DNA from: a virus
Virus genome (UHGV): UHGV-0275551
DNA: 64,000 nucleotides
Reading direction: 5' to 3' (one strand)
In this document: positions 1 to 64,000 of the stretch, piece after piece
Position numbering within the stretch: the stretch's first letter is position 1
Layout: every line of letters starts with the position of its first letter
The notes under the pieces: generated by a model
The model's database searches: none
The model's input: the letters and a program-made list of their open reading frames with translations, nothing else
Told to the model about the DNA's origin: nothing
Translations under genes and position numbers: made by a program

Positions 1-533
1 GATGAATCAGCAACCTCTACAGGTGTCCAAGCGGTCCCATTTAAAGTAACATCTCTTAAGATAACAGTGGAACCAGTGGTTGTTGCAGAAATCTTTGACA
101 GTGTATATGCAGCATCAAGAACGCTTTTTCTAGTATTAATACGGATAACGATACCACCAGTCTTAGGAGTAATATGCTCAAAAATCTGAGAGAAAGTTGC
201 ACCATACAATGTCATAATTGCTTTTTGCAAGAATGTTGGAGTAGTATCAGAACGTCTTAGGAAGATTTGGATATAAAGCATAGCTCTGTATGTTTCATCA
301 TCAGCACCTAAAGGTCTAGGAACTTTAATCAGTGAGCCAATATTATCAAGTTGTTGACCTACTGACGTCCTGATATTTCTCTCTGTGTGCATCTGCCAGC
401 AAACATCCTCTAGTGTTTGTAGCTCATCAGTGATTGCTTTCAAGATACTTGTATAGATAAATTTATCTTTAAACTGTGTTACAGTCCTTTCATCAAGTGT
501 TTTATAATAAACACTATCAATCTTTTCAAACAT
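1..533 (-). CDS. putative tail/baseplate protein, 5' part (partial, continues past window start)
   Basis: ATG at 533-531 two nt after the stop of the 536..2005 ORF; frame stayed open for the ~25 codons translated by hand; sits next to baseplate genes. Confidence 0.35.
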
Positions 534-535
534 TA

Positions 536-2004
536 TTACTCCTTAGTGATGGTATACTGGCTACTTTCCCAAACAGTATATTGGTCACCGTCAACAGTAA
601 TTCTTGCTGTAGTATATTGTTCGTCACTAGGTGGAACTGATTGGATGTTTGATAATGCTACCTTCACCTCATTAATCTCAATGCCTTTGATTACGTCATA
701 GATGTACCCATAAATTCTGTTAGGGATAACATCATTACCAACCTTAAGAGTTCTTCCGTAGGCGTTAATACCTTGCACAATACTATCTCTGATATCTTCT
801 TCAGGGATTGTCAAACTTTCTTCGTCATATAATGAGTAAGACACCTTAACAAATGCGTATTTTGGTGTTGGTCTGCTAAAATAGATATTATGTGCCAGAC
901 CACCTAAATCATAGGCTGTACCAAAAATTGAGCCATAAGCCCTGATACCAGCAGGTTTTGTATCCCAGATTGCTTGAGCAACATTATCATTTTGACCACC
1001 AACTACAACAATCTTAAAAGATTTTGGTGGAAGACCTTCTGAGTTTGTCTCTTCAGTATCATTTTCAACACCTGAAGCATCTGAGACACCTTGAACTCTT
1101 TTAACAGCAGCTACAATTGCATCCAAAGTCCCTACACCAGTAACTGCTAAGGATTCTAAATATCTCTGTCTAAGTTCTGTGTCAGTTTCTTCGTTTCTAC
1201 CAGTTGTTAAGTCATACCTGTTATAGATGCTGTCAAGACCATCAACAGTTGTCTCAATCTCAATAAGAGTCCCAGCTAAAGCAGGAATAGCACCAACCTC
1301 TTCAGCCACTACATCTGAGATAGTTGTAATCTTTGTAAAGGTCAGAAACGTTGTCGCAGTAACAACCATAGGGTTTGTTCTTGCAATGATATCACCCTCA
1401 TCTTTATAGATTCTTAATGAGGCTCCATCATTGATAACTTCTGCTTTTGCTACAATACCACCATTAATAGTCTCTGCTAATTTAGTTAGTAGTGTGGTAA
1501 TTGTGTCTGATGAGGTTGGTTTATATGAGAAAATAACGTTATCAATAATAATAACATAATCTGCATCAGTTCGTAAAGAGTTAACTTCAAGAACAGCTTC
1601 AACACAATATGATGGGGTAAGGGTAATATTGTTAACTGGATAAAAGATATTTCCAGCAGTACTTCTCAATCTTGTTGTTGAAGAGATGGTAGCACCAGTT
1701 GTTCCAGTGAACTCAACCTGACCCCTTGTTGCCTGAGCAACATATCTGTATACAGCATTCAAAGCTGTGATATCATCAAGGTTAAATCCTTCAGCCTTGT
1801 CAATTGTCCCGCCGTCATAGATTTCTGATAGAATCTCATGTGTATCTGCTAAAGACCTTGCAATTGAAGCTAGGAAGAGACCTAATTGGCTATCTTCAGA
1901 AACGTCAAGGTTTGGTGAAATATCTCTAAGAAGTCTTGATTTGATATTATCAAAAATTTCCTGATATCTTAGAGTTTGTAATCCTGTTGTAGTTAATCCT
2001 GCCA

Positions 2005-2005
<1 letters not shown>
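536..2005 (-). CDS. baseplate J-like protein (gp6/gpJ family), putative
   Basis: 489-aa track ORF; size and position after gpV-like and gpW-like ORFs in a contractile-tail module; synteny only. Confidence 0.4.
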
Positions 2006-7389
<5,384 letters not shown>

Positions 7390-7390
<1 letters not shown>

Positions 7391-7629
7391 TACATTTTTC
7401 CTGCTCTTCTAAGTTCGTTGTAAGCAATTTCCTCTTTATACGACCTCTGAATCTCAAGAAATTGTCTCAATGATAATAAATCAGAGAATGTCATAGCAAA
7501 GAGTTGGTCAAGTGTTTCTTTACACCCTTCCATACCATAAATAGCAAGCACAAATTTCATCTCGTCTGCTTCTTCATAGGTTGCCTCTACAGCAGCATCA
7601 GTTAGTGGTGTCTGTAGAGTGTTACCCAT
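7390..7629 (-). CDS. tail assembly chaperone, distal ORF
   Basis: 79-aa track ORF starting 2 nt after the stop of the 7632..8030 ORF in another frame; classic position between tube and tape measure. Confidence 0.4.
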
Positions 7630-7631
7630 GT

Positions 7632-8030
7632 TTACTGAGAAGTTAGGCTTTTGAAAATGCTTGCTTCGAAAAAACTTCCGAAGTTTGCCTCCAGCGCAAA
7701 TGCTAAGTAATCAATAAACTCACCGTAGTTTGCTTGGAAGTACGTATCAATATTAAGTGGGAAGTCATCAACAGTTGCCCCTTGAAATAATAAGGTTGCC
7801 ATCTCTTCAAGGTTAATTTCTTCAATTCTGTCAAAACAAGCTTCAACAAGTTCTTTAAATGGAACCATTGGAGCTTCTTTCTTGTCTTTATCAGTCAGAC
7901 TTGATAGCATCTGTGCAAAGGTTGGAACAACAATTTTACCCAACTTCATAGACATCTTAATACCATCTCTTGCCCCAAGCAGAACAATATTTACTTTCTT
8001 ACCATTAATTACTCTAGATTCTGTTTTCAT
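7632..8030 (-). CDS. tail assembly chaperone, proximal ORF
   Basis: 132-aa track ORF between tube and tape measure genes. Confidence 0.4.
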   Translation of the reverse strand: MKTESRVINGKKVNIVLLGARDGIKMSMKLGKIVVPTFAQMLSSLTDKDKKEAPMVPFKELVEACFDRIEEINLEEMATLLFQGATVDDFPLNIDTYFQANYGEFIDYLAFALEANFGSFFEASIFKSLTSQ

Positions 8031-8103
8031 TGTGATTCCTTAATACTTTTAAAAGAAACAAAAAAGGGGAAGACCTTTTAAAGTCTCCCCCTTATAGGAT
8101 TTA

Positions 8104-8550
8104 TTAAACACTTGACGCTGGAATTGTAGAAGTATAGTCTAGCTTCTCACAACCAAAAATCCAAGTTTTAGAGTTCTGGTCACGACCAAGTTCAATCTGT
8201 GGTAATTCCTGCAACCAAGCATTAATACCAGTTGCCAGAACAGAGCCTGATGGGTCGTAGATTACAAAGTTAGAAGAGATATCTTCTTCAAGTTCCATAT
8301 TGTCTTGTTTAGCTTGAATTGCAGAAAGCATCTGGTTAGAGAGAGAAGTCTGCATTAGCTCAATCTCAATAGTACCTGTCTTGTCTGCATTTCTTGTCAG
8401 AGCAACTTGACCACCTGCACCTACAACTGGTGTCACAAGTGGTGATGTTCTCTGTAGACGTAAGAATGAGTCTGGGGCAAAGCCTTCAATGGCAATACCA
8501 TTCCAGCTACACACAACGTCTTTAGGGGAATATTGCTGATACATAGCCAT
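8104..8550 (-). CDS. tail tube protein
   Basis: 148-aa track ORF directly downstream of the sheath-like gene. Confidence 0.5.
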   Translation of the reverse strand: MAMYQQYSPKDVVCSWNGIAIEGFAPDSFLRLQRTSPLVTPVVGAGGQVALTRNADKTGTIEIELMQTSLSNQMLSAIQAKQDNMELEEDISSNFVIYDPSGSVLATGINAWLQELPQIELGRDQNSKTWIFGCEKLDYTSTIPASSV

Positions 8551-8565
8551 TCCAATTTACCTCTA

Positions 8566-9918
8566 TTATTCGTAAGCCACTGTACCTTTCAAGTCAACAT
8601 CCAAGATAGCCCCTGCTAAGATACCTGAGAAGGTAACGTCTTTCAGGATACGAGCTTTCTTGTCTGCCAAAGCAACTTGAGAGGCTTTAGGAACATTAAC
8701 TGTGTAAGATGACAGGAAGTTTCTGTTGACTGCTCTTTGCAGAGAGGTTTCAATGACTTGACGAATACGGGTAATACCAGTATCATCATAAGTAATCTTA
8801 CCACCCTTCTGGTTAATTAGCAAGTCTCTCAGAGAAGTTTTCAGGTCTGATTCTAACCAGTCAACACCACGGACGATATCAATCCATTCCCCACCAGAAG
8901 TAATCCCTCTACGAACCACTGGAACACCACCATCGAGGTCAATAAAGTTACAGTGACGTGCATCTAAAGCTGACTTCTGAATACTTGTCAGAGGTCTCTG
9001 ATTAGATGGCTGTAGAGAAGCAGCTACGCCAGTTAACTGTGCGTTACCCCAAGCAATTGAACCTGCATCATACGGAGCGCCATAAGCAATGTATGCCATT
9101 TCTGGATAGTCTTCTGCTGCTGTGTGATGCCACAAGCAAACGGTACGAGTGTACTGACTCTTAGCAAGCTGTGCTGGAACATCATTTGCACTGGCTAATT
9201 CTGTACCTTGTAGGGCTGTTACATCAGAGTTAGCTGTAAAGAAAATCTTCTTACGAGCTTGAATCTCAGAAGCCATTGCTAAGACAAACTGTCGAGTTCT
9301 ATCTTCTGCTGCAATGAAATACCAGTCAGTTGAATAAGCCTCAATAGCTGCCAGAGCAGTCGATGCTGTGTCAGCAGTTGTACTTGCAATTGACACTGTT
9401 TGTGCTGTAGTGGTAACCTTCACGAAGTCATTGTCACCCGCTTTGGTGATTACCATTGTTGCTGAACCACCAGCACCAGTTACATTGACGGTAACAAGGC
9501 CTTTTACAGAAGGCTCTGCTTCAATCTGAGTTTTAAGCTGCTGTAGCACCTTCTCAGCAGTATCTTCTGACTGTGAAGTGTACTGGAATGGCTGAGAAAC
9601 TCCACCGCTCACAGCTACAGTTAAAGAATAGTCGGTGCTCTCAGTAACCTCATCAGGAATTGATACAGTGTACTGCATAGCACGTCTACCAATATAAAGC
9701 TGAGTTACTTTAGGAGTCTGACTCCAAAGTTGTTTAGCAGCCTTATATGCAGCAGAGTTTTCATCGAAATCTTCAGCAACTTCAGTTAAGGAAGTGTAAC
9801 CACGGACTCTTTCTTCAAAGTTATCTGTTGAAGCTAAAAATAGTGGTAGCCCAAAACCTTCTCTTGTAGTTCCTGCGGTGTTCAATGTAATATCTACATT
9901 AACAATTGGATTCCACAT
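8566..9918 (-). CDS. contractile tail sheath protein
   Basis: 450-aa track ORF; size, position and C-terminal region (GGEWIDIVRGVDWLE) resemble myovirus sheath proteins. Confidence 0.65.
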   Translation of the reverse strand: MWNPIVNVDITLNTAGTTREGFGLPLFLASTDNFEERVRGYTSLTEVAEDFDENSAAYKAAKQLWSQTPKVTQLYIGRRAMQYTVSIPDEVTESTDYSLTVAVSGGVSQPFQYTSQSEDTAEKVLQQLKTQIEAEPSVKGLVTVNVTGAGGSATMVITKAGDNDFVKVTTTAQTVSIASTTADTASTALAAIEAYSTDWYFIAAEDRTRQFVLAMASEIQARKKIFFTANSDVTALQGTELASANDVPAQLAKSQYTRTVCLWHHTAAEDYPEMAYIAYGAPYDAGSIAWGNAQLTGVAASLQPSNQRPLTSIQKSALDARHCNFIDLDGGVPVVRRGITSGGEWIDIVRGVDWLESDLKTSLRDLLINQKGGKITYDDTGITRIRQVIETSLQRAVNRNFLSSYTVNVPKASQVALADKKARILKDVTFSGILAGAILDVDLKGTVAYE

Positions 9919-10518
9919 TTATTTTACCCCTTTGGAGTCTACATCTAGATGGATAGTATATTCTGGTGGCTCTTGTCCTTCTTCGTAAACTAATTCACCA
10001 TCAACAATGACACGTTCAATAATTCCCCCACGTTCATCTTTCAGGACTGAATTTTTTACAAGAGTTACAACAAGAGGCGCAGAATTTTCGAAATCTGTAT
10101 TGAGATAGGTATAGTCATTCGGGATAGCTCCAGTGTCTAAAACTGTAGCTCCTGTCTCTTCAAGAATTAAATCTCTGACTGAACTCATCTCTAATCGTTG
10201 TTTAAGCTCAAGCATAATACTGTGAGCACCTTTACCATTTACCGTAATTAATACTGGAATCTGAAAAGCAATTCTGTAGCAAACTACATCATCCTCAACA
10301 AACTTATCAAGAACCCAACCATAAGGTGTTGCAGCATCTTGACAATATACGGTAATAAATGGCTGGTCAGGTTTTAAACCTTTGTCATTTGAGTTATCAG
10401 AAGGGTAAGCTCTAATTACATTTGGTCTATTATTTTTATCACGAGCTAGTCTGTGACCAATAACATCCACTAAGGTTCTAACTAGACCTTTTTCAAGTTC
10501 TGCTGTTTCTAACTGCAT
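9919..10518 (-). CDS. hypothetical protein (neck/tail completion region)
   Basis: 199-aa track ORF between capsid and sheath genes. Confidence 0.3.
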   Translation of the reverse strand: MQLETAELEKGLVRTLVDVIGHRLARDKNNRPNVIRAYPSDNSNDKGLKPDQPFITVYCQDAATPYGWVLDKFVEDDVVCYRIAFQIPVLITVNGKGAHSIMLELKQRLEMSSVRDLILEETGATVLDTGAIPNDYTYLNTDFENSAPLVVTLVKNSVLKDERGGIIERVIVDGELVYEEGQEPPEYTIHLDVDSKGVK

Positions 10519-10894
10519 TCATTTTATCCCTTCTAATAATGATATATTCATAATGGGACGTATGGGCTAATTGCTGTGACCAATCCATAGTCATAAATAC
10601 TTCATACTCATGACCATCAATCATAACAATGTCAGACTCATTCCACTCTACATCATCTGAAGTTCTAAGTTTATATGTAGTATACAGGATTCTTGTATCG
10701 GTAAGCCTGATACCTTCCGGTAAAGCAATCTGTGTACCATTCTTTACAGAACCTTTGATATATGGCTGGATATTACCTTTGCAGTTAACCTCTACAATAT
10801 CTTGTGAAGCTACCCAATCACCATCATCATTGTAATAACCGTCTTCAGAGACTTTACGCTTTACTACAAAGCTGTGTCTGTTTAAGAGTCTCAT
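10493..10894 (-). CDS. hypothetical protein (head-tail joining region)
   Basis: 133-aa track ORF overlapping neighbours. Confidence 0.3.
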   Translation of the reverse strand: MRLLNRHSFVVKRKVSEDGYYNDDGDWVASQDIVEVNCKGNIQPYIKGSVKNGTQIALPEGIRLTDTRILYTTYKLRTSDDVEWNESDIVMIDGHEYEVFMTMDWSQQLAHTSHYEYIIIRRDKMNAVRNSRT

Positions 10895-11373
10895 TTCTTA
10901 ATACCCTTCTTAGTAGAAATTTTATAAGCAAGGTTATCTCTTAAGTCACCTGTCTCAACAAGAGGTGCGTTAAAGCCTTTTTTCTTGACTGTGGAAGGTG
11001 CGTTAGGAGGGAGGATAGCAGAATTACCAAAACCCCTTTTAATTGCCTTCTGAGCATTCTTTGCAAATGCTTCTAAAGTATTTGAAGGGTCTGTGTTGAG
11101 ACTGCTAAGTTGCTTATAGAGATTCTTCTTAGTCTGCTCTAACAAGGTCTGTCTGTTTAGCATCATAGTGATTTCAAACAACCTACGATATACTTTACCA
11201 GAAGCTGAAGGAACCCCAATAACTTCTTGTAAATACATTAAAGCAGGATAAGAAAAACCAGAGCTATGTTGACCTTGTTCTTGAAAATACCCAACTTGAG
11301 CATTAGCCGTTTGCAAGTTCTTCATAGCCCCGACTAATTTTGCTCTAGCGGGGTGAATAACCCTTTTAACCAT
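10891..11373 (-). CDS. hypothetical protein (head-tail joining region)
   Basis: 160-aa track ORF. Confidence 0.3.
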   Translation of the reverse strand: MVKRVIHPARAKLVGAMKNLQTANAQVGYFQEQGQHSSGFSYPALMYLQEVIGVPSASGKVYRRLFEITMMLNRQTLLEQTKKNLYKQLSSLNTDPSNTLEAFAKNAQKAIKRGFGNSAILPPNAPSTVKKKGFNAPLVETGDLRDNLAYKISTKKGIKK

Positions 11374-11822
11374 TATTCATCTCGCTCGATAATAAATACG
11401 CCATTAACACGGTTGCAGTAATCTCTGCCTTCGTATCTGGCAGCATCACCATATTCTGTGTATTTCTTGACAGAGCAAGGATTTTGACGACGCATATCAA
11501 TGTCGCACTGATTAATACCACCTGCATAGGGTAGTCCTGAAACAGAGCTTTTAACAAGGTCGTCATAAACAGCTTTCAGAGATTTGAATCTGGAAGAGTT
11601 ACGTAAATAAACACCACCAACCTTCTCATCTCCCATCTTGGCTACTTGAAAGAGTAAATATTTAAGAGCTTTGATGGCTGCTTTCTTTTCATCCTTTCCA
11701 GATTCTAGATAGAACCACTCTAGCACAGACTGCTCAATAAGAATTTCATCATTATTGGTGTCTGTGCAGAGGATTCTTACTCTATCAAGAGGGTTATTGG
11801 CTGGGTCGCCTGTATAGCACAT
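11373..11822 (-). CDS. hypothetical protein (head completion/connector region)
   Basis: 149-aa track ORF directly downstream of the capsid gene. Confidence 0.3.
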   Translation of the reverse strand: MCYTGDPANNPLDRVRILCTDTNNDEILIEQSVLEWFYLESGKDEKKAAIKALKYLLFQVAKMGDEKVGGVYLRNSSRFKSLKAVYDDLVKSSVSGLPYAGGINQCDIDMRRQNPCSVKKYTEYGDAARYEGRDYCNRVNGVFIIERDE

Positions 11823-11843
11823 TCATAACCCTCCTTAAGAATA

Positions 11844-12950
11844 TTAGTCTGGTTTAGCGTCAGAACGAACGTCTACCAGCAACTGAGGACGTGTGCAGTA
11901 TGGCAGCATGTAAGAGTGAGCTTCAAAGTCAATACCTTCGTCACGGTCTTTTTCGTATTCGAATACGTACAGTTCCTGACCAAGTGTATTTGCATAACCC
12001 ATCTTAGGGCATGGACCATATGCCACTTCGAAGATGTTGTTAGCTTCACCCAGCATAGAAACGTTAGGGAAAGCATGACCTACACCAACAGTTGCTGCTA
12101 CACTATCAATGCTCACCAGAGTGTGAACCTTACCACGCTTGTCTTTGAACTTACCGTTGTACTGGACAAACTTAACACCACCGTAGTAGAAAGTGTTCAT
12201 GTGAGCCTGAACGCCGTCAGTACCACCAGTTCTCAGAGAACCAGTAATCTGTTGCCAAGCCAGCGGAGTCTGCTGTGCAAGATAAGCGTCACGAATCTTA
12301 GGGTGTTTAACCAGTTTGCTGAAGAATAAGCGGTCAACAACTACGTGAATTTCTTCACCGTTGATTACAGTGCCAGTCTTAGCTTCGTCTTCCATGTGCA
12401 TACGCAGTTCTTCAATAGCAGCGTCAATGTCAGCATTAGGGTTGTCAAGGTCGAAGTAAACAGTCTTCTTCTCAACGTCGAACTGCTTGTACAGGTCAGC
12501 ATACAGAGTACCACGAGCATCAACAACTTTACCCTTCAGAGCTTGCATAAACAGGAACTCACGAGTAATATCGAACTTGGTACGAATCTTCATCAGCTTC
12601 TTAGCACGTACTACAGCTTCAGTAGTCAGTTCGTTTGCAGTTCCTGGCTGACGTACACCCTGAATCTCATCAGGAGTAATGCTTTCAACTTCTTTGAAGT
12701 ACATCATTGGGAAGCTGATTTGACGAACACGCTCAGGTGCGCTAGTCTCTGCTTTACGGCTATCGCGGTCTACCGCATCAAGCAAGCTAACATCCCAATC
12801 AGTCAAGTCCATAAGGAAAGTAGTTTGGGTGATTGGTGCTGAACGGAACAGACCTAAGTTGGAAATATACCCATAAGTATTTGGGATAGACTGGACTTCA
12901 CCAGTAAGGTCAGCAAGGAAAAATCTGCTTTTTTCAGAATTAGTCAACAT
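11844..12950 (-). CDS. major capsid protein
   Basis: 368-aa track ORF following protease and decoration-like genes; overall character of a phage major capsid protein. Confidence 0.7.
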   Translation of the reverse strand: MLTNSEKSRFFLADLTGEVQSIPNTYGYISNLGLFRSAPITQTTFLMDLTDWDVSLLDAVDRDSRKAETSAPERVRQISFPMMYFKEVESITPDEIQGVRQPGTANELTTEAVVRAKKLMKIRTKFDITREFLFMQALKGKVVDARGTLYADLYKQFDVEKKTVYFDLDNPNADIDAAIEELRMHMEDEAKTGTVINGEEIHVVVDRLFFSKLVKHPKIRDAYLAQQTPLAWQQITGSLRTGGTDGVQAHMNTFYYGGVKFVQYNGKFKDKRGKVHTLVSIDSVAATVGVGHAFPNVSMLGEANNIFEVAYGPCPKMGYANTLGQELYVFEYEKDRDEGIDFEAHSYMLPYCTRPQLLVDVRSDAKPD

Positions 12951-12983
12951 TGTAAAATTCTCCAGAATGTCTTATTATTGTTA

Positions 12984-13361
12984 TTACAGGCCAGTTGGTA
13001 CGAAATCAATACCTTTAGCAGCCAGAGCTGTCTTGACGGCAGCAGCATCAACGCTCGCTTCAAGAGTAAGCAGGTCTTTCAGTTCTGCATCACGGTGGAT
13101 ACCTACCACTTTCAACTGACCATGATAAGACAGTTGCAGGTCTGCGTAGAAATTAACGATACATACAGAGTCTGCTTGGGCTTCTTCTCCAGCTTGTACC
13201 TTAGTACCGTCTGCTTTCAGAACTTCACCTACACGGTATTCTGTTGAAGCAACTGGAGTGTACTCTTTACGAGAGTGGCCTGTTGGGGTAATCTGTTCCC
13301 AAAGAATGATATCATTCAGAGGTTCTCTGTTACCTAACTTAGTAAAACCTTGATATGCCAT
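12984..13361 (-). CDS. head decoration-like protein, putative
   Basis: 125-aa track ORF between protease/scaffold and capsid genes. Confidence 0.4.
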   Translation of the reverse strand: MAYQGFTKLGNREPLNDIILWEQITPTGHSRKEYTPVASTEYRVGEVLKADGTKVQAGEEAQADSVCIVNFYADLQLSYHGQLKVVGIHRDAELKDLLTLEASVDAAAVKTALAAKGIDFVPTGL

Positions 13362-13372
13362 TATTGTGTTCC

Positions 13373-14719
13373 TTATTTGATAAGAGATTTTAGAGCATTC
13401 TGGAGAGCCAGTTTGCGTTGTTCAGCGGTGTCTTCGGAAGCATTCTTAGCTGGTTCTTTTTCTTCTTCAACCAAATCAGCTTCACCGTTATTACCCATTT
13501 CTTCCATAGCATTAGAATGCTCAAGAACAGCACCAGCAGTTTCTTTCAGCTTGGTAATTTCTGATTCTTTTTCTTCCATTGCAGAAGCATGGGACGCGAT
13601 AGTTTCATTAAGTTTCTGGTTAGCACCTTCCATAGCATTCATAAACAGAACACTCAGAGGGTTATCAAGACCAGCACCTAAAATAGTCGTTGCAGCTTCT
13701 TTTGCATCAAATCCAAAAGCTTCAGCAGAAGCAGAAATCTTATTAGTCAAATCTGACAAAGCAGCTTCCTGTTCTTTGGCTTTCATTTGAGCAACCTGAA
13801 GACGCAAAGCCTCTAGTTCTTGCTTTTCTTGTTCAGTCATTTCTTCACCTGAATTGTTAACGTTTAAACTTACAGGAGCCTCTTCAGAACCTTGTAAGTA
13901 ATTTAAGAAATCATCTTGAGACATGATTGAGTTAATTAAACCAAGTTCAAGAGCTTCCTGAGCAGAATAAACATTCGCCTCAGTATTCTTTACAGCTTCT
14001 TCAGAGAGATTACGAGATTCGGCTACAAAACCTGTAAAGGTTGCGTAGGTATCATTAATTCTCTTTTGAAGTCTTTCTTTGCTTTCTTCTGAGAGTGCTT
14101 GGAATGGTGAACCCATACCTTTAAACTCACCAGCTTTGATGACGTTAATTGTTACGCCATTCTTTTCAAATGCCTTAGTTAATTCCTGATGAACCATGAT
14201 TACACCAATAGAACCAACATCTGCATCTGGTGATGCAATAATTTCTTCAGCAGAAGATGCAAGAGCGTATGCAGCGGAACAAGCGAACTCATCTACATAA
14301 GCAATAATTTTCTTTTGGCCTCTTGAAGCCATAATGTGACGTGCTAATTCAAAGCAACCTGAAGCTTCACCACCACCAGAATCAATATGCAGAACAATAG
14401 TCTTGATTGACTCATCTGCTAAAGCTTCGTCAAAGCCTCTACGTAAACCCTCATAAGAGCTTAATCCACCTGTACACATTGCATCAATGAACGTCATACG
14501 ATGAGTTAAACCACCCATAATAGGGATAATAGCAATGTCATCTTTTACTTTTAAAAGACTTCTTGCGTCACCTTTGGGTTTATCAAAGTTTACTGCTGCT
14601 TGGACATCACCCAGCAATCTGTTATTCACATAAGTTGCTGCTGAGTGAGCTAATGATTCAGTGGCTAGTAAAGGTTGGTTGAATAATCTATCAGCAAGTC
14701 TGAAGATATTCGAACTCAT
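13373..14719 (-). CDS. prohead protease (S49/SppA-like) fused to scaffold-like C-terminal region
   Basis: 448 aa; HIDSGGGEASG and FACSAAYALASSA motifs resemble S49 serine peptidases; Glu/Ala/Lys-rich coiled-coil-like C terminus. Confidence 0.6.
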   Translation of the reverse strand: MSSNIFRLADRLFNQPLLATESLAHSAATYVNNRLLGDVQAAVNFDKPKGDARSLLKVKDDIAIIPIMGGLTHRMTFIDAMCTGGLSSYEGLRRGFDEALADESIKTIVLHIDSGGGEASGCFELARHIMASRGQKKIIAYVDEFACSAAYALASSAEEIIASPDADVGSIGVIMVHQELTKAFEKNGVTINVIKAGEFKGMGSPFQALSEESKERLQKRINDTYATFTGFVAESRNLSEEAVKNTEANVYSAQEALELGLINSIMSQDDFLNYLQGSEEAPVSLNVNNSGEEMTEQEKQELEALRLQVAQMKAKEQEAALSDLTNKISASAEAFGFDAKEAATTILGAGLDNPLSVLFMNAMEGANQKLNETIASHASAMEEKESEITKLKETAGAVLEHSNAMEEMGNNGEADLVEEEKEPAKNASEDTAEQRKLALQNALKSLIK

Positions 14720-14730
14720 TTTTACTCACC

Positions 14731-15063
14731 CTATTTGTTTAAATCTACAGAGACTGAAGAGATAACATAGATACCTTCTTCAGCAAAGAATTGAGGTTTG
14801 CTAAGAGCACCAGTTGCCACGCATTTATCGTTAGCATCCCACAAGCTATAGTGTGAGACCGTTGCAGAAGCTGGAACAGTAATATTAACTGTGTCTTCTG
14901 AGGCAATTAAGCCGTTATCCGGTTCAGAAAAATAAATAGCCACTGGCTGAGTAACCTTATTTGCTGTAGGGTCTGCCGTTGGGTCTACATTGTGTAAAAT
15001 AATAGTCGTTGGGGTTAGCGTGGCGAGGATTTTATTCTTACCATCAATAGTTAATGTTCCCAT
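14731..15063 (-). CDS. hypothetical head morphogenesis protein
   Basis: 110-aa track ORF between portal and protease. Confidence 0.3.
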   Translation of the reverse strand: MGTLTIDGKNKILATLTPTTIILHNVDPTADPTANKVTQPVAIYFSEPDNGLIASEDTVNITVPASATVSHYSLWDANDKCVATGALSKPQFFAEEGIYVISSVSVDLNK

Positions 15064-15563
15064 TAATTAAACCTTACTTTTTGTTTAAGGACTGTTGAAT
15101 GGTTACCAGATTCATCTACCACATTTACAATCATATCATATACTTTGCCTTTGACAAGTACTTTGTAATCATTTTGTGAAAAAATGTATTCAAGTCTGTT
15201 TGTTTCTTTATTAACTGTCATTGGAGATTGAAATGCAGTGTCGAGGGTAATGAAAGCGGCTTCAATGCTATTAACATTGATACGTTTATTCTCGCAGTTA
15301 TATAACTTTACACCCAAAAGGCATGAACTGTCAAATGGAATTTTAACAATTTCACTACAATTTCCTGAAATAAACGGTTTTCCACTCATTGGAGCATCAA
15401 GTAACCTGCAAATAGTGAAAACGTCAGAGGTTCCACCATCACTTACATAACCTGAAAGACTGACCCTTGAGCCAGCCTCTACAGATAATTTGTCAGTGAT
15501 AATAAGAACACCTCTATACGAATGCACTCGTGTAGCATTTGAAATAGAGATAACTTCAGCCAT
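15063..15563 (-). CDS. hypothetical head morphogenesis protein
   Basis: 166-aa track ORF, start overlaps portal stop. Confidence 0.3.
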   Translation of the reverse strand: MAEVISISNATRVHSYRGVLIITDKLSVEAGSRVSLSGYVSDGGTSDVFTICRLLDAPMSGKPFISGNCSEIVKIPFDSSCLLGVKLYNCENKRINVNSIEAAFITLDTAFQSPMTVNKETNRLEYIFSQNDYKVLVKGKVYDMIVNVVDESGNHSTVLKQKVRFN

Positions 15564-17038
15564 TATTTATTTGCCTTATTTGCTGTGCTTGGGTCTTTCG
15601 CTGAAGGTGTCTTTGCAGTACCTTCTCCAGCGGTCTTATAACCATCTCCTGAGCGGCTTTGGCTATTTGGAGAAAGCTTTTCAGATACTGGCTGAGACTC
15701 ATCAGCAGGAGGGAGACCAATATGCTCTCTAAGCTTGTTAGATAGCTCTTTGTCAACTTCCAAAGCACCTACTGCAACAGTCTTCTGAATATAAGAACCA
15801 ATTGCTTCAAGGTCTGGAGTTTCGATATCATCATATGTGATTTGTACATGTTCTTCATCGTCCCACATATTAAGAGCATAAGTCTGTGCAACTAAATCAC
15901 GGTTAATTACGTTCTTAATTTGCTTCAGCAGAATATCTACTGACATCGCTAATAAGCTTGTCTTAGAATCTGCAAGAGAGAATGAACCGTATTTTGACTG
16001 ACCCATAGCAAGAACATCTGACATAAATGCCATCATAATCTGCTTGGAATATCTGTCAATAATAGAACCTGTATCGTATGCTTTAGCACCCTGTCTAGAA
16101 ACTAATGAGAACTCAAAAATATCCTCTTTAGTATCTGGGTCGATATATCTAGGCCAGATTAAACCTGCTCTGTCGTTAGCAATCATATCATTAACAACAG
16201 TCTTGCAGTATTGTACGAAAGCTTTCTTTTCAGGTTCTGCATTTTCATCCAGATAATCTGGTGGTAAACCAATCTTTGGCATACCTACCAAGTCTCTTGA
16301 AACACCAACGGCTTCATACTCTTCAATCTGTACTTTATACTTCCACGGTACATAAGCATTAAGTAATGGTGAACGACCTTCTGGATTTCCATATTCATCG
16401 TCATACTTGAACAGCATGAATTTAGCTCGTGGAAGTTTTCTTGTTAGTGGTCTTTCTCCGAGATTAATTGCTCCAGCAATATGTGAAACATTTCTCAGAT
16501 TCTGCCTAACACCTGTAACTTTTCTAAAGTCTTCGTCAAAATACCACTTATCAAGTGTTGATTGGTTTCTGATTGGTAATTTAGCCCATCCAATTAGACC
16601 ATCATCAAATTTAGACTGGTACTTTCCTTTTTTACCCTGACGCTTCTTATAAACTTTCTCGTTAACACAGAACCCATAAGTGCAGAATGACATTACAGAA
16701 TTAATAAAATCTGCCCAATCATGCTCCATGTCATCCATTAAAGAATTAAAGAAGTCTGCTCTTTCAAGCATTTTAGGGTCTTGCTCTTTTCCCTTTGGAG
16801 GTACGAATCTCCAGTTGACTTTTCTGACAAACATCTTAATAATATTTACAGATGCTGCTACAGCAGGGTCACGCATCATTAATTGGAAAGTTTTAATACT
16901 TTCAGGGAACCTTAGTGCCTGACGAGGTTCTTCATAGATTCTTCCATTCTTAACCTTCAGACCCAAAGAACCTACTTCACCCATTCTAAATGGTGGTAAG
17001 CTTTCTTGTGTTTCTGTAATATCTGCCATTCTTCTCAC
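15563..17038 (-). CDS. portal protein
   Basis: 491-aa track ORF immediately downstream of terminase large subunit; size and position. Confidence 0.6.
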   Translation of the reverse strand: MRRMADITETQESLPPFRMGEVGSLGLKVKNGRIYEEPRQALRFPESIKTFQLMMRDPAVAASVNIIKMFVRKVNWRFVPPKGKEQDPKMLERADFFNSLMDDMEHDWADFINSVMSFCTYGFCVNEKVYKKRQGKKGKYQSKFDDGLIGWAKLPIRNQSTLDKWYFDEDFRKVTGVRQNLRNVSHIAGAINLGERPLTRKLPRAKFMLFKYDDEYGNPEGRSPLLNAYVPWKYKVQIEEYEAVGVSRDLVGMPKIGLPPDYLDENAEPEKKAFVQYCKTVVNDMIANDRAGLIWPRYIDPDTKEDIFEFSLVSRQGAKAYDTGSIIDRYSKQIMMAFMSDVLAMGQSKYGSFSLADSKTSLLAMSVDILLKQIKNVINRDLVAQTYALNMWDDEEHVQITYDDIETPDLEAIGSYIQKTVAVGALEVDKELSNKLREHIGLPPADESQPVSEKLSPNSQSRSGDGYKTAGEGTAKTPSAKDPSTANKANK

Positions 17039-17045
17039 CTAGCTA

Positions 17046-18662
17046 TCAACGTCTAAGCCCCTCATATGGGTTTCCTCTCACTAAATCTGTGTGAGCACCC
17101 ATTGATGGTGGCTTGAATAATTTAACTTCGTTAAGACTGTTGAAAGCATCACTGGTAGCATCCACTTGGTCATCTTTAGTTTTACCATCACCACAAAAGC
17201 CTTCAAGCTCTTGAAAGTAAGCTTCATTCCAACTACCTCTCAAGACTTTTACAAGTCCAGCTTCAGAAGCAGCAGAAAATCCCGCAAAGCGGGTAACTTT
17301 ATCTTTATTTGTTGGTTTGGCTCTTGCACGATAACCTTTCTCGGCAAGTTTCCTGATGAGGGATGTTGCGTAGGATTTACCAGCAGCGCCTGGGTCTTGA
17401 GGGATAAAAATACCAGTTCGCTTACCGTCACTTTCAGCAGTCAAATTAATTTGTGTTTCGACTCCAGAGGGTCTATCTCTAAATCTTACTACATCAATGA
17501 TATAATAGCAACCGTCTTTTTTAGATTTACCCATCTTAACACCTGCTGTCCAGTCTGGATTAGGGTTAATCTCAGATGGTAAAGTTGCTGCTAAGTCCCA
17601 TGCTCTAACATCAAATACATCTTCTGGGAGTGAATCAACAATTTCACACCATTGTCTTTGCCAATAGTTTGAACCTTCTGCACGAGCCTTCCAGTTACCG
17701 AAACGAAGTCTTGCAACGTTTACAGGGGTGTTGTTTTCCAACTTACCACGGTACTTAGGCTCTAAGAAGTCAAGGATTGGGTTATCATCAATCGTACCAG
17801 AGATAAAGGTGTATGTTTGAGGAATCTCAAGAGGGAACATTTCAAGAATCTTGTCTCTCTCCCAATCAGAAACCATCACACCATCGTTCATTACATACCA
17901 ACGAATACGACCACACTTTTCAGGGTCTGGATAACCTTCTTCATCTAAGAATGGCTCTACCCAATCGTAAATAAAGTGGTCTCTGTCTGGGTTCATAGAA
18001 ATCTTCATGTATGAATCACCTTCAGCACCAGAACGTAGACGGGTTTGTAGGTATGAAATCTGTGAAGCAGAGAAGTGTGTACCTTCGTCAAAGTAAATAG
18101 CTGAGTATTCAATACCCTGATGACCTTCAGCGTGCTTTTCAAGTTCTAGGTAGGTAAACTTGATAGTTGCCCCAGAAGGGAATGTGATAGTCATTTTCTG
18201 CTCGTGAGGAATCCCACCAAACTTACCAAATAGTTTCTTTGCAGCAGGCCATAAACCACCTTGTAGCTGTGTTGTATTTCGACGGAAATATACAGCATTA
18301 TAGTTAGGGTCTTCAATAAATCTTAAAGAGTCCATTAACAATGCAGCAGTTTTACCAGCACCAGCAGCACCACCATAAAGAACCAAGTCAGCATTAGTGT
18401 TTAAAAAGACCTCTTGAGAACCCGGCTGAGGGGCTACATAATTCTTATCAGTCATCAATTTAAAGATAAGGCGAACTTGGTCTGGTGTGTATCTTAATAA
18501 AGTCAGAATTTGAGTTGGAAGGAATTTAGAGGGGTCTTTACCGAATGATTTGATAATTTCTTTTACTTCATCAGAAAGCCCCAACTCTCCAGCTAGGACT
18601 TTCCTAACATCTTCCACTCGCTTCTGCTTAACAGCATTTAAGTCCATTAAGCACCTCCGCAA
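17046..18662 (-). CDS. terminase large subunit
   Basis: 538 aa; Walker A LYGGAAGAGKT near N terminus, nuclease-like C half. Confidence 0.8.
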   Translation of the reverse strand: MRRCLMDLNAVKQKRVEDVRKVLAGELGLSDEVKEIIKSFGKDPSKFLPTQILTLLRYTPDQVRLIFKLMTDKNYVAPQPGSQEVFLNTNADLVLYGGAAGAGKTAALLMDSLRFIEDPNYNAVYFRRNTTQLQGGLWPAAKKLFGKFGGIPHEQKMTITFPSGATIKFTYLELEKHAEGHQGIEYSAIYFDEGTHFSASQISYLQTRLRSGAEGDSYMKISMNPDRDHFIYDWVEPFLDEEGYPDPEKCGRIRWYVMNDGVMVSDWERDKILEMFPLEIPQTYTFISGTIDDNPILDFLEPKYRGKLENNTPVNVARLRFGNWKARAEGSNYWQRQWCEIVDSLPEDVFDVRAWDLAATLPSEINPNPDWTAGVKMGKSKKDGCYYIIDVVRFRDRPSGVETQINLTAESDGKRTGIFIPQDPGAAGKSYATSLIRKLAEKGYRARAKPTNKDKVTRFAGFSAASEAGLVKVLRGSWNEAYFQELEGFCGDGKTKDDQVDATSDAFNSLNEVKLFKPPSMGAHTDLVRGNPYEGLRR

Positions 18663-18668
18663 ATAGAA

Positions 18669-18869
18669 TTATTCAGAGTCTGTAGCAGTCTCTTCTTTCT
18701 TAACTTCGAACTTTGCATCAACAGCATCAAGAAGTGCATCCATAGATGCTTCTTTAATATCAATACCTGTTGCTACAGACAATCTGTCTGCAATTGCCAT
18801 GATAGTATTCTGCATAAATTCTAGCTTTTTATTAGCTTCATAAAGTTCTTTATAAACGGTCTCGCTCAT
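18669..18869 (-). CDS. hypothetical small protein upstream of terminase
   Basis: 66-aa track ORF; acidic. Confidence 0.3.
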   Translation of the reverse strand: MSETVYKELYEANKKLEFMQNTIMAIADRLSVATGIDIKEASMDALLDAVDAKFEVKKEETATDSE

Positions 18870-18994
18870 TATGTTTTCTCCAAATAGTTAACCATGTTTC
18901 CCCTTAAAAAAGACGGCACAGAGACCGTCAAGGAGAAACCACAATGTACGTCAGAGACATACTGTATAAGTCTTCCTATAAAGTATAACTCTGT

Positions 18995-19055
18995 AAAAAA
19001 GCCCTGTCTAAAAATACTCTTCGGTAGCGAAAGGAAGAATACTTATAGCAGGGCA
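18995..19055 (-). terminator. rho-independent terminator after the tRNA array
   Basis: long imperfect hairpin closed by GCCCTG/CAGGGC, followed on the minus strand by TTTTTT. Confidence 0.45.
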
Positions 19056-19091
19056 TTATTATTATTTTAATTGAGAGAGAGTAAAATAACT

Positions 19092-19167
19092 TGGAGAATC
19101 CGAAGGGACTCGAACCCTTATAAACCTGTTTTGCAGACAGGCACATAGCCGTTTCTGTCACGGATTC
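19092..19167 (-). tRNA. tRNA-Cys (anticodon GCA)
   Basis: hand-folded cloverleaf; 7-bp acceptor gaatccg/cggattc, T-arm aaggg-actcgaa-ccctt on plus strand; sense anticodon loop CTGCAAA; CCA encoded. Confidence 0.6.
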
Positions 19168-19171
19168 AAAT

Positions 19172-19264
19172 TGGAGGAAGATACCAGACTTGAACTGGTA
19201 CACCGATTTCTCAGCTACTGGCAGTTTAGCAAACTGCTCCCTTACCTTTTAGGGTTAATCTTCC
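19172..19264 (-). tRNA. tRNA-Ser (anticodon GCT), class II
   Basis: 93 nt with long variable arm; acceptor ggaagat/atcttcc; sense anticodon arm GCAGT-TTGCTAA-ACTGC. Confidence 0.55.
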
Positions 19265-19266
19265 AT

Positions 19267-20001
19267 TTATTTCTGTAATGCGTTCTTCATTTCTGGTGTT
19301 GCAATAGTGTCAATTACACCAGTTTTACAAGCATCATCAAACCAGTCTGGTAAGATACCTGCTAAGAACCCATTGATATTCGTTTTAAGGTACTCTGCAA
19401 TAAGAGCAGCTTCTTCTTCAATCATCTGCACAACTTCATCTGCATAAGCTGTAATTTTTGAAATACCTTCATTAATCTTACTAACAGCTTGCTCAGCTAA
19501 ATCAGAAATAGTATCAAGACCTTTGTCAATAGCATCTTGTAAGTCACTTAACACACCATTAACACTATCTAGTGCACTGTTAATCGTATCAATAGCTTTT
19601 TGACCATACTCTGTAGCAACACCCATAATACCACTAAATGGTGTACAGCCAACTTGTTCACCTGCTGCACCCATAACATTAGAGTAACCTTTTGCTACCT
19701 GCATACGTGATGAAAACTCATCAATGGACTTTTGACCGTAATCTGTTAGTGTTTTGGTAGTTGATGTAGTGCTTGTCAGACTCGTGGTAAAGCTGTTAAG
19801 CAGAACTGTTGTAAGTCCAGCAGCAACAAGCTTATCCTTTACTGTAGGGTCTGATACAGAGCTAATAGAGCTTACAAGTGATGTAGAGGCAGCTACGGTT
19901 CCACCGAGAACTGCTGCACCAGTAATAAGGGGGTTAGAAAACCCTTTACCGGTTTTTAAGAGATTGAAAATCTCCTTACCTTGTTCTGTCATCTCTTTCA
20001 T
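19267..20001 (-). CDS. hypothetical Ser/Thr-rich protein embedded in tRNA array
   Basis: track ORF 19267..20064 shortened to the ATG at 20001 because the longer form overlaps tRNA-Phe; weak AAAGGTG RBS. Confidence 0.4.
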   Translation of the reverse strand: MKEMTEQGKEIFNLLKTGKGFSNPLITGAAVLGGTVAASTSLVSSISSVSDPTVKDKLVAAGLTTVLLNSFTTSLTSTTSTTKTLTDYGQKSIDEFSSRMQVAKGYSNVMGAAGEQVGCTPFSGIMGVATEYGQKAIDTINSALDSVNGVLSDLQDAIDKGLDTISDLAEQAVSKINEGISKITAYADEVVQMIEEEAALIAEYLKTNINGFLAGILPDWFDDACKTGVIDTIATPEMKNALQK

Positions 20002-20019
20002 TAAGCACCTTTGAAATTG

Positions 20020-20094
20020 GTAGTCCAGTGGGATTTGAACCCTCTTCTCATGTTTTTCAGACACGCGCTTTAACCATATAAGCTACTTGGACTA
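20020..20094 (-). tRNA. tRNA-Phe (anticodon GAA)
   Basis: acceptor tagtcca/tggacta perfect; sense anticodon arm CGTGT-CTGAAAA-ACATG; T-stem has one mismatch; CCA apparently incomplete. Confidence 0.5.
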
Positions 20095-20099
20095 TAAAT

Positions 20100-20175
20100 T
20101 GGGGTGACCTACGGGATTTGAACCCGTATAGACCATGTTCACAGCATGGGTCATTACCATTTATGATAAGGCCAC
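20100..20175 (-). tRNA. tRNA-His (anticodon GTG)
   Basis: sense anticodon arm CCATG-CTGTGAA-CATGG; discriminator C73; perfect T-arm. Confidence 0.6.
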
Positions 20176-20206
20176 ATTTAAGGACTCTCGTAAGAATCCT
20201 TAGAAG

Positions 20207-20282
20207 TGGCAGCGGCATAAGGATTTGAACCTTAATAGGACAGCTTCAGAGACTGCTGCATTGCCAGTTATGCTATACCGCT
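20207..20282 (-). tRNA. tRNA-Gln (anticodon CTG)
   Basis: sense anticodon loop CTCTGAA, stem with two G:U pairs; G73 discriminator; D-stem GCAT/ATGC. Confidence 0.5.
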
Positions 20283-20287
20283 AAATT

Positions 20288-20366
20288 TGGTACTCCATAT
20301 CGGATTCGAACCGATACATAACACAGATTTTAAGTCTGGCCTCTCTGCCAATTGGAGTAATGGAGC
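20288..20366 (-). tRNA. tRNA with Leu anticodon TAA, short variable loop
   Basis: 79 nt; sense anticodon arm CCAGA-CTTAAAA-TCTGT; Leu-type D-loop CAATTGGCAGAG; variable region about 7 nt; A73. Confidence 0.45.
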
Positions 20367-20368
20367 AT

Positions 20369-20444
20369 TGGCGGGGGATGTTGGAATTGAACCAACTTCT
20401 TCGATTTCAAAGACCGAGGTTTTAACCTTGTAAACTAATCCCCT
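20369..20444 (-). tRNA. tRNA-Gln (anticodon TTG)
   Basis: sense anticodon arm TCGGT-CTTTGAA-ATCGA; T-arm gttgg-aattgaa-ccaac; G73. Confidence 0.55.
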
Positions 20445-20452
20445 TTAAATCT

Positions 20453-21010
20453 TTACTTTCTTAGTGGATGAATAAAGAATGCCAACATAACTCTTTCCCT
20501 TGAAAATGCTCTTTCTTCTGGGACAACACTTTTAAGTTTCCACCCAACATAAATTCTCCAGTAAAATTGTTTACCAAAGATTTTGATTGACGGCACAAAA
20601 GCGAATAATCCCCAAGCATTACTGTTCCACATTAGGAGATAACCAGTCTGATTATCTTCAGGGTTAGAACTTACGTTGATATTACCTTTCCACTTAGTAA
20701 CATCTTTTACATCTCTTCCTAATACATGGTAAGAGAAGTTATAAGCTTTGTTTCTCCAGAGCCATCCAACTCTCTGCATGTAGACACCAAGCTTACCAAT
20801 CTTTCTAATCTTAGCCCATCGTTTGATATGACCTGCATCACCATCAATTGGGTTGTCATAAGTCTCCATCCATCTGAACCCGAAAGGTAAGTGTCCTTTC
20901 TTCTCACTGTAGAATGGAACTACAAAAGGTGCTAAGATAACTGCTAAGATTGCTGCAAATGGCTCTAACAAAGCTAAGAAAATCCATGAAGCATACTTTA
21001 AGTATCTCAT
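20453..21010 (-). CDS. hypothetical membrane protein embedded in tRNA array
   Basis: 185-aa track ORF; hydrophobic N terminus (IFLALLEPFAAILAVILAPFVVPF). Confidence 0.4.
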   Translation of the reverse strand: MRYLKYASWIFLALLEPFAAILAVILAPFVVPFYSEKKGHLPFGFRWMETYDNPIDGDAGHIKRWAKIRKIGKLGVYMQRVGWLWRNKAYNFSYHVLGRDVKDVTKWKGNINVSSNPEDNQTGYLLMWNSNAWGLFAFVPSIKIFGKQFYWRIYVGWKLKSVVPEERAFSRERVMLAFFIHPLRK

Positions 21011-21249
21011 TGTCTAATCCTCGTAAGGAGGTAAATGTTATTATTCGTTTCTAAACCTTCTGGTAAAACTGTCTCAAAAATAACACTCTTCAGATGTCTA
21101 CCACCAAAACAATCACGTATAAATCTTTCTACTCTAGCGGGGTCACATAAGTATCCCACTTTTAAGAAAATGTGGTGTTCAACACCAATGACCCTGACAA
21201 ACTCAATACTCTCACAGTTTTCATGTTCAACTACTGTTAATGTTTGCAT
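21007..21249 (-). CDS. hypothetical protein
   Basis: 80-aa track ORF, stop overlaps start of 20453..21010 ORF. Confidence 0.35.
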   Translation of the reverse strand: MQTLTVVEHENCESIEFVRVIGVEHHIFLKVGYLCDPARVERFIRDCFGGRHLKSVIFETVLPEGLETNNNIYLLTRIRQ

Positions 21250-21266
21250 AGTATCACCTTTTTATC

Positions 21267-21342
21267 TGGCGCAGGATAAGGGATTCGAACCCCTATTAAC
21301 AGCTTCGTAGACTGTTGCTCTTTCCATTTGAACTAATCCTGC
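21267..21342 (-). tRNA. tRNA-Arg (anticodon ACG)
   Basis: acceptor gcaggat/atcctgc perfect; sense anticodon arm ACAGT-CTACGAA-GCTGT. Confidence 0.55.
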
Positions 21343-21347
21343 AAAAT

Positions 21348-21425
21348 TGGTGTTCCAAGACGGATTCGAACCGTCACTAATACAAGGTTTGAGCTTGCAT
21401 CCTCTGCCAATTGGGATACTGGAAC
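21348..21425 (-). tRNA. tRNA with Leu anticodon CAA, short variable loop
   Basis: 78 nt; sense anticodon arm GCAAG-CTCAAAC-CTTGT; Leu-type D-loop CAATTGGCAGAG; perfect T-arm gacgg-attcgaa-ccgtc. Confidence 0.45.
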
Positions 21426-21426
21426 A

Positions 21427-21501
21427 TGGTACTCACTAAAGGACTTGAACCTTTTTCTTCATCTTGTAAGGGTGATGTTTTACCATATAAACTAAGCGAG
21501 T
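21427..21501 (-). tRNA. tRNA-Val (anticodon TAC)
   Basis: sense anticodon loop CTTACAA; T-arm aaagg-acttgaa-ccttt; D-stem gttt/aaac. Confidence 0.5.
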
Positions 21502-21502
21502 A

Positions 21503-21597
21503 TGGAAGAGGTCTGAAGTTGTGCCGCTAACTCAACTTCGTGGAATTTGTTACGGTCTTCAGTTGACTCAAAGCGGTCTTTCACTTGACCTCTGAAT
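21503..21597 (-). other. 95-nt structured spacer, possibly a degenerate tRNA or small RNA
   Basis: tgg + 7-bp terminal inverted repeat agaggtc/gacctct like an acceptor stem, internal 7-bp hairpin gaagttg/caacttc, but no canonical T-loop. Confidence 0.25.
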
Positions 21598-21673
21598 TGG
21601 TGCTCCCACAAGGACTCGAACCCTGATAAGTTGCTTACAAGGCAACCGTAATAACCAATTATACGATAGGAGC
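21598..21673 (-). tRNA. tRNA-Thr (anticodon TGT)
   Basis: sense anticodon arm GTTGC-CTTGTAA-GCAAC perfect; acceptor with one G:U. Confidence 0.6.
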
Positions 21674-21680
21674 ATTAATT

Positions 21681-21755
21681 TGGAGCATCCAGAGGGAATC
21701 GAACCCTCAACCTCAGTTTGGAAGACTGTAATTTTCCCGTTTAAACTATGGATGC
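21681..21755 (-). tRNA. tRNA-Gly (anticodon TCC)
   Basis: sense anticodon loop CTTCCAA; perfect T-arm gaggg-aatcgaa-ccctc; acceptor gcatcca/tggatgc. Confidence 0.5.
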
Positions 21756-21761
21756 ACTAAT

Positions 21762-21837
21762 TGGTGGAGTCACTGAGAATTGAACTCAGTTCCCAAGTTT
21801 GCAAAACTCGAATTTTAACCATATAAACTATGACCCC
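21762..21837 (-). tRNA. tRNA-Ala (anticodon TGC)
   Basis: sense anticodon arm CGAGT-TTTGCAA-ACTTG; G3:U70 pair and A73 as expected for Ala. Confidence 0.6.
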
Positions 21838-21843
21838 ATTGTT

Positions 21844-21919
21844 TGGTACAGGTGGAGGGAATTGAACCCATCGTCTTACTGATTAAGAGTCAGCCGCATA
21901 ACCATTTTGCTACACCTGC
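21844..21919 (-). tRNA. tRNA-Lys (anticodon CTT), weak T-stem
   Basis: best parse gives sense anticodon arm GCTGA-CTCTTAA-TCAGT; T-stem only 3 clean pairs; an alternative parse gave a poorer loop. Confidence 0.4.
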
Positions 21920-21926
21920 ATTAATT

Positions 21927-22003
21927 TGGTACACCTAGAGAGATTCGAACTCACACTGAGCAGATTCTAAGTCTGCTGCCTCTACCAGTTGGGCTATAGG
22001 TGC
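21927..22003 (-). tRNA. tRNA with Leu anticodon TAG, short variable loop
   Basis: 77 nt; sense anticodon arm GCAGA-CTTAGAA-TCTGC perfect; Leu-type D-arm GCC-CAACTGGTAGA-GGC; 5-nt variable loop. Confidence 0.5.
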
Positions 22004-22083
22004 ATTAAATCTTTTTAGAGAACTTCTAAGAACCTAAGCAACAAGGTTCCACAACAAGCTGTAATAACCTTAGAAGCCCTCTA

Positions 22084-22104
22084 AAAAGACCTAAATAGGT
22101 CTTT
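22084..22104 (-). terminator. hairpin terminator-like element downstream of the 22247..22588 ORF
   Basis: aaagacc-taaat-aggtcttt hairpin; short T-run on the minus strand. Confidence 0.35.
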
Positions 22105-22246
22105 GCATAGTCTTGTTTAATCCGGTGACTAGAACCTTTGGAGAGCTTGATATTATCTCTTCTCCGTGACACCTACTAGGTGCTTTGACAGTGTACGACA
22201 ATACACGAGGGATAAACCGACAATGCGAACAAGCATGGACGGAGTA

Positions 22247-22588
22247 TTAAATCTTTAAGCTAAGTTCAGTCTTAGACTTGATATCTTTAGCTTTGTAGAT
22301 GATGACTTTATCAAGTGGTTCAATGTAAACAGCTAAGTAATCAACTTGAGAGTTATCAAAATTCATTATTCTATTTTCATTCTTGTTAGAACGAACTCTT
22401 TTCAGTTGCACTCTCCAAAGTTCACCTCTTTTGACTGAGGTTGATTTTACCTCAACAGTCTCAATCAAACCATCTTTGTGAACTAGAAAGTCATACTTTG
22501 CATTATCTGTAGCTGGTGAATACACTTCATAACCTCTTTTGAGGAAAGCTAATTGTGTAGCAATTTCACCTACTGAACCTTTCTTCAT
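22247..22588 (-). CDS. PD-(D/E)XK-type nuclease-like protein, putative
   Basis: track ORF 22247..22768 shortened to ATG 22588 (strong AGGTGG RBS; longer form overlaps tRNA-Ser); motif YDFLVHKDG...IETVEVKS fits a D...E.K nuclease core. Confidence 0.4.
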   Translation of the reverse strand: MKKGSVGEIATQLAFLKRGYEVYSPATDNAKYDFLVHKDGLIETVEVKSTSVKRGELWRVQLKRVRSNKNENRIMNFDNSQVDYLAVYIEPLDKVIIYKAKDIKSKTELSLKI

Positions 22589-22611
22589 AATCACCACCTT
22601 AAAAATCATTT

Positions 22612-22698
22612 TGGCAGAGAGTGCAGGAGTCGAACCCGTACCGTTTCCAGCAGCACCAGTTTTCAAGGCTGGTTGGTCTCCGTTGACCGCCACTCTCT
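22612..22698 (-). tRNA. tRNA-Ser (anticodon TGA), class II
   Basis: 87 nt; acceptor agagagt/actctct perfect; sense anticodon loop CTTGAAA; long variable arm. Confidence 0.55.
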
Positions 22699-22711
22699 CC
22701 GAAACAATCTT

Positions 22712-22794
22712 TGGCATGGGACGGAGGAGTTGAACCCCTTTGAAACGGTTTTGGAGGCCGTTGCTCATGCCTTAGAGTCTTAACATCGTCCCAT
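22712..22794 (-). tRNA. tRNA with anticodon CCA (Trp?), atypical 83 nt
   Basis: perfect acceptor atgggac/gtcccat, G73, sense anticodon arm ACGGC-CTCCAAA-ACCGT, but the D-region is about 7 nt too long. Confidence 0.35.
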
Positions 22795-22936
22795 ATTATA
22801 ATTCGAAGCTTACCCTGTTATCTCAACACTGTCAAGCTTCTTCTCAGATTATTTACATGTTCTGGAAAACATGAGATACAGACCACCTCCCTACAGGAAG
22901 ACCCACTAAGGCCGTCTAAGTAATCTGCTAACTATT

Positions 22937-23013
22937 TGGTACACCCTACAGGATTCGAACCTGTAACTAACGATTTAGAAGACCGTTGCTCTATCCAATT
23001 GAACTAAGGGTGC
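22937..23013 (-). tRNA. tRNA-Arg (anticodon TCT)
   Basis: sense anticodon arm ACGGT-CTTCTAA-ATCGT; perfect T-arm acagg-attcgaa-cctgt. Confidence 0.6.
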
Positions 23014-23259
23014 ATTATCTTTAAAGACTCTCTTAGAAAGCCCTTAAAGATGCCCACCTTATTAATCATACCGTGGGCGAGTACGCCAAATTCTTTGATG
23101 AGGGATTGGAAGACCTCACTGGTGTTTAGCCTATCAAGCTACTGCCAGAAAAACATTGTCGTTTGCATTTATTTTAAATTTGCAAAATAGACGCTACGCA
23201 ACGAAAACTAAGGTTACTATAAAGTAGTCACATCTCAATGTCAACAACTTTATTGAAAT

Positions 23260-23335
23260 TGGTACTGGTAGGTGGAATCGAACCACCGATGTTCCCTTAT
23301 CAGGGGAGTGTTATAACCTTCTTAACTATACCAGC
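23260..23335 (-). tRNA. tRNA-Ile (anticodon GAT)
   Basis: sense anticodon loop CTGATAA; perfect T-arm ggtgg-aatcgaa-ccacc. Confidence 0.6.
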
Positions 23336-23336
23336 T

Positions 23337-23413
23337 TGGAGGTTCAGATGGGAATCGAACCCACATTCATAGGGCTTATGAGACCCTTGCATTACCTTAT
23401 CTGCGACTGAACC
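23337..23413 (-). tRNA. tRNA with anticodon CAT (Met or Ile2 type)
   Basis: sense anticodon arm AGGGT-CTCATAA-GCCCT; acceptor ggttcag/ctgaacc perfect. Confidence 0.55.
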
Positions 23414-23417
23414 ATAT

Positions 23418-23493
23418 TGGTAGAAGTGGAGGGATTCGAACCCATCGCCTGTCAGATTAAAAGTCTGCCGCATCACCATTCTGCTACACTTCC
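23418..23493 (-). tRNA. tRNA-Lys (anticodon TTT)
   Basis: sense anticodon loop CTTTTAA; T-arm gaggg-attcgaa-cccat. Confidence 0.55.
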
Positions 23494-23496
23494 ATT

Positions 23497-23640
23497 AAAT
23501 TATCTTTGTAGATAAGCTACCCAGACTTGCTTAAGGTCTGTAGCGATGTGCCTTTTTGGGTTTAAATCTAGAATTTACCCTTTCACCCTTTGTGGTCGCA
23601 TACTCACAGGTAAGCTTAATAACTTATCTACAAAGATAAT
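23497..23640. repeat. 19-bp inverted repeat bracketing about 105 bp inside a tRNA spacer
   Basis: aattatctttgtagataag (left arm) and its exact reverse complement cttatctacaaagataatt (right arm). Confidence 0.55.
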
Positions 23641-23785
23641 TACCAGACCGTTGTTTATCATCTTAAGTGCTACCATTACACCAACTCGACATCTGCCGAG
23701 TGAAGGAATCGAACCTTCGCCTTTTCTTTACCGAGAAATAGATTGTTTAAGTTTTGCTGTAAACGGTCTTCTGTAAATTTGTTGA
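23641..23785 (-). repeat. spacer unit (family shared with 24180-24262 and 24340-24430) containing a tRNA-like T-arm fragment
   Basis: begins taccagaccg, ends ttgctgtaaacggtcttctgtaaatttg; internal gaagg-aatcgaa-ccttc hairpin followed by ttttcttt. Confidence 0.4.
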
Positions 23786-23922
23786 GCCAGACCAAGTTTT
23801 AAATTTTTCAAAATTAAATTGGCTTGAAATTTCATACATTCTTGCTGTATTTGGTCTTCTGCTCCTTTAAAGAATACTCGTAAGAACTCTTTAAGGGAGG
23901 GGCTAAATAGCCCTCTCAAAAT

Positions 23923-24000
23923 TGGCGGTTATGAAGGGATTTGAACCCTCATCATCTCCCGTGACAGGGGAGTATTTTAACCAGATTAAACTACATAACC
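23923..24000 (-). tRNA. tRNA-Asp (anticodon GTC)
   Basis: sense anticodon arm CTCCC-CTGTCAC-GGGAG perfect; acceptor ggttatg/cataacc perfect. Confidence 0.6.
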
Positions 24001-24006
24001 TTTATT

Positions 24007-24094
24007 TGGTGTGCCGTGTAGGAGTCGAACCTACCGAGTCTCAATGACAAGGGATTTACAGTCCCCACCGCTACCATCTACGGGATAACGACAC
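24007..24094 (-). tRNA. tRNA-Tyr (anticodon GTA), class II
   Basis: 88 nt; sense anticodon loop CTGTAAA; perfect T-arm gtagg-agtcgaa-cctac; long variable arm. Confidence 0.55.
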
Positions 24095-24102
24095 ATTTAA
24101 TT

Positions 24103-24179
24103 TGGCGGTTAGTCAGGGATTCGAACCCTGTGCCATTCGCTTAACAGGCGACCGCACATACCTTATGTGCTTCCTAACC
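24103..24179 (-). tRNA. tRNA-Asn (anticodon GTT)
   Basis: sense anticodon loop CTGTTAA; D-stem GCAC/GTGC; perfect T-arm caggg-attcgaa-ccctg. Confidence 0.55.
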
Positions 24180-24262
24180 ATGTTTAGTATTACCAGACCG
24201 TATCTTTCAATTTTTCCGCTAAAAATTTAATAAATATTGCTGTAAACGGTCTTCTGTAAATT
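24180..24262 (-). repeat. spacer unit between tRNA-Asn and the second CAT tRNA
   Basis: shares taccagaccg start and ttgctgtaaacggtcttctgtaaatttgg end with the 23641-23785 unit. Confidence 0.45.
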
Positions 24263-24339
24263 TGGAGGCGGGTGCAGGAGTCGAACCTGCCGATACCATG
24301 CTAATGAGACATGTGAGACGCCCTTTCTCTATACCCGCA
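24263..24339 (-). tRNA. tRNA with anticodon CAT, pair 1:72 mismatched (initiator-like?)
   Basis: perfect T-arm gcagg-agtcgaa-cctgc; sense anticodon loop CTCATTA (position 37 is T); acceptor pair 1:72 is T:C. Confidence 0.45.
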
Positions 24340-24430
24340 ATTCTTAATGACCAGACCAAATCTCTTCTTTGTCCGATTTACCTTCAGATGAATAAGATTA
24401 AGTTTGCTGTAATTGGTCTTCTGTCAAAAC
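24340..24430 (-). repeat. spacer unit between the CAT tRNA and tRNA-Glu
   Basis: accagaccaaa start and tttgctgtaattggtcttctgtcaaaactgg end, degenerate copy of the spacer family. Confidence 0.4.
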
Positions 24431-24508
24431 TGGCGTTCCAGAAGGGATTTGAACCCTCAGATATCCACTTTGAAAGAGTGGTGACTTTACCGTTTTGTCT
24501 ACTGGAAC
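24431..24508 (-). tRNA. tRNA-Glu (anticodon TTC)
   Basis: sense anticodon arm CCACT-CTTTCAA-AGTGG perfect; acceptor gttccag/ctggaac perfect. Confidence 0.6.
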
Positions 24509-24515
24509 ATTAATT

Positions 24516-24592
24516 TGGTCTCTGTTGGAGGACTTGAACCTCCGGCCTTACCGCCCCAAACGGAACGCTCTACCAAGCTGAGCTAAACAGAG
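24516..24592 (-). tRNA. tRNA-Pro (anticodon TGG)
   Basis: sense anticodon loop TTTGGGG; perfect T-arm ggagg-acttgaa-cctcc; D-arm GCTC-AGCTTGGTA-GAGC. Confidence 0.55.
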
Positions 24593-24716
24593 ATAAACTT
24601 TTCAAACTCTATGTAACCACTTTAACATTATTTTTTAGTGGTTGTCAAGAACTTTTTTAAAATATTTTTCAGTATCTTAGAAAAGCTCTCATTTCGTTTC
24701 TATGTAGAACATATTA

Positions 24717-24756
24717 AAGGGTATTAAACACATTGTCAATACCCTTTTTAAAACTT
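24717..24756. terminator. 9-bp-stem hairpin with T-runs on both sides (bidirectional terminator candidate)
   Basis: aagggtatt / aataccctt stem, 12-nt loop, followed on plus strand by ttttaaaactttttacc; lies between the vWA gene and the tRNA array. Confidence 0.4.
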
Positions 24757-24757
24757 T

Positions 24758-26173
24758 TTACCAGATATAACGGTCAATCATTACTGCTTTGAGCATTACA
24801 CTGATTGGGTCAAACTTCTCACCACCAAGCAGAGCTTTTAAAGTGGCTGGAGAGAACCCTGATACCATTGCTACACCGTTATCCTTAACAGATACTTCGC
24901 AAGTACCATTACGGTTTGCTAAGTACCAGAATACCAGTTGTGGCATCTCATATCCAGCTTTTTTGTACTTACTCTGAATTGCTTCAAAGTTTGTACGACC
25001 GTTAGCCCCATCAACCTGATTAAACTCCATATCGGAGAAGATGATAAGCTTACTTGGCATATCTTTCTGAGTCAAGTTGTTTCTTTTGCCTGTCTCAAGA
25101 ATACGGTCAAAAGCTGCTTGTAAGTTAGTTGAGCCATATTCAACGTGTCGCATCACCTGACGATGACGGTTTCGTAAATCACCACTCAGTTCGATGAAGT
25201 GAGGGTTTGTTGAATAAACCATCAACTCATTCTTAAAGCAACCTGTATTGCGTTCTGCTACATACAAGGCAAGTGATACACCAATATCCAGAGCAGTAAT
25301 GGAGCCAAAATTCACCCAAGACATTGAACTTGATACATCAGACATACACAAGATGTTTTCACCTTCTGCCATCCAGTTTGGTAGTGCTTTCCACTGCTCA
25401 TTAGCAACATCTGCATTACCATGCTTGACAGATTTAATCACATCGTATGGGTAAACAGCACCAGCATTAATCTTAGCCTCACCTTTTGATAAGGACTCAA
25501 TGTAAGCTTTGTAACGTTCTCCATCCTTACGGTTAAACAGTTTTTGGTAACGTGCAGCAGCAAGTGAGGGAACCTTACTGTAGTCAATCTTGCCAAACTC
25601 ATTAGCAGAGATTTTTTGCTCAACTGTATCAGATAGTGCAGATAACAGTGTGCGGTACTCTTTCTCGCTCAAGTTGGCAAACTTGCAGAAACGTTTTACA
25701 AACTGCTTATGACGTGGTTTGACTCGTGGTAACCACTTAGCCGCCAAACCTGCTGTTGCAGGGTCTAGTAATGCTGCTTCTAAATGTTTGAAGGCATCTG
25801 TCTCGAAACAAGTACCCACGAAGATTTTGAAGTCATCAAAACGACCAAGTTCTGCAATCTTATCCATAATGCGAAGAACCTGTGTAGGCTCTAAAACTTT
25901 ATCTTCAATTGCTTGAAGCAAAACAGTTCTGAAGGCTTTACGCTCACCCATACCTTCTCGTACATCTCGCATATGAAGCAAAATACGAACTGCAACATCA
26001 ACATCCTCACGCAAAGCTTTGTAGAACAAGTCTGGTAAGATTTCTACATTGCTACGGCTTGAACCAGCAGCTTTGTAAAAGTCTACAAGAGCAGACATTG
26101 ATGAAGTATGGTTTACAGCACCATTTTCAGTTCGACCTGCATGAAGGTGCGCATGTTTAAATAATTCGCTCAT
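24758..26173 (-). CDS. vWA-domain protein with about 280-aa helical N-terminal domain
   Basis: 471 aa; MIDAS-like DxSxS (ILCMSDVSSSMSW) and KLIIFSDMEF strand typical of von Willebrand A domains. Confidence 0.55.
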   Translation of the reverse strand: MSELFKHAHLHAGRTENGAVNHTSSMSALVDFYKAAGSSRSNVEILPDLFYKALREDVDVAVRILLHMRDVREGMGERKAFRTVLLQAIEDKVLEPTQVLRIMDKIAELGRFDDFKIFVGTCFETDAFKHLEAALLDPATAGLAAKWLPRVKPRHKQFVKRFCKFANLSEKEYRTLLSALSDTVEQKISANEFGKIDYSKVPSLAAARYQKLFNRKDGERYKAYIESLSKGEAKINAGAVYPYDVIKSVKHGNADVANEQWKALPNWMAEGENILCMSDVSSSMSWVNFGSITALDIGVSLALYVAERNTGCFKNELMVYSTNPHFIELSGDLRNRHRQVMRHVEYGSTNLQAAFDRILETGKRNNLTQKDMPSKLIIFSDMEFNQVDGANGRTNFEAIQSKYKKAGYEMPQLVFWYLANRNGTCEVSVKDNGVAMVSGFSPATLKALLGGEKFDPISVMLKAVMIDRYIW

Positions 26174-26254
26174 ATTTTACTCTCTTCTCTCATTTGTTGT
26201 TTGATGTGACAGACTTTAGAGCAACTTTATAGAGTCTGTCAACACCTTTTAAAA

Positions 26255-26626
26255 TTATTTTTTAAGAGTCGCTACAGCAGAGAACGTTGGTTTGTTATCT
26301 GTCTGTTGTTGACCACCATTATCAGGAGTCTTCTTAGTGTCTGCTGCAAGTGCTTTCATCTCACCTGCTGAGTGAGTAAAGATAGTTTTACCTACCTCAA
26401 TCATGCTCTTGATGGTTACGTCGTCTGTGTTTAACCCGAACTCTGCAAGCTTAGCAGCATCCCTTGTAACAATCGCTTCAAATAACTTTGCAGCAAACTC
26501 AGCAGAGTTGTCAATGGTCAGTTGAGCTTTTACAAGTGAGCTTTTGTTGCGAGAGCCTTTTGGTCTTCCAGATGGGTTTCCAGATTGGCCTTTTTTAAAC
26601 TGGCCTTTGTTTGTTCTGTTTTTCAT
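26255..26626 (-). CDS. hypothetical basic protein
   Basis: 123-aa track ORF; N-terminal KGQSGNPSGRPKGSRNK motif; divergent from the plus-strand cluster. Confidence 0.4.
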   Translation of the reverse strand: MKNRTNKGQFKKGQSGNPSGRPKGSRNKSSLVKAQLTIDNSAEFAAKLFEAIVTRDAAKLAEFGLNTDDVTIKSMIEVGKTIFTHSAGEMKALAADTKKTPDNGGQQQTDNKPTFSAVATLKK

Positions 26627-26801
26627 TGGTATGCCTCTTATAAGACCTCTTAAAAGGCTTTTAAGATAAAAGATAGATATCCAGAAAGATATCTGTTTAA
26701 ATAGCCTTTTTAGAGGAACCTTTTAAGTTATCTTCTAAGTATTTATAAGCCTACACCTTGTCAAGTACTTTGTCAACAACTTTTTTAACTTGCAATAGTT
26801 C

Positions 26802-26830
26802 TTGACTTGTTGTATGGATTACTGTACCAT
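26802..26830 (+). promoter_or_regulatory. sigma70-like promoter candidate for the plus-strand cluster
   Basis: TTGACT - 17 bp - TACCAT, about 45 nt upstream of the ATG at 26876. Confidence 0.3.
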
Positions 26831-26875
26831 CTTACTTAAAGCTGTAGGTCTGCCTTGTTCTACAAAGGAGACTTA

Positions 26876-27037
26876 ATGAGAAAATCAAATAAACCGAAGA
26901 AAGGTAAGAATACCAATCACTGTAAGGAATCAAAAAGGGTAGAGTCAATCTACTATTCATCCTCTGAAATTGGTCTGTACCTGTTCTTTCAAAATTACAG
27001 AAGACAAGAGGATTATCTATGTGTAGTTCCCAATTAG
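26876..27037 (+). CDS. hypothetical small basic protein
   Basis: track ORF 26855..27037 re-started at ATG 26876, which has an AAAGGAGA RBS; the track start is a TTG. Confidence 0.3.
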   Translation: MRKSNKPKKGKNTNHCKESKRVESIYYSSSEIGLYLFFQNYRRQEDYLCVVPN

Positions 27038-27252
27038 AAATCGCAGATATTATAGATTTATATCAAACTGCAAAGAGTCATGGCTATATAACCTCAATTG
27101 GAAAGAATAGTCACTATGATGCTTTGACTGGAATGTATTTCAGGGCAATGGCTCAATCTAGTGAACAACACTTAATGGTTTCTTCCAGTGAGTTTACTTC
27201 GTTTCTCTATTGCAGCAAAATTATAAATCGCAGGAGAACTGAAAAATGTTAA
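27019..27252 (+). CDS. hypothetical protein
   Basis: 77-aa track ORF; AAGAGGA RBS upstream of ATG. Confidence 0.4.
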   Translation: MCSSQLEIADIIDLYQTAKSHGYITSIGKNSHYDALTGMYFRAMAQSSEQHLMVSSSEFTSFLYCSKIINRRRTEKC

Positions 27253-27836
27253 CAGTAAGTTTTAATTACAATAGTGATGGCTCTGTATCAATTAACTCAC
27301 CATATGCAAATGACCTATTGAAAGAATTAGTTAATCAGTGTGATAGAGGTCTTCACTATGTTCCAAATTCTTTTAAACAGAAGACTATTGCTAATAACTT
27401 GATGCGTGTAACAGTAACGTCATCGAATCCAAATTATGACTTTGATAGTGAAAGCCCGTACTCATTAGTTGCGCTTGGAGAGAGCAGCCAATTCAAACTT
27501 GTTTGCCACGACTCAGAAACATTCCTTAAGGTATTTTCCAACCTTATCCATAATAATAAGTACAGCTACGTTGATGGTAGTGTAAATTTCTATCCAGCAA
27601 ACTATACATGTTTGTTGGTTGATAATATGAGAAAAAGTAAGCAAGAGCCTACAGAAATTTCATTTGATGTGAACTCTAGTCCAGACGCAGAAACAAGTAA
27701 GAACTTTGATATGAGTTACGCATTGTCACTCAGTAAGAAATCCGAGTTCATTGATTATGTCAATGGATTTGGTTTTAAGTTTGATGAGAGTATGAATCTT
27801 AAAAAACTTAAGAACCTACTTAAGACCAAAGCTTAA
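27246..27836 (+). CDS. hypothetical protein
   Basis: 196-aa track ORF; AGGAGA RBS; followed by hairpin aggggc-tgat-gcccct. Confidence 0.5.
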   Translation: MLTVSFNYNSDGSVSINSPYANDLLKELVNQCDRGLHYVPNSFKQKTIANNLMRVTVTSSNPNYDFDSESPYSLVALGESSQFKLVCHDSETFLKVFSNLIHNNKYSYVDGSVNFYPANYTCLLVDNMRKSKQEPTEISFDVNSSPDAETSKNFDMSYALSLSKKSEFIDYVNGFGFKFDESMNLKKLKNLLKTKA

Positions 27837-27883
27837 GTGTGAATAGGGGCTGATGCCCCTTTAACTATTTATAAGGATATTTA

Positions 27884-28255
27884 ATGAAAGCTAAGAGTGC
27901 AAAAGACTTTTATTGCTTCCTACAATCCTATATCAATTCCGTGCAAAATGGTGAAAGGTACAACATTAATGATGTTATCCCAACACCTTTGACATGGAGA
28001 CTCAGTAAATGGCCTGAAGAAGATATTACACCAACAAGCAAACAACGCACCTACAAACCTGAAATCAATATTCCAGATTCTGAGAATCTATTATATCCAA
28101 TGTTCCATATTGTTGGTCTTGGAAGATTCCTTATGGATATCCAGTATGTAATTGGTAAAGGTTATAAGGTTAAAGGTATTGTTGTTGGTGATGTATCTCC
28201 GCATCACAAAGGTTATTTTAGACTAAACGCACATTTAGAGGCTAAAAAGAAATGA
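27884..28255 (+). CDS. hypothetical protein, paralog of the N-terminal domain of the next gene
   Basis: 123 aa; shares F(L/F)MD(I/L)QY(V/A)I and other blocks with residues 1-110 of the 28252..29136 product. Confidence 0.5.
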   Translation: MKAKSAKDFYCFLQSYINSVQNGERYNINDVIPTPLTWRLSKWPEEDITPTSKQRTYKPEINIPDSENLLYPMFHIVGLGRFLMDIQYVIGKGYKVKGIVVGDVSPHHKGYFRLNAHLEAKKK

Positions 28256-29136
28256 TTAAAGCAAAGACTTACCCAGACTTCAAAGAGTTTGTGAAGGGTT
28301 TCATTGCAAATGTAAAGGCTGGTAAGAGATATGATTTTAGAACATATCAAGAGGCTATTTTACCACTTACCTATAGTTCATATTGGCCTGAAGCTGATAT
28401 TGCAGAAGTTGAGAAGTTTGACTACAAACCAGACTACAAAGTTCCATTTAGTGATGAATTGCTTTACAGTGTTGGTGCACAGATGAGAACTGCTGATTTC
28501 TTCATGGACTTACAATATGCAATTATCAATGGTAAAGACGTTGATACAGTTTATTGTGAATGGCTGGCAAGAGTTAAACCATTCTCAATGCTGAATGCTA
28601 AGTTGAAGGATGCTATCAAGCCACCAGCAATCACTCAGCAACCAACCAATCAAACAGTAAATGAAGGTGGCACACTTACTCTAAGCATTCTAGCAACTAA
28701 CGCCACTGGATATCAGTGGAAGAAGGATGGTGAGGACATCCCTAGTGCCAATTCTGCAACTTACACAAAACAGTCAGTAGCACCTTCTGACGCTGGTTCA
28801 TACACTTGTGTTGTATCTGGAGAGGGTGGAACAAGTATTACCTCAGATGCGGCAACAGTTACTGTCAACGCACTTCCGGTAATCACTCAACAGCCAACCA
28901 ATCAAGAAATCACTGAAGGTGAGACTTTAACACTGAATGTTGTGGCAACAGGTGCAACAGGTTACCAGTGGAAGAAAGGTGAGGAAGACATCCCCGATGC
29001 AACTACTGCAACTTACACCAAAGAAGGTGCAACCACTGCTGATGCAGGAAGCTACACCTGTGTAGTTACTGGTGCAGGTGGCTCTGTAACATCTAATGCA
29101 GCAACAGTTACAGTTAACCCAGCAGGGGAGGCATAA
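28252..29136 (+). CDS. protein with paralogous N-domain plus two tandem Ig-like domains
   Basis: 294 aa; two about 90-aa repeats ITQQPTNQ..EG.TLTL..ATGATGYQWKK..EDIP...ATYTK...AGSYTCVV.G.GG..S.AATVTVN. Confidence 0.55.
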   Translation: MIKAKTYPDFKEFVKGFIANVKAGKRYDFRTYQEAILPLTYSSYWPEADIAEVEKFDYKPDYKVPFSDELLYSVGAQMRTADFFMDLQYAIINGKDVDTVYCEWLARVKPFSMLNAKLKDAIKPPAITQQPTNQTVNEGGTLTLSILATNATGYQWKKDGEDIPSANSATYTKQSVAPSDAGSYTCVVSGEGGTSITSDAATVTVNALPVITQQPTNQEITEGETLTLNVVATGATGYQWKKGEEDIPDATTATYTKEGATTADAGSYTCVVTGAGGSVTSNAATVTVNPAGEA

Positions 29137-29600
29137 TGCAACTCTCAAGAAAAGGTTTAGAAGCTATTAAGTTCTTTGAAGGTCTTAAGCTTGAGGCTTA
29201 CGAAGATTCTGCTGGAATCCCCACAATTGGGTATGGGACAATTCGTATTGGTGGGAAGCCTGTTAAGATGGGTATGAAGATTACCGCTGAACAAGCTGAA
29301 CAGTATCTTCTCGCAGATGTTGAAAAGTTCGTTGCAGCAGTGAACAAAGCCATCAAGGTTCCAACTTCTCAGAATGAGTTTGATGCACTTGTAAGTGAAA
29401 CATACAACATTGGTATCACAGCTATGCAGGACTCTACATTTATCAAGCGCCACAACGCTGGTAATAAGGTAGGTTGTGCAGAAGCTATGCAGTGGTGGAA
29501 CAAGGTAACGGTCAAAGGTGAGAAGGTCACTTCAAACGGTCTTAAAAACAGACGCAGAATGGAAGCTGATATTTACCTTGACAGTGTATACCCAAAGTAA
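29136..29600 (+). CDS. endolysin, GH24 (T4/P22-type) lysozyme
   Basis: 154 aa; FFEGLKLEAYEDSAGIPTIGYG block with catalytic Glu/Asp/Thr pattern; GGGGAGG RBS. Confidence 0.85.
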   Translation: MQLSRKGLEAIKFFEGLKLEAYEDSAGIPTIGYGTIRIGGKPVKMGMKITAEQAEQYLLADVEKFVAAVNKAIKVPTSQNEFDALVSETYNIGITAMQDSTFIKRHNAGNKVGCAEAMQWWNKVTVKGEKVTSNGLKNRRRMEADIYLDSVYPK

Positions 29601-29609
29601 TATCTTCAT

Positions 29610-29632
29610 AGGCTCCTTCGGGAGCCTTTTTT
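29610..29632 (+). terminator. rho-independent terminator after endolysin
   Basis: aggctcc-ttcg-ggagcct hairpin followed by TTTTTT. Confidence 0.65.
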
Positions 29633-29651
29633 ATTTTCTAAGGAGAAAGCT

Positions 29652-30050
29652 ATGAAACTTTGGGCTAGTGACTTTGGAACTTTTAAGTACACTCGTAATG
29701 GCTCGCTTGTACGCATTGTCGGGAACAATGTAGTTTCAAGAGGTGATAAGGTGTATACACGGTTTACTGTAGAGCTTGTTGAATTGTCACCTATTGAGTC
29801 TGTGAACAATGGTCTGTTCAAGTTTGAGACTTACAATGTCAATGAGCATGGACAATTCAACCCTCTTGGCGAAAGTGGACTTGATATTATTTCAGAGCAC
29901 CCATTGACAAAAGAGCAACTTGCAGGTTACTATAAAACTGTTCTGGAAAGGCAGTTAGCAACACATGAACAAGAAGCTAACTACCATCTACAGCATTGCG
30001 AAACTTTAAGAGCAAAAATCGAACAAGCAGAGAGAGGTTTTTATGAATAA
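29652..30050 (+). CDS. hypothetical protein
   Basis: 132-aa track ORF; AAGGAGA RBS. Confidence 0.5.
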   Translation: MKLWASDFGTFKYTRNGSLVRIVGNNVVSRGDKVYTRFTVELVELSPIESVNNGLFKFETYNVNEHGQFNPLGESGLDIISEHPLTKEQLAGYYKTVLERQLATHEQEANYHLQHCETLRAKIEQAERGFYE

Positions 30051-30450
30051 AGATGTTAGAGATATTCAAGTAAAGGTTGACACATTTGGTCATGATGGTC
30101 TAGAAGACATCGGTTTTGCCGACGCAGTAATATTCAAGTGCAACGGAGATTTATTCCTTCGTTTTACAGGGTCTGGAAGCACCCTTCATCGGGTGCGAGA
30201 TGATGAAGATGGCTGCCCTGTATTTGGTTGGTTTAACACAGAGTTCCCTCTCTACGTAATCCACTATCCAGATGGTGGAGAAGACTGGACAACCCAATCA
30301 ATCTTTGATGAGCTTAATGGTGTTCCAGTTGAGCAAGAAGAGCAAGAAGAGCAAGAACCTGTTGAACTCACCTTCACTTTTATCAAAGAAGAGAAAGTAG
30401 GTGACTTGTCAGTAACTGAAGCAATTCAAGTCTCACAGGTTATTCGTTAA
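30043..30450 (+). CDS. hypothetical acidic protein
   Basis: 135-aa track ORF; AGAGAGG RBS; overlaps previous stop. Confidence 0.45.
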   Translation: MNKDVRDIQVKVDTFGHDGLEDIGFADAVIFKCNGDLFLRFTGSGSTLHRVRDDEDGCPVFGWFNTEFPLYVIHYPDGGEDWTTQSIFDELNGVPVEQEEQEEQEPVELTFTFIKEEKVGDLSVTEAIQVSQVIR

Positions 30451-30743
30451 TGAGTAAAGTACAGGTTGTTTTCCCTATTTGTGACTTCTCACTGGAGCGT
30501 GAACTTGACCTGTACGAAGAAATTACTGACGAAATTATCTGGTCTGTTGTAGAAGAGGCTATCAAGAAGCTGTATGGTGGCCTCTTAAATCCATCAAGTA
30601 AGAAGTTAAGCACTAAGCAAGTAGCTGACCCATATATTTCATACGATGCCTACAACAAACCTTTTGAAAATACCTGCTTTGACCTTATGGTAGGTAATAA
30701 CAAAGTCAACTATTTCTTCGTCAGAGAGTTTAACGATGAGTAA
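30450..30743 (+). CDS. hypothetical protein
   Basis: 97-aa track ORF; TAATG stop-start overlap. Confidence 0.4.
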   Translation: MSKVQVVFPICDFSLERELDLYEEITDEIIWSVVEEAIKKLYGGLLNPSSKKLSTKQVADPYISYDAYNKPFENTCFDLMVGNNKVNYFFVREFNDE

Positions 30744-31080
30744 GCTCCATGTCACAGTGTACAAAAACTTCTCAGATATTAAAGAGTCTTTAACAAATAA
30801 GCTTGACTTACAACGTAAAAGACTCTTTTTAATGTATGACATAGACAACTACAACCATCCTAAAGAGTTTAACTACAAAGATGGTACAAAGGTTGTTGAG
30901 TTTGAAGATTCTGTGACGGTGTATGTAAAATATGACTTACCAGCAAAGTATATAGGGATGTTAGAGTACTACATATTCAAACATACTGGTATGCGTGGTG
31001 AGTCTGTCAAGATATCTTCTATAGAAGTTTTTGAGAAACCTAACACACAACTTAAAAAGTATTTAATGAGGAAACTGTAA
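30736..31080 (+). CDS. hypothetical protein
   Basis: 114-aa track ORF. Confidence 0.4.
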   Translation: MSKLHVTVYKNFSDIKESLTNKLDLQRKRLFLMYDIDNYNHPKEFNYKDGTKVVEFEDSVTVYVKYDLPAKYIGMLEYYIFKHTGMRGESVKISSIEVFEKPNTQLKKYLMRKL

Positions 31081-31670
31081 TGTCCGAAGAGCAACAGAAT
31101 ATTACCCCACAAGTAACACTAGTCCAACATTTTGGGAACATTGAAGGTTGTGTTGCACTTTTTCAACCAAGTATCAATTCTCCTGCAAAAGTCTGTAAGT
31201 TGACTATGAATGTCAACAATATCAGTGTTTGCCTTGTTGATGAAGTACAATACTTCAAATTCAATGACAGAGAAGTTGATGCTGCACTATTGAAGTATCG
31301 AGCAAGCCTCGAAAAAGACATTGACCATAAAGAGCTTGTCACACTGTTTGGTGACCTACACAAGCTTCTTGAAAAGGTTATTAAGCGTACATACTACATG
31401 AACAATGGTTCAATCATCACAACTTTGATTTCTCCATGTATCTCAGAGCCAATTCTGACTGATGAAGGTGGATACTACGTAGTGGCATCAGCAGATTCTG
31501 ATTGGTGGATGAAAAATACAGCACTTAAGACGGTTATTGAGGCTATTCGTGAGCATATCCCTTCATTCAGCCCGTGGAAAGGTAAAGGTGATGACTTTAT
31601 CGCACTATTGAGTGAAGAAAGTAGCAAACGCAGTGCATTAATGCCTAAGAAGTACTCTTGCCGAGTATAA
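31080..31670 (+). CDS. hypothetical protein
   Basis: 196-aa track ORF; GAGGAA RBS. Confidence 0.45.
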   Translation: MSEEQQNITPQVTLVQHFGNIEGCVALFQPSINSPAKVCKLTMNVNNISVCLVDEVQYFKFNDREVDAALLKYRASLEKDIDHKELVTLFGDLHKLLEKVIKRTYYMNNGSIITTLISPCISEPILTDEGGYYVVASADSDWWMKNTALKTVIEAIREHIPSFSPWKGKGDDFIALLSEESSKRSALMPKKYSCRV

Positions 31671-31742
31671 AATATTGACTATAATGGGAGCTATCGAGAG
31701 GTAGTTCCCTTTTTAGCTTCTTAAGAAGATGCGTGGTGAAAA

Positions 31743-31961
31743 ATGAAAAAACTAACTACAGTTGAAGATTACTACAAACTGTCCCTATTAGAACAATATC
31801 GTAGGAGTCAGAATATCAGAAAATGCTATGGTAAACACGCTGAAGGTGACTTTTACCGTTGCTACGATGCAGATTTAAAAGGTGTAACACCTAGAGGGAA
31901 AGTCCTGCAAAGACTTGTTGACCTTGAGTGGAACAAACGATTGAGAGGGGTTGGGAAATGA
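31743..31961 (+). CDS. hypothetical protein
   Basis: 72-aa track ORF; GGTGA RBS. Confidence 0.4.
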   Translation: MKKLTTVEDYYKLSLLEQYRRSQNIRKCYGKHAEGDFYRCYDADLKGVTPRGKVLQRLVDLEWNKRLRGVGK

Positions 31962-32461
31962 TTTACGAAGAAAGATACAAGATAGATTATCAGAAGACTG
32001 GTCATCACACTTCACTAAGAGTAACCAAACCAAATGGGGATACTGGTATCATAGCACATTTTGGTGGTGATTATTGGTACGGTACAGGTTGCTTTGAAGG
32101 CTACACTCAAGAATACTTAAAAGCTTTCTACAGAGACTTTACAAATGACTACAACAGGGTTGTTGAAGAGAAGAATAAGTGCATTAAGCATGAATACCAT
32201 GCCAGAGGTTGTCTGAATATTGTTATGATACTGGTTTTCTTCTTAGCAACATTACTAGCCGTATCAGCAATCAGCTACATAGCTCAAGACTTGACCATTA
32301 CACAGATTACTGCAAAGGTACATGATGTTTGGTACTTGTATGCTGTTCCTTTAGCTGGTATCATCATCTCACTAATAAGGTTCAGAGTTCATAAGAAACG
32401 ACTTAAGGACTCTGAGGTTAAACTTGAAGAGGTAAGTAAAGAATGCAACCTACAATTATAG
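31958..32461 (+). CDS. hypothetical membrane protein (two C-terminal TM helices)
   Basis: track ORF 31928..32461 re-started at ATG 31958 (GAGAGGGG RBS, ATGA overlap); hydrophobic VMILVFFLATLLAVSAISYIA and LYAVPLAGIIISLI. Confidence 0.45.
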   Translation: MIYEERYKIDYQKTGHHTSLRVTKPNGDTGIIAHFGGDYWYGTGCFEGYTQEYLKAFYRDFTNDYNRVVEEKNKCIKHEYHARGCLNIVMILVFFLATLLAVSAISYIAQDLTITQITAKVHDVWYLYAVPLAGIIISLIRFRVHKKRLKDSEVKLEEVSKECNLQL

Positions 32462-32537
32462 CTGTCTGTGTTCGTTTTGCAATCACTGAAATGATTAACA
32501 AGGCAATCTTAAAAGATGCCTATGGAGAGACTAAGTA

Positions 32538-32762
32538 ATGATTAAGACACCTGTACCAATTTTTGGATTTCCTTCTATAGAAGAGTTTAAAGTTTATCTT
32601 GACAAAAACTTCTACAATGAGCAGCCTGTTACTTTGCTGAAGAGTGACTTATCAGAGCTTCTTGATATGATTATCAAGGCAACTTCTGAGAAGGAACCTG
32701 AACAGAAAGCTGAGAAGAAGACTAGTAAGAAATCCGATAAGAAGACTGAAAAGTCTGAGTAA
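32538..32762 (+). CDS. hypothetical protein, Lys/Glu-rich C terminus
   Basis: 74-aa track ORF; GGAGAGA RBS. Confidence 0.4.
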   Translation: MIKTPVPIFGFPSIEEFKVYLDKNFYNEQPVTLLKSDLSELLDMIIKATSEKEPEQKAEKKTSKKSDKKTEKSE

Positions 32763-32814
32763 TAACTTAGGGGTTACTTGATAGCCCCTTTGTAGAAACT
32801 TAGAAGGTAGCGAA

Positions 32815-33237
32815 ATGAAAGAGCTTATTGGTAAAAGATTGACAGTTTACTGCTCTAAAACAAAGAAACCACTCACTTCTGTGAAGGTTTTTGATGTTGA
32901 CACCACTGGTGTAGAGTACCCAATCCAATGCACAATAATTACTCCATTCAATGCAGATGATATGGATTTTAAAGAGTGTGAAGTGATATCTTTTAATGCT
33001 GATGGGTATTGGAGAGGTAAGTTAAACAAGCAATCAAAAGATTTTGATATGCAAATCCTTATCAATGAAGGCTATATCTGTGTAAAAGATATCCTCGTAG
33101 AAGCCTATGAAGAAGGTATAATTGATATTGTGCATGATGTTGAAAAAGCTTTAAAGCTTGTTATGCCGCATTTAGAATCTGGAAAGCTGACTTTAGAGAT
33201 GCTTAATAGGGTTATTCGGAGAGCTTATGAAAATTAA
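32815..33237 (+). CDS. hypothetical protein
   Basis: 140-aa track ORF. Confidence 0.4.
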   Translation: MKELIGKRLTVYCSKTKKPLTSVKVFDVDTTGVEYPIQCTIITPFNADDMDFKECEVISFNADGYWRGKLNKQSKDFDMQILINEGYICVKDILVEAYEEGIIDIVHDVEKALKLVMPHLESGKLTLEMLNRVIRRAYEN

Positions 33238-33691
33238 AGAAACAGTTCGAAAAGCAATGCTTACCAATTCAACTAAAGATGAAATGTACAAAGAAATCTG
33301 TGATGAGTTGAATTGCTCAAGACATGCTGCTAAGGTTCTTGTACATTGTTTTATCTGGGAATGTTCAGAAGCTTATATGAGATTCAGAGCTTTTGAAAGT
33401 TCTAACTTACTAGGTGATGTAGAAGCTAGTGAGAAGCTAAAAGAACCTGAAGTGAAAACAGTCCCTAAAGTTGGTAATACATACCCTCTTAAAGACTTCA
33501 AGACTGGAAAGATTGTTGCAAAAGGTGTAGTAGAATCTGTTTATCATGATGGTAAATACTTACTTAAAATATTCGAGTATGACAGCCACTATACGCACTT
33601 ATGTGGGATTACATTCTTAGTAACAGAAGAAGACATTATTAGGAACAATAGCAACAAGTTTGCAGTACCAGCTTACCAAGTTTTACGATAG
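33227..33691 (+). CDS. hypothetical protein
   Basis: 154-aa track ORF; GGAGAG RBS. Confidence 0.4.
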   Translation: MKIKETVRKAMLTNSTKDEMYKEICDELNCSRHAAKVLVHCFIWECSEAYMRFRAFESSNLLGDVEASEKLKEPEVKTVPKVGNTYPLKDFKTGKIVAKGVVESVYHDGKYLLKIFEYDSHYTHLCGITFLVTEEDIIRNNSNKFAVPAYQVLR

Positions 33692-33704
33692 TGGTGTGAT
33701 AGAT

Positions 33705-34253
33705 ATGGAAAAAGATAACTTAAAAGACGTTGAAGGTAACTATCTAGTCCTTGACTGGAAGGATGTTCGGGAAGCACTCTCCGAAGAAAATCTTGACTGG
33801 TTCGAACAAATTATCTTTGCAGTACGGCATAACCGAGAAGTTGAAAATGGTAAAGAGCCACTTGAAGGAATCTTTGTAGAAAGGTCTTATCCGTTCTATG
33901 AAGACACTTTGCAGAAAGTTAAGATGTACTTTAAACAGAAGAACCGTAAAGTGGTCACTATGGTGTCTCTTGGTGGACAGAGTATGTCTGTGATGGAAGA
34001 TATCAACCCTAAGAGACCGAGTAAAGGTGTTTGTATAAAAATCACAGGACATGAAGAGTATATCTCAGTGGATGACTTTAGTGCATTCTGTAATGGGTCT
34101 TGTGTCTTTAATGGTTTTCACTATGATATCCGAGTATACCCAATCAAGGGAGATGATATCATGATGCAGATATTCGATAACAACAACGGATTCACTCATT
34201 TTTATCAGACAACTAAGTCATCCCTTAAAACAGTTCTGGAAACACTGATTTAA
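33705..34253 (+). CDS. hypothetical protein
   Basis: track ORF 33660..34253 re-started at first ATG (33705); the track start is a TTG inside the previous gene. Confidence 0.35.
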   Translation: MEKDNLKDVEGNYLVLDWKDVREALSEENLDWFEQIIFAVRHNREVENGKEPLEGIFVERSYPFYEDTLQKVKMYFKQKNRKVVTMVSLGGQSMSVMEDINPKRPSKGVCIKITGHEEYISVDDFSAFCNGSCVFNGFHYDIRVYPIKGDDIMMQIFDNNNGFTHFYQTTKSSLKTVLETLI

Positions 34254-34262
34254 AATATCTTA

Positions 34263-34293
34263 AGAGCCTCCTTAATCGGGGGCTTTTTAATTT
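34263..34293 (+). terminator. terminator candidate closing the plus-strand cluster
   Basis: gagcctcc-ttaatc-gggggct imperfect hairpin followed by TTTTTAATTTTT. Confidence 0.45.
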
Positions 34294-34940
34294 TTATAAA
34301 ATTTTATCGGTTGTCCCAACCTCTGGGTCACCATCATATGTGAATAAAATATCTATCCTTCTTAACAACCTCCTTAGTCTTACTCTCTATATAGTTATAT
34401 AGTACTATATAGTATCTTAGTAACTATCTAGTGGTCTTAATAGCCCCCCTGTATAAGCCTTCTAACTAGCCCTTTAATAAGCCCTCTAAACACTCTTCTA
34501 ACAAGCCTTCTTAACAACCTATACAATCACCTTAACCATCTCTCTATACCCTCTTAGAAGCTCCTATACACCTCTTAATCTCTATGTCAGCTATGATACC
34601 CTCTATAGATGTTCACTAGGTACTACTAAGCCTCTATATAGACTGTTTTAACAAACTTAACAGGAATATCTTCACAGACCTTATCTCACAAGGTCTAACA
34701 CGGTACTAACAAGGTATCTTATAAGCCTGTTTCTACCTGTATTTTTAAAAGACTGTATAGGTAATTATTCAGAATTTTAAAATTTTTATAAAATAAGACT
34801 ATCAAGTCATTTTTTAGGGTCTTTGAAGGAACTCAAAAATATCTGTAGAAGATGTATATCTGCTTGGTAGCCCTTAACAACTCCCTTACAAGTACTTTGC
34901 AAAATTTTAAAATATCCTTAACAATCTCTTAACAGTTCTC

Positions 34941-35013
34941 ACAAGCTCTTAACAACTCTTCAAAGCTCTTAACAACTCTTCAAAGCTCTTAACAACTCTT
35001 CAAAGCTCTTAAC
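34941..35013. repeat. tandem direct repeat, 20-bp unit x 3.6
   Basis: aagctcttaacaactcttca repeated head-to-tail three times plus a partial copy. Confidence 0.8.
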
Positions 35014-35895
35014 AGATTCTTAACAGAACTAACAAGGATGTAACAGTTTCTTAACAGTTGATACATAGGCTTTACAGAATCTTAACAGATGACTAACAAG
35101 AGCTAACAAGTTAATTTTTAAGAGTTATTTTGTAGGGATAATTAACAAGTTCCTAACAAGTGTTTAATCTTTTTAACAAGCTATTAACATGGTCACTATC
35201 TCTTTTCTTATCGTTCCCTTTCCCTCTTAGTGATTCTCTAAATAGCCCTCTTAAAAGCTCTCTATAGCTCCTTGTAAGCTCTTTTAAGTCTCTTCCTAGT
35301 AATTACACCCCAACTATACAGACACCTCTTTATAGGGCTTTACAGAGGCTTTAAAGGCTATGCTAAAGACTCTTACAAGGCTTTTACGTGGTCTTAACAG
35401 AGATTTAACAAGGGGCTAACAAGTCTCTAACAAGTGCCTTAAAAGCATAACTATGTAGGGATTGTTAAGAAATTGTTAAGAAAATGTTAAGGGGGCTAGC
35501 ATTTACGTAACTTTATAGCCTCTTTTACGTAACTTTTGAGTAACTTTATAGCCCCTATAACATACTTTAAAGGAACTACCAAGCCCTTTTTAGTAGTTCA
35601 CAAGAATACTAACGAGATGATAAAGCTTACACCCTTATAAGATTCTTCTAAGGCTCTGGGAAGCTCTATAAAGGGCTTTTTAGAGTGGGTTAATATGATT
35701 GCTTAAGTTAGGTTGATAAGGCTGTTATAGAGCGTTATAGAGCGTTTAAGGGGTTGCCCTTCCCTTTCGGGTTATGGGCTTATATTTAAGTTGATTTGAT
35801 AAAAGGTTATAGAGTAGACTATAGAGTTATTGCTTTTAAGGTCTGATAAGATTCTGGAAAGGGAAGGGAAAGGGTTGTATAAGGATTTGATAGAC

Positions 35896-35920
35896 GTAAA
35901 AAAGCCCCATTTAAGGGGCT
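35896..35920 (-). terminator. rho-independent terminator at the distal end of the small-gene array
   Basis: agcccc-atttaa-ggggct hairpin followed on the minus strand by TTTTTTAC. Confidence 0.55.
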
Positions 35921-35958
35921 GTAAAGGTATCTGGGGCTATTTAGCCCCGTTGCGTCGA

Positions 35959-36207
35959 TTAGTTGTAGCCTTGTTTGCTGTAGTATAGAGAGACAATCAA
36001 GTCACCCCAATAATGGTAGTGAGATTCCTCGTTTATGGCTTCTTTTACGGCATCTTTCCAGAAGTCATCAGTAGGGTTATAATCTGGTATCACCTGCTGA
36101 ATCAGCATTTTGATAAGGTCAAAGGTGTTATCTGTTCCACCGATATCGAATTTTGCATCAAGTTTGTGGCAGCCATAAGCATTAACAGTTACGCGGATAG
36201 TTGACAT
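35959..36207 (-). CDS. hypothetical small protein (cassette gene, family-A leader)
   Basis: 82-aa track ORF; ATG directly follows the conserved SD of leader 36208-36274. Confidence 0.5.
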   Translation of the reverse strand: MSTIRVTVNAYGCHKLDAKFDIGGTDNTFDLIKMLIQQVIPDYNPTDDFWKDAVKEAINEESHYHYWGDLIVSLYYSKQGYN

Positions 36208-36274
36208 AATTTAGATTCTCCAGTTTAGGACTTTGTTTAGTGGGAAGGTCATTCCCTCCCCGTTGATTAGTAAT
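36208..36274 (-). repeat. family-A leader element (5'UTR hairpin + SD)
   Basis: sense actaatcaacGGGGAGGGAATGACCTTCCCCactaa...cctaaactGGAGAatctaaATG; 8-bp stem incl. G:U. Confidence 0.6.
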
Positions 36275-36299
36275 TTACTGCATATTGGCGTAGGTTGCA
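36271..36299 (-). promoter_or_regulatory. sigma70-like promoter for 35959..36207
   Basis: -35 TTGCAA, 17-bp spacer, -10 TAAATT; the TAA of the -10 is the stop codon of the upstream gene. Confidence 0.45.
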
Positions 36300-36538
36300 A
36301 GCCTTTTTTCGTTGTATTTTGTCAGAATTTCACAAGATAGAACATCGTACATTGTAACCGCTTTGCTTTTGTCGAGGTCAAAAAAGCCAAATGCTTTACC
36401 ATCTTTGAATCCGACAACTTCGTAAGATTCTTTAATGATTTCACCATTGAACAAATCACTTTCGATACGGTGAAACAACGCTACGTCTTCTTTGTTAGTT
36501 GCAATCTGCAATAGTGTGGTTAATTCTACGTGTTCCAT
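36275..36538 (-). CDS. hypothetical small protein (cassette gene, family-A leader)
   Basis: track ORF 36275..36643 shortened to the ATG at 36538 that follows the conserved SD; the upstream extension reads through the leader. Confidence 0.5.
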   Translation of the reverse strand: MEHVELTTLLQIATNKEDVALFHRIESDLFNGEIIKESYEVVGFKDGKAFGFFDLDKSKAVTMYDVLSCEILTKYNEKRLATYANMQ

Positions 36539-36605
36539 TTTTGAATCTCCTAGTTTAAGGACTTTACTTAGTGGGAAGGTTAATCCCTCCCCGTTGATTG
36601 ACAAT
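36539..36605 (-). repeat. family-A leader element
   Basis: gaatctcctagtttaaggactttacttagtgggaaggttaatccctccccgttgatt on plus strand. Confidence 0.6.
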
Positions 36606-36631
36606 TTACAGACTTTTGATTGTCTCGTCAA
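36603..36631 (-). promoter_or_regulatory. sigma70-like promoter for 36275..36538
   Basis: -35 TTGACG, 17 bp, -10 TAAATT overlapping the stop of the 36606..37136 ORF. Confidence 0.45.
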
Positions 36632-37136
36632 TATCTTTTTCAATATCTTTTAAAGTTTTTTCTAAGTTCTTGATATTGAAGGATAAGCCTTCACCGAGAG
36701 TCTTAGAATAACCGCTAGGACGTAAATCATAAAGGCAAATTTGTTCTACATTGGAGAGGTTGACCATTTCACCGCTTACATCATAAGCTATTGATACGGT
36801 GTTTTCAGGGGCTTTATAGAACTTGTTAAGATTCTTGATAGAACGTTCATAAGCCATTTTATAACCATTTAAAAGGTCTTTAACGTGGTTGCGAACGTTT
36901 TTACACTCATCTAAGTAAATACCTAAGAATAGCGGTAACAGTTCTGCTACAGCTTGCATAAAGTGAGATACTACAACAGTAGAAACATTACGACGATGTA
37001 TATAATAAGCCCCGTTTTCTGATTTAGTGATAGTTGCAAAGTGTACACCGTTGCAACGAAATTCGAAGGTATCTTTAACGGGTTTAGTCATAACGTTAGA
37101 TGAGCGAATGTAGTTGATAGCTTGAAACTTGTTCAT
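36606..37136 (-). CDS. hypothetical protein (cassette gene, family-A leader)
   Basis: 176-aa track ORF; ATG follows conserved SD of leader 37137-37200. Confidence 0.55.
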   Translation of the reverse strand: MNKFQAINYIRSSNVMTKPVKDTFEFRCNGVHFATITKSENGAYYIHRRNVSTVVVSHFMQAVAELLPLFLGIYLDECKNVRNHVKDLLNGYKMAYERSIKNLNKFYKAPENTVSIAYDVSGEMVNLSNVEQICLYDLRPSGYSKTLGEGLSFNIKNLEKTLKDIEKDIDETIKSL

Positions 37137-37200
37137 TTTGAATCTCCTAGTTTAAGGACTTTACTTAGTGGGGAAGGTCATTCCCTCCCCGTTGATTAGT
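37137..37200 (-). repeat. family-A leader element
   Basis: gaatctcctagtttaaggactttacttagtggggaaggtcattccctccccgttgatt. Confidence 0.6.
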
Positions 37201-37229
37201 ACTATACTTGTTTTGATTTGCCTTTGCAA
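37201..37229 (-). promoter_or_regulatory. sigma70-like promoter for 36606..37136
   Basis: -35 TTGCAA, 17 bp, -10 TATAGT immediately upstream of the leader hairpin. Confidence 0.5.
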
Positions 37230-37356
37230 GCAATTTTTAAGTTTATCTATAAAGAATCTATTAAGTGAATCCCTTTTAGATAACCCCCTCGAACAAAGTT
37301 ACCAATGTCAATGGGTATTGTCAACACTTTTTTAAAAGTTTTTTGTAAGTTATTGA

Positions 37357-37698
37357 TTAACTTATGAATATTTTTTCAGGCTTTACATAGCTGATACGCT
37401 GACTTTTTAGCAGGTCATCCCAGATTAAAGCGGCAATATGTGCATAACCGGATTCACGTAAAAGCTTCATTGTTTTACTTCTCGTTTCAAAACGGCTTGC
37501 GTAGTATTCACTGTTCAAGGTCGTTTTATTCCCTTCGTTATCTGTATGGATGATTTGCATCACTTGAAAGGGGCTTACACCCTCGCCTTTGTTCCACTGT
37601 TCAAAGTATTTTAGGCACTGCATAGGTGACATCTTATCACTTACTTGAGTTGACCAAGATGAGCCAGCTTTATCGGTAATTACGGTTACATAAGCCAT
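37357..37698 (-). CDS. hypothetical protein (cassette gene, family-B leader)
   Basis: 113-aa track ORF; ATG follows conserved SD of leader 37699-37783. Confidence 0.5.
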   Translation of the reverse strand: MAYVTVITDKAGSSWSTQVSDKMSPMQCLKYFEQWNKGEGVSPFQVMQIIHTDNEGNKTTLNSEYYASRFETRSKTMKLLRESGYAHIAALIWDDLLKSQRISYVKPEKIFIS

Positions 37699-37783
37699 TT
37701 TAGAATCTCCAGTTTAGGATTTAGTGGTAAAGCTCTTTATCTGGGGCTTACTATACAGACTAATAAGCCCCATGTAAAGTACT
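37699..37783 (-). repeat. family-B leader element
   Basis: sense ...GGGGCTTA-(loop)-TAAGCCCCagataaagagctttaccactaaatcctaaactGGAGAttctaaATG. Confidence 0.6.
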
Positions 37784-38032
37784 TTAAGCGTCTTTATATT
37801 CTATCTCTGTGCACTCACCTTTTACTAGCTCAAAGGTCCAAATAATTCGTTTATACTCAATCACTACTACAGTAACAAGGTCAGTCCTCTTCTCATTGGT
37901 TTTAAAGTCTATTGTGTGGGTATACTCATAACTAGTCTTATCCTTAATTTCCCCGTAGCGTCTACACTCTTTATAGACTTCATCCATTAAGCCATTGCTA
38001 ACCATGTTTTTTAGTTGAGTTTTAGTATACAT
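37784..38032 (-). CDS. hypothetical small protein (cassette gene, family-A leader)
   Basis: 82-aa track ORF behind leader 38033-38105. Confidence 0.5.
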   Translation of the reverse strand: MYTKTQLKNMVSNGLMDEVYKECRRYGEIKDKTSYEYTHTIDFKTNEKRTDLVTVVVIEYKRIIWTFELVKGECTEIEYKDA

Positions 38033-38105
38033 TTTTTGGAATCTCCTAGTTTAAGGACTTTACTTAGTGGGGAAGGTCATTCCCTCCCCGTTGATTGATA
38101 ATTTA
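38033..38105 (-). repeat. family-A leader element with adjacent -10 TAAATT
   Basis: same GGGGAAGG..CCTCCCC hairpin and SD as other family-A copies. Confidence 0.6.
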
Positions 38106-38125
38106 CAGACTTTTATCAGGCTTGT

Positions 38126-38359
38126 CTAGTCTTTTTCAATGATAATTTCATATTGACCATCGACACTGTCGAAATAGATTCCTTCGTCATCTTCTGTCTT
38201 AAAGTAACATTGTATATCATCACTGGCGGGGTAGTCTTGTCTTGCTATCTGGCAAACTTGAATAGCATTTTCTTTACTTCCTGTAAACTCTTCAAGCCCT
38301 TTAAAGTCACATGAATGGCCGTTACAAATGGAAAGGATGAGATAAATGGTTGTAAGCAT
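38126..38359 (-). CDS. hypothetical small secreted protein
   Basis: 77-aa track ORF; hydrophobic N terminus MLTTIYLILSICNG; no family leader, preceded by hairpin cccc-tgtaa-gggg. Confidence 0.4.
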   Translation of the reverse strand: MLTTIYLILSICNGHSCDFKGLEEFTGSKENAIQVCQIARQDYPASDDIQCYFKTEDDEGIYFDSVDGQYEIIIEKD

Positions 38360-38425
38360 GATTTAAGCCCTCTAAAAGCCCCTGTAAGGGGTTAATCAGT
38401 GTTTATAAGGTGAATGTATAGGTTT

Positions 38426-38968
38426 TTAGAAAAAGACCTTTAAATCACTCTCTACAATGTTTTCTGTCAGTGTATCCATGATGTCACAAAAAACCTGAAT
38501 ACTGTCGGATTGTTGGATACTTTTAGCAAGTAGCTCCAATGTTTCATCAAGATAATTTAAATTTGGGTTATCCAGTGAAGGGAGACAAAAAGGTGAATAC
38601 ATAGCGTTGAACTCTGTTGTATAGACCTTTTTAATCCAATTTACATCAAAGTACTCTGTAAAGCTTGCTATATTTGACACGTTATCACAAGAATAATCAT
38701 CATTTAGCTCATCCTCTGGAATGTCAAGTTCTAAGATAACAATATTTTGAGTTTTCATCTGAAAAGCTGCCGTGATAGTGGCATTTCCTAGAGCTTGCTG
38801 GATACCTTCCGATGCTATCTCTTCCTCATCATCACCATAGAGTTTATTTTCTGGGTACACGTAAAAATTGCCGTCCATATCCGAACAATTCCATACACCT
38901 GATGGTTTATCACCGTTATTAATCAGGTTGATAAAGTTTTCTTGAGTAGTACCGTGAAAGCATTTCAT
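38426..38968 (-). CDS. hypothetical acidic protein (cassette gene, family-B leader)
   Basis: 180-aa track ORF behind leader 38969-39061. Confidence 0.5.
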   Translation of the reverse strand: MKCFHGTTQENFINLINNGDKPSGVWNCSDMDGNFYVYPENKLYGDDEEEIASEGIQQALGNATITAAFQMKTQNIVILELDIPEDELNDDYSCDNVSNIASFTEYFDVNWIKKVYTTEFNAMYSPFCLPSLDNPNLNYLDETLELLAKSIQQSDSIQVFCDIMDTLTENIVESDLKVFF

Positions 38969-39061
38969 TTTGAATCTCCTAGTTTAAGGATTTAGTGGTA
39001 AAGCTCTTTATCTGGGGCTTACTTTATCGAACTATAAGCCCCTTGTAAAGTACTTTATCAG
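38969..39061 (-). repeat. family-B leader element incl. promoter-like TTGTCA - 17 bp - TACTTT
   Basis: agtggtaaagctctttatctggggcttac...taagcccc..gtaaagtactttatcagttaattt on plus strand. Confidence 0.6.
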
Positions 39062-39259
39062 TTAATTTTTGACAACTTTTAAAACTGCAAGATAACCTAA
39101 GCAATAAGAATCACCGAAGAGAGTTCTACCCATGAAAGAATCATCTTTGATATCCTTTGCAGTGACTGTTTTTTCTACGCCGTGGGAAAGAACTACATCA
39201 CCAACTTTAATGTCTTTGATGTGCGTGGTTTCAATGGTTAAACCGTTGATAATAGCCAT
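39062..39259 (-). CDS. hypothetical small protein (family-A leader; ends ...VVKN)
   Basis: 65-aa track ORF; C-terminal codons and stop lie inside the conserved family-B element downstream. Confidence 0.5.
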   Translation of the reverse strand: MAIINGLTIETTHIKDIKVGDVVLSHGVEKTVTAKDIKDDSFMGRTLFGDSYCLGYLAVLKVVKN

Positions 39260-39323
39260 TTTGAATCTCCTAGTTTAAGGACTTTACTTAGTGGGGAAGG
39301 TCATTCCCTCCCCGTTGATGTGT
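39260..39323 (-). repeat. family-A leader element
   Basis: gaatctcctagtttaaggactttacttagtggggaaggtcattccctccccgttgatg. Confidence 0.6.
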
Positions 39324-39352
39324 AATTTAATCTATCTAAAAATCAGTGTCAA
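39324..39352 (-). promoter_or_regulatory. sigma70-like promoter for 39062..39259
   Basis: -35 TTGACA (perfect), 17-bp spacer, -10 TAAATT. Confidence 0.55.
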
Positions 39353-39360
39353 TAAAATTT

Positions 39361-39765
39361 TTAGAGTTCTGCATAAATTGCGTCGCAGATGTCACGAAAG
39401 TCATGATTTGCCAAATTACGTTGTAACCAAGTGGCAAAGAAATCAGCGATTGCAAAATTAGCATCATACTCAACAGATAGCCACACTTTCACGGCAAATC
39501 TAAACATTTTCAAGTCTAACTCTTTATTCATTACCTTAGATTTGCCTAACATGTCGACCATTTCATATTGTGCACCGTCTAGCGTGATACCTGCTGCAAC
39601 GTCAGCCAATGAGTTTTTTACGTTTTCAACGTCTAAGATAACGCTTTGAATCTTTCCGATAATGTTGTGCAATGTTTCATCCGGTGCTGATGATGTAATA
39701 ACATTGATTCGATTAACGGTTAAACGTGCTTTTAAGATTGACAACTCACGATTATTAATAGCCAT
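39361..39765 (-). CDS. hypothetical protein (cassette gene, family-B leader)
   Basis: 134-aa track ORF behind leader 39766-39850. Confidence 0.5.
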   Translation of the reverse strand: MAINNRELSILKARLTVNRINVITSSAPDETLHNIIGKIQSVILDVENVKNSLADVAAGITLDGAQYEMVDMLGKSKVMNKELDLKMFRFAVKVWLSVEYDANFAIADFFATWLQRNLANHDFRDICDAIYAEL

Positions 39766-39850
39766 TTTAGAATCTCCAATTTAGGATTGAGTGGTAAAGC
39801 TCTTTATCTGGGGCTTACTGTACAGACTTATAAGCCCCCTGTAAAGTACT
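39766..39850 (-). repeat. family-B leader element
   Basis: gaatctccaatttaggattgagtggtaaagctctttatctggggcttac...taagcccc. Confidence 0.6.
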
Positions 39851-40123
39851 TTATACTAAGTGCAATTTTTTACCTTTTACTATAATGTAACTCGATGTGC
39901 TATTGCTGCAAACATCCTGATAAATTCTGCGCAAACGTCCTTCATAGTATACTTTCCAGCTAGTTGGAATCTTTTTGCCGTATCCGGTAGCAGTTTTTTG
40001 GAGTCCTGCGAATTGCCAATCTAAGATATGTTGCTCAGCCTGTAAATCCTCAAAGTGCATCACACCGTCTACATAGTGACGTAGAGTGACATTTAAAGTG
40101 AGACCGTTGTTAGTAGTATACAT
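39851..40123 (-). CDS. hypothetical protein (cassette gene, degenerate family-A leader)
   Basis: 90-aa track ORF behind leader 40124-40187. Confidence 0.45.
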   Translation of the reverse strand: MYTTNNGLTLNVTLRHYVDGVMHFEDLQAEQHILDWQFAGLQKTATGYGKKIPTSWKVYYEGRLRRIYQDVCSNSTSSYIIVKGKKLHLV

Positions 40124-40187
40124 TTTAGAATCTCCTAGTTTAAGGACTTTATTTAGTAGGGTGGTTATTGCCTCCCCGTTGATGTGT
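40124..40187 (-). repeat. family-A leader element, diverged hairpin
   Basis: tagtagggtggttattgcctcccc in place of tagtggggaaggtcattccctcccc. Confidence 0.5.
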
Positions 40188-40216
40188 AATTTAATCTATC
40201 TAAAAACCAGTGTCAA
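40188..40216 (-). promoter_or_regulatory. sigma70-like promoter for 39851..40123
   Basis: -35 TTGACA, 17 bp, -10 TAAATT; flank nearly identical to the 39324-39352 copy. Confidence 0.5.
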
Positions 40217-40545
40217 CAGTTTTGTTTTCGTTTGCTCAACTCTTGAACAATTACAGTATGATAGTCTTTTAAGTCACTAATATTTAAAGCATTTATCAGA
40301 GAATTATAATCATCGACTAATTGAAAATCATCTTTGAAAATGTCGCTGATTTGATAAGCTCTCGCCCTGAATCTGAAGCTCATTTCTAACCGCTTTAATT
40401 GTTCATCGCTCAACCGCTCTAGAAAGCTCATTACAAGGCTATTGCTAACCTGTTGTGTGATTGCCTTATTTGCTAGATTATAGGCTTTATATGCCTTATA
40501 GAGCGCGAAAATGGCAATGATTGCAGTGATACCAGTCATTAACAT
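40213..40545 (-). CDS. hypothetical membrane-anchored protein
   Basis: 110-aa track ORF; N-terminal TM (ITAIIAIFALY); overlaps upstream gene by 7 nt, no own leader. Confidence 0.45.
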   Translation of the reverse strand: MLMTGITAIIAIFALYKAYKAYNLANKAITQQVSNSLVMSFLERLSDEQLKRLEMSFRFRARAYQISDIFKDDFQLVDDYNSLINALNISDLKDYHTVIVQELSKRKQNC

Positions 40546-40835
40546 GGTGCTTCCTCTTTACGTGACACTTTGCCATTTACAGTTATCTCATAAGAATCTA
40601 GTAAATCGCTTTTAGATTTGACAGGACTTTTAAGAGTATCATCATAGATATTGACTTGCAATACAGGTTTTTTATACTCCCTGCAACTATTCCATAAGCA
40701 AATCACTACACGACGACCTTTTATTTTGCCGTGTAACCATTCCATAACATCATGGCTATTTCTTGATGTTTCAATGAAATCAATTTTGTTGAGTAATTTG
40801 CTTAGATTTTCACGAACTTTATTTGATAATTTCAT
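40539..40835 (-). CDS. hypothetical protein (cassette gene, family-B leader)
   Basis: 98-aa track ORF behind leader 40836-40923. Confidence 0.5.
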   Translation of the reverse strand: MKLSNKVRENLSKLLNKIDFIETSRNSHDVMEWLHGKIKGRRVVICLWNSCREYKKPVLQVNIYDDTLKSPVKSKSDLLDSYEITVNGKVSRKEEAPC

Positions 40836-40923
40836 TTTTGAATCTCCAGTTTAGGATTGAGTGGTAAAGCTCTTTATCTGGGGCTTAAGATACCAACTTT
40901 TAAGCCCCTTGTAAAGTACTTTA
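40836..40923 (-). repeat. family-B leader element
   Basis: conserved hairpin GGGGCTTA..TAAGCCCC and SD. Confidence 0.6.
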
Positions 40924-41133
40924 TCAGTTAATTTTCAGCTTTGCATAACCTCTCATTGTACGAATTGGAGATGTTAAGGCTACGCGTCTAATATATGCCT
41001 TTTTTGTGTATACATTTGTCTTTCCGATAGTGTTTACACATGTAAAAAGATTTATTGGTGAATTTTTTAACTTCAACTGTTTATCAGCCTTCACACCCCA
41101 TCTTACAGCAGATTGTTTTCCGTTGTCAACCAC
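40924..41133 (-). CDS. hypothetical protein (GTG start) or 3' part of a frameshifted cassette gene
   Basis: 69-aa track ORF with GTG start and poor RBS; the family-B leader ATG at 41213 opens a 23-codon ORF in another frame that stops at 41142. Confidence 0.3.
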   Translation of the reverse strand: MVDNGKQSAVRWGVKADKQLKLKNSPINLFTCVNTIGKTNVYTKKAYIRRVALTSPIRTMRGYAKLKIN

Positions 41134-41213
41134 TTTCCCGCCTAACTTTTCGCTATGATGCGAGCGTCATCACGAGTTTTTACAGGAATTACAACGTTTT
41201 TGATAGTAGCCAT

Positions 41214-41301
41214 TTTTGAATCTCCAATTTAGGATTTAGTGGTAAAGCTCTTTATCTGGGGCTTACTTTATCGAACTATAAGCCCCTTGTAAAGTACTTT
41301 A
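41214..41301 (-). repeat. family-B leader element
   Basis: gaatctccaatttaggatttagtggtaaagctctttatctggggcttac...taagcccc. Confidence 0.6.
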
Positions 41302-41682
41302 TCAGTTAATTTTGAAGATTGTTACATAACCATCACTACCGATGATTTGAGACACTCCAGCTTTTTCTACTTGATAGCCCATATTTTCAAGATGATAAAC
41401 AGCATCATCGTAACCATATGCGCCACCCTGATAACGTCTCTTATCGCATCTTATCAGGTTTTTACCACGTCCAGCAAGTGCATGTAAAATGGCTTTTTCG
41501 CTTGAAAGAGTACCATCTAGCATTGTCGCCGTGTAATGGTTGATTTTATTCCCATTGATATCATACTTAAAATTAAACGAGTGAACAACAATAACGTTAC
41601 CTTTAAAATTCTCATCAAGTGACTTCTCCAGTGCGTTGCGAAAGTTGTCTTTGTTGATGAATTTAGGTGCACGGTATGCCAT
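41302..41682 (-). CDS. hypothetical protein (cassette gene, family-A leader; ends ...FKIN)
   Basis: 126-aa track ORF behind leader 41683-41750. Confidence 0.5.
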   Translation of the reverse strand: MAYRAPKFINKDNFRNALEKSLDENFKGNVIVVHSFNFKYDINGNKINHYTATMLDGTLSSEKAILHALAGRGKNLIRCDKRRYQGGAYGYDDAVYHLENMGYQVEKAGVSQIIGSDGYVTIFKIN

Positions 41683-41750
41683 TTTGAATCTCCAGTTTAG
41701 GACTTTATTTAGTGGGGAAGGTCATTACCTCCCCGTTGATGCAAATACTA
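41683..41750 (-). repeat. family-A leader element
   Basis: gaatctccagtttaggactttatttagtggggaaggtcattacctccccgttgatg. Confidence 0.6.
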
Positions 41751-41947
41751 GATAACCCCGTTCAAAGAGTCAAGAAAAATTTTAAAAATATTTTTGGAAA
41801 AACTGTAATGAAACGTGCGCACACGACTACCACAAAACAGAACACAAATCAAGAATTATTTTTCAACCCGCTACAAATTTTTCTCTTGACTTTTGGGGAG
41901 AGGTGGAGTAAGAGGGGGAGAGGGGTTGGTCTGGCTCTCTATAAAAA

Positions 41948-42140
41948 CCTACCTGCACGATTCTAAAATGATTTTTCTTGCCCGACCTGAGCGGGGTCTG
42001 CACGTTTTGAAAATGAAAAAGCTCTTTGGAGATTACCTGCACAGTTTGAAAATGAATTTTCTCTTTGGAGTTCAAAATTCTCTCTACAGATTTCTCTACA
42101 GAACTCTACCTGCACAATCCTGAAATGAAAAAGCCCTCCT
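41948..42140. repeat. four dispersed direct repeats of about 35 bp in the intergenic region
   Basis: copies of cctgcacNNttNtNaaaatgaNNtt at about 41948, 41995, 42032 and 42104. Confidence 0.55.
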
Positions 42141-42201
42141 TACCTGAAAAATTTACCAGATAAGGAAGGCTTAGTCTATTGTAAATATTATACAGAGTTT
42201 C

Positions 42202-42987
42202 TTAGTTCTTTGCGTCTAAGAAGGTAACTTCTGGTGAAGAGAAGACCGTCTCGATATCCTCATCAGTTCTTGCATAAATATATGTATCTGCATCACTGCC
42301 AAATGTTACGGCTATCCTGTGATTGCTCTTCGACAGGTGGGTAACTAGAGCGTTACTTAGAGACATCTTCTCAACCGGAGGGTTACTTTGATGTATCTTA
42401 CCTTTTCTTCGTCTGAAGAGGGTAACTGTATCATCTTTGAACGTTACTACACCTGCAAAGTATTCTGGTTCACAGTAGTTATTCCAACCTGAGCGTAACT
42501 TGTGGTACATCTCTCCTTCGTAGACATACAGATAAACATCTACACTCTTCATCACCTGATTAATGATAACTGTGACGGCTTGAGGGTCAAGTCCACCGAT
42601 ACCTGCACCAATCATAGGTAAACCAACCTTCTTCAACTGATTAACTTCACAGTATCTGTTAAGCTGTTTCAAAGATGACTCTAAAGCACTGTATCGGGCA
42701 TCTTTACCAGTCTTAAGCTGAGTGTAAAGGTTAGCTATACGACCTTGTTTTAAACGTGCTACAGAGAAATTACCCAGTAAATTTTCACAAGGTTTGTGTC
42801 CTATACCACCTGCATATAGATAAACTTCTGTATCGGTCTCATATGCTTTTGGGTAAAGTTTAGAAATCTTGTCAGCGATACCTGCACCCATTAAGTTCAT
42901 ACAGTTGCAACCGTGACCGATGATGTCAAACTTACCTTTATCAAATGCGGCAAAGATATCACCATTAATTATTTTTACAATACCCAT
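42202..42987 (-). CDS. macro-domain protein with about 100-aa C-terminal extension
   Basis: 261 aa; N-terminal IINGDIF...DIIGHGCNCMNLMGAGIADKI resembles the macro-domain ADP-ribose-binding signature. Confidence 0.55.
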   Translation of the reverse strand: MGIVKIINGDIFAAFDKGKFDIIGHGCNCMNLMGAGIADKISKLYPKAYETDTEVYLYAGGIGHKPCENLLGNFSVARLKQGRIANLYTQLKTGKDARYSALESSLKQLNRYCEVNQLKKVGLPMIGAGIGGLDPQAVTVIINQVMKSVDVYLYVYEGEMYHKLRSGWNNYCEPEYFAGVVTFKDDTVTLFRRRKGKIHQSNPPVEKMSLSNALVTHLSKSNHRIAVTFGSDADTYIYARTDEDIETVFSSPEVTFLDAKN

Positions 42988-43188
42988 TTAACATCTCTCC
43001 CAAGATTCTTTGTCTTCTGAAGGTTTTACACGTTGTCCTTCGTGGTCTACCCAGATGCACCCACAACCTTCACAGATTACTGGCATTGCATAACCAGCTT
43101 TAAAGTCATCTTCAGTGATAAGACCTTTTAAGTCACCTGTATCACGTCCGAACATTTCAATAGAACAGTCTTTGCAGAAGTCAGCCAT
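42988..43188 (-). CDS. hypothetical Cys-rich small protein
   Basis: 66-aa track ORF; CKDC...CEGCGC cysteine pairs. Confidence 0.4.
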   Translation of the reverse strand: MADFCKDCSIEMFGRDTGDLKGLITEDDFKAGYAMPVICEGCGCIWVDHEGQRVKPSEDKESWERC

Positions 43189-43200
43189 ATAACATACACC

Positions 43201-43428
43201 TTATAGTTCAGTTTCTCGTAATTCTTTACCTTCATCATAGAAGCATTTATAGAATGTATCTATAGAAATTCTGGCAAAGGTAAGGTCTTCAAAGTATTCT
43301 TCTGGAGTTATACCTGTAAAACTAAAACCATCAAGATTGTAAAACGGTATTACTGTGTCATCGCTCATGAAAACACATGCAGATACGACTTCTCCAGTAT
43401 CTTTGTCAATTATTTCTAGAGCTTTCAT
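43201..43428 (-). CDS. hypothetical protein
   Basis: 75-aa track ORF. Confidence 0.4.
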   Translation of the reverse strand: MKALEIIDKDTGEVVSACVFMSDDTVIPFYNLDGFSFTGITPEEYFEDLTFARISIDTFYKCFYDEGKELRETEL

Positions 43429-43540
43429 AGTTTACCTTCTCAGTTAGCTCATATAAATCAACATGCTCAATACTATCAATGTTGATATCAATCTTTTTGA
43501 AGCGTTCTATCACTTCGTTGTCAGTCATCCATATCAGACA

Positions 43541-43729
43541 CTAATGATTCTGAATGGATTCTTCAAGAAGGTCAACACAATCTTTAAAAGTTTTTGTATC
43601 ACTTCTTGTTCCTATCATTGCGATTGTTCCATATAGCCACTTACCATTGCCATAAGATACTTGTGCTACGCCAACTTCTTTGCCTTTCTCGTAGTAAACA
43701 GCTACAAAGTCTCTTCCGTTAATCTGCAT
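43541..43729 (-). CDS. hypothetical protein
   Basis: 62-aa track ORF. Confidence 0.35.
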   Translation of the reverse strand: MQINGRDFVAVYYEKGKEVGVAQVSYGNGKWLYGTIAMIGTRSDTKTFKDCVDLLEESIQNH

Positions 43730-43731
43730 AG

Positions 43732-44004
43732 TTACTTCCTCGTTTTGAGAACTGCTAAGATTTCTTTAGAGTCTGGTAAGAACCATGTGTAGTGATTCTC
43801 TTTGATTTCTGGATGAGTGTCAACCTTTATTTTGCACTCTTTACCAACATGCTTAAGCTGTGCTGTGATACCTTGCATAAAGATGTGACACATTACATTA
43901 TCCATAATCGTAGGTAAGAAATCAATCCTCATGTAAGTATCTTTCGGTCTCGGTAGAAGTAAGTAACCTTCTGTGTAGAAAGTTTCATCATTACTTTGTG
44001 TCAT
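43732..44004 (-). CDS. hypothetical protein
   Basis: 90-aa track ORF, coupled to o-spanin gene. Confidence 0.4.
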   Translation of the reverse strand: MTQSNDETFYTEGYLLLPRPKDTYMRIDFLPTIMDNVMCHIFMQGITAQLKHVGKECKIKVDTHPEIKENHYTWFLPDSKEILAVLKTRK

Positions 44005-44270
44005 TACTGCTTATTCCCTAATAAAATCATATCAATAAGGTTATTAGCTTTGATTGTGCACTGGTAAAATCCATCACGATAGAACTCAAGGGCTGCTGCC
44101 ACATCGCTGCCAGTATTACCTTTGACAGTGAATCTTGACTCTTCTTGAGTGTACTTGTCACCCTCACTTACTTGGGAGTTTTTGAATGTACTGTTCACTT
44201 TGTTCGTTGAACACCCTGACATAATTATCAGTAACACAAACATTATAAAACTCTGGCTTAGTTTTTTCAT
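44004..44270 (-). CDS. o-spanin (outer-membrane lipoprotein), putative
   Basis: 88 aa; signal peptide with lipobox-like IMSGC; overlaps the 3' part of the i-spanin-like gene in another frame. Confidence 0.55.
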   Translation of the reverse strand: MKKLSQSFIMFVLLIIMSGCSTNKVNSTFKNSQVSEGDKYTQEESRFTVKGNTGSDVAAALEFYRDGFYQCTIKANNLIDMILLGNKQ

Positions 44271-44511
44271 ATGTTAGTACCTCTTTTGTATGCTTATTCT
44301 TAGCAAGCACATCTTTCAAATCATTTTTGTAATTGGTGCTGAGTGTGGCTAAACCTTCCTGATAAGCATCTTTGGCAACACTTATTAGTTTCTCGTTATT
44401 TAGCTCAGTTTCAGCAACTTGGTAGTCTCTGTAAGAGTATCCTCCCCAGACACCTGTCCCAACTAAGAAAACAATTATGAAAGTAGCTTGACAGAACTCT
44501 TTAAATGTCAT
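44164..44511 (-). CDS. i-spanin, putative
   Basis: 115 aa; N-terminal TM helix (FIIVFLVGTGVWGG) then coiled-coil-like domain; overlapped arrangement with lipoprotein gene. Confidence 0.55.
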   Translation of the reverse strand: MTFKEFCQATFIIVFLVGTGVWGGYSYRDYQVAETELNNEKLISVAKDAYQEGLATLSTNYKNDLKDVLAKNKHTKEVLTYEKTKPEFYNVCVTDNYVRVFNEQSEQYIQKLPSK

Positions 44512-44529
44512 TTAACAATCTCCTGAAAT

Positions 44530-44553
44530 GAAAAAGGCTCCCGAAGGAGCCTG
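44530..44553 (-). terminator. rho-independent terminator
   Basis: aggctcc-cgaa-ggagcct hairpin followed on minus strand by TTTTTCATTTC. Confidence 0.5.
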
Positions 44554-44563
44554 TATCTTAACC

Positions 44564-45043
44564 TTAACCGAGGACTTTAGCAAGGATATTTGCAGCCATC
44601 GAAGAAGCTTTTGCAGCAGCAACTACGCCAGCTTTGACAGTGCTATCCTTAATAGCAGATACCGTTGCAGCATCAGTAAAGAGATAAGTGATTGTTTTGG
44701 AACCACTTGTAAAGGAAAGCATAAGAGTAGTTTCCAGATTGAAAGAGCGATACGGAGCACCTTCTTTAACGATACCTTCAGCACCTAACTCTGAAGCCTT
44801 ACCCATATCATAGATAGTCATCAGGTTTTCTTTGTGTGCAGTCGTTGAACCAACACCTTTTACGTGCTTCTTAACGTTCAACAATGCACGATATTCACGA
44901 ATGCTACCATCAGCTTTTACATTAACAGCACGGAAAATTTTACCTTCAAAGTTACCTTGAATCATTTTACGAACTACTTCAGATTTGTTTGCCGTATCGT
45001 CCAGTGCTACCGTAATGATATTGTTCATAAGTTCTTCTCTCAA
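44564..45043 (-). CDS. hypothetical protein
   Basis: 159-aa track ORF. Confidence 0.4.
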   Translation of the reverse strand: MREELMNNIITVALDDTANKSEVVRKMIQGNFEGKIFRAVNVKADGSIREYRALLNVKKHVKGVGSTTAHKENLMTIYDMGKASELGAEGIVKEGAPYRSFNLETTLMLSFTSGSKTITYLFTDAATVSAIKDSTVKAGVVAAAKASSMAANILAKVLG

Positions 45044-45735
45044 TGTTTAACTAACATGGTTTTAATGTGTGGAAGGATTCTGTTTACCTTCTGAACATTC
45101 TTCTCTGTATCTTCTATAAAACATACTATATCAAAGTAAGGCAGAATGCAAGACTGAATCATCCTCACTTTCAAACTTTCTGCACTTATAGAGTTAGTCC
45201 CAAAACCACGCATAAAAAGCATGTAATCATGCTCTATGTAATGCCTTAAAAACATCTCAGTAGGTATTCTCTGAGATTCACCTCTTGCTGTCAATAGTCC
45301 AATGGCAGCGTGATTAGAAATTGCATCAATAATATTGAAAACATACGTTGGTTTTGCACTTACAGAGTCAAGCAAATTGGTGTACTGTGAAAATGACCCA
45401 TCAATCAGTTCCGTTGAGCAATCTTCGTGATTAAAATTTGTCAGAACACCATCAATATCTGCTAAGATGAGGTTACCTTTTTCTACAAGGTCTTTATTGA
45501 CTATGACTAAACTGTCACGTCTTACACCTATAGTTTGTCCGGTCTCTTTGTCCACAACGTTCACAATTGGTTCTGATGTGTGGAACTCTTCAAGTGAACA
45601 TACAACTTCTCTTGCAGTATCTTCAAAATCCCTGCACTGTTCTGGAGTCCATACACAGGAATCAAGACCTAACTCATGAGGATGCAAGTCATAAGCGTGG
45701 CACAGGACTTCATCAGACTTTCTTAATTTTTTCAT
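45040..45735 (-). CDS. HAD-superfamily hydrolase (nucleotidase-like), putative
   Basis: 231 aa; motif I LILADIDGVLTN (DxDGVL) typical of HAD phosphatases. Confidence 0.45.
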   Translation of the reverse strand: MKKLRKSDEVLCHAYDLHPHELGLDSCVWTPEQCRDFEDTAREVVCSLEEFHTSEPIVNVVDKETGQTIGVRRDSLVIVNKDLVEKGNLILADIDGVLTNFNHEDCSTELIDGSFSQYTNLLDSVSAKPTYVFNIIDAISNHAAIGLLTARGESQRIPTEMFLRHYIEHDYMLFMRGFGTNSISAESLKVRMIQSCILPYFDIVCFIEDTEKNVQKVNRILPHIKTMLVKH

Positions 45736-46261
45736 GATTTACCTTAGAAAGGTTTGTTGCAAATTCACATTGAGCGATAACTTTCATATTGTTATAGACA
45801 TCTTGAGAGTATTTCTTAGCTTTAGGGATTTTGTACGAATACCCAGCATTATATGATGCTAAAACTTTTTGTAAAGTCTTCTTTGACTTTGGCTGACCAT
45901 GCACCTTTGTCCAAAACTCAAGCTCTTTGTGCGTTTCCTTCGCAGCATAGTCAAAATCTTTTAAGAGTTTCTTTTTAGCCACACTAGGACTAATTTTGTT
46001 ACGCTTTACAACAGTCTTCAAGTGATTCTGGAAGATACCATAGTCATGGGTCTTTTTATTTTCTACCTTCAGACCTAACTCTGACTCTTGTAAGGCTATA
46101 GCTGCTAGAGTGATACCCCAACCTTTACCCATGTTATTCTCACCATACTGGTAAGCTTTTAACATGTTCACTTTTTGACTAATTGATAGCTCTGGGCAGT
46201 CAACTGCATAAGATAAGTGTGCTGTAAACATTAAGCACAAACCTAGAATCAATTTCTTCAT
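45713..46261 (-). CDS. secreted lytic transglycosylase-like protein
   Basis: 182 aa; signal peptide; AIALQESELG ... YGIFQ resembles the SLT catalytic ES / GLMQ motifs. Confidence 0.45.
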   Translation of the reverse strand: MKKLILGLCLMFTAHLSYAVDCPELSISQKVNMLKAYQYGENNMGKGWGITLAAIALQESELGLKVENKKTHDYGIFQNHLKTVVKRNKISPSVAKKKLLKDFDYAAKETHKELEFWTKVHGQPKSKKTLQKVLASYNAGYSYKIPKAKKYSQDVYNNMKVIAQCEFATNLSKVNHEKIKKV

Positions 46262-46324
46262 TGGTTCTCCTGTTTAGTTTATCGTGACAACAATTATACA
46301 GCACTCTGCACAAAATACAAATAA

Positions 46325-46348
46325 AAAAGGCCGCCGAAGCAGCCTTTT
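46325..46348 (-). terminator. hairpin terminator between rIIB-like and SLT-like genes
   Basis: aaaaggc / gcctttt stem with A-run and T-run flanks (bidirectional appearance). Confidence 0.4.
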
Positions 46349-46361
46349 AAGAAATTACTTA

Positions 46362-47471
46362 TTAGATTTCACGTTTACGTTGAGAGATGAGTTCACCAGC
46401 AGTGCCAACGATGACATGCAAAGCTTCAGTCTTACCGTCCCATGCTTCCAGCACTTTACGTTGATTATCAACGATTGCTGCAACTTCATAACGAGAGGAA
46501 CGCATCTTCATATCATTGTAATCAGTTGGAACAGATACAACATCTCGTGGATGTACGCGAACCTTCAGGATTGTATCACCTGAGAAGCAACGAACATAAT
46601 CCCAAGCACCAACATGAAGACCTTGAGAGCAAGTTACGTTACGGTTATTATCAACCATCCAACGTGGCATTTCTACAATGTTACCCAAATCATTAGGCAC
46701 TTTGTAGGTGTGAGAGTCAACCAACTTGCCTTCACGAGTAGAGACTTTCTTCCAACCAATGATGTAGCCTTCTTCATCAATTTCAACATCAAGGTGAGAT
46801 ACAAATCCCCAAAGTTGTTCTACAGAATCTTTAGATGGGTTTTCCATCAGTTTTTCGAAGAACATTACAAGTCGTTCAAAACCTTTATCGCCAGTTTTCA
46901 TCATGTGAAGAATACGGTCAACCAGAGTAGAACGCATCTCAACAGCACCGTAGAATAGCTTGTCGCCTTTGATTGTGATAGCACCCTGAGTGAAGTTTTC
47001 GATAGACTTACGAATGTTCATCAGTTCAAATGCTTTCTTGAACTCACCTTTCACAACATGAACTACAATCTCTTGATAGTTCGGATGAGTAGACTCAACA
47101 ATTTCAGATTCTGAACCATAAGTCATAATTACAGAATCACCAGTAATCATGTACTCAATCTTGTCATCTTTCTGCATAGCTTCGTGCAGTTTATTTACTG
47201 GAGCTTTCTGTACAGTGTCTTTAACGACCTTTTCAACTGGTTTGCCAGCTTTCTTTTTAAAAGTCTTAGCAACTTGTTTCAAAGTCTTCGTAGCTGGTGT
47301 AGAAGTTGCCTTCTTCTTGCCTTTTAAGGTTGCTTCATGACGCTCTACAGCACGACCAACTGAACGGGTTGAAGTATTGAACTTCTGTGCAATAGCTGTT
47401 TTAGTCAGCTTACCTTCTTTAACCAGTTTGTAAATTTCTGCGTCAATCTGTGCTTTAGTTTTAGTAGTCAT
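46362..47471 (-). CDS. rIIB: rIIB-like protein, putative
   Basis: 369-aa track ORF immediately downstream of the rIIA-like gene; assignment by synteny. Confidence 0.35.
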   Translation of the reverse strand: MTTKTKAQIDAEIYKLVKEGKLTKTAIAQKFNTSTRSVGRAVERHEATLKGKKKATSTPATKTLKQVAKTFKKKAGKPVEKVVKDTVQKAPVNKLHEAMQKDDKIEYMITGDSVIMTYGSESEIVESTHPNYQEIVVHVVKGEFKKAFELMNIRKSIENFTQGAITIKGDKLFYGAVEMRSTLVDRILHMMKTGDKGFERLVMFFEKLMENPSKDSVEQLWGFVSHLDVEIDEEGYIIGWKKVSTREGKLVDSHTYKVPNDLGNIVEMPRWMVDNNRNVTCSQGLHVGAWDYVRCFSGDTILKVRVHPRDVVSVPTDYNDMKMRSSRYEVAAIVDNQRKVLEAWDGKTEALHVIVGTAGELISQRKREI

Positions 47472-47550
47472 CTTATTACTCTCTCTTGTTAGTTAATCAA
47501 TCAATTTGTGAGGCTATTCTAAGGGGCTTCAAAGCCCCTTGTCAAACACT

Positions 47551-49917
47551 TTAATCGTAAATTGTTGTACCTTCTGGAACACATTTCACATTAAAGCCTA
47601 AAAACTTACTCACTTCGATAGGTGATACTTTATTCCAATCTAAGTGTGAAAGCAAGAAGTTTTCTTGTTTTCTTTTTGAAAGATAGTTTGTCAGCTTGAT
47701 AACCATGCGGTCACCTGCTTTTTTAATCTTTTTGTACAGTTTTGTGTCATTATCAAGGCATGACTTCAAATCCTGAAGAACACTGATAGTGTAAGTGTAT
47801 GCAAACGGTGCAGCCACATACTGAATCTTACCGAACATTGCCTCAACAGCATCTTCATTCCCTTCTAAGAAGATTGTCTTAATAGTATCCCTTGAATAAC
47901 AATACCCGCGAGAAATCTTCCTGTTATTGAACGTAAAGTTTCTGGCAATAATCCAACTGCTTGTAAGGTCGAGGACACCATCCATGTAGATGCGTGTCAT
48001 ATACCTGTTATGGTTAATCCAATGAACATCAGTTAAGCTGTCGTTCAAGAGCTTCTCATCTACTTCAATCCAGTCTTCTGGTATCTTTTTCCAATTTGCT
48101 TTTCGGAAAACATAGACTGTCTTGCCTGTAACATTAGCAACTGACTTAGCTACATCCTCTGGAGATGAGCAAAAACATCTACCATCAACTGTGTCACCTA
48201 CTGCCTTAATATAAAGCTGAGGTTCTTCAATTGTGTCTAAGTCTTCTGACACCTCTTTGTATGAAGCTTTAGTTTCTGCTGGAACAGCTTTCCAGAGTTT
48301 TACAACACCCCTTACAGCTTCTTTACGCTGATAGTGGTGTTCCTTATCAGACATCTTCACAATCTTTAACAAGCTTTTATCAAGTTTGTGTAGATTGATT
48401 AAATCATCTAACTCTTTTTCAGTCGAGAATACAAACACAATGCCATTGTATCTGTGGAACAGGCCTGACTCGTTAGCGTAGTCTCGACATGCACCACGCA
48501 AAATTTGATTGCGTCCTACAGTCTTCTCAGTACCGTTTTTATTGCGACGGTCATTAATCACGAACAAAAACTGTTCAATTTGGCTTTTACGCATTGCACC
48601 AAAGATATTGAACATGCTTGCCTCTTGAGTGTAGGAAAGTGCTGTTGCACGAATCTTACTCTCTAAAGAGTTGAACTTGACATAAGCAACTGGGTCATAA
48701 AGATAATCTACTTTAGGGATATTGTTCCCGTTCCTATCAACCTTAATATTGCCTTTACCGTCACGTTCATAAATGACTGAGCCGTCTTCTGCGTAGATAA
48801 TTCCACGACGAATGTTTAACAATTCTTCTTCCAGAGAATCAAGCTTAATGCCTCCCCACTCTAGCTTTGGACACACAGCATTAAACATCTCTCGTGAGTT
48901 CAAACGTAGCTCTGCATAAGCCTGTGCAGCATCCATGAGTGTAGGTTGGCTATTAACTTTCTTGATAACATCCTTTGTAATTGCTTCAGTTATCTTTTTG
49001 GTAGCCTCGATGATAACATTTTTTGTCGTATCATTCATCTGCAATGCTTCACGAGAAGCTGCTATAGCAACTGAACCAATAGGCATGTAGATGTTTACAA
49101 GGTCTACGCTCCTACGGAAAAACTCTGGCAAGACTTTGAAGAAATCATCACCAAGTAATGCTTCCATGTTCACTGGATAGGCAATATTACCCATCACCAC
49201 ATTAAACTCTGTCCTGTTACCACTAGAACGCCAGCTTTGCTTATGAATCATGGCATCGTAAACACCTTCTTCACGGGCAATGACGTTCATATCTGCTAAT
49301 ACATCGTCGTACTCAATATTACTTTCTGGTTTTACAGTGAAGTATGAGTACACATTTCCAGCTTCTTCAAAGAACTTTGAGATACGGTGGTCAGCAACTG
49401 CCACACGTACAGCTAAACCATTAGGTTCTTTTGTTGGGTTAGTGGTCAGTTTAGTTACTTGAGGGATACCATTCTCAAGATAAACAGAGTACTTATTAAC
49501 AACACCATCAACATAGCTAGATACTGTGAATGACTGAGCAATTGCAAATGGGGATTTTGAGCCGACACCCATTGCACCAATGTAGTCATTAGAGTCATTC
49601 TTCGTAGAAGCCCCGTAGTTTAGGTACAAACTCATAACTTTATCATGAGTCAATCCAGTTCCAAAATCACGAACTTCAAAGTAAGGCTCAAAACGAGTAG
49701 GTAAATGCACATGGAACGGGATGTTCTCTTTTCCAGCTTCTTTCTGAGCATCTACTGCGTTACATGACAGTTCACGAATCACTGCCCTTTCTTTAAAGGT
49801 ATATACACCAGAACTCAAAAGGCTGAACATCTCAGGTGTCATTGTAATCTGTGCTTGAGACGTCTCTAAAGAAGTTGAACTCTTAATCACTTCTGCGTGG
49901 TCATTTACCATGCGCAT
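47551..49917 (-). CDS. rIIA: rIIA-like protein with GHKL/Bergerat ATPase fold
   Basis: 788 aa; N-terminal RELSCNAVDAQ ... VRDFGTGLT ... GAMGVGSKS resembles HATPase_c motifs found in T4 rIIA. Confidence 0.55.
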   Translation of the reverse strand: MRMVNDHAEVIKSSTSLETSQAQITMTPEMFSLLSSGVYTFKERAVIRELSCNAVDAQKEAGKENIPFHVHLPTRFEPYFEVRDFGTGLTHDKVMSLYLNYGASTKNDSNDYIGAMGVGSKSPFAIAQSFTVSSYVDGVVNKYSVYLENGIPQVTKLTTNPTKEPNGLAVRVAVADHRISKFFEEAGNVYSYFTVKPESNIEYDDVLADMNVIAREEGVYDAMIHKQSWRSSGNRTEFNVVMGNIAYPVNMEALLGDDFFKVLPEFFRRSVDLVNIYMPIGSVAIAASREALQMNDTTKNVIIEATKKITEAITKDVIKKVNSQPTLMDAAQAYAELRLNSREMFNAVCPKLEWGGIKLDSLEEELLNIRRGIIYAEDGSVIYERDGKGNIKVDRNGNNIPKVDYLYDPVAYVKFNSLESKIRATALSYTQEASMFNIFGAMRKSQIEQFLFVINDRRNKNGTEKTVGRNQILRGACRDYANESGLFHRYNGIVFVFSTEKELDDLINLHKLDKSLLKIVKMSDKEHHYQRKEAVRGVVKLWKAVPAETKASYKEVSEDLDTIEEPQLYIKAVGDTVDGRCFCSSPEDVAKSVANVTGKTVYVFRKANWKKIPEDWIEVDEKLLNDSLTDVHWINHNRYMTRIYMDGVLDLTSSWIIARNFTFNNRKISRGYCYSRDTIKTIFLEGNEDAVEAMFGKIQYVAAPFAYTYTISVLQDLKSCLDNDTKLYKKIKKAGDRMVIKLTNYLSKRKQENFLLSHLDWNKVSPIEVSKFLGFNVKCVPEGTTIYD

Positions 49918-49945
49918 AATACTTTCCTCTTAGTTTACTGTTAAA

Positions 49946-50122
49946 TTACTTATTAAACATTTTACCAGAACCACCACACATAGGGCAACAACCTGCTCTT
50001 GTATACCCTTCCCCATTGCAGTAATCACACTTCTTGTACTCTGCATAGTACTTGCAAAGAAGGTAAACAAATACTGCTACGCTGCCAAGTGACAGTAAAA
50101 TTTCTATCCAATATGCTTGCAT
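49946..50122 (-). CDS. small membrane-anchored zinc-finger protein (not in track, 58 aa)
   Basis: hand-translated: MQAYWIEILLSLGSVAVFVYLLCKYYAEYKKCDYCNGEGYTRAGCCPMCGGSGKMFNK; GAGAGGTGA RBS; two CxxCxGxG motifs. Confidence 0.45.
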   Translation of the reverse strand: MQAYWIEILLSLGSVAVFVYLLCKYYAEYKKCDYCNGEGYTRAGCCPMCGGSGKMFNK

Positions 50123-50439
50123 GACTCACCTCTCATATTTTTGTAAAGGATAAAGCTTCTGTCATGGACGATACTTGTAGATACTGCAAAGTTACTTTCA
50201 AGCATCTGTTTGTTTGGATTGTAGAAGCTTTTTTTAAACTCGTCAAGCGCAAATTGGTGGTTGTCTGGAAGACCTTTTACACAAACTTTTATTGTGACTG
50301 CTGCTGCAATCTTACCATTCAGTTCTTCTTTAGCTGCTACTAAAATTTTGTTAAGGAACTTTTTACCATCTTCAGGTTTCTTAATATTCTCCCAACGTTC
50401 TTCTAAGACAATGTTGATGTTCATCTCTTTGATTTTCAT
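50104..50439 (-). CDS. hypothetical protein
   Basis: 111-aa track ORF; GGAGAAG RBS after the upstream terminator. Confidence 0.45.
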   Translation of the reverse strand: MKIKEMNINIVLEERWENIKKPEDGKKFLNKILVAAKEELNGKIAAAVTIKVCVKGLPDNHQFALDEFKKSFYNPNKQMLESNFAVSTSIVHDRSFILYKNMRGESCKHIG

Positions 50440-50451
50440 AATCTTCTCCAG

Positions 50452-50479
50452 AAATTAAAAAGGCTCCCGTAGGAGCCTC
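50452..50479 (-). terminator. rho-independent terminator after the NadV-like gene
   Basis: aggctcc-cgt-aggagcct hairpin followed on minus strand by TTTTAATTT. Confidence 0.55.
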
Positions 50480-50492
50480 TTATCATATACTT

Positions 50493-52274
50493 TTAAAGCT
50501 GCTTGTCAATATTATTTCGAATATCACCAAGAGTTGTGTAACCGTACTGCTCAGAGTCGCTAAAGACTAAACGTAAAGCACAAGCTGGATGTTCAAGTGC
50601 ATCTGCAAAGCTCTGGAATCCATAGCCATCTACAGCTTTCAAATTCTCACCATCCCACATAGGTGCTACACCACCAAAGGCAGATTTCTTAACACCACTA
50701 TCTGTTTTAGGGTCTTTTGCAAGCATAATCTCTTTGCCACCAATGCTTGCAAGAGTTGCTTTGACAGCAAATGCAAAGGTGTCACGAGTCATGTACTGGT
50801 AAGTGTAAGAGCCTACACCAAACACTACGTTAGAGCTTGCAAAACCCATTTCATACAGACGCTTCAGGATTTCGTTTGCACGTTCCAACGTGATAGAGTC
50901 ACCATAGATAAGTCCAATGTGCTCATCCAGTACCTTAAAACCTTTAGAGTTGATAGTTCCTCCAAAGATGTTATACAAGGTCTTAATAGCTCCATCAATC
51001 TCTGCTACAGGGCGTGTTACAACGTTTGCAGAACCAACCATATAAGCGTTCTTCAACATCACTGTATCAGCAACTTCAAAGTCTTCTCTGTCAACAACCA
51101 TTTCGTAGCCTTCTGACAGTAGCCATCCAGCAATACCATAGCTGATGTTTTCAAGCTTCATGTTCAGAACAGCATTCAGCATTGTGTCACTGGCTTCCAG
51201 ATTGCTTAGGTGCTCATAATAAGCCTTTTTAGCACACTCTAAGTGGATTGCTTTATAACCTGTGACAATGTGTACAGGGTCTCCAGAGTCAGGACGAATT
51301 ACCAGTTTGCCATCACGTTCCATAATTTCTTTACGGAGTGCTGGTAAGATTTCTGACACAGTTCTCCAGAAGTTATAAGTGTCTGAAACAACACTTGCAA
51401 TACCAGTTGGATAAGTTTCTGTTAAGAAGCGACGGAAGGTTTGCAACTCACCTTTAAAGCGTCTTTCTTCTTCAACCAACTCATTACCACCTTCCCAAGC
51501 AATGTTTGCACACATTACAGAGTGTTCAGTGGCTGGTACAGAACCACCAATATCAGAGACTGGGTAAGACTGTCCGTAGATGCGTTTAGCTGTATATACA
51601 GCAGGGAAGCTATCAGTCCCTTTAAAGCTGGTTAAGTGGCCTACAGCGTTAAATGCGTCATCAGTAAAGCCGGACATACCACGCATAGCAAAGTCATGGC
51701 ACTGATAAGGTAAATGTAAGTCATTGTCGCAAGTAAGGTCAGCCCACTTCTTACAGATGCGTTTATAATGCAATGCAATAGTTGCAATGGTACAAGCCTT
51801 CCAAATCTCAGCAGAGAAAGCATCTTCCAGATATCCCGCTACCCAATGGAAACCTGAAACAGTGTTCTGGAAGACAATCATTGGTACACGCATAGGAACA
51901 ACTGTACCTTCTTCTACAGCGTATACTTCAACTGGTAGATAACCTAAGTCGTGAAGTGCTTCCCAATGCTCTCGACCGATAGCATCTTTACCCAGAACAC
52001 CATTCATGACTTCTAAGATTTCATCAATGGCTTCTTTTTTATCACGTTCAAAGAAAGTGGCGTTCCAGTGGTCTATCAAGTAATCTTTAACGAAACGTTG
52101 AATACCAAAAGCTACTACACCATCAATTGCTAAGGGGCTGTTAAACCACTTATCACTACGTGGTGTCAGGTTCAACATAAGATATTGCGTAGCATCTGGA
52201 TACTGATATATATGTGATGCCTTGTAAGCATCTGCATTAAGACCTGCTGGTACTGCGTAAAGTGACTTACTCAT
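50493..52274 (-). CDS. nadV: nicotinamide phosphoribosyltransferase-like protein (NadV/NAMPT family)
   Basis: 593-aa track ORF; overall resemblance to NAMPT/NadV-type phosphoribosyltransferases; adjacent to Prs-like gene. Confidence 0.55.
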   Translation of the reverse strand: MSKSLYAVPAGLNADAYKASHIYQYPDATQYLMLNLTPRSDKWFNSPLAIDGVVAFGIQRFVKDYLIDHWNATFFERDKKEAIDEILEVMNGVLGKDAIGREHWEALHDLGYLPVEVYAVEEGTVVPMRVPMIVFQNTVSGFHWVAGYLEDAFSAEIWKACTIATIALHYKRICKKWADLTCDNDLHLPYQCHDFAMRGMSGFTDDAFNAVGHLTSFKGTDSFPAVYTAKRIYGQSYPVSDIGGSVPATEHSVMCANIAWEGGNELVEEERRFKGELQTFRRFLTETYPTGIASVVSDTYNFWRTVSEILPALRKEIMERDGKLVIRPDSGDPVHIVTGYKAIHLECAKKAYYEHLSNLEASDTMLNAVLNMKLENISYGIAGWLLSEGYEMVVDREDFEVADTVMLKNAYMVGSANVVTRPVAEIDGAIKTLYNIFGGTINSKGFKVLDEHIGLIYGDSITLERANEILKRLYEMGFASSNVVFGVGSYTYQYMTRDTFAFAVKATLASIGGKEIMLAKDPKTDSGVKKSAFGGVAPMWDGENLKAVDGYGFQSFADALEHPACALRLVFSDSEQYGYTTLGDIRNNIDKQL

Positions 52275-52290
52275 ATTTTATCTCTCTCTC

Positions 52291-52782
52291 TTAGTTATGT
52301 CTTGCAAACTCACCATGAAGTTCTATTCGCTTTTTAATTACAGCTTCTTTTGCTTCTTCTACCGTTTTAAATCTTCCACAAAAGTATTCTTTATGGTAAA
52401 GCATGACTCTTGCTTTGTAAAGACCTGTTTGTTTACAAAAACTTACACCCTTCACACCAGTTTTATTATTCTTGTATATACCCCTATTCCTCTGATTTTG
52501 TGACTTTGTGCTAAGTCTTAAATTATCCAACTTATTATTAGATTTATCAAGGTCTATGTGGTCTATCTCATATCCACTTGGTATCTCACCTCCAGACATA
52601 ATCCATGCAATATTATGTGCATAGTACCTCTTCTTATTTATCTGGACTTGGATATAACCCTTCTTAGACCTTGTGCCAGCCACATTACCAGCAATAGCGG
52701 TACTGCAAAGGGTTACTCTCCAAATTAATAAACCTGTATCTGGTTCATATATTAGGTATCTTTCAAAATAACCCTTATTCAT
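52291..52782 (-). CDS. HNH homing endonuclease with AP2-like DNA-binding domain
   Basis: 163 aa; YEIDHIDLDKSNNKLDNLR HNH core and KTGVKGVSFCKQTGLYKARV AP2-like segment; inserted between NadV-like and Prs-like genes. Confidence 0.6.
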   Translation of the reverse strand: MNKGYFERYLIYEPDTGLLIWRVTLCSTAIAGNVAGTRSKKGYIQVQINKKRYYAHNIAWIMSGGEIPSGYEIDHIDLDKSNNKLDNLRLSTKSQNQRNRGIYKNNKTGVKGVSFCKQTGLYKARVMLYHKEYFCGRFKTVEEAKEAVIKKRIELHGEFARHN

Positions 52783-52790
52783 ACTGTTAC

Positions 52791-53687
52791 CTAATCAATG
52801 GTTGCTACAGTAACTTGACCATAATGTGTTAAGCCACGGTCTTTAGCTTCCCCTAAAGAGTTTGTAGTGTAGATGTGGTCAATGCCATTGTCAAGAAGGT
52901 TTTCAACATCTTTAGAGAAGATACCGTGTGTTACATAGAGTTCCACACGTTTTGCACCTGCTTCACGAAGATGTTTAGCTGCTTCTATGAAGGTTCGACC
53001 ACCATCACAGATATCATCCAGAATCATGACGGTTTTATCTGTCAAATCAACATCATCAAGGATTCGCATACCAGTAATTTCACCAGTCTTAAGGTTGCGT
53101 ACTTTAGACATTGTGATATATGGTTTATCCACCTCTTTAGCAGTCTCTGCAATCTTCTTAGCAGCACCTGCATCTGGGGCTACTAAGTAATCAATCAGTG
53201 GGTCATTTGCATAGTGGACTGCAATTTCCTTTTGAGGAATACTCTGGAAGCAGTTAAACAGGTTATCTGGTACATAGCTGTGAGGGTCAACTGCACAGAC
53301 TGCACCAAATCTCATTGCATTTACCTGTTTAGCAAAAACCTTTAAAGCTGCTGCGTCGCCTTTAAACATGTGACGGTCATAACGTGCATTTGGTAAGTAG
53401 TAAAAGATGACAGTCTTTAAAGCATAATCATGAGGAATTAAATCATCAATTGCTTCTTTAGCAAGTGCCACAGCAAACAATGTATCCTTATCATAACCTT
53501 TTACAATCATAATCACATTGTTGATGGATGATGCTGCATAAGCAGTGAAATCAACAAACTCTGGCGAAAAGTGTCCACCAATCTCACCAGAAGGAAATTG
53601 GATGATGTTAAACTCTTCTTCATGAGTTCCTTTAGTTGGTGAATGAACTGTAACACGGATAGATGTTTTCATAGTTTTCTCTCTCAA
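52791..53687 (-). CDS. prs: ribose-phosphate pyrophosphokinase-like protein (Prs family)
   Basis: 298 aa; PRPP-binding loop VMILDDICDGGRTF and two PRTase-like halves. Confidence 0.6.
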   Translation of the reverse strand: MREKTMKTSIRVTVHSPTKGTHEEEFNIIQFPSGEIGGHFSPEFVDFTAYAASSINNVIMIVKGYDKDTLFAVALAKEAIDDLIPHDYALKTVIFYYLPNARYDRHMFKGDAAALKVFAKQVNAMRFGAVCAVDPHSYVPDNLFNCFQSIPQKEIAVHYANDPLIDYLVAPDAGAAKKIAETAKEVDKPYITMSKVRNLKTGEITGMRILDDVDLTDKTVMILDDICDGGRTFIEAAKHLREAGAKRVELYVTHGIFSKDVENLLDNGIDHIYTTNSLGEAKDRGLTHYGQVTVATID

Positions 53688-53962
53688 TCAAAAGTTACGT
53701 TTGTTACTGCCATTGCAGATTTGCATTTTGCAGGGTCTACAACGTGATAAAGTACACTACAGTTACCTGTACTGTCTGGTACAGGTTTAACCCATTGTTG
53801 CTTGACAGTTGGTTCGCCTAAGTCTTTGTAAGAACCATCTGTAAAATTGTTTACCATCTCAAGTGCAATTGGTTCTGGAACATGACCACGTATCATGTAC
53901 ATCTCACAACCATTACCACCTTCACTCACTAATGGTAAAATTTCCCACTTCTCTTTAGCCAT
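53684..53962 (-). CDS. hypothetical protein
   Basis: 92-aa track ORF. Confidence 0.4.
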   Translation of the reverse strand: MAKEKWEILPLVSEGGNGCEMYMIRGHVPEPIALEMVNNFTDGSYKDLGEPTVKQQWVKPVPDSTGNCSVLYHVVDPAKCKSAMAVTNVTFD

Positions 53963-54470
53963 TGTAAGTTGCCCTATAAACTGTCTCGAACTTCAACAGG
54001 AGAGATATTGCCAAATCTGTATAGTTGTTGTCAAGCACCTCTGGCATATTATTTTTGATATATTTCTCTTGCTCTTCATAGGTCATCTTAGGTGTGCTTA
54101 GAAGGTTATCCCCTTGCTTCTGGTTATCAGCTTTAGTTTGGATAAACCAGTTCGCACAGTGATGTTCACCACCTTTTGTAACAGGTTTGTGGTGGCCTAG
54201 TGTAAATGTTTGCTTACCCGTATACCTGCAAAGATTGTTCAGTGTTGCAATGGTGTTCTTCACAACACACCATTCATACAGGTTATCTATTGTGTAGTGT
54301 GGGTAATAACGGACAAGTGCTCTTTCACGGAAGTTATCACGATTCCAAAGAACCATGTGATTCGAGTTAGAAGGGTCGTATTGGTGGGAGTCAATGAACT
54401 CTTGACGTTCCTCAAAGCTGAGTCTTAGAACTGACATTGCAGCAGAACGTTTCAGATTTGACAGGTACAT
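53955..54470 (-). CDS. HNH-like nuclease, putative
   Basis: 171 aa; LGHHKPVTKGGEHHCANW...NQKQGDN fits an HH..N..N type HNH core. Confidence 0.35.
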   Translation of the reverse strand: MYLSNLKRSAAMSVLRLSFEERQEFIDSHQYDPSNSNHMVLWNRDNFRERALVRYYPHYTIDNLYEWCVVKNTIATLNNLCRYTGKQTFTLGHHKPVTKGGEHHCANWFIQTKADNQKQGDNLLSTPKMTYEEQEKYIKNNMPEVLDNNYTDLAISLLLKFETVYRATYNG

Positions 54471-54481
54471 ACTATCTCCAA

Positions 54482-54512
54482 AATAAAAAGGGAACCTTTA
54501 CAGTTCCCTTAT
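54482..54512 (-). terminator. rho-independent terminator
   Basis: gggaac-ctttaca-gttccc hairpin followed on minus strand by TTTTTATTTT. Confidence 0.5.
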
Positions 54513-54844
54513 AGTATCTGCTTACTGAGCTACTTTCAAGATTCTTGTGAATGGAATTTCACTTTCTTCCATTAACTCTTTAGTTTCTTTGGTAACTTTC
54601 ACAAAGTTATCTAGGCAGATAATCTTCTTATCTTTCTTACTATAGGTTAATTTAACCTTTTCAATATCTTTCTCAGAGCTTTTCTCTTCATTGAAGAGTT
54701 TTACAGCCTCTTTGAATGGGAGATATGAGCCATCATTATCACTAATGAATCCTGTACCACAATAGTAGGAGTTATGCTATCTAGCCATAAACTGGCACAG
54801 TAAGAAAATCTGTAATTTACGAGTGTTATAAACTTTGCTCATGA

Positions 54845-55111
54845 CTATTTAGCCTTCTTATTACGTTTACGGTTACGAGCTTTCTTAGCTGCTCGTTTAA
54901 TAGCTGCTGCACCAGACGGACGGTGGGCTTGTTTCTTACCACCTTTGCCACGGCCTACATAGATGTAAGGCTGCTGTTCAATTTGGCTTGTAAGAACCTG
55001 TGCAACCGCTGAAGCATCTACACCGACCTGCTTTCCAGTCATAGAAACAATTGCTGCTGCTTTTGCCAGTGCCTTCAAGAATCCAGCTTTCATATTACCT
55101 AAAATTCCCAT
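54845..55111 (-). CDS. hypothetical basic protein
   Basis: 88-aa track ORF; Lys/Arg-rich C terminus. Confidence 0.4.
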   Translation of the reverse strand: MGILGNMKAGFLKALAKAAAIVSMTGKQVGVDASAVAQVLTSQIEQQPYIYVGRGKGGKKQAHRPSGAAAIKRAAKKARNRKRNKKAK

Positions 55112-55207
55112 TTTTAGTCTCTCTCATTAAAGTTTAATACAGAACTTATGAAGTTCTTCTTCAGTGATACCAATTGGAGTTATACCTTAGTCCATTTGCC
55201 AGAATAA

Positions 55208-55693
55208 TCACTCTGCTCTCCACTGACAATCACCTTGCCACCCATACTCTTTTCTCCAGAGGTTTTGGTTATCAGAACCACGATATGGTTTAACTGTTGG
55301 TTTAGATGAATCATACTTACCATCAATCACCACGTCAACATATTTCATCACATCAAGGTGAATTTTTTCATGTAACTGAAAACCTGTCCAGAGCCAGATA
55401 GATTTTTCTGGGTAAACGGTTTTAATACGTTTGCATATGTTGGTAACCTCTTGAATGTTTCTATCATCCAGAGGTTCTCCACCAAGTATTGACAGCCCAC
55501 TGATGGCATTATCATCCATTAACTTAATGATGCCATAAAGGTTTGCATAAGTGAACTCTTTACCAGCATTAAACTTCCAAGATTCCTTATTAAAGCAACC
55601 TTCACAGTGATGCTTACAACCAGCTACGAAGAGGCTTACACGAACCCCTTCACCATTAGCTGTGTCAAATGGTCGAATCTCCATGTAATTCAT
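55208..55693 (-). CDS. nrdG: anaerobic ribonucleotide reductase activating protein (radical SAM)
   Basis: 161 aa; CxxxCxxC cluster (GCKHHCEGC) near N terminus; same region as NrdD. Confidence 0.7.
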   Translation of the reverse strand: MNYMEIRPFDTANGEGVRVSLFVAGCKHHCEGCFNKESWKFNAGKEFTYANLYGIIKLMDDNAISGLSILGGEPLDDRNIQEVTNICKRIKTVYPEKSIWLWTGFQLHEKIHLDVMKYVDVVIDGKYDSSKPTVKPYRGSDNQNLWRKEYGWQGDCQWRAE

Positions 55694-55702
55694 CTAGTTA
55701 CC

Positions 55703-56002
55703 TCACCAATACATATAAGTGTTCTTAGCGGCTTTCTTTGGAGACTTGCTATCAATATCAAAATCTTCATCTAAGAAGGATGTCTTAGAAAGCTGCCTTA
55801 TTTGTGTTCTTGTAAGACGTTTAGTGGCCTTCTTAATCTCTCTACAAGGCTGGCTTGTGAAGTCGTAAGAGCCACCTTTTCTGGACATCATATCAGAATG
55901 GAAGTAGACATCTGAAGCATTTTCTCTGTTACGTACCTCATTTCTCCACTCATAGAGTCCATGAACGTTCTTTAAACCTTTTCTTCGAATTGTTTTACTC
56001 AT
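55703..56002 (-). CDS. hypothetical protein
   Basis: 99-aa track ORF. Confidence 0.4.
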   Translation of the reverse strand: MSKTIRRKGLKNVHGLYEWRNEVRNRENASDVYFHSDMMSRKGGSYDFTSQPCREIKKATKRLTRTQIRQLSKTSFLDEDFDIDSKSPKKAAKNTYMYW

Positions 56003-56394
56003 TCAAACACCACCTGACAAGGAACCTGTTTAGTAATAAATTCTTCACAGTGTTCTTTAATGAAGTTTTGTAATGGCACACAGTCTTGTGCGCAAGTCAT
56101 TAGCATAATGTACTCTGGATTCATGATATTTTCAAGACTGTAGAAGACAACATCACCAGATAGTTCGTGACCATCTTCTTCAGACCAAGTTCCAGTGACT
56201 ACAGCTAATTTGTCAAGCAATTCATTAGGCAATGCTACACCATCTTCTACAGAATCACTTAGAACATTGTCGCCGATATACAATGTGAAGACCGTGTGGA
56301 ATGTTGAGTATCTTACATGATTCTTTTCACAAGAGCCACACTCTGAGGCATAATCTTTAATCCACTCTAACTGTTTTTGGCTCAACTTAATCAT
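55999..56394 (-). CDS. hypothetical protein
   Basis: 131-aa track ORF. Confidence 0.4.
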   Translation of the reverse strand: MIKLSQKQLEWIKDYASECGSCEKNHVRYSTFHTVFTLYIGDNVLSDSVEDGVALPNELLDKLAVVTGTWSEEDGHELSGDVVFYSLENIMNPEYIMLMTCAQDCVPLQNFIKEHCEEFITKQVPCQVVFE

Positions 56395-56591
56395 AATTTC
56401 ACCTTAGTTGGTAATGCACTGAATGCTATGACTAAACCTAAAAATGGTTTGAAGCATGACCATAAATCCATCTGACCATGATATGAGAAACTCCATTGTG
56501 GGTCTGAAAAACCCCATACCATAACACTAACCCCAAAGAAGAAGACTAGAATATGGAGTATGTATATCAACGCTTTTGATATCTTAAACAT
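56391..56591 (-). CDS. hypothetical small membrane protein
   Basis: 66-aa track ORF; hydrophobic core. Confidence 0.35.
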   Translation of the reverse strand: MFKISKALIYILHILVFFFGVSVMVWGFSDPQWSFSYHGQMDLWSCFKPFLGLVIAFSALPTKVKL

Positions 56592-56755
56592 TTTAACTTA
56601 CCTTTCAATTCACAATAAGAAAGTCCTAAAAAGAACCCTAGTAAGACAGAACCTATGAACAACCCAATAATACTCTCTGCCATATCTAACATCCAAATAA
56701 AAAGGTGATGTAAGTCTATCAAGACTCACACCACCATGTCAAGTTTTACATAAGG

Positions 56756-57364
56756 TTATTTTTTCTTACAATTGTCAAAATGATATCGAGTCATGTTACC
56801 AGCACCACCAGTCATACCACAATGAGGGCAAGTTTTCTTTTTCTTTGGCTTTTTTCCGGCTTCTGACATCTTCTTCCTTGTTTCTATAGACCTTTTACAA
56901 CCTTTTGATTTTGTATTGCCTATTTGAGATTCTCCTAATCGTCTTCGATGTTCTTCAGTGAAAACCCTACCTTTATTCACAATAGATAAAGCTTTCGAGT
57001 TCAAAGCTCTTACCTTTTCATAGTCTCTGGATGATATTTTCCTATCTAGGCCATCATGAGCTAACCTGTTCCATGCAAACCATAACTTATGATTGTTTGG
57101 ATACATCTTAACCAGTAATTTATGAGCTATATAATGCTCTCTAGGTGTAAGCAAAGCAATATTATCTCCACTAATTTTATCGCCACCTAGACATACCGGT
57201 ATGATATGGTGTCTTTCATAACCCTTACCTTGACATTTGTAGTATGTAAGAGGCACACCCCTTTCAGAATGTGCCTTCTTAATAATTGCATTATATATTA
57301 GTTCGTAATTCATTTGTATGCTACATAGAAACCCTATCCTTAATTTCTGCCATCTTAGCGTCAT
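56756..57364 (-). CDS. HNH homing endonuclease with C-terminal zinc ribbon
   Basis: 202-aa track ORF; ERHHIIPVCLGGDKISGDNIALLTPREHYIAHK HNH core; CPHCG motif; 5' end overlaps nrdD 3' end, so true start could be the internal ATG at 57313. Confidence 0.55.
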   Translation of the reverse strand: MTLRWQKLRIGFLCSIQMNYELIYNAIIKKAHSERGVPLTYYKCQGKGYERHHIIPVCLGGDKISGDNIALLTPREHYIAHKLLVKMYPNNHKLWFAWNRLAHDGLDRKISSRDYEKVRALNSKALSIVNKGRVFTEEHRRRLGESQIGNTKSKGCKRSIETRKKMSEAGKKPKKKKTCPHCGMTGGAGNMTRYHFDNCKKK

Positions 57365-59465
57365 TCATTCGAGACTGACCTTTAATTTTTGTGAATGACA
57401 AGTACCCGCACACCCTGTTAATCACAGAGATATCATGTGAGTGACAAACTTCACATTCTTCAACATCAGCCTTTGGCCTGTTACCACAATGTTCACAGAT
57501 TGCTAAGTCAAAGTTAAGTCCCTGATAGAAACCTTTCAACATACCTCTTGTAATACAACTTTTAAGTGCTGTTAAGTTTTCTGGGTTAGCTACTCTTACA
57601 TACTGGATTCTACCGCCTCTACAGATATGGAAGAATGGCTCTTCTAAGTCCTGCTTCTCAAATGGTGAGATGTCTGCTGCAACATTCATATGGAAACTAT
57701 TTGTAAAGTATTCCTTATCGGAAACACCTTTGATAACCCCAAACATATCTCTGAACTGTTTTAGCTGAGTCCCACATAGTGATTCTGCTGGAGTACCATA
57801 GACGGCATATAAGAAGCCATCTTCATTTTTAAACTCTTCGGTTTTCATGTTAATGTATGCCAGAACATCATATGCAAAACTATAGCTTCCAACTTCATGA
57901 AGTCGTTTACCTTCAGCAAGAACAGACAACTCATCAAGCGCAGTAACACCAAAAGAAGCTGTGAAGGACTTCACAATATCCCAACCAACCTTGTCAGTAG
58001 GTTTCTTAGTTCCTTTGTACAGACCACCTTGTGTGAACGCAAGAGGGTTAGAACTTGCTGGCATATTAGCAATCATTTCGTAGCGTTTCTTGTGGAAGCT
58101 GCGAATCATCTCTAGGTACTTATCAAGCTCTTTCCAGAAATCTAAACCATTCTCTTTAGAATACTGGTAAATCATTGGTAAGTTCAAAGATACAGCACCA
58201 ATGTTAGCACGACCAACGTAGAACTCTTCCCCATCCTCGTTAAGATATGGAGATAAGAAGGCTCTACAACCCATCGGCGAGATTACCTTGCCAGAACGCT
58301 CAAAAGCTTCTGCTACAGCACCATGACCAGATACACTTAAGAAATCTGGATACATCGCTTTAGAGCAACACTCTATAGCTTTACTGTACAGGTGGCCTTG
58401 ACAGATATTCTCATTATGTCTCTTCTGGTCATAAATATAAACCAGTTTAGGAAATACAACAGGTTTCTTGCTCTTACCTTGTCCATTCATACGAACATCT
58501 AGGAGAGTACTTGCAATCATATATTGCAGTCGGTTATCTTCATTAGACATATCTGAGTCAAGTAACCCGAATGTCAAAGTTGTAAATGCAAAATCCCCAC
58601 GGCTACAAGGTACGGTATTTAGTTTCATTTCAAGTGACTGGAAACCTTGAGTTAGTTCAATCTGTAGCTGCTCCATGACATAATTATGGTAATGTTCTTT
58701 AGGAATACCATAAGATGCTGCTTTCTCAGCATGATAGCGTAGAGACTTCTTAGCATACGGTACAAGTACCTTATCAATCTCTGCTAAAGTAAAGCCACCA
58801 AATTGCTGTGCAGTTGCTGAAAGAACTACGTCACCAATAACCTGTAAGGCCGACAGCACAGACTTTGGTTCACAATATTCGATGCCAGACATTTCAAAGC
58901 CACCTTTCAGGACTTTACCAATGTCAAACAGGCAACAGTTGATACCACCAAAGATTAGGTCTCTTAAATCATGGATATAGATAAACCCTTTTTCAATGGC
59001 TTCAAGTTCCTCTGGTGTTAAATGGTACTGTTTAAAGATTTCTTTAGTCAGATAACCACGAATAATTGAACCTTTTGTAGAAATTAAACTGCTGTCAAAG
59101 TTAGCATTCTCTCTGTCACCTAAGAAGAGTGTATCTTTGGTCTTCTGGTAGAGTTCATCCCAATTTTGAGCAACTTCTTTACGGTAATTTCTATATGTTG
59201 AGTAAGACTCATAAATCTCGTGATTAACTTCTGCCAAAGCACCTTCAACAATACTGTGAATATCATTTACCGAGATAAGCAAATTATTCTGCTTAGCGGA
59301 CTTTACCAGAATCCTCATAAATGCTGACTCAAGAGCTTGAGTAACATCTGGTGGAAGCTCTTTATAACCAACCCTATTAGCTGACTTTGTGACTGCTGCT
59401 AAAACTTTTTTGATATCAGGTTCTTCGAGTGAGCCATTCTTTTTAATAATCTGTACTTTGTTCAT
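57321..59465 (-). CDS. nrdD: anaerobic ribonucleoside-triphosphate reductase
   Basis: 714 aa; C-terminal glycyl-radical motif RVCGYLS and Cys-rich zinc ribbon CEHCGN...CEVCHSHD. Confidence 0.8.
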   Translation of the reverse strand: MNKVQIIKKNGSLEEPDIKKVLAAVTKSANRVGYKELPPDVTQALESAFMRILVKSAKQNNLLISVNDIHSIVEGALAEVNHEIYESYSTYRNYRKEVAQNWDELYQKTKDTLFLGDRENANFDSSLISTKGSIIRGYLTKEIFKQYHLTPEELEAIEKGFIYIHDLRDLIFGGINCCLFDIGKVLKGGFEMSGIEYCEPKSVLSALQVIGDVVLSATAQQFGGFTLAEIDKVLVPYAKKSLRYHAEKAASYGIPKEHYHNYVMEQLQIELTQGFQSLEMKLNTVPCSRGDFAFTTLTFGLLDSDMSNEDNRLQYMIASTLLDVRMNGQGKSKKPVVFPKLVYIYDQKRHNENICQGHLYSKAIECCSKAMYPDFLSVSGHGAVAEAFERSGKVISPMGCRAFLSPYLNEDGEEFYVGRANIGAVSLNLPMIYQYSKENGLDFWKELDKYLEMIRSFHKKRYEMIANMPASSNPLAFTQGGLYKGTKKPTDKVGWDIVKSFTASFGVTALDELSVLAEGKRLHEVGSYSFAYDVLAYINMKTEEFKNEDGFLYAVYGTPAESLCGTQLKQFRDMFGVIKGVSDKEYFTNSFHMNVAADISPFEKQDLEEPFFHICRGGRIQYVRVANPENLTALKSCITRGMLKGFYQGLNFDLAICEHCGNRPKADVEECEVCHSHDISVINRVCGYLSFTKIKGQSRMNDAKMAEIKDRVSM

Positions 59466-59484
59466 TATTGCCCCTTTACATGCT

Positions 59485-59512
59485 AAAAAGGTCTCCGAAG
59501 AGACCCTTTCAT
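59485..59512 (-). terminator. hairpin terminator/attenuator immediately upstream of nrdD
   Basis: ggtctc-cgaa-gagacc hairpin followed on minus strand by TTTTTAG. Confidence 0.45.
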
Positions 59513-59513
59513 T

Positions 59514-59720
59514 TTAAATCTTTTTAGAAAACTTAGAAACGAGTTTTCTCAGTTTTTCAGTGATGCCTAACTGTATCTCTAATATTTCAAAGATAACCCA
59601 TAGTAACATGGCTCCAAACAATGAACCTTGTTCAAAATCAGTAAATAGGTTAACAACAAGCATACCAATCACAATGGCTGGTGCATCAACAACCAGACCT
59701 TCCCAAAGGCGTTTAAGCAT
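59514..59720 (-). CDS. hypothetical small membrane protein
   Basis: 68-aa track ORF; two hydrophobic segments. Confidence 0.4.
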   Translation of the reverse strand: MLKRLWEGLVVDAPAIVIGMLVVNLFTDFEQGSLFGAMLLWVIFEILEIQLGITEKLRKLVSKFSKKI

Positions 59721-59955
59721 TATTCACCTCTGCCATAAAATTCTGTAGCGTTCCAACAGGTTTTGGGTTTTGTCCATCAGTTTTCATGATGAATGGCATC
59801 TGACGAACTGGCATCTGTGCAATATCCATCAGGTCTGATAGTTCATAGTCCTGCCCTAACATTCTCACAACATGGTCAATACCACGAGCTTTTGCAAAAT
59901 TCTTTGCAGTCTCACACTGAGGGCATCCAGTTTTGGAGTAAATTACATAAGTCAT
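59713..59955 (-). CDS. glutaredoxin-like protein (NrdH/Grx type)
   Basis: 80 aa; CPQC active-site motif near N terminus; sits between nrdB and nrdD. Confidence 0.65.
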   Translation of the reverse strand: MTYVIYSKTGCPQCETAKNFAKARGIDHVVRMLGQDYELSDLMDIAQMPVRQMPFIMKTDGQNPKPVGTLQNFMAEVNNA

Positions 59956-61088
59956 TAAGGAACCTCTAAAAATCCACTATTCAAATCATCTACAACAGTA
60001 TTCAACAGGTACGCACCGTTCTGTTGCTCCTGATTAGCATTCTGCTCTTTATCAATTTCCATCTTCTTAATCATGTACTTCAAAGGTGGTTCTTTAGGAG
60101 CTACAAAATCTCTGGGAATGCCAAACATATCATACAGTGGGGCAGCATTATAGTAAACCCACTCATGAAGAAGCTTTGTATTTAAGCCAACTACAGCACG
60201 TCCTTCGGAGAAGATATAATACGACCATTTCTCTTCACTTTCAACTACTTCATCTAAGATTACTTTAATCTCTGGAAGAATTTGTTGAAAAGCTTTCTGC
60301 CACTCATCATCTCTTAAAGTTTCTTTTAAAACTTCAATATCAATTTTAGTGTGAAGGATTTCATCAAGCATAATCTTCTGCACAGCTTGAGCAATACCCT
60401 GAAATTTATCTTGAGCATCAAGTGCAAAAGTACATGCAAAGGATGCCATAAAAGATATACCTTCCAGTGCAGTCACTGCAAATAGACCTTTTAGAATCAC
60501 TTTATGGAAGTGTAAAGGGTCTTTGTCCAGAAGCGAATCACGCACATAACTCAGGCGATAGTTTATACCTTCATCCAGTAATTCTTCAAGAACACGATTC
60601 ACAGTTTTTAATCGGTCTTGCACAGCAACATTCTGGTTAATCTCATCTAAGATTGTTTCAGGGTTTTTAATACATTGCCTTACAATCTCTGAGTAAGTAA
60701 GAGCATGTAGGTTTTCAATCTCAGACTGCTTCATAATTGCAGTTGCATAGATGTCATCAGAGATAAAGGGTGCAAAGGCAAATGCCAAGCTCTTAGCAAC
60801 TTGAGTGTCTGCTTCCCATTGCCACTTAAGAATCTCAAGCATTACACCTGACATTGATGCTGGAACACTCTCAAAATCAAGACGTGATTGTTCAAAAGGG
60901 AACTCATCTTCTGACCAGTCTTGTGCTTTTTGTTGTTTATAAAGTTCAAAGATTTTTGGGTAGTGCTTATTAAGTGAGTCAAAAGTTTTTCTCTCACCAC
61001 CTAAAAAGATTGGGTGCTGGTTAATCATAGTGTGATTTCTCCTTTCTTTATCATTTCTAAGGCTTGTTTTCTGTCTAAAACTTCCCAA
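59955..61088 (-). CDS. nrdB: ribonucleotide reductase small (beta) subunit
   Basis: 377-aa track ORF; ferritin-like helices with E..H pairs (e.g. LDEILHT); directly downstream of nrdA. Confidence 0.7.
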   Translation of the reverse strand: MGSFRQKTSLRNDKERRNHTMINQHPIFLGGERKTFDSLNKHYPKIFELYKQQKAQDWSEDEFPFEQSRLDFESVPASMSGVMLEILKWQWEADTQVAKSLAFAFAPFISDDIYATAIMKQSEIENLHALTYSEIVRQCIKNPETILDEINQNVAVQDRLKTVNRVLEELLDEGINYRLSYVRDSLLDKDPLHFHKVILKGLFAVTALEGISFMASFACTFALDAQDKFQGIAQAVQKIMLDEILHTKIDIEVLKETLRDDEWQKAFQQILPEIKVILDEVVESEEKWSYYIFSEGRAVVGLNTKLLHEWVYYNAAPLYDMFGIPRDFVAPKEPPLKYMIKKMEIDKEQNANQEQQNGAYLLNTVVDDLNSGFLEVP

Positions 61089-61337
61089 TTTTCTTTGTTA
61101 AACATCTCATAAGGTCTTGCGTAGATTTTACCATCTGCTGTAGAGATATAAGAGGCTCCAGTGACCCATAAGTCATCATTCTGCTTTATCATGATACCTG
61201 TACTGCTCACATAGTACAATGTTTTGCGGGGTTTGTAGAGCAAGTATATTGGTCGCTCATGTTTTTCTATTAAATCTTTCACGGTCTCTCCAAAGTTATT
61301 TTTAGAGGGTCTTTTACGACCCTCATAATTGTTAAAA

Positions 61338-63572
61338 CTAAACACCACAACCCTCGCAATAAGCATCTTGCAGTGCAGATTTACCTACACCAATGCGACT
61401 GTTAAGGTAGTACATGGTTTTCATACCTACCGAGTTGGCATAAATCATGTACTTCAAAGCTTGAGCCAATGATACCTTCTTAGCTTTTGCGTAGTCAACA
61501 TAGAAATCTGAAGAGATAGCTTGACCAGTGAACTTTTGAACAATTGCATAACAATCAATCAGGTCAAAGGTGTCAATACCCCAAGCAATTTCATATACAT
61601 ACTTCAACTCTTCATAATCTGGAACAATAAACAGTACGTTACCAGTTGCAGACTTTTTAGTTAAAATAAAGTCACGAATTGGATACAAGCCATTTGTCGT
61701 ATTGGTTGCCAGTGAAGAACTCTCATTAGGCATGTAAGCTTCTAATACAGAGTTTCGGATTCCACCATTTTCTTTGATACGTTGTGCTAAGTCATCCCAA
61801 TCATATCGTAGTTTTGCATCATGCTTTTCATCAATCTTCTTGTTAGCTGTCTTTGGAGGAACCCAGCCTTCAGGATACTTAGTGAACTTCATGTACTCTG
61901 GCACGCCACGTTCTTTAGCAAGTCTCAGAGAGGCTTCATGCAGATAGTAAGAGTGCATCTCTGCCAGTTCATGAAGTTTCGTTTTACCTGCTCGTGAAGA
62001 GTAGTTCACGTAGTTCTTCGCAAGGTAATGAGCCACATTTGTAAGGCCAATCCCAACAGAACGACGCTTCTGAACGTGGTTACGCATCGACGGATACGGA
62101 TAATCCATAAGGTCAATAATGGAGTCAACCATTGCAAGAGCATAATAAGCAACGTCAGCGTATTCATCTTCTGAAATTCTCCCTGCAACCAAACTAGCTA
62201 GGAAGCAAAGAGCCACCTCACCATCCTCTTTCACAGCATCGTCTCTGTAAAGGTCTGTCTCTTTCTCAAAACCATACACTGGCAACACAATTTCCATACA
62301 AAGATTTGACATCTTCAATGGTTCTTTAAATGGTGTATGTGTGTTCGCATTGTTAGTGAAGAATGGATACACACGACCTGTAGCATAACGCTGTTGAATA
62401 AACAGCTTAGCAATTTCACGAGCCTTTACTCGTCTGTGCTTAACTCCTGAATGTACTGCGTGACCAACTGCCATAGCAAACTCGTCAGCAGATGCTGTGT
62501 AGAACATGTCATAGAGTTTTGGTGCATCTTTGTAAGAGAATAGCAACCAATCCGTATCATACTGAACACACTGCCAGAAATAATCGTTTGTGCCGAATGA
62601 GTAGTCCATCTCATTAATACGTTTAGAAGGAACCGTTGTAGGGTGCTTCAAACGCAGTAAGTCCTCAATCTGTGGGTCTAGAGCAGTGTAGAAGTTATTA
62701 GCTGAACCACCACGGCTCTTCTGTTTATTTGCCTCTACAGATGAACGTACAAGCTTGTAATAAGGTAGCTTACCCATGTGCTCAATCGTGTTTTGACGGA
62801 TACCATCGCCAATAGTGCGAGTCTCCATCAGCATCCCGATACCAGCTTGCTTTGTAGTCATGTCATAAGCAACCTTTGCAGCAATACCGAGAGATTCGGC
62901 AGTATCATTTGCCTTAATCAAACAGCATGACGCATAGCCCGATTTAGTTGCTCTTAACCCGTTTAAATAGGGCGTAGGAGCGTTAATCTTCAGGTCAGAT
63001 AGGTAAGTGTACAGCTTGATAACATCTTGCAGTCTACGGTGCTTTGGTTGCTTCTCAAAGGCTTTCATAGCCATACCCATGAACATAAATTGTGGTGACT
63101 CAAACAGTCTTCCCGTTTTAATATCACGGATACCGTACTTGTCTCTGAACTGTTTCAAGACTGCATAACCGTAAGAGATATCTTTTGAGTGCACGATGTA
63201 ACCTTGCAGGTATTCAAGCTCTTCCTGTGAATAATCCATCTTCTCCCAAAGTCCTGCTCTCTCCATATTTTTAACGAAGGTAATCAGCGTAGGAACCTTA
63301 GTAAAGCCTCCAAAGGCTTCTTTGTAGATAATACCCAAAAGCAGTCGTCCAGCCATATCTGAGTACTCTTGAGTTTGTTTATCAACACAAACATCAATCA
63401 TGGCTTGGTGCATCTCTTTTGTAGTGCAACCCTCATAGACACGTTTCATAGCTTCCATAGTGACTTCTGACCAGATAATTCCACGTTTATCTGCCCATGA
63501 TGCCCACTTATTCAGTCTTTCTGGGTCAAAGCTTACTACTGTACCATTTGATTTTTTAATTGTCTTAATCAT
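61338..63572 (-). CDS. nrdA: ribonucleotide reductase large (alpha) subunit, class Ia
   Basis: 744 aa; active-site NLCMEI motif and C-terminal CEGCG cysteine pair. Confidence 0.8.
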   Translation of the reverse strand: MIKTIKKSNGTVVSFDPERLNKWASWADKRGIIWSEVTMEAMKRVYEGCTTKEMHQAMIDVCVDKQTQEYSDMAGRLLLGIIYKEAFGGFTKVPTLITFVKNMERAGLWEKMDYSQEELEYLQGYIVHSKDISYGYAVLKQFRDKYGIRDIKTGRLFESPQFMFMGMAMKAFEKQPKHRRLQDVIKLYTYLSDLKINAPTPYLNGLRATKSGYASCCLIKANDTAESLGIAAKVAYDMTTKQAGIGMLMETRTIGDGIRQNTIEHMGKLPYYKLVRSSVEANKQKSRGGSANNFYTALDPQIEDLLRLKHPTTVPSKRINEMDYSFGTNDYFWQCVQYDTDWLLFSYKDAPKLYDMFYTASADEFAMAVGHAVHSGVKHRRVKAREIAKLFIQQRYATGRVYPFFTNNANTHTPFKEPLKMSNLCMEIVLPVYGFEKETDLYRDDAVKEDGEVALCFLASLVAGRISEDEYADVAYYALAMVDSIIDLMDYPYPSMRNHVQKRRSVGIGLTNVAHYLAKNYVNYSSRAGKTKLHELAEMHSYYLHEASLRLAKERGVPEYMKFTKYPEGWVPPKTANKKIDEKHDAKLRYDWDDLAQRIKENGGIRNSVLEAYMPNESSSLATNTTNGLYPIRDFILTKKSATGNVLFIVPDYEELKYVYEIAWGIDTFDLIDCYAIVQKFTGQAISSDFYVDYAKAKKVSLAQALKYMIYANSVGMKTMYYLNSRIGVGKSALQDAYCEGCGV

Positions 63573-63588
63573 TTTCGAATCCTACAGA

Positions 63589-63612
63589 TGAAAAGAGCCT
63601 CCGAAGAGGCTC
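63589..63612 (-). terminator. rho-independent terminator upstream of nrdA
   Basis: gagcctc-cgaa-gaggctc hairpin followed on minus strand by TTTTCATCTG. Confidence 0.5.
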
Positions 63613-63618
63613 CCTAGT

Positions 63619-63954
63619 TTAAATCTTGAAAATTTGCTCATTCTGCCACATATCGTAAAACTTATCACTTACTTTTGTGATAGACGAAGCGTGCATACAA
63701 TTTAAGAGCCATGATGGAGTCTTGCTATCCATGATTATTTTGAGCTTTTGTGCGACGTTGCCATCCATATCTGAAACAACATAATTACCGCGTATTTTAC
63801 ATACAACTTTTCCAAACAAGATTGCACTTCTTCCTCTTCGGTCATCACAGTACATAACTGTGTCTCCGTGTTTAACGTCCCGTCCGAGACTGTCAACACC
63901 TAATTTAGCACCAGAGATAATGGCATCGTAATCTAACTTCTTTGCTTTAAACAC
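63619..63954 (-). CDS. hypothetical protein
   Basis: 111-aa track ORF; GTG start with TGGAGAAA RBS. Confidence 0.4.
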   Translation of the reverse strand: MFKAKKLDYDAIISGAKLGVDSLGRDVKHGDTVMYCDDRRGRSAILFGKVVCKIRGNYVVSDMDGNVAQKLKIIMDSKTPSWLLNCMHASSITKVSDKFYDMWQNEQIFKI

Positions 63955-64000
63955 GGTATTTCTCCAAGTTTCTTTTTAGATATAACCAACCGTAGTCAGT

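What the first reader, a model, noticed from the sequence alone, without database searches (positions are those of the whole stretch)
19092..24592. Very large tRNA array (27 hand-folded genes) decoding all 20 amino acids
By hand-folding I find 27 minus-strand tRNA genes in about 5.5 kb, often separated by only 1-7 nt. The set includes rare-codon anticodons useful for an AT-rich genome in a GC-richer host (TCT, TAA, TAG, GAT, CAT x2). Such arrays can also protect against host anticodon nucleases or translation shut-off, but that role is not shown here. Anticodon and end assignments need software confirmation.
Basis: partly seen in the sequence, partly recalled or inferred. Interest (0 to 1): 0.5.

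Follow-up and report, generated by a model that had tools for sequence, protein, structure and literature searches.

The report
Felix O1-type phage tRNA array
This is the well-known transfer-RNA gene cluster of a Felix O1-like phage, so the finding as written is ordinary, but the same cluster also holds an unannotated odd tryptophan tRNA and four unannotated small RNAs that look like partners of the Ro60-like protein encoded next door.

Summary
ARAGORN finds 26 minus-strand tRNA genes at exactly 19092-24592, and 15 of 26 junctions are 8 nt or less. They cover 19 amino acids. The 27th gene, needed for "all 20", is a non-canonical tRNA-Trp(CCA)-like gene at 22715-22797. Software misses it and none of 60 sampled GenBank relatives annotates a tRNA there. 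Compensatory base changes across relatives show it is a conserved structured gene.

The window is a Felixounavirus. The same array is annotated in hundreds of genomes and was published for Felix O1 in 2010 with the codon-usage argument, so the finding as given is already known.

U34 tRNAs match A-ending codons that the phage over-uses (AGA 14x, CTA 4.5x, CCA 3x). G34 tRNAs match codons it uses less than E. coli. One CAT tRNA is initiator-like. The set reads as a near-complete minimal decoding set.

The new part lies in the spacers. Four unannotated RNAs (23640-24426) share a bulged terminal helix and a UACAGCAA motif, and one carries a YrlA-type tRNA-like domain. The gene just upstream (24758-26173, DUF2828) has a Ro60 fold. 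The same RNA signature sits beside DUF2828 genes in diverse phages: 36 hits on the gene's strand, 2 on the opposite strand, about 0.6 in shuffles.

The parts
24516..24592 (-). tRNA-Pro (TGG)
   Evidence: ARAGORN; RF00005 57.7 bits
24431..24508 (-). tRNA-Glu (TTC)
   Evidence: 60.4 bits
24348..24426 (-). E1, a Y-RNA-like element: outer helix UGAC/GUCA, 5' bulge AGA, inner helix AGACCAA/UUGGUCU, then UUACAGCAA, 3' bulge G
24263..24339 (-). tRNA (CAT), initiator-like: acceptor UGCGGGU, U1xC72 mismatch, U37
   Evidence: ARAGORN; RF00005 28.5 bits against a threshold of 29; comparison with E. coli metY
24190..24259 (-). E2, a Y-RNA-like element: UUAC/GUAA, AGA, AGACCGU/ACGGUCU, UUACAGCAA
24103..24179 (-). 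tRNA-Asn (GTT)
   Evidence: 48 bits
24007..24094 (-). tRNA-Tyr (GTA), long variable arm
   Evidence: ARAGORN; only tRNA-Sec model 29.6 bits; flagged as a pseudogene by tRNAscan in Felix O1 (PMC3185647)
23923..24000 (-). tRNA-Asp (GTC)
   Evidence: 67.4 bits
23784..23864 (-). E3, a Y-RNA-like element: GAGC/GCUC, AGA, AGACCAA/UUGGUCU, AUACAGCAA
23640..23776 (-). E4, a YrlA-like element: the same terminal module as E1-E3, enclosing a V hairpin, a T arm (GAAGGUUCGAUUCCUUC), a closed acceptor-like hairpin (ACUCGGC-AGAU-GUCGAGU) and a D arm (GUGUAAUGGUAGCAC)
   Evidence: 94.7% of cells paired, 11 pairs changed on both sides
23418..23493 (-). tRNA-Lys (TTT)
   Evidence: 54.4 bits
23337..23413 (-). 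tRNA (CAT), elongator type (G1-C72); Met or Ile2 not resolved
   Evidence: 55.6 bits
23260..23335 (-). tRNA-Ile (GAT)
   Evidence: 62.3 bits
23216..23244 (-). sigma-70-like promoter TTGACA-17-TATAGT (11 of 12), upstream of tRNA-Arg(TCT)
   Evidence: consensus match only
22937..23013 (-). tRNA-Arg (TCT)
   Evidence: 64.1 bits
22715..22797 (-). Non-canonical tRNA-Trp(CCA)-like gene: 8-bp acceptor plus 4-bp T stem, a conserved extra GAUGUUAAGA before a 3-bp D stem, a 31x39 mismatch, G73 and encoded CCA. Unannotated in relatives
22612..22698 (-). tRNA-Ser (TGA)
   Evidence: ARAGORN; tRNA-Sec model 34.4 bits
22247..22588 (-). ORF of 113 aa, PD-(D/E)XK endonuclease family. Absent from typing phage 1, so probably a mobile insertion
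   Evidence: Pfam PDDEXK_5 E = 3.9e-17
21927..22003 (-). tRNA-Leu (TAG)
   Evidence: 57.3 bits
21844..21919 (-). tRNA-Lys (CTT)
   Evidence: 56.9 bits
21762..21837 (-). tRNA-Ala (TGC)
   Evidence: 56.9 bits
21681..21755 (-). tRNA-Gly (TCC)
   Evidence: 59.6 bits
21598..21673 (-). tRNA-Thr (TGT)
   Evidence: 59.5 bits
21427..21501 (-). tRNA-Val (TAC)
   Evidence: 60 bits
21348..21425 (-). tRNA-Leu (CAA)
   Evidence: 44 bits
21267..21342 (-). tRNA-Arg (ACG)
   Evidence: 59.5 bits
20453..21249 (-). Two small ORFs inside the array: 20453-21010 (DUF7338) and 21007-21249 (80 aa, no Pfam hit)
20369..20444 (-). tRNA-Gln (TTG)
   Evidence: 56.6 bits
20288..20366 (-). tRNA-Leu (TAA)
   Evidence: 47.5 bits
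20207..20282 (-). tRNA-Gln (CTG)
   Evidence: 57 bits
20100..20175 (-). tRNA-His (GTG)
   Evidence: 53.3 bits
20018..20093 (-). tRNA-Phe (GAA)
   Evidence: 45 bits
19267..20001 (-). ORF inside the array, DUF7217
   Evidence: E = 1.3e-88
19172..19264 (-). tRNA-Ser (GCT)
   Evidence: 46.2 bits
19092..19167 (-). tRNA-Cys (GCA)
   Evidence: 56.3 bits
24619..24739 (-). Two sigma-70-like promoters (TTGACA-17-TAATAT and TTGACA-18-TAAAGT) between the Ro60-like gene and the first tRNA
   Evidence: consensus matches only
24758..26173 (-). Ro60-fold protein gene (471 aa; Pfam DUF2828 + DUF7788; helical-repeat N-terminal part plus C-terminal alpha/beta vWA-type domain with a DVSGS MIDAS motif), immediately upstream of the array on the same strand

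Best explanation
The region is the tRNA gene array of a Felixounavirus, a Felix O1-like myovirus of enterobacteria. It holds 26 canonical tRNA genes and one non-canonical tRNA-Trp(CCA)-like gene. All are on one strand, all encode their CCA ends, and they lie behind several host-type promoters. By inference they are made as multi-gene transcripts that host RNase P and 3' nucleases cut into mature tRNAs.

The set has one U34 tRNA per four-codon box, all two-codon boxes, an initiator-like tRNA and a Trp-like tRNA. That makes it a near-complete minimal decoding set tuned to the phage's A/T-ending codons. The most likely role has two parts. It boosts translation of phage messages whose codons fit the host tRNA pool poorly. 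It also keeps translation going if host tRNAs are depleted or cleaved during infection.

The array is physically merged with a second module. A Ro60-fold protein gene (DUF2828) lies directly upstream. Four small Y-RNA-like transcripts (E1-E4) sit in the tRNA spacers, and E4 carries a YrlA-type tRNA-like domain. By inference the E RNAs are released by the same processing and bind the Ro60-like protein through their bulged terminal helix and UACAGCAA motif.

Shown here: gene identities, conservation, covariation, the protein fold, the genomic association and the codon statistics. Inferred: expression, processing, aminoacylation, RNA-protein binding and any anti-defence role.
For: Identity: 402 phage records match 19000-24700, and 191 of them cover at least 80% of it. 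Listed hits are 94-98% identical, and these Felixounavirus genomes carry the same 26 tRNAs in the same order. The Felix O1 array and its codon-usage rationale were published in 2010 (PMC3185647).

tRNAs: ARAGORN finds 26 and Rfam passes 23 at its gathering score.

Trp-like gene: it is conserved in 232 records. Its cloverleaf is 99.4% paired with 7 compensatory pairs, including changes seen in Yersinia phage P778. Its anticodon arm, A1-U72 and G73 match E. coli trpT.

Codon usage.

Ro60 fold: the AlphaFold model has pLDDT 86.7 and pTM 0.87. The top 10 Foldseek hits in the PDB are all Ro60 or TROVE structures, with E from 1e-8 to 2e-6 and TM up to 0.68. D279, S281 and S283 of the DVSGS motif are invariant.

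E RNAs: there are 4 copies in the window against 0.05 expected. Positions left free in the search pattern covary between paralogs and orthologs. The E4 structure is 94.7% paired, against 43-50% in slid controls. The layout V - T - acceptor-like hairpin - D is that of YrlA (PMC4201824).

Association: across 75 diverse DUF2828 loci the signature occurs 36 times on the gene's strand, 2 times on the opposite strand, and 0.6 times on average in shuffles. 27 of the 36 lie within 1 kb of the gene. A 143-kb phage contig has at least 4 such RNAs starting 87 nt after the DUF2828 stop codon.

Literature: the Bas63 (Felixounavirus) gp130 was noted as Ro60-like and as a counter to the ppl defence system (bioRxiv 10.1101/2024.10.10.617714).
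Against: The Trp-like gene departs strongly from a standard tRNA: a 3-bp D stem, 7 extra nucleotides, a 31x39 mismatch and an 8/4 acceptor/T arrangement. It may not work in translation.

The E RNAs lack the GNCGAAN0-1G motif that marks Rsr-binding Y RNAs. No Rfam family matches them. The protein does not match Pfam TROVE or any PDB sequence.

Only 23 of 75 distant loci score with my strict signature. That signature was designed from the elements themselves.

PhageMaP found Bas63 tRNA genes mostly non-essential on laboratory strains.
Confidence: 0.85

Rival explanations
1. The array exists purely for codon-usage compensation. It supplies only the tRNAs for codons that are common in the AT-rich phage and rare in the host, and has no role in resisting tRNA loss.
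For: Cognate codons are enriched in the phage (p = 0.015), with AGA 14x, CTA 4.5x and CCA 3x. The Felix O1 paper argues the same.
Against: About half of the tRNAs (all G34 species, plus Met, the initiator-like gene and the Trp-like gene) pair with codons that are not enriched or have no synonyms. The set is complete rather than selective. Felixounaviruses infect a host that lacks two serine tRNAs.
Confidence: 0.25
2. The Trp-like gene at 22715-22797 is not a working tRNA. It could be a decaying pseudogene, or a tRNA-shaped decoy or regulatory RNA.
For: ARAGORN does not predict it, and Rfam's tRNA model RF00005 gives no hit (tRNA-Sec model, 23 bits). None of 60 sampled GenBank records annotates a tRNA there. 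The D region is aberrant and the 31x39 mismatch is always present.
Against: A pseudogene would not keep 7 compensatory pairs, U33-CCA-A37, G73 and an encoded CCA out to a phage whose Ro60-like protein is only 53% identical. Even the odd extra segment GAUGUUAAGAC is invariant. That argues for selection and so excludes decay, but it does not exclude a decoy role.
Confidence: 0.35
3. E1-E4 are not Ro60 partners. They are processing spacers such as RNase III or RNase E sites, remnants of dead tRNAs, or a small mobile repeat that spread within the array.
For: They sit exactly between tRNAs. E4 contains tRNA-derived arms. They lack the known Rsr-binding motif. No binding data exist.
Against: Dead remnants would not show compensatory changes in both terminal helices and in the acceptor-like hairpin. 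The same motif recurs next to DUF2828 genes in unrelated phage backbones, on the same strand, and sometimes with no tRNA between it and the gene (L050 9860-9924 lies 76 nt upstream of the gene). The architecture equals that of YrlA. A processing role and a Ro60-binding role are not mutually exclusive.
Confidence: 0.2

Closest known systems
tRNA gene cluster of Salmonella phage Felix O1 and other Felixounavirus genomes (Whichard et al. 2010, PMC3185647; E. coli O157 typing phage 1, KP869100)
   Same: Same genes in the same order at 94-98% nucleotide identity, with the same flanking terminase and DUF2828 genes.
   Different: Nothing essential differs. Published and deposited annotations list 17-26 tRNAs depending on the software used. 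They omit the Trp-like gene and E1-E4. This window carries a PD-(D/E)XK endonuclease ORF that typing phage 1 lacks.
Large tRNA arrays of T5-like, T4-like/KVP40-like phages and mycobacteriophages
   Same: Dense one-strand arrays with short spacers, near-complete anticodon sets, interspersed small ORFs and homing endonucleases. The proposed roles are codon adaptation and escape from tRNA-targeting defences (papers cited).
   Different: A different phage lineage. Here the array is fused to a Ro60-like/Y-like RNA module. KVP40-like Vibrio phage phi-pp2 also has a DUF2828 gene near its array, with candidate elements.
Bacterial and phage Ro60 (Rsr) with Y RNAs YrlA and YrlB (Chen et al. 2014, PMC4201824; Thermus phage phiLo Ro60-Yrl, PMC12135203)
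   Same: A ring-shaped Ro60-fold protein with a vWA/MIDAS domain, encoded next to several small RNAs whose 5' and 3' ends pair in a bulged stem. One RNA carries a V - T - acceptor-like hairpin - D tRNA mimic. In some variants the hairpin loop reads N73-CCA, which recalls M. smegmatis YrlA; that RNA is cut by RNase P and receives CCA.
   Different: The protein is 11-16% identical to solved Ro60 structures and matches Pfam DUF2828/DUF7788, not TROVE. The RNAs have an A-rich 5' bulge, an RG-started helix and UACAGCAA in place of GNCGAAN0-1G / CGAA. They are embedded in a tRNA array. No Rfam match.
E. coli tRNA-Trp (trpT) and tRNA-fMet (metY)
   Same: The Trp-like gene shares the anticodon arm CGG[C/U]CUCCAAAACCG, A1-U72 and G73 with trpT. 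The CAT gene at 24263-24339 shares the acceptor NGCGGG and a 1x72 mismatch with tRNAfMet.
   Different: The Trp-like gene has an extra 7 nt, a 3-bp D stem and a 4-bp T stem. The initiator-like gene lacks the three G-C pairs of the initiator anticodon stem and has U37.

Membership tests
Canonical tRNA (Rfam RF00005 / ARAGORN) | Predicted by tRNA software at its default threshold | tested here: met
   26 genes by ARAGORN. 23 pass the RF00005 gathering score. Ser(UGA), Tyr and the initiator-like Met fall below Rfam's threshold.
Canonical tRNA, applied to the Trp-like gene 22715-22797 | Standard cloverleaf (7-bp acceptor, 4-bp D stem, 5-bp anticodon stem with a 7-nt loop, 5-bp T stem) recognised by software | tested here: not met
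   Not found by ARAGORN at 100, 90, 80 or 70% thresholds. No RF00005 hit at E <= 10. 8/4 acceptor/T arrangement, 3-bp D stem, 7 extra nt, 31x39 mismatch.
Functional tRNA-Trp, applied to the Trp-like gene | CCA anticodon flanked by U33 and A37, G73 discriminator, CCA end, structure kept by selection | tested here: met
   All are present and invariant in 9 distinct sequences. 7 pairs have changes on both sides. The TrpRS identity rules are from my own knowledge, not tested.
Functional tRNA-Trp, applied to the Trp-like gene | Aminoacylation with Trp and use on the ribosome | not testable with these tools
   Needs charging assays or tRNA sequencing.
Felixounavirus tRNA array | Nucleotide identity and gene order shared with named Felixounavirus genomes | tested here: met
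   Listed hits are 94-98% identical, covering 90-100% of the region, with the same 26 tRNAs in the same order.
Ro60 / TROVE protein family (ORF 24758-26173) | Match to Pfam TROVE (PF05731) or sequence similarity to solved Ro60 structures | tested here: not met
   Pfam gives only DUF2828 and DUF7788 at E <= 0.01. No PDB hit by sequence or by profile.
Ro60 / TROVE protein family (ORF 24758-26173) | Ro60 fold: helical-repeat ring plus a vWA domain with a MIDAS motif | tested here: met
   The model has pTM 0.87. The top 10 PDB matches are all Ro60 or TROVE over the full length, with TM up to 0.68. DVSGS is invariant.
Y RNA / YrlA | Encoded next to the Ro60-type gene | tested here: met
   E1-E4 lie 330-1120 nt downstream of the gene on the same strand. 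Across 75 distant loci, 27 of 36 signature hits lie within 1 kb of the gene.
Y RNA / YrlA | 5' and 3' ends pair in a bulged stem | tested here: met
   A 4-bp outer helix, 3-nt and 1-nt bulges, and a 7-8-bp inner helix. Both helices covary.
Y RNA / YrlA | GNCGAAN0-1G (or CGAA) Ro-binding motif near the 5' end (Chen 2014) | tested here: not met
   The motif is absent. The conserved 5' sequence is A-N-A + RGAYY.. + UACAGCAA.
Y RNA / YrlA | tRNA-like domain in the order V - T - acceptor-like hairpin - D | tested here: met
   Met for E4 only. The T, acceptor-like and D helices are 95-100% paired, and three different acceptor-like hairpin sequences are seen. E1-E3 lack the domain, as YrlB does.
Y RNA / YrlA | Physical binding to the Ro60-type protein | not testable with these tools
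   Needs RNA immunoprecipitation or gel-shift assays.
Any Rfam 15 family (E1-E4) | Covariance-model match | tested here: not met
   No family matches beyond a partial tRNA T-arm hit of 14.9 bits.

The most novel reading that the evidence does not exclude
The array is a composite locus. A divergent Ro60-fold protein (DUF2828) has its own, so far undescribed, family of Y-like RNAs. Their hallmark is an A-rich bulge, an RG-started helix and a UACAGCAA motif, with YrlA-like and YrlB-like forms. These RNAs are hidden in tRNA-array spacers or beside the gene in many unrelated large phages. They would be the RNA partners that the PhageMaP authors guessed at for the anti-ppl factor gp130. In addition, Ounavirinae keep a structurally aberrant tRNA-Trp that all annotation pipelines miss.
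Probability: 0.6. Interest if true: 0.62.

Novelty: already known. Interest (0 to 1): 0.4.

Why it matters
The tRNA array itself adds nothing new. It is a textbook feature of Felix O1-like phages, which are used in Salmonella typing and phage therapy.

Three things matter. First, standard tools under-call the array. The Trp-like gene is missing from every annotation sampled, so statements such as "17-23 tRNAs, no Trp" in comparative papers are software artefacts.

Second, the make-up of the set argues for self-sufficiency in decoding. That is relevant to tRNA-targeting defences and to the safety of recoded organisms.

Third, the spacers hold concrete candidates, with coordinates, for the RNA partners of a phage Ro60-like protein that is reported to counter a defence system. 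This turns a published guess ("some tRNA genes are possibly Y RNAs") into a direct experiment. It also suggests that a large protein family of unknown function (more than 3,300 homologues) works as an RNA-protein particle.

Tried and rejected
1. Looser ARAGORN thresholds (90, 80 and 70%, and intron mode) to recover the 27th tRNA. They added only antisense or overlapping false calls and never found the Trp-like gene.

2. Readings of the CAGAAGACC...GGUCUGG elements that I considered and dropped:
- Hairpin or hammerhead-type ribozyme: no Rfam hit and the loop sizes are wrong.
- Kink-turn: no tandem G.A pairs.
- Archaeal-type bulge-helix-bulge splice site or a truly permuted tRNA gene: there is no anticodon arm, and the acceptor is capped by a loop in most variants.
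- Two-piece tmRNA: the weak Rfam tmRNA hits at 23014-23318 only reflect tRNA-Ile, and there is no tag reading frame.
- Mobile miniature repeat: the interiors are orthologous and stable in position.

3. Rfam at E <= 10 on E4 alone gave nothing.

4. Sequence and profile searches of the DUF2828 protein against PDB sequences gave nothing. Only the fold comparison worked.

5. 11 of the 40 IMG/VR loci that share the 19-nt word have no similarity to the window and no complete element. I treated them as chance or partial matches and did not follow them.

6. The helix 27-30/118-121 of E4, the anticodon-stem-like CUUA/UAAG, is not conserved (76% paired, no covariation). I do not claim it.

7. A first loose scan for Y-like elements was too noisy (114 hits against 70 and 68), and so was a one-mismatch scan (48 against 17 and 18). 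Only the stricter signature separated signal from background.

8. I did not build a covariance model. A model of the terminal module alone would have had to absorb 20-120 nt of unmodelled interior, and I judged its scores marginal.

9. I could not decide whether the CAT gene at 23337-23413 is Met or Ile2.

Full report
**1. The observation**

ARAGORN on the whole window finds 26 tRNA genes. All are on the minus strand. Rfam's tRNA model passes its gathering score for 23 of them, at 44-67 bits. The other three are real but atypical:
- Ser(UGA) and Tyr(GUA) have long variable arms and match only the tRNA-Sec model below threshold.
- The CAT gene at 24263-24339 scores 28.5 bits against a threshold of 29.

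Fifteen of 26 junctions are 1-8 nt, and tRNA sequence fills 2,112 of 5,501 bases. The listed anticodons TCT, TAA, TAG, GAT and CAT x2 are all present. The 26 genes cover 19 amino acids. Trp is missing.

**2. The 27th gene**

A weak tRNA-Sec hit (23 bits, repeated) marks 22718-22792. Read by eye and folded, this stretch has:
- an 8-bp acceptor stem, AUGGGACG/CGUCCCAU;
- G73 and an encoded CCA;
- a 4-bp T stem;
- an anticodon stem of 5 pairs plus a C31xA39 mismatch;
- the loop CUCCAAA, giving anticodon CCA;
- a 3-bp D stem preceded by seven extra nucleotides.

ARAGORN does not report it at any threshold tried. RF00005 has no hit. The sequence is present in 232 phage records, and none of 60 records sampled across the ranking annotates a tRNA there.

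It is not a decaying remnant. Across nine distinct sequences, including Citrobacter phage Michonne, phage SUSP2 and Yersinia phage P778, 99.4% of cells are paired. Seven pairs change on both sides, four of them in the anticodon stem. Slid controls give 0-1. U33-CCA-A37, G73, CCA and even the odd segment GAUGUUAAGAC never change. The anticodon arm, A1-U72 and G73 match E. coli trpT.

**3. Identity of the region**

The 5.7-kb stretch matches 402 phage records. The listed hits are 94-98% identical and cover 90-100% of the query in Felixounavirus genomes. E. coli O157 typing phage 1 and phage Tribble annotate the same 26 tRNAs in the same order, between the same flanking genes.

The Felix O1 paper of 2010 reported 22 tRNAs by tRNAscan-SE, two of them flagged as pseudogenes. 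It already argued that several tRNAs compensate for phage-host codon differences (PMC3185647). A later comparison reports 17-23 tRNAs per genome (PMC8300805). The finding as written is therefore already known.

**4. Codon usage**

I compared 63 window ORFs (15,764 codons) with 65 annotated E. coli K-12 genes (15,142 codons). Codons that pair exactly with a phage tRNA are relatively enriched in the phage: mean log2 ratio +0.44 against -0.44, p = 0.015.

The signal comes from U34 tRNAs and A-ending codons:

| Codon | Phage/host ratio |
|---|---|
| AGA | 14x |
| CTA | 4.5x |
| CCA | 3.0x |
| ACA | 2.9x |
| TCA | 2.6x |
| TTA | 2.6x |
| GGA | 2.2x |
| GCA | 1.8x |

The G34 tRNAs (Phe, His, Asn, Asp, Tyr, Cys, Ile-GAT, Ser-GCT) pair with NNC codons that the phage uses less than the host, although they also read NNU by wobble. 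Met and Trp have no synonyms. The composition is one U34 tRNA per four-codon box plus every two-codon box. It is that of a minimal complete decoding set.

Of the two CAT genes, 24263-24339 resembles E. coli tRNAfMet in its acceptor stem. It keeps a 1x72 mismatch in three lineages: UxC in the window, CxC in SUSP2 and AxA in P778. It lacks the initiator's three G-C pairs and has U37. The other CAT gene, 23337-23413, is an elongator. I could not tell Met from Ile2.

Literature context: Felixounavirus REP05-12 infect the recoded strain Syn61-delta-3 (PMC12269064). Bas63 tRNAs are mostly non-essential on laboratory strains.

**5. What else is in the array**

Reading the spacers showed a repeated sequence, CAGAAGACCnnUUACAGCAA, with GGUCUGG downstream. 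It occurs four times in the window, against 0.05 expected. The four elements are:

| Element | Coordinates (minus strand) |
|---|---|
| E1 | 24348-24426 |
| E2 | 24190-24259 |
| E3 | 23784-23864 |
| E4 | 23640-23776 |

All four have the same ends. There is a 4-bp outer helix, a 5' bulge AGA facing a 3' bulge G, a 7-8-bp inner helix, and then single-stranded UACAGCAA.

The outer helix differs between paralogs by compensatory changes: UGAC/GUCA, UUAC/GUAA and GAGC/GCUC. So do the inner positions: AA/UU against GU/AC. I collected 58 unique elements with a pattern that left these positions free. In them the outer pairs are 97-100% paired with up to four standard pair types, and the two variable inner pairs are 97-98% paired with up to four standard pair types.

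E4 encloses four structures in this order:
- a small hairpin;
- a T arm, GAAGGUUCGAUUCCUUC;
- a closed acceptor-like hairpin;
- a D arm, GUGUAAUGGUAGCAC.

Relatives carry three unrelated sequences for the acceptor-like hairpin: ACUCGGC-AGAU-GUCGAGU, ACACG-UUACGG-CGUGU and ACCCUUC-GCCAAACA-GAAGGGU. The helix is preserved in all three. On 12 sequences the structure is 94.7% paired with 11 pairs changed on both sides, against 43-50% and 3-4 in slid controls. The G.U pairs fit only the minus-strand transcript. Rfam has no family for any of the four.

**6. The neighbouring gene**

The ORF just upstream on the same strand (24758-26173, 471 aa) is annotated "RNA-binding protein, DUF2828" in Michonne, SUSP2 and P778. 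Pfam gives DUF2828 plus DUF7788. It has more than 3,340 homologues, many in large tRNA-rich phages such as Vibrio phage phi-pp2.

Sequence and profile searches of PDB sequences find nothing. An AlphaFold model built from 37 sequences has pLDDT 86.7 and pTM 0.87. Its ten best Foldseek matches in the PDB are all Ro60 or TROVE structures over the full length: Xenopus Ro60, D. radiodurans Rsr and Thermus phage phiLo Ro60, with E from 1e-8 to 2e-6, TM up to 0.68 and 11-16% identity. D279, S281 and S283 of a DVSGS MIDAS-type motif are invariant.

Ro60 proteins bind Y RNAs through a bulged terminal stem. Bacterial YrlA RNAs carry a tRNA mimic in the order V - T - acceptor-like hairpin - D (PMC4201824). 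That is exactly the layout of E4. E1-E3 correspond to YrlB-type RNAs, which lack the mimic.

The known Ro-binding motif GNCGAAN0-1G is absent here. This is a resemblance in architecture, not family membership.

**7. Is the link general?**

Yersinia phage P778, whose protein is 53% identical, has three such elements. Their helices have covaried (UGC-ACA-GGACUGU-UUACAGCAA...ACAGUCC-A-GCA) and one holds a T arm.

A 143-kb phage contig, whose protein is 51% identical, has a promoter and at least four elements starting 87 nt after the DUF2828 stop codon. Two of them have T, acceptor-like and D arms. They are followed by 14 tRNAs.

In 75 further IMG/VR loci (39-48% identity) I applied a strict signature. 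It requires at least 3 bp of outer helix, a 1-4 nt bulge, a 7-bp helix with G at its second position, a 2-4 nt linker, and T[ACT]CAGCAA. The results:
- 36 hits on the gene's strand;
- 2 hits on the opposite strand;
- 0-2 hits (mean 0.6) in ten shuffles;
- 23 of 75 loci are positive;
- 27 of 36 hits lie within 1 kb of the gene, and none lies inside it.

The window has exactly four hits, all in the array. Fifty kilobases of E. coli have none.

The signature was designed from the elements, so the number of positive loci is a rough lower bound. The strand and shuffle contrasts do not depend on that.

**8. Prior knowledge of this part**

A 2024 preprint on Bas63, a Felixounavirus, noted that gp130 resembles Ro60, lies upstream of the tRNAs and counters the ppl defence system. 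[quoted passage not shown]

Searches of the held library for Ro60 with phage or DUF2828, for Bas63 with Ro60, and for YrlA with phage found no paper that identifies the RNAs. Phage Y RNAs described so far are next to annotated TROVE proteins and carry the CGAA motif.

My evidence points to the unannotated spacer elements as the candidates, not the annotated tRNAs. The library does not hold most subscription papers, so prior description cannot be excluded.

**9. Verdict**

Its interpretation is partly right. The object is a known feature of a known phage genus, so as a finding it ranks low.

The added value of this second look has two parts. One is a conserved but aberrant tRNA-Trp that annotation pipelines miss. 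The other is a probable Ro60-like/Y-like RNA module woven into the array. That module is supported by fold, covariation and cross-phage association, but not yet by any experiment.

Noticed in passing
window 21502-21597 (minus strand), between tRNA-Thr and tRNA-Val: A 96-nt spacer folds well (-26.9 kcal/mol, z = -3.1). It has a terminal helix CAGAGGUC/GACCUCU(G) and an internal CUGAAGACCGUAACAA that recalls the E-element 5' motif. It is conserved in Michonne and SUSP2. It may be a fifth, divergent member of the family or a separate small RNA.
   Followed up: partly
window 23494-23641 (minus strand), between E4 and tRNA-Lys(TTT): A 22-bp inverted repeat (95% complementary) encloses about 100 nt. 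In Michonne and SUSP2 the stem sequence differs but still pairs (CUCUUUGCAGUGACUUA / UAGGUUACUGCAAAGAUG). This suggests another structured RNA or an RNase III-type processing stem.
   Followed up: partly
window 22004-22246 and 23014-23259 (minus strand): Long non-coding spacers. The first has a 26-nt inverted repeat (22005-22030 / 22069-22094). The second has the best promoter match in the region. Rfam gives only weak tmRNA-type hits there, which seem to reflect the adjacent tRNA-Ile.
   Followed up: no
window 20176-20205 and 23862-23895 (minus strand): Two similar small hairpins share the loop UUCUUACGAG (aaggauUCUUACGAGaguccuu and aaagagUUCUUACGAGuauucuuu), just upstream of tRNA-His and of E3. 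A related sequence occurs in Yersinia phage P778. They may be processing or termination signals.
   Followed up: no
window 22247-22588 (minus strand): A PD-(D/E)XK endonuclease ORF (Pfam PDDEXK_5) lies inside the array. It is absent from typing phage 1, and Michonne has an HNH endonuclease at the same place. Vibrio phage phi-pp2 also has a PDDEXK_5 gene in its tRNA region (L049 1979-2428). These look like mobile endonucleases that target tRNA arrays.
   Followed up: partly
L044 (Michonne) 4215-4335 and L043 (P778) 4730-4845: An approximately 120-nt tRNA-like gene that is absent from the window. It has acceptor GGUCAAG/CUUGACU with GCCA, a normal T arm and a large insertion in the body. No tRNA is annotated there and ARAGORN does not predict it.
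   Followed up: no
L044 3653-3733 and L043 4487-4568: Another conserved spacer RNA that the window lacks. Its core is GAACAyrUGCGCGGCUGGAAACACCCACUCAA, with covarying terminal stems (GCCCCUU/AAGGGGC against GCCUCU/AGAGGC).
   Followed up: no
L050 16225-19138: In one distant phage the DUF2828 gene lies about 5 kb from an RNA ligase and a polynucleotide kinase-phosphatase, an RNA-repair pair. This fits the view that Ro60-type proteins accompany RNA-repair systems.
   Followed up: no
L047 15393-16652: An IS605-type OrfB / Cas12f-like (TnpB) gene sits inside the tRNA array of the 143-kb phage contig.
   Followed up: no
window 26255-26626 (minus strand): The ORF upstream of the Ro60-like gene matches Pfam DUF5681 (E = 2.3e-14). 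The same domain occurs next to the terminase in the distant locus L050.
   Followed up: no

Follow-up and report, generated by a model that had tools for sequence, protein, structure and literature searches.

Three type I tRNA-Leu genes with short variable loops in the tRNA array of a Felix O1-like phage

The DNA analysed here, referred to throughout as the window, is a stretch of 64,000 nucleotides from a Felixounavirus genome, 95-98% identical to that of phage wV8 and its relatives, that is, from a Felix O1-like phage with E. coli/Salmonella as hosts. It carries an array of 26 tRNA genes, three of which encode tRNA-Leu with a short variable loop. These three genes are given below together with the array as a whole and with the class II tRNA genes of the same array that serve as comparators; all calls are by ARAGORN, and bit scores, where given, are from Rfam.

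19092..24592, strand -, tRNA array, 26 genes including the three short Leu genes
20288..20366, strand -, type I tRNA-Leu(UAA), 79 nt including the encoded CCA (47.5 bits)
21348..21425, strand -, type I tRNA-Leu(CAA), 78 nt including the encoded CCA (44.0 bits)
21927..22003, strand -, type I tRNA-Leu(UAG), 77 nt including the encoded CCA (57.3 bits)
19172..19264, strand -, tRNA-Ser(GCU), 93 nt, class II comparator with its long variable arm kept (46.2 bits)
22612..22698, strand -, tRNA-Ser(UGA), 87 nt, class II comparator
24007..24094, strand -, tRNA-Tyr(GUA), 88 nt, class II comparator

The CCA end is encoded in every gene of the array (26/26), and the spacers between genes are frequently just 2-8 nt, which implies polycistronic tRNA precursors. 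Small ORFs of unknown function are interspersed among the tRNA gene clusters. The layout of the array matches that in the annotation of wV8, and in the GenBank records of wV8 and Felix O1 the three genes are already annotated as tRNA-Leu. A search of PDB sequences with the neighbouring 471-aa protein returned no match.

All three Leu genes score above the gathering threshold of the Rfam tRNA model (RF00005, gathering score 29), with E-values from 5e-8 to 1e-10 and the cloverleaf in place. An initial annotation had placed them at exactly the coordinates, and with exactly the anticodons (UAA, CAA and UAG), that ARAGORN returns, and Rfam concurs; the lengths of 77-79 nt and the variable loops of 5-7 nt that it described are likewise reproduced by the software, as are the long arms that it ascribed to the Ser and Tyr genes of the array (93, 87 and 88 nt by ARAGORN). 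A positional parse recovers the Leu-type D arm and the A73 that it had also reported. In this parse each gene has an acceptor stem of 7 bp followed by U8 and A9, a D arm with a 3-bp stem and an 11-nt loop (CAATTGGCAGA or CAACTGGTAGA), an anticodon stem of 5 bp, and a T stem of 5 bp with the loop TTCGAAT; the only mismatches in the last two stems are C27.U43 in the anticodon stem of the UAA gene and a U.U in the T stem of the UAG gene. The first pair of the acceptor stem is G1.U72 in Leu(UAA) and Leu(UAG), and G1-C72 in Leu(CAA). The anticodon loops are CUUAAAA for Leu(UAA), CUCAAAC for Leu(CAA) and CUUAGAA for Leu(UAG), the last with A37 instead of G37. The variable loops are GTTATGT (7 nt) in the UAA gene, ATTAGT (6 nt) in the CAA gene and TCAGT (5 nt) in the UAG gene. 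A73, U8, A14, A15-U48 and G18G19 are all in place in the three genes.

With 7, 6 and 5 nt in place of the 13-15 nt of the host genes, none of the three has the helix-forming variable arm (>10 nt) of class II; what they have is a short unpaired loop, 5 nt or longer with nucleotide 48 counted in, as in type I, and each of these loops ends in U48. The anticodons all belong to the leucine set (NAA/NAG), a statement about decoding and not about charging. The initial annotation had wavered between unusual minimal tRNA-Leu species and a wrong fold. ARAGORN and Rfam find neither a long arm nor a different anticodon, and these two programs, the parse and covariation over 148 homologues decide for the former: the three genes are real type I tRNA-Leu genes, in which the long arm alone is missing. 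A hidden long arm is ruled out by the gap between the anticodon and T stems, which is only 5-7 nt, and by the covariation.

Folding energies of the individual sequences contribute little to this picture. The energy minimum is cloverleaf-like for the CAA and UAG genes, but not for the UAA gene, and the folding z-scores of the three Leu genes are weak (-1.6, -1.8 and -0.2), so that the structural case rests on comparative data and not on thermodynamics. In an alignment of 148 family sequences (A1), 98.1% of the cells of the cloverleaf are paired, double changes occur in 20/21 pairs, and the covariation score is 0.895 versus at most 0.158 in slid controls. The tertiary pair 15:48 covaries as well, being A-U in 146/148 sequences and G-C in 2/148. 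The cloverleaf with a short variable loop is thus supported by compensatory changes across the family. The description of the three genes as paralogous holds in the sense that they belong to one family, but not in the sense of recent duplicates: their mutual identity (61-70%) is that of the family background (61 +/- 8%), and a recent triplication inside the phage is ruled out, as family members taken at random resemble each other just as much.

Recognition by E. coli's leucyl-tRNA synthetase (LeuRS) depends crucially on A73, A15-U48, G18G19 and A20a; neither the anticodon nor the long arm is an identity element for this enzyme, and a minimal tRNA-Leu devoid of the arm is still active (PMC9976931). 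The core tertiary set U8-A14, A15-U48, G18G19 and A20a (a list drawn from PMC9976931 and PMC6614811) is present in each of the three phage genes, in a layout identical to that of E. coli leuZ, leuX and leuW, and the discriminator is A73 throughout. Alignment to these host tRNA-Leu genes, which have the same anticodons, shows the same D-arm architecture, with a 3-bp stem and an 11-nt loop containing A14, A15, G18G19 and A20a; the D loop N13-AAYYGGYAGA is common to both groups, and so are U8, U48, A73 and the encoded CCA, while leuZ also shares G1.U72. The differences lie elsewhere. The E. coli genes are longer (leuZ 87, leuW 85 and leuX 85 nt), their variable regions measuring 13-15 nt versus the 5-7 nt of the phage genes; they have G9 and G/A13 where the phage genes have A9 and C13, T loops UUCAAGU/UUCGAGU versus UUCGAAU, and, in leuW, G37 versus the A37 of the phage UAG gene. 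By established identity rules other synthetases are unfit for these tRNAs: G3.U70 is absent from the parse of all three, the long arm that SerRS needs is missing, and none of the enzymes that read the anticodon suits the anticodons present. No phage-encoded synthetase is found among the ORFs of at least 400 aa in the window, which covers 64 kb of the roughly 88-kb genome, so that a phage factor encoded outside it is conceivable, and a literature search returned no report of expression or aminoacylation for the three phage genes.

Short tRNA-Leu genes have precedents. The premise of the initial annotation that bacterial tRNA-Leu is normally class II stands as a rule, with exceptions in S. coelicolor (type I, PMC6614811) and, as found here, in numerous other Actinobacteria and numerous phages. 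Type I tRNA-Leu is already known from Streptomyces, and the phage genes are further members of that kind. S. coelicolor has a type I tRNA-Leu(CAA) that resembles them in its short loop (5 nt, the reported minimum for type I tRNA-Leu activity), Leu anticodon, A73 and U8-A14 (PMC6614811), and in occurring alongside class II tRNA-Ser and tRNA-Tyr; it differs in having C48, where the window genes have U48 and, in two of three, loops of 6 or 7 nt. Unlike it, the window genes are phage-borne, form a set of three isoacceptors, and face a host LeuRS that is reported to be type II-only. The chromosomal type I genes of Actinobacteria have in common with the window Leu(UAG) the D arm UAGCCCAAYUGGCAGAGGC, a YCAGU loop and the T arm. 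Among the coliphages, T5 offers a tRNA-Leu(UAG) that is also an array-encoded isoacceptor for codons rare in the host, in an array that has interspersed small ORFs and homing endonucleases much like that of the window, but this tRNA is type II (85 nt, with a 13-nt arm); such T5-type long Leu genes occur in 97 phage records, the Felix O1-type Leu(UAA) in 264. That all phages use a short tRNA-Leu is ruled out by the long gene of T5. The tRNA-Leu of T4 is another classical leucine tRNA of coliphages. In animal mitochondria, tRNA-Leu(UUR) is type I: its variable loop is short, it uses A73 and A14 for its identity, and its anticodon stem is rather weak (PMC9976931). In these traits it is like the window genes, a likeness for which no sequence kinship is claimed; the mitochondrial tRNA differs in its separate origin, its dedicated mitochondrial LeuRS and its degenerate D/T-loop architecture.

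The distribution of the family was studied by scanning the viral contigs of the public collection IMG/VR with the D-arm motif while permitting any NAN anticodon. Among the matches listed, 133/134 are tRNAs with Leu anticodons, and Phe, Ile, Met and Val do not occur (0). A73 is found in 176/177 and U48 in 172/177 distinct viral members, and both in 119/119 cellular members, again among the matches listed. Variable loops of 6 and 7 nt, such as those of the UAA and CAA genes, are rare (17/177 viral members among the matches listed), and 76/120 viral loci with type I Leu, among the matches listed, hold at least 5 tRNAs. A motif scan of genomes gave 120 loci among the matches listed, ~100 of them in Actinomycetota, and just one tRNA is present at 98 of the 120; the non-actinobacterial matches, among those listed, are mainly tRNA arrays. 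In a scan neutral to arm length, type I accounts for ~15% of the viral tRNA-Leu genes that share the D loop. Overall, the type I design is seen in phages of Actinobacteria, Proteobacteria, Firmicutes and Bacteroidota that are unrelated to one another, and also in mobile tRNA arrays; many Actinobacteria carry it on the chromosome as a single gene. A literature search for short or type I tRNA-Leu in phages returned nothing apart from Fan et al. 2019.

The window genes align readily with the chromosomal type I genes of Actinobacteria, with best identities of 71-78% versus a family mean of 61%. Leu(UAG) is nearest to the type I genes of Actinobacteria and actinophages (77-78% identity to the chromosomal genes), and blastn aligns it, almost without gaps, with genes annotated as tRNA-Leu from Mycobacterium, Streptomyces, Gordonia, Pseudomonas, Cronobacter, Enterococcus and crAss-like phages. 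A phage-specific invention is ruled out, since the same genes exist as actinobacterial chromosomal singletons, and blastn against 5,426 complete genomes of E. coli, with 0 matches, likewise speaks against their having come from the host or from a prophage of E. coli, a reading that was rejected. Leu(UAA) is identical or at least 99% identical in 216/264 phage records, whereas the 5.7 kb around it is mostly just 80-95% identical. Phage lineages distinct from one another (enterobacterial, Erwinia, Cronobacter, Pseudomonas and Aeromonas) have type I Leu genes. The idea that the 6-7-nt loops are an adaptation to enterobacterial LeuRS was dropped, as type I Leu genes of other gamma-proteobacterial phages mostly have loops of 5 nt. 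In a minority lineage, exemplified by Aeromonas phage AhP_Mru1, a 5-nt loop is combined with a D arm of the type II-like G9/G13 kind; judging from such sequences, the long arm seems to have been lost on more than one occasion.

The interpretation that we favour, with a probability of about 0.74, is that the three genes are functional type I tRNA-Leu, charged by the host LeuRS and reading UUA, UUG, CUA and maybe CUU. The three tRNAs would be cut from the polycistronic transcripts of the array with their CCA already encoded and, on the strength of their identity elements, would be charged with leucine by the host enzyme. Leu(UAA) is predicted to read UUA/UUG, Leu(CAA) to read UUG, and Leu(UAG) to read CUA/CUG and perhaps CUU too. 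An AT-rich phage would need decoding capacity for UUA, CUA and CUU late in infection: in the 63 ORFs of the window UUA makes up 27%, CUU 27% and CUA 11% of the Leu codons, all three being used far more than in the host, UUA and CUA at ~2x its level. The short arm is probably tolerated, not required. Among the three types of bacterial class II tRNA, loss of the arm without loss of identity may be possible for Leu only, and this restriction would be the reason why Ser and Tyr keep their arms in the same arrays. Two observations count against leucine decoding: the UAA gene combines the C.U mismatch in its anticodon stem with an energy minimum that is not a cloverleaf, and Leu(UAG), having A37 after G36, cannot bear the m1G37 that is usual in tRNA-Leu reading CUN codons.

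A different question is why the arm is short, and here a second explanation, compatible with charging by the host LeuRS, would see its loss as an adaptation through which the tRNAs escape host defences or toxins directed at class II tRNAs, or a phage-induced attack on tRNA-Leu, while keeping the ability to decode leucine. T-even infection cleaves a host tRNA-Leu. We know of no defence in E. coli/Salmonella that is specific for tRNA-Leu or for the arm. The concentration of type I Leu in mobile contexts and the apparent repetition of arm loss, for example in the AhP_Mru1 lineage, speak for evasion, as does the fact that DUF1814 nucleotidyltransferases of the abortive-infection/toxin kind target tRNA 3' ends, with MenT3 preferring tRNA-Ser and some long-armed tRNA-Leu (PMC7450476). 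However, the Ser and Tyr tRNAs of the array retain their arms and would remain vulnerable, T5 and its relatives cope in these hosts with a Leu tRNA that has the long arm, and with type I Leu being an ordinary chromosomal gene in Actinobacteria a phage-specific reason is unneeded; we therefore regard an origin of the short arm in evasion as unlikely.

We give still less credence to the proposal that the host LeuRS does not charge the three tRNAs, which would then be relics of mobile arrays or have a non-decoding role as decoy, regulator or primer. One argument for it is biochemical: for the S. coelicolor type I tRNA-Leu(CAA) (ScotRNA-Leu(CAA)) it is reported that E. coli LeuRS 'could not leucylate' it, chimeric EcLeuRS enzymes gained no charging of this tRNA in vitro, and EcLeuRS is described as charging type II only, its leucine-specific domain favouring a large variable region according to earlier work cited there (Fan et al. 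2019, PMC6614811). The same paper, the single experimental study of a bacterial type I tRNA-Leu and the one published trial of EcLeuRS on such a tRNA, calls the coexistence of type I and type II rare, and the Streptomyces LeuRS the sole prokaryotic enzyme that charges both (PMC6614811). The window Leu(UAG) is clearly homologous to actinobacterial type I genes, and the anticodon stem of the UAA gene is weak, both of which also favour an uncharged state. Yet the Streptomyces tRNA tested by Fan et al. 2019 has C48 and, because of it, is without the A15-U48 pair that EcLeuRS requires, whereas the phage genes have U48. Moreover, across hundreds of genomes of enterobacterial phages the conservation of the Leu genes far exceeds that of the DNA around them, type I Leu occurs in several distinct proteobacterial phage lineages, the isoacceptor set fits the codon bias of the phage, and compensatory changes in the stems together with a kept A73, A15-U48 and anticodon loop are the signature of a decoding tRNA. 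That the short length is an artefact of the fold or of the boundaries, or that pseudogenes are involved, or tRNAs of another isotype in which a Leu anticodon arose by chance, has a negligible probability, since against the energy minimum of the UAA gene alone stand two independent programs that agree on boundaries and anticodons, a space between anticodon and T stems too small for an arm, covariation that backs exactly this cloverleaf, and a D-arm motif tied to Leu anticodons.

These results bear on the way in which bacterial tRNA-Leu is defined. The long variable arm is its textbook hallmark, and the coliphage studied here has three well-conserved exceptions to it, of a design that, according to the survey, recurs in many phages whose hosts span four bacterial phyla, in mobile arrays and on the chromosomes of many Actinobacteria. 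Annotation pipelines should not flag a short tRNA-Leu as an error, and compact type I tRNAs are candidates for engineered leucine or suppressor tRNAs. A broader and rather speculative possibility is that type I tRNA-Leu is a portable cross-phylum adaptor, chargeable from Actinobacteria to Enterobacteria because LeuRS would read only the core and A73, and evading in addition those defences or phage-induced nucleases that recognise the long arm; if true, this would contradict the view of E. coli-type LeuRS as a type II-only enzyme, and would account for the spread of these genes in phage and mobile arrays and for their repeated origin. If the phage tRNAs are not charged, then three tRNAs that carry no amino acid are kept for another purpose by enterobacterial phages in their hundreds. 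If E. coli LeuRS does charge them, the published negative result would probably be due to C48 or to another feature of the Streptomyces tRNA, and the long arm would be dispensable in vivo for natural substrates of this enzyme.

An array of 26 tRNA genes is called by ARAGORN at 19092-24592 on the minus strand; 23 of the 26 are confirmed by the Rfam tRNA model at gathering score, and the 3' CCA is encoded in 26/26. Among them are three leucine genes, exactly those that the initial annotation had listed with the anticodons UAA, CAA and UAG:

20288-20366, minus strand: tRNA-Leu(UAA), 79 nt, ARAGORN, Rfam 47.5 bits
21348-21425, minus strand: tRNA-Leu(CAA), 78 nt, ARAGORN, Rfam 44.0 bits
21927-22003, minus strand: tRNA-Leu(UAG), 77 nt, ARAGORN, Rfam 57.3 bits

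The class-I size first proposed for these genes (77-79 nt with variable loops of 5-7 nt) holds, as the ARAGORN lengths agree with a positional parse giving variable loops of 7 nt in the UAA gene (GUUAUGU), 6 nt in the CAA gene (AUUAGU) and 5 nt in the UAG gene (UCAGU). The same parse reproduces the Leu-type D arm with its 3-bp stem and 11-nt loop (CAAUUGGCAGA or CAACUGGUAGA) and A73, and places in each gene a 7-bp acceptor stem, U8, A9, an anticodon arm with a 5-bp stem and a 7-nt loop, and a T arm with a 5-bp stem and the loop UUCGAAU. Since CCA is encoded by all 26 genes of the array, the mature bodies of the three tRNAs are of 76, 75 and 74 nt. The Ser and Tyr genes had been said to keep long arms (87-93 nt), and ARAGORN finds these in two tRNA-Ser (93 and 87 nt) and in tRNA-Tyr (88 nt). 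The GC content is ~39%; the tRNA region is matched by 402 phage records and is 95-98% identical to Felixounavirus genomes, for example wV8, Escherichia typing phage 1, Tribble and Barry. The records of wV8 and Felix O1 list all three as tRNA-Leu already, so the genes as such are not new; no remark on the short-arm architecture of these Felixounavirus genes was found in the literature.

Single-sequence energy folding of the three genes is unconvincing, above all for Leu(UAA); there is a C27.U43 mismatch in Leu(UAA), and a U.U mismatch in the T stem of Leu(UAG). We have examined the fold in an alignment of 148 type I (short variable loop) tRNA-Leu sequences, 3 from the window, 105 viral and 40 cellular, in which the cloverleaf and the 15:48 pair are 98.1% paired, 20 of 21 pairs display changes on both sides, and the 15:48 pair is A-U in 146 sequences and G-C in 2. 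The covariation score is 0.895, against no more than 0.158 when the partners are slid by 1-3 columns, and is equalled in 0 of 500 shuffles. Comparison across these sequences thus strongly indicates that the structure under selection is the short-loop cloverleaf: of the two options raised initially, the unusual minimal tRNA-Leu is the right one. Misfolding or misannotation is excluded by the agreement of ARAGORN, Rfam and the covariation.

The E. coli K-12 type II (long-armed) genes with matching anticodons, leuZ (UAA), leuX (CAA) and leuW (UAG), are 87, 85 and 85 nt long, with variable regions of 13-15 nt. The alignment to host tRNA-Leu suggested at the outset shows that the phage genes have in common with those of the host the D-arm design (3-bp stem, loop N13-A14-A15-Y-Y-G18-G19-Y-A-G-A), U8, A73, and U48 as the last nucleotide of the variable loop, whereas the long arm is present only in the host; position 9 is A in the phage genes and G in leuZ/leuX/leuW, and position 13 is C as opposed to G or A. 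The E. coli Leu identity set comprises A73, A14, A15-U48, G18G19 with A20a, and D/T-loop contacts (PMC9976931; PMC6614811 introduction), while LeuRS, the E. coli leucine-charging enzyme, can do without anticodon or long arm, arm-less minimal tRNA-Leu still being substrates (PMC9976931, PMC6614811). When the parse is set against this published list, all the sequence elements are found in the three phage genes; by established identity rules, it finds in them no G3.U70, no SerRS-type long arm, and no anticodon read by another synthetase. Of the three class II tRNA types of bacteria, only Leu can drop the arm yet keep its identity; this agrees with the long arm that Ser and Tyr keep in all the arrays examined. 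A blastn search with phage Leu(UAG) against 5,426 complete E. coli genomes found nothing similar, so that the genes were not captured from this host. The anticodon loop of Leu(UAG) (21927-22003, minus strand) is CUUAGAA, with A37 after G36, where leuW has G37, the m1G37 site; on the evidence of this loop, the usual frameshift-suppressing m1G37 is probably absent. Among the listed matches of the IMG/VR scan given below, G36-bearing short viral Leu sequences have A37 in 47 cases and G37 in 37.

With the 77-nt Leu(UAG) as query, blastn gives near gap-free matches to annotated tRNA-Leu of very different phages, and at every phage locus fetched from these matches the short Leu lies beside long Ser and Tyr genes.

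tRNA-Leu lengths in other phages. Lengths for the first seven (Koguma to Forza) are as in the record annotation, mostly without CCA; those for Prophecy and AhP_Mru1 are ARAGORN calls with the three CCA positions counted.
Mycobacterium phage Koguma: 76, 75, 74 nt
Streptomyces phage StarPlatinum: 76 nt, and one of 82 nt
Cronobacter phage CR3: 74, 75 nt
Pseudomonas phage vB_PseuGesM_254: 74, 75 nt
Enterococcus phage Bop: 76 nt, and one of 86 nt
crAss-like phage cr111_1: 78, 75 nt
Gordonia phage Forza: 75, 76, 75 nt
Erwinia phage Prophecy: 77, 78, 77 nt
Aeromonas phage AhP_Mru1: 77 nt

Phage T5, unlike the window, has a long Leu (85 nt). Public viral contigs (IMG/VR) were scanned with a pattern in which the D-arm motif is followed by a NAN anticodon of any kind and, after only a short spacer, by the T loop; this gave at least 120 loci. 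Among the matches listed, 133 of 134 are inside ARAGORN tRNAs, all 133 with a leucine anticodon; Phe, Ile, Met and Val tRNAs are absent from these 134 although the pattern permitted them, all six Leu anticodons are represented, and 76 of 120 listed loci have at least five tRNAs. The 177 distinct short viral Leu sequences among the matches listed carry A73 in 176 cases and U48 in 172, with variable loops of 5 nt in 159, 6 nt in 12 and 7 nt in 5; given this dominance of 5-nt loops, the UAA and CAA genes of the window have loops near the upper limit for type I. In an arm-length-neutral scan, type I appears to account for some 15% of the viral tRNA-Leu that have this D loop among the matches listed, a rough figure, as a single D-loop sequence was the condition and IMG/VR takes in tRNAs of the host where prophages end.

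A second kind of short tRNA-Leu is seen in Aeromonas phage AhP_Mru1 (retrieved locus L362:3988-4064) and in IMG/VR loci L018, L022 and L091: its variable loop is of 5 nt, but its D arm is type II-like, with G9 and G13 (UGAUGGAAUUGGCAUACAU). G9 occurs in 21 of the 177 short viral sequences among the matches listed. The sequence of this second kind suggests that the long arm was lost more than once. A gene called tRNA-Leu(caa) in Salmonella phage FG1m (PP068123.1, locus L360:3999-4076) is a chimera: from its 5' end to the T loop it matches window Leu(CAA), and its T-stem and acceptor 3' strands match window Leu(UAA), 6 of 7 positions of the hybrid acceptor stem being still paired; it looks like the product of recombination between two Leu genes with deletion of the segment between them.

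The short-Leu pattern was also searched in one genome per prokaryotic species, with at least 120 loci found. About 100 of the 120 listed belong to Actinomycetota, including Nocardia, Mycobacterium, Corynebacterium, Bifidobacterium, Rhodococcus, Amycolatopsis and Arthrobacter, and at 98 of the 120 the short Leu is the sole tRNA in 8 kb and can be taken as an ordinary gene of the chromosome. A73 and U48 are present in 119/119 distinct cellular sequences among the matches listed, and window Leu(UAG) is 77-78% identical to the actinobacterial chromosomal genes, with a common D arm, YCAGU loop and T arm. The non-actinobacterial matches among those listed are mostly in dense tRNA arrays: Cylindrospermum sp. 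NIES-4074 (L223) has 26 tRNAs in 8 kb, Microcoleus (L212, L232) 19-22, and a Rhodocyclaceae MAG (L228) also has a dense array, the four spanning 19-26 tRNA genes within 8 kb. Each holds several type I tRNA-Leu beside long tRNA-Ser and tRNA-Tyr, and they resemble mobile tRNA array units or the arrays of prophages.

Other features of the array deserve mention. Directly upstream of it, a 471-aa ORF (24758-26173, minus strand) matches PHROG 850 'RNA-binding protein' (E 8e-184) and Pfam DUF2828 and DUF7788; a PDB sequence search with it gave no match. A 'Ro-like RNA-binding protein' adjoins the type I Leu-holding arrays of StarPlatinum and Forza, and the same 'RNA-binding protein' flanks the array of FG1m; the protein may be a conserved partner of tRNA arrays, acting for instance in RNA quality control or in a system of the Y-RNA type. 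Within the array, an ORF of 173 aa (22247-22768, minus strand) overlaps tRNA-Ser(UGA) and has a PD-(D/E)XK endonuclease domain (PF11645, E 1e-16); it is possibly a nuclease of the homing type, comparable to the HNH genes dotted through T5 and Erwinia phage arrays. The 246-nt gap between tRNA-Arg(UCU) and tRNA-Ile(GAU) (23014-23318, minus strand) has no ORF of at least 60 aa on the array strand; its sub-threshold tmRNA and permuted-tmRNA matches (15.7 and 29.2 bits, gathering score 47) may reflect chance or a degenerate tRNA-like RNA. ARAGORN 3' ends of the form ...CUCCA, that is, a U discriminator, are found in tRNA-Ser(GCU) (19172-19264) and in the CAU-anticodon tRNAs at 23337-23413 and 24263-24339, all on the minus strand; E. 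coli has G73 in tRNA-Ser and A73 in its Met, fMet and Ile2 tRNAs. Of these two CAU genes, one is possibly an initiator or a lysidine-type tRNA-Ile.

In 63 long ORFs of the window, leucine is encoded by UUA (27%), CUU (27%), CUG (14%), UUG (13%), CUA (11%) and CUC (6%); in E. coli, CUG makes up about half of Leu codons, UUA ~13% and CUA ~4%. The three phage anticodons would read UUA, UUG and CUA directly, and CUU would be read by the UAG species only if a modified U34 permits. The three genes have changed far less than the DNA around them: Leu(UAA) is at least 99% identical in 216 of 264 records, whereas across the 5.7-kb region most records are only 80-95% identical. No synthetase was found among the large ORFs of the 64-kb window. 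Taken together, codon bias, conservation and the lack of a window synthetase make it the best-supported reading that the three tRNAs would decode in phage translation, charged by host LeuRS via A73 and the tRNA core, and would top up the supply for host-rare codons: an ordinary function in an unusual form. The short shape might be adaptive in itself, allowing the tRNAs to evade enzymes that target long-armed tRNAs, of whose preferences AbiEii and MenT3 are examples; we consider this unlikely, and it bears on the reason for the short arm, not on the function of the tRNAs.

These results can be viewed in the light of the only work on bacterial type I tRNA-Leu found in the literature, which has no mention of phages (Fan et al. 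2019, PMC6614811). In S. coelicolor, a lone type I tRNA-Leu(CAA) coexists with four type II genes. Both types are charged by the one LeuRS of this species, with five nucleotides as the minimum for a working variable loop; according to the authors, no other prokaryotic LeuRS is known to charge both, while E. coli LeuRS, described as type II-only, 'could not leucylate' the type I tRNA of Streptomyces (PMC6614811). This negative result suggests that the phage tRNAs might go uncharged in enterobacteria; such an outcome is more doubtful still than evasion, as the genes are conserved, their stems have evolved by compensation, the identity elements are retained, and type I Leu occurs in independent enterobacterial phage lineages. 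Position 48 is C in the Streptomyces tRNA, as opposed to U opposite A15 in the phage genes, and the A15-U48 pair is reportedly required by E. coli LeuRS; judging from the sequences, C48 may account for the negative result.

The phage genes are thus members of a known but little-studied kind, the bacterial type I tRNA-Leu, whose spread over phages, mobile tRNA arrays and Actinobacteria appears to be new to the literature as searched. The finding entails no new mechanism; type I tRNA-Leu in a phage whose host LeuRS reportedly refuses that kind is in clear conflict with a published claim, and this conflict over E. coli LeuRS is cheap to test.

Follow-up and report, generated by a model that had tools for sequence, protein, structure and literature searches.

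A 64,000-nucleotide stretch of the virus genome UHGV-0275551 (referred to here as the window), belonging to a Felixounavirus (Ounavirinae), carries a small nuclease-like open reading frame (ORF) in the middle of its tRNA genes, and the question raised by this locus is what such a gene does there and how it came to be there. A preliminary description had offered a homing-type endonuclease, an RNA-processing enzyme and a resolvase-like protein as possible answers. On the minus strand, the array at 19092-24592 comprises 26 tRNA genes as called by ARAGORN, and the features around the ORF are as follows.

22247 to 22588 including the stop codon, minus strand: gene of an I-Ssp6803I-type PD-(D/E)XK endonuclease, proposed to be a free-standing homing endonuclease gene (HEG), on the basis of the ORF, Pfam PF11645, 2OST, the AlphaFold2 model and dN/dS
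22591 to 22600, minus strand: Shine-Dalgarno sequence AAGGTGGTGA, read off the sequence, 2 nt 5' of the ATG
22612 to 22698, minus strand: tRNA-Ser(UGA) "allele A", 87 nt, CCA encoded (ARAGORN; allele alignment and folds; blastn)
21927 to 22003, minus strand: tRNA-Leu(UAG), downstream neighbour (ARAGORN)
22937 to 23013, minus strand: tRNA-Arg(UCU), upstream neighbour (ARAGORN)

The ORF runs from an ATG at 22588-22586 to a TAA at 22249-22247 and encodes 113 amino acids; it starts 23 nt past the encoded CCA of tRNA-Ser(UGA) and ends 243 nt before tRNA-Leu(UAG). The 113-aa frame, the strong ribosome-binding site (RBS) and the position between tRNA blocks, all claimed previously, were thus confirmed by the ORF coordinates, by AAGGTGGTGA and by ARAGORN. 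A longer version of 173 aa (22247-22768, ATG at 22768) was rejected, since its additional N-terminal 60 residues correspond to an antisense-frame reading of tRNA-Ser and of a tRNA-like element, and since the homologues begin at the internal ATG with its RBS. Such an over-extended ORF, running through the tRNA, is annotated in the GenBank records of EC106 and SPJ41. Public annotation often misses the ORF, as in the records of Barry and Tribble, and homologues in other phages are sometimes labelled 'Holliday junction resolvase'. A consensus scan of 21900-23100 detected no promoter or terminator above shuffled expectation.

A search for a group I intron in 18500-25000 gave no Rfam model match at E up to 1, returning tRNAs and noise only. 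Since there is no group I intron and the tRNA genes on either side of the ORF are intact, we regarded the gene as free-standing, and an intron-encoded homing endonuclease in the style of I-Ssp6803I was rejected on the same two grounds. The three other ORFs of the array, previously described as having no recognisable domains, all match recognised families (E 1e-37 to 1e-111 overall), namely DUF7217 for 19267-20001 (E 1e-88), DUF7338 for 20453-21010 (E 1e-61) and phrog_14202 for 21007-21249 (E 1e-37); these families are of unknown function, and the earlier statement holds to the extent that no function is assigned.

In a Pfam search, PF11645 (PDDEXK_5) was the only family above threshold for the 113-aa protein (63 bits against a curated cut-off of 26.1 bits, E 3.9e-17, residues 2-109), and no GIY-YIG catalytic domain was found among the matches above threshold. 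A phmmer search of PDB sequences returned a single significant entry, 2OST (homing endonuclease I-Ssp6803I, E 3.7e-6), and PADLOC matched the protein to its generic 'HEase' model (E 1.6e-8) and weakly to PDC-S01, with nothing significant in NCBIfam; a reading as a defence-system protein was dropped on these results. An AlphaFold2 model built from the homologue alignment (pLDDT 95.8, pTM 0.86) retrieved the 2OST chains A-D on top in a Foldseek search against the PDB (TM 0.84 normalised to the query, rmsd 2.1 Å, 111 columns), with EcoRV, the SPARDA DREN domains, Hjc and tRNA-splicing endonuclease as lower matches far behind.

An exhaustive HMMER search with an E limit of 1e-3 collected 663 cluster representatives, nearly all of 105-150 aa. 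Among 109 aligned homologues, D33 is conserved in every one (109/109), K48 in 108, D83 in 107 and E8 in 97, and position 46 is occupied by E, S or Q, the last being the residue of I-Ssp6803I. D33 and K48 stand opposite the Asp and the Lys of 2OST in the alignment with that enzyme. The predicted structure has the canonical PD-(D/E)XK layout, with E8 placed on helix 1, D33 where a β-strand begins and E46-x-K48 on the strand after it. The D...E.K-type motif noticed earlier was accordingly found as D33 in YDFLVHKDG and E46-V-K48 in IETVEVKS, and family, fold and conserved catalytic positions all agree with a small PD-(D/E)XK-like nuclease. A non-nuclease fold or missing catalytic residues had been named as what would overturn this assignment; the structure prediction gave a PD-(D/E)XK fold with the catalytic residues in place, and the assignment stood. 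The dN/dS ratio was ~0.10 against a variant 83% identical in amino acids and 0.06-0.10 against one 71% identical, with dS of 1 or more, which indicates that the ORF is under purifying selection and is more than a chance frame. The fold alone does not imply homing, because PF11645 domains occur also in bacterial anti-phage systems (PMC10952713).

A 1.15-kb region around the ORF is 97% identical to the Escherichia phages Barry and Tribble, and most Ounavirinae align to it in two pieces with ~345 nt skipped. Alignment of the window with the ORF-less phage fjerdesal revealed that the ORF is not a simple insertion, in that the neighbouring tRNA-Ser(UGA) is a different allele too, a divergent linked allele that the preliminary description had overlooked. 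The variable segment is a cassette of ~460 nt with sharp boundaries at ~22247 and ~22708, in place of which the ORF-less phages have ~110 nt containing another allele, "allele B"; on either side of the cassette the window and fjerdesal are near identical, and the ORF stop codon forms the right junction, marked by the microhomology TAA(T/A)AAGATTTA. The cassette and its two flanks were delimited as follows.

22247 to 22708, minus strand: variable cassette, made up of ~10 nt 5' of tRNA-Ser, allele A itself, the RBS-containing spacer of 23 nt and the ORF (alignments)
22712 to 22795, minus strand: tRNA-like element with a 9-nt anticodon-type loop, the left homologous flank, conserved in ORF-carrying and ORF-less phages
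22004 to 22246, minus strand: structured spacer of 243 nt that separates the ORF from tRNA-Leu(UAG), the right homologous flank, kept in ORF-less phages (MFE z-score -4.0)

The tRNA-like element is common to all five aligned phages and has a cloverleaf-like fold (z -2.3); it matches the tRNA-Sec model weakly (23 bits) and is not called by ARAGORN.

Allele A (87 nt) and allele B (90 nt) share 66-68% identity; each adopts a type-II cloverleaf, and they differ in the variable arm and in all stems. Allele A has a variable arm shorter by 4 nt, an A1-U72 pair, two stem mismatches and an encoded CCA. At 97% identity or more, a blastn search with allele A returned exactly the eight phage records that carry the ORF, the next-best matches (80%) being tRNA-Ser genes of Vequintavirinae phages such as PVP-SE1, whereas allele B was present at 90% or more in ~242 records. 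The ORF and allele A were also paired in five further assembly contigs (L010-L012, L016 and L028), comprising three Logan contigs with an 83%-identical ORF, CYGL01000008.1 and QZLY01000041.1. Among the eight records and the five contigs, neither allele A without the ORF nor a window-type ORF with allele B was found. A metagenome scan with an allele-A 32-mer yielded two contigs, both carrying the ORF, and scans of IMG/VR with the 32-mer and with the protein gave no match. An apparently truncated or fused ORF (P0013) considered as a decaying copy was rejected, since it is an inverted duplication at the end of contig CYGL01000008.1 and thus an assembly artefact. Nothing at the locus is more informative than this linkage of the ORF to allele A. 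Between cassettes whose ORFs differ (83% identical in amino acids, dS ~1.1) and whose 23-nt spacers differ as well, allele A remains 99-100% identical; that allele A was kept while the linked ORF diverged implies that the tRNA itself is constrained.

The distribution of the cassette was then set against the phylogeny of its carriers. In tblastn searches, the ORF was present at 95% identity or more in eight phage records of roughly 250-270 Ounavirinae (~3%), namely EC106, LF110P1, Barry, Tribble, CHB7, SPJ41, SWJM-02 and NJ12, and a single paralogue (71%) was found in phage LNA6. Relationships among the phages were judged from a segment covering terminase and portal, 3.5 kb from the cassette. 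In this segment, the window is 99.6% identical to Escherichia typing phage 1, which is among its nearest relatives (99.6-99.0%) and was shown to be without the ORF, and the near relatives wV8, heid and VpaE1 are not among the eight carriers; the best 60 matches include only two ORF-carrying phages (LF110P1 and EC106). CHB7, a member of the genus Suspvirus, has a cassette 98-99% identical to that of the window next to a very different allele of tRNA-Leu(UAG), and its ORF is separated from those of the window and Barry by a dS of 0.03-0.04. In LNA6, the paralogue is inserted 15 nt past tRNA-Arg(UCU), on the opposite side of the tRNA-Ser gene, and the tRNA-Ser next to it is allele B, identical to that of the ORF-less phage pSJ21.

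As judged from these sequences, the carriers are not a clade, and the spread of the cassette is horizontal and crosses genera. Two hallmarks of a HEG were thus observed, that is, a presence/absence polymorphism with defined boundaries (eight carriers versus ~242) and a distribution incongruent with the genome phylogeny (terminase and portal, CHB7, LNA6). Sliding identity between the window and four ORF-carrying phages gave no clean co-conversion gradient around the cassette; against the same four phages the array is generally mosaic, with blocks of 70-100% identity throughout.

The neighbourhoods of homologues were inspected in 17 distinct phage lineages, 13 of which have a tRNA gene within 200 nt of the homologue, often at 0-24 nt. 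The adjoining tRNA genes include the following.

Window type: tRNA-Ser(UGA)
LNA6: tRNA-Arg
Vibrio phage pVp-1: tRNA-Leu
Vibrio phage AG74: tRNA-Met and tRNA-Asn
Streptomyces phages Navo and Jada: tRNA-Ser(GCU), on either side
Arthrobacter phage Racecar: tRNA-Arg
Cyanophage Sf-FR1: tRNA-Arg and tRNA-Val
Enterococcus phage EFP01: tRNA-Arg
Vequintavirinae phage UPEC06: tRNA-Tyr
Exiguobacterium phage vB_EalM-132: tRNA-Asn
Haloarchaeal virus HATV-2: tRNA-Ala
Metagenomic phage L013: tRNA-Leu

In three lineages (KP32, phiIBB-PAA2 and PJNS034), the homologue directly follows the DNA polymerase gene, and the 1-2.5 kb of flanking sequence inspected contained no tRNA gene. Homing endonucleases classically target conserved genes such as those of tRNAs and polymerases. 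The closest non-enterobacterial homologues (36-39% identity) all adjoin type-II tRNA genes (Ser or Leu), an anecdotal but suggestive sign that target specificity may track phylogeny.

Taken together, the occurrence in ~3% of relatives, the sharp boundaries, the carriers scattered outside any one clade, the paralogue at another site in LNA6 and the HEG-type sites of the homologues favour the homing-type option among those originally listed. On these comparisons, we consider it likely that the ORF is a free-standing PD-(D/E)XK HEG that moves with a probably cleavage-resistant allele of tRNA-Ser, in the manner of SegB. The gene probably shares the transcript of the tRNA array, with translation relying on the strong Shine-Dalgarno sequence after the CCA end of tRNA-Ser. 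When an ORF-less relative infects the same cell, the enzyme, probably a dimer or a tetramer as is I-Ssp6803I, would cut the rival genome in or beside the resident allele B of tRNA-Ser(UGA), and repair of the double-strand break off the ORF-carrying genome would copy the ORF and allele A together. The differences of allele A would shield the carrier from its own enzyme while the supply of tRNA-Ser(UGA) is retained.

The target was placed in the tRNA-Ser gene because this is the sole differing sequence of the interval from tRNA-Arg to tRNA-Leu; between the window and fjerdesal, the differences in this interval other than the ORF are the tRNA-Ser with ~10 nt upstream of it and one or two scattered point differences in the spacers. 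Such a pattern would suit a recognition site that ORF-less alleles possess and that is changed in the ORF-bearing one. A pseudo-palindromic segment of the anticodon stem-loop would be the favoured guess within the gene. Of all 19-23-mers in either tRNA-Ser allele, the anticodon stem-loop is the one most complementary to itself (16/19 in allele B and 14/19 in allele A), and the alleles differ at 3 of the 19 positions of this 19-mer; these values are suggestive, and the anticodon stem-loop as target is a prediction only. Likewise, the linkage between the ORF and allele A proves neither targeting of allele B nor resistance of allele A.

Some observations count against the homing reading. For the LNA6 paralogue, the neighbouring tRNA-Ser shows no protective polymorphism specific to the ORF. 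The 113-aa protein is also shorter than I-Ssp6803I by some 35 residues at the C-terminus, and a subunit of this size may or may not be able to read a long specific site. An efficiently homing element would be expected to sweep, and the rarity of the ORF (~3%) speaks against such efficiency; the element may be recent, weakly active or costly. Moreover, a cassette of single origin could be spread by plain recombination with no homing at all, and linkage of the ORF to allele A would then also follow. It is mainly because such recombinational spread fits the sequence that our confidence in homing goes no further than likely.

A nuclease for homing or competition might also owe its upkeep partly or mainly to a benefit of its cargo, if allele A escaped a tRNA-cleaving defence of the host or were amplified by the nuclease; the cassette would then serve as an anti-defence module, in the way SegB does for tRNA-Tyr. 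Septu cuts the variable loop of tRNA, and SegB-driven amplification of tRNA-Tyr overcomes it (PMC13096335, 2026). The near-identity of allele A across cassettes with diverged ORFs points to strong selection on the tRNA, the two alleles differ in the variable arm as well as in all stems, and other tRNAs of the array likewise display allelic dimorphism with compensatory stem changes. Nevertheless, no defence system targeting tRNA-Ser(UGA) was identified, tandem amplification was seen neither in the window nor in its relatives, the A1-U72 pair and the two stem mismatches are unlike an improved tRNA, and a frequency of ~3% speaks against a broad advantage, so that we regard this reading as unlikely.

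We judged it improbable that the protein is a non-mobile nuclease, acting in the resolution of junctions or branched DNA, in host-DNA degradation or in superinfection exclusion, with the array being merely prone to recombination. Such a role would fit the resolvase names given to homologues in databases, the presence of Hjc enzymes among the fold matches and the PF11645 domains of defence systems. However, the Hjc resolvases reached a TM of about 0.5-0.6 with E above 0.01, much poorer than the match to I-Ssp6803I, and a PHROG resolvase family matched the protein with E 0.069 only. The gene is missing from ~97% of very close relatives of the same host range, which argues against a core function in replication or recombination, and the way it recurs directly next to tRNA or DNA polymerase genes across unrelated phages is typical of HEGs, not of resolvases. 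The resolvase-like option of the preliminary description therefore lost ground on both similarity and distribution.

The remaining option of that description, an enzyme acting on tRNA precursors of the array by processing, cleavage or repair, is very improbable. In its favour, the gene lies tight against tRNA 3' ends (0-24 nt) in several lineages, the family falls in the InterPro 'tRNA endonuclease-like' structural superfamily (CHB7 gp88 annotation) and the splicing endonuclease 3AJV is a weak fold match (TM 0.47, E 0.03). Against it, the conserved set E8, D33, E46 and K48 is the metal-dependent E/D/(E)xK site of DNA nucleases with neither the Tyr-His-Lys triad nor the fold of EndA, and DNA is the substrate of the one family member that has been characterised (PMC3384342). 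Moreover, tRNA processing goes on without the gene in ~97% of the relatives that have this array, and the three polymerase-adjacent lineages have it away from any tRNA in the flanks examined.

Read as a HEG with its linked tRNA, the locus is a rare mobile two-gene package, a nuclease together with its own version of tRNA-Ser, and a phage parasite of a precedented kind. The domain assignment itself is already public in the annotation of CHB7 gp88. Neither a free-standing member of the I-Ssp6803I family in phages nor a linkage to a tRNA allele was described in the literature searched, an absence that is no proof of novelty. If the homing model is true, the gene would represent the first free-standing phage-borne homing endonuclease of the I-Ssp6803I family in the literature searched, and a second selfish nuclease that remodels phage tRNA arrays, structurally unrelated to T4 SegB. 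It would also help to account for the mosaic tRNA arrays of Felix-O1-like therapeutic and typing phages, and would offer a very small (113 aa) scaffold of a sequence-specific nuclease. More tentatively, it is possible that the phage I-Ssp6803I family as a group consists of tRNA-gene-targeting endonucleases that recognise stem pseudo-palindromes and spread as cassettes of a nuclease and a resistant tRNA allele. In that event, these nucleases would be driving, to a major and hitherto unrecognised extent, the allelic mosaicism and turnover of phage tRNA arrays, ranging from Enterobacteria through Actinobacteria and cyanophages as far as haloarchaeal viruses, and the swapped-in alleles might also evade host defences that cleave tRNA.

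Among known systems, archaeal Hjc resembles the phage protein as a small PD-(D/E)XK protein with an E...D...ExK signature, but it is the weaker structural match, and the phage gene is not a core gene and behaves as a mobile element. The closest counterpart in structure is I-Ssp6803I (2OST), encoded in the group I intron of the Synechocystis tRNA-fMet gene and acting as a tetramer on a 23-bp pseudo-palindrome (PMC3384342). The two proteins share the Pfam family, the fold, the D...xK catalytic core and the equivalent of D83, and both genes are genetically tied to a tRNA gene. Whereas the I-Ssp6803I family has been described as cyanobacterial and intron-encoded (PMC3384342, PMC3943268, PMC13011429), the present gene is free-standing and phage-borne; its 113-aa product is without the C-terminal extension of I-Ssp6803I (~35 residues of ~150 aa), and has the canonical E8 and E46 where, in the alignment, I-Ssp6803I has Gln at both positions.

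The HNH homing endonuclease genes annotated in the tRNA arrays of pSJ21 and SPJ41 occupy the same kind of inter-tRNA slot and have the same presence/absence pattern, but they belong to the ββα-Me HNH family and sit at other slots of the array. In lifestyle, the nearest parallel is T4 SegB. Encoded in the tRNA region, this enzyme recognises the motif that codes for TψC in tRNA genes, and it drives the inheritance of its own gene together with neighbouring tRNA genes (PMC2330249). The SegB gene and the ORF are both free-standing endonuclease genes in a phage tRNA array that are absent from close relatives, and just as SegB homologues are statistically enriched next to tRNAs (PMC13096335), the PDDEXK_5 homologues examined here adjoin tRNA genes in 13 of 17 lineages. 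The function of SegB is experimentally established, whereas that of the phage ORF is deduced from comparative genomics, and with a GIY-YIG fold in the former and a PD-(D/E)XK fold in the latter, the likeness is one of lifestyle and not of homology. The cargo differs as well, in that SegB carries along extra tRNA genes, whereas the cassette described here brings about the allelic replacement of a single tRNA.

The tRNA array of Ounavirinae, which in the window contains the PD-(D/E)XK nuclease gene (PDDEXK_5 gene), is an allelic mosaic. Two distinct alleles each were found among Ounavirinae for tRNA-Arg(UCU) (22937-23013 in the window) and tRNA-Leu(UAG) (21927-22003), and these differ with compensatory changes in their stems, as seen among the window and the related loci L004, L005, and L010. 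In addition, allele B of tRNA-Ser(UGA), carried by phages lacking the nuclease gene, comprises two subtypes, between which one base pair of the anticodon stem is swapped. Other elements of the array in the window are as follows:

19267-20001, minus strand, DUF7217 protein gene, resident of the array
20453-21010, minus strand, DUF7338 protein gene, resident of the array
21007-21249, minus strand, 80-aa ORF (phrog_14202), with a presence/absence polymorphism of its own
22004-22246, minus strand, 243-nt spacer from the nuclease gene to tRNA-Leu(UAG)
22712-22795, minus strand, conserved tRNA-like element immediately upstream of tRNA-Ser

The DUF7217 protein, which showed weak PHROG similarities of a coiled-coil or tape-measure-like kind, and the DUF7338 protein, whose hydrophobic N-terminus suggests a membrane protein, are both conserved in the array across Ounavirinae. 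Phages EC106, SPJ41, and NJ12 lack the segment with the phrog_14202 ORF, and in CHB7 its conservation is poor. Furthermore, relatives carry HNH endonuclease genes in inter-tRNA slots other than that of the PDDEXK_5 gene (L004 1606-2058, L004 3728-4156, and SPJ41 locus L018 1151-1579), namely immediately upstream of tRNA-Leu(UAG) and in the gap separating tRNA-Asp from tRNA-Tyr. The array serves as a general landing site for homing endonuclease genes.

Both sequences flanking the tRNA-Ser/nuclease gene pair are shared by phages with and without the nuclease gene. The tRNA-like element has a long stem of acceptor type, a 9-nt loop on a 5-bp stem, and a hairpin resembling a T arm; ARAGORN called no tRNA there, and the Rfam tRNA-Sec model matched it weakly (23 bits). 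The spacer shows strong structure (MFE z = -4.0), including a long, imperfectly paired hairpin directly ahead of tRNA-Leu(UAG).

In public records, the nuclease CDS is over-extended through the tRNA-Ser gene in EC106 (L017 2821-3342) and SPJ41 (L018 2872-3342), and the gene was left unannotated in Barry (L001) and Tribble. The tRNA-Ser/nuclease region forms an inverted duplication at the contig end of CYGL01000008.1 (L016/L027), which looks like an assembly artefact and has produced a chimeric 89-aa "protein" (P0013).

In Vibrio phage pVp-1, ARAGORN identified a "tRNA-Gly(UCC)" just downstream of the PDDEXK_5 gene (L006 3038-3124); at 87 nt this tRNA is unusual in length for glycine, and it may have been misassigned or be type-II-like. 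The related metagenomic phage contigs L013 and L014 diverge downstream of their PDDEXK_5 gene (2501-3300), where one carries three tRNA genes (Leu, Leu, Gly) and the other, without tRNAs, has a 220-aa ORF and another PDDEXK_5 gene in tandem with the first.
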